DNA of 64,000 bases from Macrostomum lignano (taxonomy: Eukaryota). The position numbers and the translations under genes were made by a program. Of the stretch, positions 1-64,000 are shown piece after piece. A model generated the notes under the pieces. That model was not told the DNA's origin. It saw only the letters and a list, made by a program, of their open reading frames with translations, and searched no databases. The DNA lies in assembly GCA_002269645.1 (NCBI GenBank), contig NIVC01000990.1:186001-250000 (forward strand), given 5' to 3'. Position 1 is the stretch's first letter, and each line of letters starts with the position of its first letter.

Positions 1-24105: not shown

Positions 24106-25262
24106 TCTTAATACTAAAGATGAAAATCATACTGTAGGTATTTCAATACACCTCCTAGACTGTTGGACCAAAATTTATCAAACTTGCACCATTTGATTGG
24201 AAATTTTTACGTGACTATGCATGACTATTTTGATTCTTGAGATTCACAAAGATGGCCCTTTAAAGTTGAGAAAACCTGCTTTTTGCCTATGCTTTCAGTG
24301 TATTTTTGCTCGCAGTCAGAGCCAACTATGACTCGGGCCATAGACTAAAAACATCTTTGTTTGATCCTTCATCTCTTTATTCGTCTTTGTATTTGTATAT
24401 ATTGAAATCCTTCGTTTTGTTGATCCACATGACATGCAAATCTATTCGTCCGTTGAATTAACTGGCTTTGTTATGCCGAAAAGGAAAAGAAACCTAAATC
24501 ACAGAATAGTAGTAGACTTGCGAAGCCACAACTGGGGGATGCTTGCTGTGGGCTGCTTGCTGTCTGGGGGATGCTTGCTGTCTGGGGGATGCTTGCTGTC
24601 TGAGGATGCTTGCTGTCTGGGGGATGCTTGCTGTGGGCTGCTTGCTGTCTGGGGATGCTTGCTGTCTGGGGGATGCTTGCTGTGGGCTGCTTGCTGTCTG
24701 GGGATGCTTGCTGTCTGGGGGATGCTTGCTGTGGGCTGCTTGCTGTCTGGGGATGCTTGCTGTCTGGGGGATGCTTGCTGTGGGCTGCTTGCTGTCTGGG
24801 GATGCTTGCTGTCTGGGGGATGCTTGCTGTGGGCTGCTTGCTGTCTGGGGATGCTTGCTGTCTGGGGGATGCTTGCTGTGGGCTGCTTGCTGTCTGGGGA
24901 TGCTTGCTGTCTGGGGGATGCTTGCTGTCTGGGGCATGCTTGCTGTCTTGGGGATGCTTGCTGTGGGCTGCTTGCTGTCTGGGGATGCTTGCTGTCTGGG
25001 GCATGCTTGCTGTCTGGGGGATGCTTGCTGTCTGGGGGGATGCTTGCTTTCTTGGGGATGCTTGCTATCTGGGGATGCTTGCTATCTTGGGAATGCTTGC
25101 TATCTTGTGGATGCTTTCTGTCTGGGGAATGCTTGCTGTCTGGTGGATGCTTGCTGTCTGGGGGGATGCTTGCTGTCTGGGGGGATGCTTTCTGTCCAAG
25201 GGGTTCAACGGGAAACGGAAGTTATGTTTAAGCCCCCCCCCAAAGGGGGGCTACATGGCTAG
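24106..25262 (+). mobile_element. Putative non-autonomous Helitron-like element B (1157 bp) with internal minisatellite
   Basis: Starts TCTTAATACTAAAG. Ends with hairpin AGCCCCCC-CCCAAA-GGGGGGCT (25231-25252), ACATGG and CTAG (25259-25262), followed by T. Confidence 0.55.
24530..25195. repeat. Minisatellite GGGATGCTTGCTGTCTG(G) with GCTGTGGGCTGCTT variant
   Basis: Tandem array with a higher-order period of about 53 bp. Confidence 0.93.
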
Positions 25263-25397
25263 TAAAAGACTAAAATTAATAATACGAGCTAATAAAATAT
25301 GCTAATAGTATGAGACTAAGCCTTTTTTGATTTGGTATTCAAAACATCTCCCCACGCAACTTCTGCGAGTGGGCTTACAAACCAACCCAGTCACAGG

Positions 25398-26435
25398 ATG
25401 ATGTACTTTGAAGACTACATGGAAATGATTGAAGGCCTGCCTCAGGAGGTGCTAGAGAAGCTCACGCAGATCCGGCAGTGCGATTTAGCCCTAGACAATA
25501 CTCTGCAACCATTGGGCGCGAGAATCGCCGCCCTGTTTGCTCGCCGTTGTCAACTGGCCGCCAATGCCAACGATCCGAGCGTGACAGCTTCTGATGACGC
25601 TAACGGCGATCAGGAGTACGCTGACATCTGCGAGGAGTTCGCCAAGGCCAGGGGGCACTCAGATGAGAAGCTTCAACTGGCCAAACAGCTGCTGGAAACT
25701 GTCAGCCGCCTGAAGCGCAAACTCGGCATGGAGGTGGAAAAGTTCAAGCTCGAACTCGAGGCCGATCACGCCGGGGTCACCAGCAGCATCGAGGACCGGC
25801 TGCTTCGCGAAGAGGATCTTCGGCATCACCGTCAGCAGCAGAGCCTGCTGTCTGCTGCTGCAGTCACTAACGGCCATCACGACGCTGCCCTGGCCTCCTT
25901 GGTTGGACCGGACTCTCCGGCGAATTCTTCGACAGCCGCTTCCGCTGCTGCCGCCGCCACAATGGCCGTCGCTGGTCACCGCAGACCGCACAGTCCGCTA
26001 TCCAGCGTCGGGAGCTCCTTCGGCGACGTAGCCACCCCTCTGCGCAGAGGCGGCGGCGGTGGCGGCGGGGGCCTGAAGCGAAATCGAACTTCTTTCTTCT
26101 CCGGCCTTGAGCAGCCGTCGCTGTCCTCCGAATTCGACCAGTCTGCCGCCGTAGTTGGCGGCGCCTCCTCCGACTCGCTGGTTGCCGCATTCCTTAGCGA
26201 CGTCGGGCTTGACGAAGCCGCCGCAGGGGGTGTAGGCGGCCTATCTGGCGAGGACAACAGTCGCTACTGCATCTGCCACGACGTCTCGCACGGCGAGATG
26301 ATCGCCTGCGAGAATCCCGCCTGCCCGTTTGAATGGTTCCACTTTGCCTGCGTTGGATTGACGGTGGCGCCTAGGGGCTCCTGGTACTGTCCGAGGTGCA
26401 AGTCGGCCGGGGTGAAACGGCAGCGGCTCAAGTGA
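25398..26435 (+). CDS. ING3: Inhibitor of growth protein 3 (ING3), intronless, 345 aa
   Basis: N-terminal [15 protein letters not shown] and [14 protein letters not shown] (ING3-type); C-terminal [49 protein letters not shown]; AATAAA near 26480. Confidence 0.93.
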
Positions 26436-26519
26436 CCAAGCGGGAAGCTGATTGGCCCAGTGCTTGTATAGTATTTTTAAATAAAGTTAGTCAGTTGCTA
26501 ATAGGGTGGGGTTTGGACA

Positions 26520-26548
26520 GTCTGGCAGGGCCAGACAGACTGGCAGAG

Positions 26549-26582
<34 letters not shown>

Positions 26583-26682
26583 GGGCAGACAGACTGGCAG
26601 AGAGACAGACAGATAGACAGACAGACAAACAGACAGGGGCAGACAGACTGGCAGACAGACAGACAGGAGCAGACAGACTGGC

Positions 26683-26714
<32 letters not shown>

Positions 26715-26762
26715 TGGCAGACAGACAGACAGACAGACAGACAAGCAGACAAGCAGACAGAG
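26520..26762. repeat. (GACA)n-based compound microsatellite
   Basis: Direct reading. Confidence 0.9.
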
Positions 26763-27440
26763 AAACTAGGACACACTAAGAGAGACAGCCAGACGAAAAA
26801 AATTAAGGACTGGCAGACGTGAATATTTACATTACAGACAGACAGACACTGCGATGCACACTTAAATGTATTCTGTTACAAGCTATATTGTTTTAAATTG
26901 CTACCAATAAGTATATTGTGGGCATTGAAGAATATTCAGTGATTTTATTTGGCTCCGCAAGTTCTGTTGTGTTTTGTGTTCAGTGCATTATTCAGAAACA
27001 TTGTACTGCAGACACTGTCTTAAAAGTACGTCACAGTTGTACTTTGATTAGAATTTGCATACCCTGCTGGCAATCATTGTGCTAATCAATTAATCAATAA
27101 GTTAAACTATATAATAATAACATTTGTTGCATTTTGCTCTTAATTTGTAGCTAGCTAATGTACTCGTAATTCATATAAGTTGGCTGATTACAACTACTGT
27201 CCTAAAATATAAAATCTATTGTAAATTTCATAATTGTAATTGTATAGCTCTACTGTCTCCAATTTTCTCAGTCTCTCATGTTTTTGACTCTGTCTGAACT
27301 GAAAGTAAAGTTGAATTTTACGTAATTCGCTAGCATGACTACTAATTTGTCGGCGTTTGTTTACAAAATGATTATCCAAAATTGTTTATTGAAATCTTTT
27401 TTATTGAAAATTAGGCCTTAGTTAAGCTTAGTTGACCACT

Positions 27441-27914
27441 GAGAGTCATCCAGTGAATCTCACTCAACCCCAGAGAGAGTCATCCAGTGAATCTCACTCA
27501 ACCCCAGAGAGAGTCATCCAGTGAATCTCACTCAACCCCAGAGAGAGTCATCCAGTGAATCTCACTCAACCCCAGAGAGAGTCATCCAGTGAATCTCACT
27601 CAACCATTGAGAATGAAGCAGTGAATCTCACTCAACCATTGAGAATGAAGCAGTGAATCTCACTCAACCATTGAGAATGAAGCAGTGAATCTCACTCAAC
27701 CATTGAGAATGAAGCAGTGAATCTCACTCAACCATTGAGAGAATCACCCAGTGAATCTCACTCAACCATTGAGAATGAAGCAGTGAATCTCACTCAACCA
27801 TTGAGAGAATCATCCAGTGAATCTCACTCAATCACTGAGAATCAAGCAGTGAATCTCACCCAATCCCTGAGAATCAAGCAGTGAATCTCACCCAATCCCT
27901 GAGAATCAAGCAGT
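27441..27914. repeat. 34/32-bp minisatellite (CAGTGAATCTCACTCAACC core)
   Basis: Tandem array ending about 30 nt before the first ACK acceptor. Confidence 0.92.
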
Positions 27915-27942
27915 GAAGCATATTTATCGCATCTTCCGGCAG

Positions 27943-38560
<10,618 letters not shown>

Positions 38561-38569
38561 AGTGAAATT

Positions 38570-39460
38570 CTGACGATGAGATAAAATCTGATGAGATATA
38601 ATCGGATGAGATAGAATCTGATGAGATAAAATCCGATGAGGTAAAATCTGATGAGATAGAATCTAATGAGATAGAATCTGATGAGATAGAATCCGATGAG
38701 ATAGAATCGGATGAGATAGAATCCGATGAGATAGAATCGGATGAGATAGAATCTGATGAGATATAATCGGATGAGATAGAATCTGATGAGATATAATCGG
38801 ATGAGATAAAATCGGATAAGATAGAATCTGATGAGATAGAATCTGATGAGATAAAATCCGATGAGATAGAATCTGATGAGATAAAATCCGATGAGATAGA
38901 ATCCGATGAGATAGAATCTGATGAGATAGAATCCGATGAGATAGAATCTGATGAGATAGAATCCGATGAGATAGAATCCGATGAGATAGAATCTGATGAG
39001 ATAGAATCCGATGAGATAGAATCCGATGAGATAGAATCGGATGAGATAGAATCTGATGAGATAGAATCCGATGAGATAGAATCGGATGAGATAGAATCCG
39101 ATGAGATAGAATCTGATGAGATAGAATCTGATGAGATAAAATCCGATGAGATAGAATCGGATGAGATAGAATCCGATGAGATAGAATCTGATGAGATAGA
39201 ATCCGATGAGATAGAATCTGATGAGATAAAATCCGATGAGATAGAATCTGTTGAGATAGAATCTGATGAGATAGAATCCGATGAGATAGAATCCGTTGAG
39301 ATAGAATCTGTTGAGATAGAATCTGATGAGATAGAATCCGATGAGATAGAATCTGTTGAGATAGAATCTGATGAGATAGAATCCGATGAGATAGAATCTG
39401 TTGAGATAGAATCTGATGAGATAGAATCCGATGAGATAGAATCCGTTGAGATAGAATCTC
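38570..39460. repeat. 15-bp minisatellite GATGAGATAGAATCT/C directly after the ACK stop codon
   Basis: Tandem array. Confidence 0.95.
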
Positions 39461-40134
39461 ACAGACTGATAAATATGTAAGGATTATGTGTGAAATATGT
39501 AATAGCGTTAGATATGCTTTTATTTCTCTCGCCCGCATTTGCTGATCAAAAATAGATTTGCAACTCTGCTTTCACAAGCGCCTATGTTCTTGCAATTGCG
39601 TGCGTGTGGGGTGGCGGTGCGTTCTCCAGCTTGCTAGCTGTCGTGGAGGACAAACTTTTACTCGTTATATTGTTGTCCGTTGGTTAATTATCAAACGGCA
39701 TTTGTTGCATATATGACTACTACTACTTGGCTATTATCAGTAGTCTGTATGAACCATGCAAGTGTAAAATGATAATTGCATGAAATTTTGCAACCCCCGC
39801 TATACAAAATGCTGCTTTTATTACCTTCGTATTGAAACCTGTTTTTGCCTGGTGTTAAATGGGTCAGTCATTATCAACTATATGAAATATATTACTTAAT
39901 TGCTACGATTGTGCTTCTAATGACCAGATATCCAGATTAATTGCCAGAATATGCACCTGCTATGACCTAAATGGTAAAATGGTAAAATTAATAAACTGAG
40001 TAACGGAGTGGACCAGACTAAACTTTCCCATTCTCCACACTGAATACGGCTTCTTTAACAGTGCTGTTTCGTGCATTTTTGCACCTAGCTGATTCAGGTC
40101 ATTTATCCTTCAGATTCTACTCTCTTTCTCGGCT

Positions 40135-43100
40135 TTGAGAATCGCCCACAACCCCAACCCAGGAGAATCGCCCCCAACCCATGAGAATCACCCGCAACCC
40201 ATGAGAATCACCCCCAACCCAGGAGAATCGCCCCCAACCCAGGAGAATCGCTCCCAACCCAGGAGAATCGCCCCCAACCCATGAGAATCACCCCCAACCC
40301 AGGAGAATCGCCCCCAACCCAGGAGAATCGCCCCAACCCAGGAGAATCGCCCCCAACCCATGAGAATCACCCCAACCCAGGAGAATCGCCCCCAACCCAG
40401 GAGAATCGCCCCCAACCCATGAGAATCGCCCCCAAACCAGGAGAATCGCCCCCAACCCAGGAGAATCGCCCCCAACCCAGGAGAATCGCCCCCAACCCAG
40501 GAGAATAACCCCAACCCAGGAGAATCGCCCCCAACCCATGAGAATCGCCCCCAACCCAGGAGAATCGCCCCCATCCAGGAGAATCGCCCCCATCCAGGAG
40601 AATCGCCCCCATCCAGGAGAATCGCCCCCAACCCAGGAGAATCGCCCCCCAACCCAGGAGAATCGCCCCCCAACCCATGAGAATCGCCCCCAACCCAGGA
40701 GAATCGCCCCCAACCCAGGAGAATCGCCCCCATCCAGGAAAATCGCCTTTAACCCAGGAGAATCGCCTTTAACCCAGGAGAATCGCCCCCATCCAGGAGA
40801 ATCGCCTTTAACCCAGGAGAATCGCCCCCATCCAGGAGAATCGCCTTTAACCCAGGAGAATCGCCTCCATCCAGGAGAATCGCCTTTAACCCAGGAGAAT
40901 CGCCCCCAACCCAGGAGAATCGCCTTTAACCCAGGAGAATCGCCTTTAACCCAGGAGAATCGCCCCCAACCCAGGAGAATCGCCCCCAACCCATGAGAAT
41001 CGCCTTTAACCCAGGAGAATCGCCCCCAACCCAGGAGAATCACCCCCAACCCATGAGAATCGCCCCCAACCCAGGAGAATCGCCCCCAACCCAGGAGAAT
41101 CGCCCCCATTCAGGAGAATCGCCCCCATCCAGGAGAATCGCCCCCATCCAGGAGAATCGCCCCCATCCAGGAGAATCGCCCCCATCCAGGAGAATCGCCC
41201 CCATCCAGGAGAATCGCCCCCAACCCAGGAGAATCGCCCCCATTCAGGAGAATCGCCCCCATCCAGGAGAATCGCCCCCATCCAGGAGAATCGCCCCCAT
41301 CCAGGAGAATCGCCCCCATCCAGGAGAATCGCCCCCAACCCAGGAGAATCGCCCCCCAACCCAGGAGAATCGCCCCCCAACCCATGAGAATCGCCCCAAC
41401 CCAGGAGAATCGCCCCCATCCAGGAGAATCGCCTTTAACCCAGGAGAATCGCCCCCAACCCAGGAGAATCGCCCCCAACCCAGGAGAATCGCCCCCATCC
41501 AGGAGAATCGCCTTTAACCCAGGAGAATCGCCCCCAACCCAGGAGAATCGCCCCCAACCCAGAAGAATCACCCCTAACCCAGGAGAATCGCCCCCATCCA
41601 GGAGAATCGCCTTTAACCCAGGAGAATCGCCCCCCAACCCAGGAGAATCGCCCCCATCCAGGAGAATCGCCTTTAACCCAGGAGAATCGCCCCCAACCCA
41701 GGAGAATCGCCCCCAACCCAGGAGAATCGCCCCCATCCAGGAGAATCGCCTTTAACCCAGGAGAATCGCCCCCAACTCAGGAGAATCGCCCCCAACCCAG
41801 AAGAATCACCCCTAACCCAGGAGAATCGCCCCCATCCAGGAGAATCGCCTTTAACCCAGGAGAATCGCCCCCAACCCAGGAGAATCGCCCCCAACCCAGG
41901 AGAATCGCCCCCAACCAGGAGAATCGCCCCCATCCAGGAGAATCGCCCCCATCCAGGAGAATCGCCCCCATCCAGGAGAATCGCCCCCAACCCAGGAGAA
42001 TCGCCCCCAACCCAGGAGAATCGCCCCCAACCCATGAGAATCGCCCCCAAACCAGGAGAATCGCCCCCAACCCAGGAGAATCGCCCCCAACCCAGGAGAA
42101 TCGCTCCCAACCCAGGAGAATCGCCCCCAACCCAGGAGAATCGCCCCCAACCCAGGAGAATCGCCCCCAAACCAGGAGAATCGCCCCCAACCCAGGAGAA
42201 TCGCCCCCAACCCAGGAGAATCGTCCCCAACCAGGAGAATCGCCCCCAACCCAGGAGAATCGCTCCCAACCCAGGAGAATCGCCCCCAACCCAGGAGAAT
42301 CGCCCCCAACCCAGGAGAATCGCCCCCAACCCAGGAGAATCGCCCCCCAACCCATGAGAATCGCCCCCAACCCAGGAGAATCGTCCCCAACCCAGGAGAA
42401 TCGCCCCCATCCAGGAGAATCGCCCCCATCCAGGAGAATCGCCCCCATCCAGGAGAATCGCCCCCATCCAGGAGAATCGCCCCCAACCCAGGAGAATCGC
42501 CCCCCAACCAGGAGAATCGCCCCCCAACCCATGAGAATCGCCTTTAACCCAGGAGAATCGCTCCCAACCCAGGAGAATCGCCTTTAACCCAGGAGAATCG
42601 CCTTTAACCCAAGAGAATCGCCCCCAACCCATGAGAATCGCCTTTAACCCATGAGAATCGCCTTTAACCCAGGAGAATCGCCCCCAACCCATGAGAATCG
42701 CCTTTAACCCAGGAGAATCGCCCCCAACCCAGGAGAATCACCCCCAACCCATGAGAATCGCCCCCAACCCAGGAGAATCGCCCCCAACCCAGGAGAATCG
42801 CCCCCATCCAGGAGAATCGCCTTTAACCCAGGAGAATCGCCCCCAACCCAGGAGAATCGCCCCCAACCCAGGAGAATCGCCCCCATCCAGGAGAATCGCC
42901 CCCATCCAGGAGAATCGCCCCCATCCAGGAGAATCGCCCCCATCCAGGAGAATCGCCCCCAACCCAGGAGAATCGCCCCCAACCCAGGAGAATCGCCCCC
43001 ATCCAGGAAAATCGCCTTTAACCCAGGAGAATCGCCTTTAACCCAGGAGAATCGCCCCCCAACCCAGGAGAATCGCCTTTAACCCAGGAGAATCGCCCCC

Positions 43101-46100
43101 ATCCAGGAGAATCGCCTTTAACCCAGGAGAATCGCCCCCATCCAGGAGAATCGCCTTTAACCCAGGAGAATCGCCCCCAACCCAGGAGAATCGCCTTTAA
43201 CCCAGGAGAATCGCCTTTAACCCAGGAGAATCGCCCCCAACCCAGGAGAATCGCCCCCAACCCATGAGAATCGCCTTTAACCCAGGAGAATCGCCCCCAA
43301 CCCAGGAGAATCACCCCCAACCCATGAGAATCGCCCCCAACCCAGGAGAATCGCCCCCAACCCAGGAGAATCGCCCCCATTCAGGAGAATCGCCCCCATC
43401 CAGGAGAATCGCCCCCATCCAGGAGAATCGCCCCCATCCAGGAGAATCGCCCCCATCCAGGAGAATCGCCCCCAACCCAGGAGAATCGCCCCCATTCAGG
43501 AGAATCGCCCCCATCCAGGAGAATCGCCCCCATCCAGGAGAATCGCCCCCATCCAGGAGAATCGCCCCCATCCAGGAGAATCGCCTTTAACCCAGGAGAA
43601 TCGCCCCCAACCCAGGAGAATCGCCCCCAACCCAGGAGAATCGCCCCCATCCAGGAGAATCGCCTTTAACCCAGGAGAATCGCCCCCAACCCAGGAGAAT
43701 CGCCCCCAACCCAGAAGAATCACCCCTAACCCAGGAGAATCGCCCCCATCCAGGAGAATCGCCTTTAACCCAGGAGAATCGCCCCCAACCCAGGAGAATC
43801 GCCCCCATCCAGGAGAATCGCCTTTAACCCAGGAGAATCGCCCCCAACCCAGGAGAATCGCCCCCAACCCAGGAGAATCGCCCCCATCCAGGAGAATCGC
43901 CTTTAACCCAGGAGAATCGCCCCCAACTCAGGAGAATCGCCCCCAACCCAGAAGAATCACCCCTAACCCAGGAGAATCGCCCCCATCCAGGAGAATCGCC
44001 TTTAACCCAGGAGAATCGCCCCCCAACCCAGGAGAATCGCCCCCAACCCAGGAGAATCGCCCCCATCCAGGAGAATCGCCCCCATCCAGGAGAATCGCCC
44101 CCATCCAGGAGAATCGCCCCCATCCAGGAGAATCGCCCCCAACCCAGGAGAATCGCCCCCCAACCCAGGAGAATCGCCCCCAACCCATGAGAATCGCCCC
44201 CAAACCAGGAGAATCGCCCCCAACCCAGGAGAATCGCCCCCAACCCAGGAGAATCGCTCCCAACCCAGGAGAATCGCCCCCAACCCAGGAGAATCGCCCC
44301 CAACCCAGGAGAATCGCCCCCAAACCAGGAGAATCGCCCCCAACCCAGGAGAATCGCCCCCAACCCAGGAGAATCGTCCCCAACCCAGGAGAATCGCCCC
44401 CAACCCAGGAGAATCGCTCCCAACCCAGGAGAATCGCCCCCAACCCAGGAGAATCGCCCCCAACCCAGGAGAATCGCCCCCAACCCAGGAGAATCGCCCC
44501 CAACCCATGAGAATCGCCCCCAACCCAGGAGAATCGTCCCCAACCCAGGAGAATCGCCCCCATCCAGGAGAATCGCCCCCATCCAGGAGAATCGCCCCCA
44601 TCCAGGAGAATCGCCCCCATCCAGGAGAATCGCCCCCAACCCAGGAGAATCGCCCCCCAACCCAGGAGAATCGCCCCCCAACCCATGAGAATCGCCTTTA
44701 ACCCAGGAGAATCGCTCCCAACCCAGGAGAATCGCCTTTAACCCAGGAGAATCGCCTTTAACCCAAGAGAATCGCCCCCAACCCATGAGAATCGCCTTTA
44801 ACCCATGAGAATCGCCTTTAACCCAGGAGAATCGCCCCCAACCCATGAGAATCGCCTTTAACCCAGGAGAATCGCCCCCAACCCAGGAGAATCACCCCCA
44901 ACCCATGAGAATCGCCCCCAACCCAGGAGAATCGCCCCCAACCCAGGAGAATCGCCCCCATCCAGGAGAATCGCCTTTAACCCAGGAGAATCGCCCCCCA
45001 ACCCAGGAGAATCGCCCCCAACCCAGGAGAATCGCCCCCATCCAGGAGAATCGCCCCCATCCAGGAGAATCGCCCCCATCCAGGAGAATCGCCCCCATCC
45101 AGGAGAATCGCCCCCAACCCAGGAGAATCGCCCCCAACCCAGGAGAATCGCCCCCATCCAGGAAAATCGCCTTTAACCCAGGAGAATCGCCTTTAACCCA
45201 GGAGAATCGCCCCCATCCAGGAGAATCGCCTTTAACCCAGGAGAATCGCCCCCATCCAGGAGAATCGCCTTTAACCCAGGAGAATCGCCCCCATCCAGGA
45301 GAATCGCCTTTAACCCAGGAGAATCGCCCCCAACCCAGGAGAATCGCCTTTAACCCAGGAGAATCGCCTTTAACCCAGGAGAATCGCCCCCAACCCAGGA
45401 GAATCGCCCCCAACCCATGAGAATCGCCTTTAACCCAGGAGAATCGCCCCCAACCCAGGAGAATCACCCCCAACCCATGAGAATCGCCCCCAACCCAGGA
45501 GAATCGCCCCCAACCCAGGAGAATCGCCCCCATTCAGGAGAATCGCCCCCATCCAGGAGAATCGCCCCCATCCAGGAGAATCGCCCCCATCCAGGAGAAT
45601 CGCCCCCATCCAGGAGAATCGCCCCCAACCCAGGAGAATCGCCCCCATTCAGGAGAATCGCCCCCATCCAGGAGAATCGCCCCCATCCAGGAGAATCGCC
45701 CCCATCCAGGAGAATCGCCCCCATCCAGGAAAATCGCCCCCAACCCAGGAGAATCGCCCCCCAACCCAGGAGAATCGCCCCCAACCCATGAGAATCGCCC
45801 CCAACCCAGGAGAATCGCCCCCATCCAGGAGAATCGCCTTTAACCCAGGAGAATCGCCCCCAACCCAGGAGAATCGCCCCCAACCCAGGAGAATCGCCCC
45901 CATCCAGGAGAATCGCCTTTAACCAGGAGAATCGCCCCCAACCCAGGAGAATCGCCCCCATTCAGGAGAATCGCCCCCATCCAGGAGAATCGCCCCCATC
46001 CAGGAGAATCGCCCCCATCCAGGAGAATCGCCCCCAACCCAGGAGAATCGCCCCCAACCCAGGAGAATCGCCCCCAACCCATGAGAATCGCCCCCAACCC

Positions 46101-49100
46101 AGGAGAATCGCCCCCATCCAGGAGAATCGCCTTTAACCCAGGAGAATCGCCCCCAACCCAGGAGAATCGCCCCCAACCCAGGAGAATCGCCTTTAACCCA
46201 GGAGAATCGCCCCCAACCCAGGAGAATCGCCCCCAACCAGAAGAATCACCCCTAACCCAGGAGAATCGCCCCCATCCAGGAGAATCGCCTTTAACCCAGG
46301 AGAATCGCCCCCCAACCCAGGAGAATCGCCCCCATCCAGGAGAATCGCCTTTAACCCAGGAGAATCGCCCCCAACCCAGGAGAATCGCCCCCAACCAGGA
46401 GAATCGCCCCCATCCAGGAGAATCGCCTTTAACCCAGGAGAATCGCCCCCAACCCAGGAGAATCGCCCCCAACCCAGAAGAATCACCCCTAACCCAGGAG
46501 AATCGCCCCCATCCAGGAGAATCGCCTTTAACCCAGGAGAATCGCCCCCAACCCAGGAGAATCGCCCCCAACCAGGAGAATCGCCCCCATCCAGGAGAAT
46601 CGCCCCCATCCAGGAGAATCGCCCCCATCCAGGAGAATCGCCCCCATCCAGGAGAATCGCCCCCAACCCAGGAGAATCGCCCCCAACCCAGGAGAATCGC
46701 CCCCAACCAGGAGAATCGCCCCCAACCCAGGAGAATCGCCCCCAACCAGGAGAATCGCCCCAACCCAGGAGAATCGCCCCCAACCCAGGAGAATCGCCCC
46801 CAACCCAGGAGAATCGCCCCCAAGAATCCAGGAGAATCGCCCCCAACCCAGGAGAATCGCCCCCAACCCAGGAGAATCACCCCCAACCCAGGAGAATCGC
46901 CCCCATCCAGGAGAATCGCCCCCATCCAGGAGAATCGCCCCCATCCAGGAGAATCGCCCCCATCCAGGAGAATCGCCCCCAACCCAGGAGAATCGCCCCC
47001 AACCCAGGAGAATCGCCCCCAACCCATGAGAATCGCCTTTAACCAGGACAATCGCTCCCAACCCAGGAGAATCGCCTTTAACCCAGGAGAATCGCCTTTA
47101 ACCCAGAGAATCGCCCCCAACCCATGAGAATCGCCTTTAACCCATGAGAATCGCCTTTAACCCAGGAGAATCGCCCCCAACCCAGGAGAATCGCCTTTAA
47201 CCAGGAGAATCGCCCCCAACCAGGAGAATCACCCCCAACCATGAGAATCGCCCCCAACCCAGGAGAATCGCCCCCAACCCAGGAGAATCGCCCCCATCAG
47301 GAGAATCGCCCCCATCCAGGAGAATCGCCCCCATCCAGGAGAATCGCCCCCATCCAGGAGAATCGCCCCCATCCAGGAGAATCGCCCCCAACCCAGGAGA
47401 ATCGCCCCAACCCAGGAGAATCGCCCCCATCCAGGAGAATCGCCCCCATCCAGGAGAATCGCCCCCATCCAGGAGAATCGCCCCCAACCCAGAGAATCGC
47501 CCCTAACCCAGGAGAATCGCCCCCATCCAGGAGAATCGCCTTTAACCAGGAGAATCGCCCCCCAACCCATGAGAATCGCCCCCAACCAGGAGAATCGCCT
47601 TTAACCCAGGAGAATCGCCCCCAACCCAGGAGAATCGCCCCCAACCCAGGAGAATCGCCCCCATCCAGGAGAATCGCCTTTAACCCAGGAGAATCGCCCC
47701 CAGGAGAATCGCCAACCCAGGAGAATCGCCCCCAACCCAGGAGAATCGCCCCCAACCAGGAGAATCGCCCCCAACCCAGGAGAATCGCCCCCAACCCAGA
47801 GAATCGCCCCCAACCCAGGAGAATCGCCCCCATCCAGGAGAATCGCCTTTAACCCAGGAGAATCGCCCCCAACCCAGGAGAATCGCCCCCAACCCAGGAG
47901 AATCGCCCCTCCAGGAGAATCGCCCCCATCCAGGAGAATCGCCTCCAGGAGAATCGCCCCCATCCAGGAGAATCGCCCCCAACCCAGGAGAATCGCCCCC
48001 AACCCAGGAGAATCGCCCCCAACCAGGAGAATCGCCCCCAAACCAGGAGAATCGCCCCCAACCCAGGAGAATCGCCCCCAACCCAGGAGAATCGCCCCAA
48101 CCCAGGAGAATCGCCCCCAACCCAGGAGAATCGCCCCCAACCAGGAGAATCGCCCCCAACCAGGAGAATCGCCCCCAACCAGGAGAATCGCCCCCAACCC
48201 AGGAGAATCGCCCCCAACCCAGGAGAATCGCCCCCAACCAGGAGAATCGCCCCCAACCAGGAGAATCGCCCCCATCCAGGAGAATCGCCCCCATCCAGGA
48301 GAATCGCCCCCAACCCAGGAGAATCGCCCCCAACCCAGGAGAATCGCCCCCAACCCAGGAGAATCGCCCCCAACCCAGGAGAATCGCCCCCAACCAGGAG
48401 AATCGCCCCCAACCCAGGAGAATCGCCCCCAACCCAGGAGAATCGCCCCCATCCAGGAGAATCGCCCCAACCCAGGAGAATCGCCCCCAACCCAGGAGAA
48501 TCGCCCCCAACCCAGGAGAATCGCCCCTAACCCAGGAGAATCGCCCCCATCCAGGAGAATCGCCTTTAACCCAGGAGAATCGCCCCCCAACCCAGGAGAA
48601 TCGCCCCCAACCCAGGAGAATCGCCTTTAACCCAGGAGAATCGCCCCCAACCCAGGAGAATCGCCCCAACCCAGGAGAATCGCCCCCAACCAGGAGAATC
48701 GCCCCCAGGAGAATCGCCCCCAACCCAGGAGAATCGCCCCCAACCCAGGAGAATCGCCCCTAACCCAGGAGAATCGCCCCCATCCAGGAGAATCGCCTTT
48801 AACCCAGGAGAATCGCCCCCAACCCAGGAGAATCGCCCCCAACCCAGGAGAATCGCCCCCATCCAGGAGAATCGCCCCCATCCAGGAGAATCGCCCCCAT
48901 CCAGGAGAATCGCCCCCATCCAGGAGAATCGCCCCCAACCCAGGAGAATCGCCCCCAACCCAGGAGAATCGCCCCCATCCCAGGAGAATCGCCCCCAAAC
49001 CAGGAGAATCGCCCCCAACCAGGAGAATCGCCCCCAACCCAGGAGAATCGCCCCAACCCAGGAGAATCGCCCCCAACCAGGAGAATCGCCCCCAACCAGG

Positions 49101-52100
49101 AGAATCGCCCCCAACCAGGAGAATCGCCCCCAACCCAGGAGAATCGCCCCCAACCCAGGAGAATCGCCCCAACCCAGGAGAATCGCCCCCAACCAGGAGA
49201 ATCGCCCCCATCCAGGAGAATCGCCCCCATCCAGGAGAATCGCCCCCATCCAGGAGAATCGCCCCCAACCCAGGAGAATCGCCCCCAACCCAGGAGAATC
49301 GCCCCCAACCAGGAGAATCGCCCCCAACCCAGAGAATCGCCCCCATCCAGGAGAATCGCCCCAACCCAGGAGAATCGCCCCCAACCCAGGAGAATCGCCC
49401 CCAACCCAGGAGAATCGCCCCCAACCCAGGAGAATCGCCCCCATCCAGGAGAATCGCCTTTAACCCAGGAGAATCGCCCCCAACCCAGGAGAATCGCCCC
49501 CAACCCAGAAGAATCACCCCTAACCAGGAGAATCGATGGGAGATAGGAGAATCGCAACCAGGAGAATCGCCCCCAACCCAGGAGAATCGCCCCCGACCCA
49601 GGAGAATCGCCCCCATCCAGGAGAATCGCCTTTAACCCAGGAGAATCGCCCCCAACCCAGGAGAATCGCCCCCAACCAGGAGAATCGCCCCAAACCAGGA
49701 GAATCGCCCCCAACCCAGGAGAATCGCCCCCAACCCAGGAGAATCGTCCCCAACCCAGGAGAATCGCCCCCATCCAGGAGAATCGCCCCCATCCAGGAGA
49801 ATCGCCCCATCCAGGAGAATCGCCCCCATCCAGGAGAATCGCCCCCAACCCAGGAGAATCGCCCCCCAACCAGGAGAATCGCCCCCAACCATGAGAATCG
49901 CCTTTAACCCAGGACAATCGCTCCCAACCCAGGAGAATCGCCTTTAACCCAGGAGAATCGCCTTTAACCCAAGAGAATCGCCCCAACCCATGAGAATCGC
50001 CTTTAACCCATGAGAATCGCCTTTAACCCAGGAGAATCGCCCCCAACCCATGAGAATCGCCTTTAACCCAGGAGAATCGCCCCAACCCAGGAGAATCACC
50101 CCAACCCATGAGAATCGCTCCCAACCCAGGAGAATCGCCCCCAACCCAGGAGAATCGCCCCCATTCAGGAGAATCGCCCCATCCAGGAGAATCGCCCCCA
50201 TCCAGGAGAATCGCCCCCATCCAGGAGAATCGCCCCCATCCAGGAGAATCGCCCCCAACCCAGGAGAATCGCCCCCAACCCAGGAGAATCGCCCCCATCC
50301 AGGAGAATCGCCCCCATCCAGGAGAATCGCCCCCATCCAGGAGAATCGCCCCCATCCAGGAGAATCGCCCCCAACCCAGGAGAATCGCCCCCAACCCAGG
50401 AGAATCGCCCCCAACCCATGAGAATCGCCCCCAACCCAGGAGAATCGCCTTTAACCCAGGAGAATCGCCCCCAACCCAGGAGAATCGCCCCCAACCCAGG
50501 AGAATCGCCTTTAACCCAGGAGAATCGCCCCCAACCCAGGAGAATCGCCCCCAACCCAGGAGAATCGCCCCCAACCCAGAGAATCGCCTAACCCAGGAGA
50601 ATCGCCCCCAACCAGGAGAATCGCCCCCAACCCAGGAGAATCGCCCCCAACCCAGGAGAATCGCCCCCATCCAGGAGAATCGCCTTTAACCCAGGAGAAT
50701 CGCCCCCAAGAATCCCAGGAGAATCGCCCCCATCCAGGAGAATCGCCTTTAACCCAGGAGAATCGCCCCCAACCCAGGAGAATCGCCCCAACCCAGAGAA
50801 TCGCCCCCATCCAGGAGAATCGCCTTTAACCCAGGAGAATCGCCTTTAACCCAGGAGAATCGCCCCCAACCCAGGAGAATCGCCCCCAACCCAGGAGAAT
50901 CGCCCCCATCCAGGAGAATCGCCCCCATCCAGGAGAATCGCCCCCATCCAGGAGAATCGCCCCCATCCAGGAGAATCGCCCCCAACCCAGGAGAATCGCC
51001 CCCCAACCCAGGAGAATCGCCCCCAACCATGAGAATCGCCCCCAAACCAGGAGAATCGCCCCCAACCCAGGAGAATCGCCCCCAACCCAGGAGAATCGCT
51101 CCCAACCCAGGAGAATCGCCCCCAACCCAGGAGAATCGCCCCCAACCCAGGAGAATCGCCCCCAAACCAGGAGAATCGCCCCCAACCCAGGAGAATCGCC
51201 CCCAACCCAGGAGAATCGTCCCCAACCCAGGAGAATCGCCCCCATCCAGGAGAATCGCCCCCATCCAGGAGAATCGCCCCCATCCAGGAGAATCGCCCCC
51301 ATCCAGGAGAATCGCCCCCAACCCAGGAGAATCGCCCCCAACCCAGGAGAATCGCCCCCCAACCCATGAGAATCGCCCCCAACCCAGGAGAATCGCCTTT
51401 AACCCAGGAGAATCGCCCCCAACCCAGGAGAATCGCCCCCAACCCAGGAGAATCGCCCCCATCCAGGAGAATCGCCTTTAACCCAGGAGAATCGCCCCCA
51501 ACCCAGGAGAATCGCCCCCAACCCAGAAGAATCACCCCTAACCCAGGAGAATCGCCCCCATCCAGGAGAATCGCCTTTAACCCAGGAGAATCGCCCCCCA
51601 ACCCAGGAGAATCGCCCCCATCCAGGAGAATCGCCTTTAACCCAGGAGAATCGCCCCCAACCCAGGAGAATCGCCCCCAACCCAGGAGAATCGCCCCCAT
51701 CCAGGAGAATCGCCTTTAACCCAGGAGAATCGCCCCCAACCCAGGAGAATCGCCCCCAACCCAGAAGAATCACCCCTAACCCAGGAGAATCGCCCCCATC
51801 CAGGAGAATCGCCTTTAACCCAGGAGAATCGCCCCCCAACCCAGGAGAATCGCCCCCAACCCAGGAGAATCGCCCCCATCCAGGAGAATCGCCCCCATCC
51901 AGGAGAATCGCCCCCATCCAGGAGAATCGCCCCCATCCAGGAGAATCGCCCCCAACCCAGGAGAATCGCCCCCCAACCCAGGAGAATCGCCCCCCAACCC
52001 ATGAGAATCGCCCCCAAACCAGGAGAATCGCCCCCAACCCAGGAGAATCGCCCCCAACCCAGGAGAATCGCTCCCAACCCAGGAGAATCGCCCCCAACCC

Positions 52101-54497
52101 AGGAGAATCGCCCCCAACCCAGGAGAATCGCCCCCAAACCAGGAGAATCGCCCCCAACCCAGGAGAATCGCCCCCAACCCAGGAGAATCGTCCCCAACCC
52201 AGGAGAATCGCCCCCATCCAGGAGAATCGCCCCCATCCAGGAGAATCGCCCCCATCCAGGAGAATCGCCCCCATCCAGGAGAATCGCCCCCAACCCAGGA
52301 GAATCGCCCCCCAACCCAGGAGAATCGCCCCCCAACCCATGAGAATCGCCCCCAACCCAGGAGAATCGCCCCCATCCAGGAGAATCGCCTTTAACCCAGG
52401 AGAATCGCCCCCAACCCAGGAGAATCGCCCCCAACCCAGGAGAATCGCCCCCATCCAGGAGAATCGCCTTTAACCCAGGAGAATCGCCCCCAACCCAGGA
52501 GAATCGCCCCCAACCCAGAAGAATCACCCCTAACCCAGGAGAATCGATGGGAGATAGATTACCATCCAGGAGAATCGCCTTTAACCCAGGAGAATCGCCC
52601 CCCGACCCAGGAGAATCGCCCCCATCCAGGAGAATCGCCTTTAACCCAGGAGAATCGCCCCCAACCCAGGAGAATCGCCCCCAACCCAGGAGAATCGCCC
52701 CCATCCAGGAGAATCGCCTTTAACCCAGGAGAATCGCCCCCAACCCAGGAGAATCGCCCCCAACCCAGAAGAATCACCCCTAACCCAGGAGAATCGCCCC
52801 CATCCAGGAGAATCGCCTTTAACCCAGGAGAATCGCCCCCCAACCCAGGAGAATCGCCCCCAACCCAGGAGAATCGCCCCCATCCAGGAGAATCGCCCCC
52901 ATCCAGGAGAATCGCCCCCATCCAGGAGAATCGCCCCCATCCAGGAGAATCGCCCCCAACCCAGGAGAATCGCCCCCAACCCAGGAGAATCGCCCCCAAC
53001 CCATGAGAATCGCCCCCAAACCAGGAGAATCGCCCCCAACCCAGGAGAATCGCCCCCAACCCAGGAGAATCGCTCCCAACCCAGGAGAATCGCCCCCAAC
53101 CCAGGAGAATCGCCCCCAACCCAGGAGAATCGCCCCCAACCCAGGAGAATCGCCCCCAACCCAGGAGAATCGCCCCCAACCCAGGAGAATCGTCCCCAAC
53201 CCAGGAGAATCGCCCCCAACCCAGGAGAATCACCCCCAACCCATGAGAATCGCCCCCAACCCAGGAGAATCGCCTTTAACCCAGGAGAATCGCCCCCAAC
53301 CCAGGAGAATCGCCCCCATCCAGGAGAATCGCCCCCATCCAGGAGAATCGCCCCCATCCAGGAAAATCGCCTTTAACCCAGGAGAATCGCCCCCAACCCA
53401 GGAGAATCGCCCCCAACCCATGAGAATCGCCTTTAACCCAGGAGAATCGCCCCCAACCCAGGAGAATCACCCCCAACCCATGAGAATCGCCCCCAACCCA
53501 GGAGAATCGCCCCCAACCCAGGAGAATCGCCCCCATTCAGGAGAATCGCCCCCATCCAGGAGAATCGCCCCCATCCAGGAGAATCGCCCCCATCCAGGAG
53601 AATCGCCCCCAACCCAGGAGAATCGCCCCCAACCCAGGAGAATCGCCCCCAACCCATGAGAATCGCCCCCAACCCAGGAGAATCGCCCCCATCCAGGAGA
53701 ATCGCCTTTAACCCAGGAGAATCGCCCCCAACCCAGGAGAATCGCCCCCATCCAGGAGAATCGCCCCCATCCAGGAGAATCGCCCCCATCCAGGAAAATC
53801 GCCTTTAACCCAGGAGAATCGCCCCCATCCAGGAGAATCGCCCCCATTCAGGAGAATCGCCTTTAACCCAGAAGAATCGCCCCCATCCAGGAGAATCGCC
53901 TTTAACCCAGGAGAATCGCTCCCAACCCAGGAGAATCGCCTTTAACCCAGGAGAATCGCCTTTAACCCAGGAGAATCGCCCCCAACCCAGGAGAATCGCC
54001 TTTAACCCAGGAGAATCGCCTTTAACCCAGGAGAATCGCCCCCATCCAGGAGAATCGCCCCCATCCAGGAGAATCGCCCCCATCCAGGAGAATCGCCCCC
54101 ATCCAGGAGAATCGCCCCCCAACCCAGGAGAATCGCCCCCAACCCATGAGAATCGCCCCCAACCCAGGAGAATCGCCCCCATCCAGGAGAATCGCCCCCA
54201 ACCCAGGAGAATCGCCCCCATCCAGGAGAATCGCCCCCATCCAGGAGAATCGCCTTTAACCCAGGAGAATCGCCCCCATCCAGGAGAATCGCCTTTAACC
54301 CAGGAGAATCGCCCCCATCCAGGAGAATCGCCCCCATCCAGGAGAATCGCCCCCATCCAGGAAAATCGCCCCAACCCAGGAGAATCGCCCCCAACCCAGG
54401 AGAATCGCCCCCAACCCAGGAGAATCGCCCCCAACCCAGGAGAATCGCCCCTAACCCCAAGTCGGGAAAATCGTCCCCGAAAATCGCCCCTAACCCA
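40135..54497. repeat. 14.4-kb satellite of 19-20-bp units (AACCCAGGAGAATCGCCCCC and variants) with ~2.15-kb higher-order repeat
   Basis: About 730 units (length divided by unit size); rare variant units recur at about 2.15-kb spacing. Confidence 0.98.
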
Positions 54498-54552
54498 GAA
54501 TTAATAATCTCTACAGCCCGTAAAATGGCGCCCACCCCATCGCAGCCCGAGC

Positions 54553-56287
54553 ATGACCTCAACCGACTTAGCCAACAAGCCGGTCCAATTAAACGGCACT
54601 TCAAAAGACGCCGCTGATAAAACATCAAAGGATGCCGCCGCTGTCCCAGAAAATAAAGCTAATAATTGCGATGAGGCGCAGCAGCAGGAGGCTGAGTTCT
54701 ACACTGATGCGGAGCGCTACTGGGCCACCGTGGAGGCCACCGAGGCTGGCATGATGGGCGGCAACGACAGCCTCGATGAGATCGAAATCTCTTCATCACG
54801 GATGTTCCTGACCAGAGCTGCCGAGCTGGCCGGGCTGAGGCAGCTCAACCGGGCTCTGGATTGCGGCTCTGGCATCGGCCGGGTGACTAAGAAGCTCCTG
54901 CTGCCGATGTTTGCCACGGTTGACATGGCCGAGGTGACGAGCCACTTCCTGGCCAAGTCCAGGGAGTACATTGGGGAGCCAGATGCCTCCCGGGTGGGGC
55001 GACAGTTCTACTGCGGCCTGCAGGTGAGCGGGATAACCGGGTTTTGATGGGGAAGATTTGGGATTTTTGATGATTTGGGATTTTTGATGATTTGAGATTT
55101 TTGATGGCGAATATTTGGGATTTTTGATGGCGAAGATTTGGGTTTTTTGATGGCGAAGATTTGGGATTTTTGATGGCGAAGATTTGGGATTTTTGATGGC
55201 GAAGATTTGGGTTTTTTGATGGCGAAGATTTGGGATTTTTGATGGCGAAGATTTGGGATTTTTGATGGCGAAGATTTGGGATTTTTGATGATTTGGGATT
55301 TTTTATGATTTGGGATTTTTGATGATTTGGGTTTTTTGATGGCGAAGATTTGGGATTTTTTATGGCGAAGATTTGGGATTTTTTATTAGGAAGATTTTGG
55401 ATTTTTGATGGCGAAGATTTGGGATTTTTGATGGGAAGATTTGATTTGTTTATGTCGAGGATTTGGGATTTTTATGAGATTTTTTAGATTTTTTTGATAG
55501 TGGAGATTAAGGATTTTTCCATAAGGAAAATTTGGGATTATTTGCTGGGGGAGATTTGGGATTTTTTATGGAAATATTTGGGATTTTTATATCCTGGCAA
55601 ATTAGAAATGTTTCGATGAAGATGATTTGAGATTTTTGATTGCGAGATTATAAAATTTTTGTTGAGAAGATTTTGGGTTTATGTACGAGTGAGTAAAAGA
55701 TTGAACTCGTCGATGGGAAGTAAGATCGTGGGATATTTGGTGGAATTTCTAAAGAGCGGCTATAAGAAACTTTGATGATGGTTGAAGGTAGGTTTGAATA
55801 GACATATATCAACCAGTCACTTGATAATTTCGAAGATTTCCTAATTTATAAACGCAAAATTATTTTATTGCTACTCTTAGTAGAATAAATTGAAAATGCA
55901 TGGAACGAAATAAATTAAACTCTATTAATTAATTATCCGCAGGACCTGACATTCCCAGCCGAGACCCGCTACGACCTGGTCTGGGTCCAGTGGGTCATCG
56001 GCCATCTGCGCGACGCTCATCTGGTGGACTTTCTGCGCCGAGCCGCCGCCTCGCTCAGCCCCTGCGGCATGATCGGCGTCAAGGACAATGTCATCACCGC
56101 CCGGGACGACTCCGAGTACGACTTTGACGAGCAGGACAGCAGCGTCTGCCGGCCGCGGCGCTCCCTGCTGAACCTGTTCAACCAGGCCGGCCTGATCGTC
56201 CTGCTGGAGGAGACTCAGGAGGGCTTCCCGGATGCCCTGTACCCGGTGCTGTCCTTCGCTCTGGTGCCCAAGGGCCGCTGCGTTTGA
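54553..56287 (+). CDS. NTMT1: N-terminal Xaa-Pro-Lys N-methyltransferase (NTMT1/Tae1 family); join(54553..55023,55943..56287), 271 aa
   Basis: FYTDAERYW, GMMGG, SAM-binding ALDCGSGIGRVTKKLLLP, YDLVWVQWVIGHL, VKDNV, DEQDSSVCR, YPVLSFAL; phase-0 GT-AG intron. Confidence 0.93.
55045..55480. repeat. ~24-bp minisatellite GATTTGGGATTTTTGATGGCGAA in the NTMT1 intron
   Basis: Tandem array decaying toward the 3' side. Confidence 0.88.
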
Positions 56288-56289
56288 CA

Positions 56290-56600
56290 CTGTTTGAGTG
56301 TCAGACTGTTTGAGTGTCAGACTGTATGAGTGTCAGACTGTTTGAGTGTCAGACTGTATGAGTGTCAGACTGTTTGAGTGGCAGACTGTTTGAGTGTCAG
56401 ACTGTTTGAGTGTCAGACTGTTTGAGTGTCAGACTGAGTCTCAGACGACTGTTTGAGTGTCAGACTGAGTGTCAGACTGTTTTAAGTGTCATACTGTTTT
56501 TAAGTGTCAGACTGCTTTTAAATGTCAGACTGTTTTCAGGTGTCAGACTGAGCGTCAGACTGAGTGTCAGACTGTTTTTAAGCGTCAGACTGCCTCAGTG
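56290..56600. repeat. 16-bp minisatellite GTTTGAGTGTCAGACT right after the NTMT1 stop
   Basis: Tandem array. Confidence 0.88.
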
Positions 56601-56969
56601 TCTGTCTGTCTGTCTGTCTTTATCTATCCCTGTTTATCTGTTCTATATTTGTTCTCCTAAATATACTCGTATAAATGCACTGCGTGTTACAAGCTCATCT
56701 TGTTCCTTGATTGCTTACCTTAATGTAAGTTTTTATGTAATGCATTTCGTTCTGTTTGCGCTGTCGTTTTAGCGCTGAAGGCAGTGACTTTGTTTACGCA
56801 ACTTCCTCTCTTAGTTTTTGTTTGTTACTTCTTTCTGATCTCTATAACGTATTTATCAGAGGAGCCCATAAATTATTAAAGAATTCCCTATTATAACTTG
56901 CCGCAAGCCTTCATGCAGTAACAACCTCTTTAAGGATCGCCACCCACCAATCACAAACCTTTCCAAAAC

Positions 56970-57392
56970 TACAAACCAATCAGAAACCATCCTATAAACC
57001 GCCAACCAATCAGAAACCATCCTATAAACCGCCAGCCAATCAGAAACCATCCTATAAACCGCCAACCAATCAGAAACCATCCTATAAACCGCCAACCAAT
57101 CAGAAACCATTCTATAAACCGCCAACCAATCAGAAACCATTCTATAAACCGCCAACCAATCAGAAACCATCTTAAAAATCGCCAACCAATCAGAAACCGT
57201 CCTATGAACCGCCAACCAATTAGAAACTGTTAAATGAACCGTCAACAAATCCGAAATCGTTCTATGAACTGCCAACCAATCAGAAACCATCCTATAAACC
57301 GCCAGCAAATCAGAAACCGTCAACCAATCAAAAACCGTCCTGAGAAGCGCCAAACAATCAGAAACCTCCCTTTAGACCGCCAACCAATCAAA
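56970..57392. repeat. 30-bp minisatellite AAACCGCCAACCAATCAGAAACCATCCTAT upstream of the PCS-like gene
   Basis: Tandem array; each unit contains CCAATCAG. Confidence 0.88.
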
Positions 57393-57454
57393 AACAATCT
57401 ACCTGGTAAAATTTGTCATCCAATCGGCAGCCACTTGAGAAAATCTCTCATTTC

Positions 57455-58388
57455 ATGTCATCCGACCGCTTGCTGGTGACCTTTCTGGACAGCGACGAAG
57501 GCCGACGCCGCCTCTTGGAAGCGTCGCCAATTCGTCCTGCCACGGTTGAAGGATTCTGCAAGAAGCTGCGCTGCGCCAGCTGCGGCATGGCCTCGATTTC
57601 GCTGGTGATGCGGGCGCAGACTGGGGATCAGGTGACCTATGCTGAAGACTTCATCTACGACAGGTTTGTTTGTACGAAAAATGCAGATAACCGGACGTAA
57701 TCAAACTGCAGATAACCGGAAGTAATAAAAATGTAGATAACCGGAAGTAATCAAAAATGCAGATAACCAGAAGTAATCAAACTAGATTACCGGAAGTAAT
57801 CAAACTGTAGATTACCGGAAGTAATCAAACTGCAGATAACTGGAAGTAATAAAAATGTAGATAACCGGAAGTAATAAAAAAAGTAGATAACCGGAAGTAA
57901 TAAAAATGTAGATAACTGGAAGTAATAAAAATGTAGATAACTGGAAGTAATAAAAAAGTAGATAACCGGAAGTTAATCAAATCTCAATTCCCAGACTCTC
58001 CGACATCAAACCACTGGCTGATTTGGATCAGCGCGGCATGACAGCCGACGATGTGGCCGCCTGCCTGCTGCGTCTCGGCGCCGCCTCCTCGGTGCGGCGT
58101 CCTGGCAGCGCCGACGAGCTCCGCGATCTGGCTCTGACTCGCCTGGCTCAAGAGTCATCGTCTATCATTGCCAATTTCCATCTGAAAAGCTTGGGCTTTC
58201 CCTCCGAATGGGGTCACCTGTCCCCTGTGGCAGCCTACCATCGCGACTCAGACAGTCTGCTCATAATGGACAATGACCCCAAGCCTAACGACCCCTTCTG
58301 GGTCACCGTGCAGGACCTCTACGAATCGATGCGGCCAGCGGACCCGGAATCTGGACTGCCCAGAGGACTCATTTTGGCGGAGTTTTAA
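57455..58388 (+). CDS. Phytochelatin-synthase-like papain-fold enzyme, catalytic domain only; join(57455..57663,57995..58388), 200 aa
   Basis: LDSDEGRRRLLEA; SCGMAS (Cys codon 57581); GHLSPVAAY (His codon 58215); LIMD (Asp codon 58269, His+18 as in PCS); WV..DLYESM...D.ESGLPRGL; phase-2 GT-AG intron. Confidence 0.85.
57680..57975. repeat. ~25-bp minisatellite GATAACCGGAAGTAATAAAAATGTA filling the PCS-like intron
   Basis: Tandem array. Confidence 0.88.
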
Positions 58389-58739
58389 CTAAAGTCTACC
58401 GATATGTTGTGTAGTTAATTTTATGAACGTTTAATGACCATTGTGCCTGTCTACATATTTCAATAGGAAGCCTTTTACTTGTCTTAAATATAATGAAATC
58501 GAACTTATACTGTGGAAGATTGAATAAAACGCACATTTTCTACTCTAAGTAGCTTCATGAATTTTTATATTAAGCGACTGTCGACAGTACCGAAAAAACA
58601 AACACGACCATCTACTGGCTTTTGCTTGATTGACAGCTCAGATTCCGAAATTTCTTTATTATCGGCACAGATGAAAGCCAGAAGTCCTGACTGTACATGC
58701 GCCATGTGCTCATGGCGAGATTTGAAACTGGTGATCTAA

Positions 58740-59880
58740 TATATGGGTGAGATTCGGAACCAATTATCTCATGTGTGAGATTTGGAAAACCCCAAATGTG
58801 AGATTCGAAACCAATAATCTCATGGGTGAGATTCGGAACTAATATTGTTGTTCCGGTTGCGAATCTGCGAATACGGTTGCGAATCTCACTCATCTCATCT
58901 CATGGGTGACTTTTGGAACCAATTATCTCGTCTCACGGGTGAGATTCGGAACCAATTATCTCATCTGATGGGTGAGATTCGGAACCAATTATCTCTCATG
59001 GGTGAGATTCGGAACCAATTATCTCATCTGATGGGTGAGATTCGGAACCAATTATCTCTGATGGGTGAGATTCGGAACCAATTATCTCATCTCATGGGTG
59101 ACTTTCGGAACCAATTATCTCATCTCATGGGTGACTTTCGGAACCAATTATCTCGTCTCACGGGTGAGATTCGGAACCAATTATCTCATCTGATGGGTGA
59201 GATTCGGAACCAATTATCTCTCATGGGTGAGATTCGGAACCAATTATCTCATCTGATGGGTGAGATTCGGAACCAATTATCTCTCATGGGTGAGATTCGG
59301 AACCAATTATCTCATCTGATGGGTGAGATTCGGAACCAATTATCTCTGATGGGTGAGATTCGGAACCAATTATCTCATCTCATGGGTGAGATTCGGAACC
59401 AATTATCTCATCTCATGGGTGACTTTCGGAACCAATTATCTCGTCTCACGGGTGAGATTCGGAACCAATTATCTCATCTGATGGGTGAGATTCGGAACCA
59501 ATTATCTCTCATGGGTGAGATTCGGAACCAATTATCTCATCTGATGGGTGAGATTCGGAACCAATTATCTCTGATGGGTGAGATTCGGAACCAATTATCT
59601 CATCTCATGGGTGACTTTCGGAACCAATTATCTCGTCTCACGGGTGAGATTCGGAACCAATTATCTCTGATGGGTGAGATTCGGAACCAATTATCTCATC
59701 TCATAGGTGAGATTCGGAACCAATTATCTCTGATGGGTGAGATTCTGAACCAATTATCTCATCTCACAGGTGAGATTCGGAACCAATTATCTCACCTCAT
59801 ACATGTAGGTGACATTCGGAACTAATTATATTAAATTATCTCATCTCGTAGGTGACATTCTGAAATAATTATCTCATCTC
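58740..59880. repeat. 28-33-bp minisatellite GGGTGAGATTCGGAACCAATTATCTC(ATCT)
   Basis: Tandem array between the PCS-like and stomatin genes. Confidence 0.94.
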
Positions 59881-60087
59881 TTGGAATTTCGTCTGTGGCA
59901 GTAGTACAGTTGGATTGCGAACAGCTATAAATTGGATTTCAAAGTCCGTTCATCCTCTTGCTATTGGTGCCAACACCCGATTGGCTGATCGAACCCCGTT
60001 CCGGTGCGGAAACTTCAGACAAACTTCCCATCTCCGAGCTTCTTCAATAAGTCGGCAGGTCCCCAGCTATTCCGTTAAAATTCCGAA

Positions 60088-61275
60088 ATGTCGAAATCAA
60101 GCAAGTCGCTAAGTGCCAAGGCGAAGCAGCAGCAGCAGCTTCAGCAGGAGGACCGCGGCTCCACCTCCACGGGCACCGAGGATGACGAAGGAGAGGATGG
60201 CAATGAAGGTCGCCGTCAGAAGTCGGAGTCCCGCAAGCGGCTGCAGCGGTCGTTTTCGCTGGTTCCGGAGCGACTTGCCGTCGGCGGCAAAGGAGGCGGC
60301 GGCAGCGGCGGCGGGCTGTTCAGGAAGTCCGCCAGCCGGATGCAGCTGTGCGAGGCCGTCCTGCAGGTGCTCATCGTTGGCCTGGTGGTGGCAACCTTCC
60401 CGTTCTCGCTGCTGCTGTGCCTGAAGGTGGTGGCCCAGTACGAGCGGGCGGTGATCTTCCGTCTGGGCCGCATCCGCAGCTCCGAGGCCAGCGGGCCCGG
60501 CATGATCTTCCTGCTGCCCGGCATCGACTCCATGAAGCTGGTGGACCTGCGCACCATGACATTCGACGTGCCCACCCAGGAGGTGCTGACTAAAGACTCT
60601 GTGACCGTGGCGGTTGAGGCCGTGGTGTACTACAGGATCTTCGACCCGGTCATGTCGGTTGTCAACGTCGAGGACTGCAGCCGCTCCACGAAGCTGCTCG
60701 CCCAGACAACACTGCGCAACGTCCTTGGCACGGCCAGTCTCTACCAGCTGCTGGCCGGCCGGGACGAATCCACCCTGCTGATGCAGGAGACTCTGGACGC
60801 CGCCACCGACACATGGGGCGTCAAGGTGGAGCGAGTGGAGATCAAGGATGTCCGCCTGCCGACTCAGCTGCAGCGGGCGATGGCCGCCGAGGCGGAGGCG
60901 GCCCGCGAGGCCCGGGCGAAGGTGATCGCGGCCGAGGGCGAGCAGAAGGCCAGCAAAGCGTTGAAGGCGGCCGCCATCGAGCTGTCCGAGTGCGGAGTCG
61001 CCCTGCAGCTGCGCTACCTGCAGACTCTGTGCAGCATCTCGGCTGAGAAGAACTCAACAATCATCTTCCCGCTGCCCATCGAGATGCTGCAGATGTTCCA
61101 GACCGAGCAGCAGCAGCCGCCGCCGCAGTCCACCGATGATTCTGACGCCACGGCACCGACTTCCTGTGCCAGGCCGGTGATCACCACCAGCCGGAAGTCG
61201 ACGACGCATCCGCAGACCCAGCAGCAGATGGGAGCTGCTTCCGGTGCGAGCAGCAGCTTGGAGTCCGGCTGCTGA
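60088..61275 (+). CDS. STOM: Stomatin/MEC-2-family SPFH protein, intronless, 395 aa
   Basis: Pro-kinked hydrophobic hairpin VVATFPFSLLLCLKVVAQYERAVIFRLGR; VDLRT..FDVPTQEVLTKDSVTVAV; LLAQTTLRNVLG; AEAEAAREARAKVIAAEGE; ALQLRYLQTL; STIIFPLP. The exact paralog is not resolved. Confidence 0.93.
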   Translation: MSKSSKSLSAKAKQQQQLQQEDRGSTSTGTEDDEGEDGNEGRRQKSESRKRLQRSFSLVPERLAVGGKGGGGSGGGLFRKSASRMQLCEAVLQVLIVGLVVATFPFSLLLCLKVVAQYERAVIFRLGRIRSSEASGPGMIFLLPGIDSMKLVDLRTMTFDVPTQEVLTKDSVTVAVEAVVYYRIFDPVMSVVNVEDCSRSTKLLAQTTLRNVLGTASLYQLLAGRDESTLLMQETLDAATDTWGVKVERVEIKDVRLPTQLQRAMAAEAEAAREARAKVIAAEGEQKASKALKAAAIELSECGVALQLRYLQTLCSISAEKNSTIIFPLPIEMLQMFQTEQQQPPPQSTDDSDATAPTSCARPVITTSRKSTTHPQTQQQMGAASGASSSLESGC

Positions 61276-61419
61276 TTGAAGGCTTTGAAGTGGGCTGACT
61301 GGGCTGCTTGACGGCCGTAGCAACTATGATGCAGACTTGCGGGTCCTGTTTGTGTTTTGAGCAAAATTTCACTGGGTCTGTGAGACGGTAGTTGTCACCC
61401 TCCTGTTAAACACGAGTGG

Positions 61420-61992
61420 CCCCTGTTAGACAGGAATGTCACCTGTTAGACAGGAATGTCACCTGTTAGACAGGGATGTCACCTGTTAGACAGGAATGTC
61501 ACAGGAGTGGCACCTGTTAGATAGGATTGCACCACCTGTTAGACCGGATGGCACCTGTTAGATAGGATTGCACCACCTGTTAGACCGGATGGCACCTGTT
61601 AGATAGGATTGTGCCACCTGTTAGACAGGAGTGGCACCTGTTAGATAGGGGTGGCACCTGTTAGACAAGAGTGAAACCTGTTAGACAGGGGTGGCACCTG
61701 TTAGACAGGGGTAGCACCTGTTAGAGAGGAATGTCACCTGTTGGACAAGATTGGAACCTGTTACACAGGGGTGACACCTGTTAGACAGGGGTAGCACCTG
61801 TTAGACAGGATTGTGGCACCTGTTAGACAGGAATGTCACCTGTTAGACAGGAATGTCACCTGTTAGACAGGAATGTCACCTGTTAGACAGGAATGTCACC
61901 TGTTGGACAAGATTGGAACCTGTTAGACAGGGGTGGCACCTGTTAGACAGGGGTGACACCTGTTAGACAGGGGTAGCACTGGTTACACAGGT
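61420..61992. repeat. 20-bp minisatellite CACCTGTTAGACAGGAATGT and variants
   Basis: Tandem array. Confidence 0.9.
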
Positions 61993-62319
61993 TTCTTTCT
62001 TAATTCTCATATGCAACTGCGCTCTAATAATAATCTATATTTATAGTAAAAGGAAATATAATTAACCGCTTGGCAATGCAAACTGTTTATGATTGACATG
62101 TACTTTATTCAAATCCTTCAACCGTGTTTTTAGCTTGGTCACGAATTTCATATCGTTCACCTATTAATTAATCAATCAATCAATCAACAATAATGGATTT
62201 CCACCACTCAGAGATCAGTTGCTGCTCGGCTGTCCCCCACCGTCTGCTTAAGAAGCAGGCAGGGAAAAAACTTTAAGAGAAATTCTTGATTGAAATTTTC
62301 ATAATCCGCGTCTGCTCTG

Positions 62320-64000
62320 ACTGTCACTCTCCCGCTCACTGTCACTCTCCCGCTCACTGTCACTCTCCCGCTCACTGTCACTCTCCCGCTCACTGTCACT
62401 CTCCCGCTCACTGTCACTCTCCCGCTCACTGTCACTCTCCCGCTCACTGTCACTCTCCCGCTCACCGTCACTCTCCCGCTCACTGTCACTCTCCCGCTCA
62501 CTGTCACTCTCCCGCTCACTGTCACTCTCCCGCTCACTGTCACTCTCCCGCTCACTGTCACTCTCCCGCTCACTGTCACTCTCCCGCTCACTGTCACTCT
62601 CCCGCTCACCGTCACTCTCCCGCTCACTGTCACTCTCCCGCTCACTGTCACTCTCCCGCTCACTGTCACTCTCCCGCTCACTGTCACTCTCCCGCTCACT
62701 GTCACTCTCCCGCTCACTGTCACTCTCCCGCTCACTGTCACTCTCTACTCACTGTCACTCCACTCACTGTCACTCTCTACTCACTGTCACTCTCTCGCTC
62801 ACCGTCACTCTCTACTCACTGTCACTCTCTACTCACTGTCACTCTCTACTCACTGTCACTCTCTACTCACCGTCACTCTCTACTCACTGTCACTCTCTAC
62901 TCACTGTCACTCCACTCACTGTCATTCTCCCGCTCACTGTCACTCTCTACTCACTGTCACTCCACTCACTGTCACTCTCTACTCACTGTCACTCTCTCGC
63001 TCACCGTCACTCTCTACTCACTGTCACTCTACTCACTGTCACTCTCTACTCACTGTCACTCCACTCACTGTCACTCTCTACTCACTGTCACTCTCTACTC
63101 ACTCACTCTCTACTCACTGTCACTCTACTCACTGTCACTCTCTACTCACTGTCACTCCACTCACTGTCACTCTCTACTCACTGTCACTCCACTCACTGTC
63201 ACTCTCTACTCACTGTCACTCTCTACTCACTGTCACTCTCTACTCACTCACTCTCTACTCACTGTCACTCTCTACTCACTGTCACTCTCTACTCACTGTC
63301 ACTCTCTACTCACTGTCACTCTCTACTCACTGTCACTCTCTACTCACTGTCACTCTCTACTCACTGTCACTCTCTACTCACTGTCACTCTCTACTCACTG
63401 TCACTCTCTACTCACTCACTCTCTACTCACTGTCACTCCACTCACTGTCATTCTCCCGCTCACTGTCACTCTCTACTCACTGTCACTCCACTCACTGTCA
63501 CTCTCTACTCACTGTCACTCTCTACTCACTGTCACTCTCTACTCACTCACTCTCTACTCACTGTCACTCCACTCACTGTCATTCTCCCGCTCACTGTCAC
63601 TCTCTACTCACTGTCACTCTCTACTCACTGTCACTCTCTACTCACTGTCACTCCACTCACTGTCACTCTCTACTCACTCACTCTCTACTCACTGTCACTC
63701 TCTACTCACTCACTCTCTACTCACTGTCATTCTCTACTCACTGTCACTCTCTACTCACTGTCATTCTCTACTCACTGTCACTCTCTCGCTCACTGTCACT
63801 CTCTCGTTCACTGTCACTCTCTACTCACTGTCACTCTCTACTCACTGTCACTCTCTACTCACTGTCACTCTCTACTCACTCACTCTCTACTCACTGTCAC
63901 TCTCTACTCACTGTCACCCTACGCACTGTCACCCCACGCACTGTCACCCCACGCACTGTCACCCCACGCACTGTCACTCCACTCCACTCACTGTCATTCT
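62320..64000. repeat. 18-bp CACTGTCACTCTCCCGCT array changing to 17-bp CACTGTCACTCTCTACT; runs to the window end
   Basis: Tandem array with a unit switch at about 62740. Confidence 0.95.

Follow-up and report, generated by a model that had tools for sequence, protein, structure and literature searches.

The presence of a phytochelatin synthase (PCS) gene in an animal is usually taken as a sign of phytochelatin-based metal detoxification. A PCS-like gene in the flatworm Macrostomum lignano raises the question of whether that reading holds for every member of the family: its product keeps the catalytic triad, although residues on which phytochelatin synthesis depends have gone. The gene lies in a window of 64,000 nucleotides (contig NIVC01000990.1 of assembly GCA_002269645.1, positions 186,001 to 250,000 of the forward strand), and coordinates given here are positions within that stretch. 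A first-pass annotation, made from the sequence, had described a short gene of prokaryotic type with a spliceosomal intron and an altered active site, and had suggested either horizontal acquisition or a deep paralog. We consider below what kind of enzyme is encoded and where the gene might have come from.

Gene structure, copies and start codon

The gene is real, consists of two coding exons and is already catalogued in M. lignano. Its features are summarized in Table 1. Joining the exons across a GT..AG intron gives 603 nt, that is, 200 codons and a TAA stop, just as the first-pass annotation had read it, and the 57663/57995 junction is also present in the transcript-guided NCBI models. It is this published transcript-guided annotation that indirectly supports the statement that the gene is transcribed. 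Apart from the initial Met, which it lacks, PAA73849.1 has the sequence of the window protein, and the existing UniProt model, A0A1I8J0D7, has been given the automatic name glutathione gamma-glutamylcysteinyltransferase. The product had also been said to comprise the catalytic domain only. This holds: the protein ends six residues past a conserved R-G, positions 38-209 of the 210 in the Pfam profile are covered, and the NCBI models share the stop codon. Those transcript-guided models contain no further 3' exons for a C-terminal domain, and the next open reading frame downstream is a stomatin-like gene that is unrelated to the PCS-like gene.

Table 1. Features of the PCS-like gene of M. lignano (window positions)
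Feature	Position	Strand	Remarks
Exon 1	57455..57663	+	209 nt; codons 1-69 plus 2 nt; N-terminal helix, Lys36-Lys37, catalytic Cys43
ATG start codon as written in the assembly	57455..57457	+	annotated CDS/transcript begins at 57458
Lys36-Lys37 codons	57560-57565	+	Lys37 = 57563-57565
Cys43 codon	57581-57583	+	catalytic nucleophile
Intron	57664..57994	+	331 nt, phase 2, GT..AG; starts GTTTGT, finishes CCCAG
Exon 2	57995..58388	+	394 nt; Leu133, Phe138, His144, Asp162, NDPKPND, Asp186/Arg193/Gly194, TAA
His144 codon	58215-58217	+	triad residue
Asp162 codon	58269-58271	+	triad residue
TAA stop	58386-58388	+	end of exon 2
AATAAA	58523..58528	+	135 nt 3' of the stop; candidate polyadenylation signal, from sequence reading

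The PCS-like gene is found at three loci in M. lignano, which are homeologous or allelic. At all three, the open reading frame, both splice sites, the Cys-His-Asp triad and the residues Asp186, Arg193 and Gly194 are intact. The other two loci use the same donor and acceptor, with introns of 381 and 1681 nt; in the window copy, the interior of the intron (57677-57981) is a 25-nt unit repeated 12 times in tandem. The GC content of the coding sequence and its GC3 are like those of the neighbouring host genes. Contamination from the diatoms on which the animals feed was considered and rejected, given the flanking host genes, scaffolds of 127-391 kb and the occurrence at three loci.

The start codon deserves separate comment. 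The NCBI models are 199 residues long, are flagged 'partial' and, at three of the three loci, begin with TCATCC right behind the ATG. In M. lignano the spliced leader ends in ...TTGCATG, and it is joined at acceptors of the form [TC]TNCAG (PMC8629364). Older, ML2-derived UniProt models read HFQ-SSDRL at this point, and back-translation from the protein gives catttcCAG followed directly by tcatcc. The Mlig_3_7 assembly was polished using RNA-seq reads (PMC5730564). Position 57458 is probably a spliced-leader trans-splice acceptor, and the ATG written in the genome may be a product of the polishing, with the AUG of the mRNA supplied by the spliced leader.

Family membership and fold

The match of the protein to the phytochelatin synthase family is far above chance. 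The Pfam profile PF05023 (Phytochelatin) is matched with 79.4 bits (E 2.9e-22; cut-off 24.9), and the best sequence match in the PDB is NsPCS, the Alr0975 protein of Nostoc sp. PCC 7120 (E about 4e-14); a search of NCBIfam with the 200-aa protein returned no match. A structure predicted for the 200-aa protein by AlphaFold2 (pLDDT 93.9, pTM 0.91) was superposed by Foldseek on NsPCS (2BU3, 6THO) with a TM score of 0.88-0.90 and an rmsd of 2.0-2.9 Å, the next-best fold matches being other papain-like peptidases. The profile search and the superposition had both been proposed as checks by the first-pass annotation, and both gave the expected family and fold. The protein is a single-domain papain-fold cysteine enzyme of the PF05023 family. 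It has no N-terminal leader: the maximum hydropathy over 12 residues is 0.6, whereas it is at least 2.0 in 67% of the NsPCS-like proteins (group B below).

Active-site residues

Residues were tabulated for about 150 homologous domains, divided into canonical PCS (group A), NsPCS-like proteins (group B) and short eukaryotic proteins (group C), the last being delimited from motifs in this analysis. The triad, Cys43, His144 and Asp162, aligns with Cys70, His183 and Asp201 of NsPCS, with a spacing of 18 from His to Asp, and it is conserved at 100% in all three groups except for the His in group B, at 98%. Asp186, Arg193 and Gly194 are conserved in groups A, B and C and in the M. lignano protein; the first two correspond to Asp225 and Arg232 of NsPCS, which we take to bind the acyl substrate by its gamma-glutamyl end.

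Other parts of the active site have changed. Six residues before Cys43, at a position occupied by the oxyanion-hole Gln in NsPCS and every canonical PCS, the M. lignano protein has Lys37. Gln is found there in 100, 91 and 100% of groups A, B and C, respectively, and none of the roughly 150 homologues besides the M. lignano protein has undergone the change to Lys. Following Asp162 comes NDPKPNDPFW, where NsPCS reads VSRYKYPPVW and canonical PCS read VARFKYPPHW. Leu133 occupies the position of Arg152 in AtPCS1, where Arg is present in 100% of group A, 91% of group B and 5% of group C (Met 70% and Leu 18% in the latter). One residue, Glu141, is inserted before Gly-His, and 96-97% of groups A and B are without this insertion. 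In AtPCS1 terms, the remaining equivalences are Gln50 to Lys37, Glu52 to Arg39, Tyr55 to Ser42 and Gln157 to Phe138, with a Pro/Asp/Asn-rich loop standing in for Phe184-Lys185-Tyr186.

The consequences of such changes can be judged from mutagenesis. AtPCS1 carrying Q50A/N, R152A/K, K185A/R, Q157A/N, F184A or Y186A is inactive or nearly so, and the cavity of NsPCS is lined by Gln64, Arg173, Lys206 and Tyr207 (PMC3855540). All four of the NsPCS residues are replaced here (Gln64 by Lys37, Arg173 by Leu133, Lys206 and Tyr207 by the Pro/Asn/Asp loop), and they are kept in 91, 91, 69 and 75% of group B. The first-pass annotation was right in reading Lys for the oxyanion-hole Gln and NDPKPND for the R-[FY]-K-Y motif, and the motifs that it had given, HISPLAAY..LIMD for NsPCS and HFSPIGGY..LILD for eukaryotic PCS, agree with the alignments. 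Its more general claim of an altered active site is borne out, which argues against ordinary phytochelatin synthesis.

It could be supposed that these changes reflect relaxed constraint, such that the protein is a relic or pseudoenzyme, still expressed but catalytically disabled, and the loss of the oxyanion Gln is a part of its decay. The singularity of Lys37, together with the loss of activity in the Q50A/N variants of AtPCS1 (PMC3855540), is consistent with this, as are the long branch and the low score of the protein within its best group (see below). The three copies differ at five nonsynonymous and two synonymous sites, which would fit a protein on the way to losing its function; however, these seven substitutions are too few for selection, purifying selection included, to be estimated as dN/dS, and the amino-acid changes are conservative (A/V, A/S, L/V, V/M) with none at the active site. 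The very confident structural model and the intactness of reading frame, splice sites, triad and Asp186/Arg193/Gly194 at three loci also argue against decay, which we regard as unlikely.

Relationships to other PCS-like proteins

Profile HMMs of the three groups gave scores for the M. lignano protein of 94.3 bits (canonical), 123.4 bits (NsPCS-like) and 131.7 bits (short eukaryotic), a margin for the last of 8 bits over NsPCS-like and 37 bits over canonical; the protein is, even so, the lowest scorer in this best group. Approximate maximum-likelihood (ML) placement assigned a likelihood weight of 0.51 inside group C and a further 0.28 to edges of mixed composition just outside a group-C subclade; the stem of the canonical clade received 0.20, and positions within group B 0.008. 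Bootstrapping of the placement gave group C in 34 of 60 replicates (57%) and group B in 11 of 60, and the neighbour-joining (NJ) bootstrap for placement in group C was about 50%. An NJ tree of 154 dereplicated domains set the query beside two long-branch sequences at the midpoint root, an arrangement judged to be long-branch attraction. No ML placement falls within the canonical clade, in keeping with the earlier claim that the protein lies outside canonical animal PCS. Taken together, the sequence comparisons moderately favour the short, leaderless eukaryotic group C as the best fit.

The named members of group C include a Strongylocentrotus purpuratus protein, XP_003730583.1 (219 aa), protist transcripts from MMETSP, Saccoglossus kowalevskii LOC100368764 and LOC100369208, and proteins of Hydra vulgaris and Clytia hemisphaerica. 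Among the sequences representing the canonical and NsPCS-like groups, P0023 is from Rhodosorus marinus. The genes of Saccoglossus and Hydra and three metagenomic, eukaryote-like members are single-exon. Because of this, a test of vertical descent by intron position could not be applied, and the single-exon genes of other animals leave some room for an old transfer into or between eukaryotes. A gene passed to the Macrostomum lineage by a different eukaryote, such as an algal or protist food organism, and not inherited vertically from an animal ancestor, would accord with the patchy distribution of group C across animals and with the failure to find any relative of more than 40% identity outside M. 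lignano. The stretches HLSPVAAYH.DSDS.LI.D and DPE.GLPRGL are closest to protist-type sequences (P0016, P0019, P0020), and ML placement puts weight on the stem of a protist-type subclade. However, other placements join the M. lignano protein to sea-urchin-type sequences (P0036, P0043, P0112), no member shares more than about 30-37% identity with it, the composition is host-like, and such a transfer is indistinguishable from differential loss with fast evolution; we consider it rather doubtful.

The prokaryotic identity of group B rests on a scan of prokaryotic genomes, one for each of 185,579 species, with two peptide patterns derived from a five-sequence alignment. The best tblastn identity to the M. 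lignano protein among these was 30-35%, and the two-pattern scan yielded no prokaryotic relative above that level, whereas a recent transfer would predict a close one. All 11 of the top prokaryotic matches with readable motifs keep the Gln, the Arg152 equivalent and [YH]-K-Y-P-P, and are without the loop insertion. With these features, and with no leader on the M. lignano protein, the label 'prokaryote-type' is not supported; as to the two origins proposed by the first-pass annotation, a deep paralog fits better and horizontal acquisition is without support. It is improbable that the flatworm lineage gained a bacterial NsPCS-type gene, later fitted with an intron, whose product would act as NsPCS does, releasing gamma-Glu-Cys from glutathione by hydrolysis and synthesising PC2 weakly: the single catalytic domain, the PDB match to NsPCS, the closeness of the NsPCS-like HMM score, the 11 bootstraps in group B, a sole intron that is nearly all tandem repeat and the seemingly intron-poor family (Hydra and Saccoglossus relatives being intronless) are outweighed by prokaryotic relatives no nearer than the eukaryotic short forms, by the motifs that those relatives keep and the cavity residues all replaced here, by the missing leader, by the minimal likelihood weight inside group B, by host-like GC and GC3, and by three homeologous or allelic loci amid host genes.

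Proposed function

The explanation that we favour, with a probability of about 0.55, is that this is a transcribed and probably spliced-leader trans-spliced gene for a leaderless PCS-fold cysteine hydrolase of the short eukaryotic group, the protein being a fast-evolving member of that group and not a recent bacterial import. Because the oxyanion-hole and acceptor-cavity residues essential in AtPCS1 are gone and the triad is kept, we infer hydrolysis rather than transfer; judged by these residues, the most likely function would be that of a cytosolic cysteine hydrolase and not a phytochelatin polymerase. The mRNA would be trans-spliced at 57458, possibly receiving its AUG from the leader, and the product, which has no leader at its N-terminus, would presumably be cytosolic. 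With Cys43, His144 and Asp162 in place, a thioester with the substrate could still be formed, and its resolution by hydrolysis, instead of passage to a second glutathione, would make the enzyme a peptidase or amidase. Candidate substrates are glutathione, a glutathione conjugate, and other gamma-glutamyl compounds or small amides. Lys37 might act as an electrostatic stand-in for the oxyanion Gln, or might be a change that lowers activity.

A broader proposal can be put forward only tentatively. Animals and protists may have in common a clade, so far uncharacterised, of half-size cytosolic cysteine enzymes with the PCS fold, in which the acceptor site for the second glutathione has been lost and which have a role other than phytochelatin synthesis, such as deglycination of glutathione conjugates, turnover of gamma-glutamyl peptides, or removal of thiol or isopeptide modifications. 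The Lys of the M. lignano protein, in place of an otherwise invariant Gln, would then imply that the chemistry of the transition state has changed or that the substrate is new.

Significance

The database name glutathione gamma-glutamylcysteinyltransferase is probably wrong for the M. lignano protein and for its sea-urchin, acorn-worm and hydrozoan relatives, because the residues that mutagenesis has defined as needed for phytochelatin synthesis are missing, with the triad and the Asp/Arg pair kept. Should these proteins constitute a distinct hydrolase family, they would add a new piece to the glutathione and thiol-peptide metabolism of invertebrates and protists, and would call for caution in ecotoxicology surveys based on counts of PCS homologues. 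For M. lignano itself the practical yield is modest: one mis-named gene, with a start codon that was possibly written in by RNA-seq polishing.

Comparison with known systems

One point of reference is NsPCS (PDB 2BTW, 2BU3, 6TH5, 6THO), a 'primitive' half-size PCS. Each of the two proteins consists of one catalytic domain of some 200 residues, and they have in common the fold (TM 0.88-0.90), the triad spacing, the motifs H-x-S-P-x-A-A-Y and L-I-M-D, and a C-terminal D...R-G. They are, however, only 25% identical; in addition to the substitutions in the cavity, the M. lignano protein carries the one-residue insertion ahead of Gly-His and three deletions past the Cys helix, and its gene is eukaryotic and spliced, encoding a product without an N-terminal leader. 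The canonical enzymes (EC 2.3.2.15), such as AtPCS1, C. elegans PCS-1 and Schistosoma mansoni PCS, belong to the same Pfam family and have the same triad. In contrast to them, the M. lignano protein is without the C-terminal Cys-rich metal-sensing domain and without the Q50/E52/Y55/R152/Q157/F184/K185/Y186 set of AtPCS1.

Group C, whose Hydra vulgaris and Clytia hemisphaerica proteins also carry the automatic name, provides the closest comparison, although identity to its members is only 25-37%. The M. lignano protein differs from the group in Lys37, where the group has invariant Gln, and in NDPKPND, which takes the place of the group's [VT]-W-P-x-T-E/P motif after the catalytic Asp; its gene has one intron, in contrast to the single-exon genes mentioned above. 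At the Gln157 position it has Phe, and 36% of group C have Tyr or Phe. What it shares with the group is as follows: a leaderless protein of 200-270 residues comprising only the catalytic domain and lacking R-[FY]-K-Y, Met or Leu for Arg152, the one-residue insertion before Gly-His, a Lys preceding the oxyanion position and an N-[YF]-H-[ML] strand.

Gene structure, copies and existing annotation

The two coding exons of the PCS-like gene (PCS, phytochelatin synthase) together make 603 nt, that is 200 codons and TAA, and the sole intron consists almost wholly of a 25-nt tandem repeat. A tblastn search of the window found no second copy there. The product matches the Pfam family PF05023 (Phytochelatin; 79.4 bits, E 2.9e-22) as far as profile position 209/210, and thus stops straight after the catalytic domain; the next ORF downstream is stomatin-like and holds no PCS C-terminal domain. 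The closest solved structure by sequence is that of the Nostoc half-size enzyme NsPCS/Alr0975 (E ~4e-14). An AlphaFold2 model built with 41 homologues (mean pLDDT 93.9, pTM 0.91) superposes on NsPCS structures with TM 0.88-0.90, after which the best structural matches are other papain-like peptidases (TM <=0.64). The observation in the first-pass annotation is confirmed in all its elements: a Cys-His-Asp triad (Cys43/His144/Asp162) with a His-to-Asp spacing of 18, a lysine (Lys37) in place of the glutamine expected six residues before the cysteine, NDPKPND instead of [VS]-[AS]-R-[FY]-K-Y, and an end straight after the catalytic domain.

Features of the window and of paralogous M. lignano loci (L-numbers)
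Feature	Position	Strand	Remarks
20-nt-unit array (CCCCAACCCAGGAGAATCGC)	40152-54457		about 728 copies, 14.3 kb
NTMT-like N-terminal methyltransferase gene	54553-56287	+	upstream neighbour; Pfam Methyltransf_PK at paralogous loci
23-nt tandem repeat	55042-55588		fills intron of NTMT-like gene
30-nt-unit tandem array	56946-57395		about 12.5 copies; upstream of PCS-like gene
Leader-like bases 5' of CDS	57440-57460; L001 4985-5000; L007 and L008 1476-1500		sequence match to spliced leader
Exon 1, PCS-like gene	57455..57663	+	209 nt, coding
Intron, PCS-like gene	between 57663 and 57995	+	331 nt; starts GTTTGT, ends CCCAG
25-nt tandem repeat	57677-57981		12 copies; inside intron of PCS-like gene
Exon 2, PCS-like gene	57995..58388	+	394 nt, coding, ends TAA
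33-nt-unit tandem array	58892-59880		about 28 copies; downstream of PCS-like gene
Stomatin/SPFH-like ORF	60088..61275	+	395 aa, own ATG; next ORF downstream
Tandem-repeat intron at other loci	L001 about 5222-5575; also L007		

Close database proteins come from M. lignano only. PAA73849.1 (BOX15_Mlig028197g2, 199 aa, 'partial') is identical apart from lacking the initial Met, and its locus on NIVC01000990.1 agrees with the window; UniProt A0A1I8J0D7 is the same protein, named automatically as a glutathione gamma-glutamylcysteinyltransferase. The gene is already in public databases, probably under a misleading name. The gene occurs at two more loci of the same assembly (Mlig_3_7), on NIVC01001902.1 and NIVC01000765.1, again with an NTMT-like Methyltransf_PK gene as its upstream neighbour. 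The intron measures 331 (window), 381 and 1681 nt at the three loci, with identical splice sites and non-repeat bases. Selection is unmeasurable from these copies because the substitutions are too few: five nonsynonymous (A23V, A78S, S101A, L158V, V175M) and two synonymous. RNA-seq and a transcriptome assembled de novo were the basis of the Mlig_3_7 gene models (PMC5730564), which lends indirect transcript support to the 57663/57995 junction and to the stop.

The NTMT-like, PCS-like and stomatin-like genes share one orientation, so that co-transcription is possible. An older UniProt model, P0010 (447 aa), joins PCS-like exon 1 to the stomatin-like ORF, whose presence downstream explains the chimera; the older models P0002 and P0003 likewise concern the stomatin-like gene, frameshifted fragments of which are misnamed 'Inositol-pentakisphosphate 2-kinase' and 'EF-hand domain-containing protein'. 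The fusion and the misnaming are evidently artefacts, produced by annotating an error-prone assembly. Amongst the surrounding repeats, the 33-nt array gives rise to a spurious 326-aa ORF (58845..59825), and the 20-nt-unit array, with a GC content of about 0.6, is strongly asymmetric between strands (GC skew -0.35, AT skew +0.5); the paralogous locus L001 has a related array at its start.

Start codon and proposed trans-splicing

At all three loci the NCBI CDS, flagged partial, starts at the TCA right after the genomic ATG. In M. lignano the spliced leader (SL) reads CGGTCTCTTACTGCGAAGACTCAATTTATTGCATG, and trans-splicing uses the acceptor motif [TC]TNCAG (PMC8629364). The bases directly 5' of TCATCC are ATTTCATG at two Mlig_3_7 loci and ATTGCATG at one, the latter identical over eight bases to the leader's 3' end. 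At the CDS start, two models of the older ML2 assembly have HFQ-SSDRL; HFQ, back-translated here rather than read from the DNA itself, would be a consensus acceptor (catttcCAG|tcatcc). Mlig_3_7 was assembled from the PacBio data of the ML2 authors (Wasik et al.) and polished using Pilon with RNA-seq as well as DNA reads (PMC5730564, PMC8629364). We infer SL trans-splicing of the mRNA at 57458, with the leader supplying the AUG; the genomic 'ATG' may owe its presence to RNA-seq reads that contained the leader. Because RNA-seq reads were used in polishing, start codons at trans-splice sites in Mlig_3_7 may be artefacts. The protein sequence is the same whether the AUG is genomic or leader-derived.

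Relatives and placement of the flatworm protein

HMMER, run exhaustively against 1.84 billion cluster representatives, returned 1612 matches at E <=1e-3, with no relative above about 40% identity outside M. lignano. Motif inspection of the best 150 of the 1612 separated three groups. Group A comprises the canonical long PCS (T-Q-x-E-P-A-F-C-G-L ... H-F-S-P-I-G-G-Y ... D-V-A-R-F-K-Y-P-P-H-W). Group B is NsPCS-like (about 230-260 aa; H-I-S-P-I-A-A-Y ... D-[VT]-A-x-Y-K-Y-P-P-V-W), two thirds of it with a hydrophobic N-terminal leader. Group C is leaderless (200-270 aa), with K-Q-x-G-x-x-x-C-G, N-Y-H-M, a loop one residue longer before G-H, and D-[VT]-W-P-x-T-E-x-W replacing R-[FY]-K-Y; its members include Strongylocentrotus purpuratus XP_003730583.1, MMETSP protist transcripts, two Saccoglossus kowalevskii genes, Hydra vulgaris and Clytia hemisphaerica. 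Group C genes on long contigs are single-exon and lie in gene-poor, eukaryote-like DNA.

Some metagenomic proteins (P0011, P0012, P0014) carry two PCS-like domains in tandem. The first domain of P0011 has lost the catalytic Cys (GG for CG), has Asn for Asp, and its post-Asp loop, VAPPKPQPLW, resembles the flatworm NDPKPNDPFW. For the protein P0040 (locus L005, 8001-8768), the database version translates an in-frame TGA, three codons from the end, as Trp; this looks like a genetic-code artefact of the gene caller, and the true product is probably 252 aa.

Against group profile HMMs built without it, the flatworm protein scores 94.3 (A), 123.4 (B) and 131.7 (C) bits. A per-position residue table of about 150 domains shows two states that it shares with group C and that are nearly absent elsewhere: Met/Leu at the position of AtPCS1 Arg152 (100% of A and 91% of B have Arg there) and an extra residue before Gly-His (where 96-97% of A and B have a gap). 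It also resembles C, more weakly, in Lys36, His132, Phe138, the Cys at residue 43, an acidic residue three positions ahead of the invariant Trp and the lack of a leader. The trees are weaker evidence. Neighbour joining (NJ) on a C-rich set nests the protein in C in about half of bootstraps. An approximate maximum-likelihood placement (BLOSUM62-derived rate matrix, four gamma categories, fixed NJ backbone) puts a weight of 0.51 inside C, 0.28 on mixed-composition edges just outside a group C subclade, 0.20 on the stem edge of A and 0.008 inside B, with bootstraps of 34/60 for C, 11/60 for B and 9/60 for A. The protein lies firmly outside canonical PCS. Most likely it belongs to group C and evolves fast, a placement without strong statistical support.

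It had been proposed that the gene was of prokaryotic type and horizontally acquired, or else a deep paralogue, possibly of altered specificity. The former is unsupported. A pattern scan of one genome from each of 185,579 prokaryotic species found group-B-type proteins only (Myxococcota, Pseudomonadota, Chlamydiae, Legionellales, Rickettsiales and one archaeal MAG), with identities of 23-42% in the segment that matched best and of at most about 35% near full length; the placement weight inside B is minimal, and GC (0.60) and GC3 (0.70) of the CDS are similar to those of adjoining host genes. That the protein is non-canonical is supported, and it is plausibly a deep paralogue whose specificity has changed.

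Active site and likely function

Mutagenesis of AtPCS1 showed Gln50, Glu52, Tyr55, Arg152, Gln157, Phe184, Lys185 and Tyr186 each to be required for phytochelatin synthesis; Gln50 forms the oxyanion hole (papain Gln19, NsPCS Gln64), and Gln50, Arg152, Lys185 and Tyr186 line a proposed second-substrate cavity (NsPCS Gln64, Arg173, Lys206, Tyr207) (PMC3855540). In the alignment and residue table the flatworm protein retains none of this set; the corresponding residues are Lys37, Arg39, Ser42, Leu133, Phe138 and a Pro/Asp/Asn loop. It keeps the triad and Asp186/Arg193/Gly194, which are conserved throughout the three groups. Asp186 and Arg193 correspond to NsPCS Asp225 and Arg232, which in the acyl-enzyme structure are reported to hold the gamma-glutamyl moiety by its free amino and carboxylate groups. 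The acyl-donor half of the active site would thus survive and the acceptor half would be gone, from which acyl-enzyme formation followed by hydrolysis would be expected; these residues predict a cytosolic peptidase or amidase, and no polymerase. Group C as a whole has lost the equivalents of Arg152, Lys185 and Tyr186 and kept the Gln. Amongst the approximately 150 domains, Lys at the oxyanion-Gln position occurs in the M. lignano protein only, in every copy. Lys37 may supply positive charge to the oxyanion or belong to functional decay, and the data favour neither.

Comparison with known phytochelatin synthases

Our literature search, of limited coverage, found no publication connecting phytochelatin synthase and Macrostomum, nor any account of a leaderless group, in animals and protists, that lacks the acceptor-site residues; with such coverage, absence is no proof of novelty. 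Half-size 'PCS-like' forms are described from eukaryotic algae and cyanobacteria, horizontal transfer sometimes being invoked (PMC11314372), and animal PCS homologues are treated as putative phytochelatin synthases (PMC3838358). New here are the Gln-to-Lys change, unique to the M. lignano protein, and the argument, made at the level of residues, that this protein and the group it most resembles would not be phytochelatin synthases.
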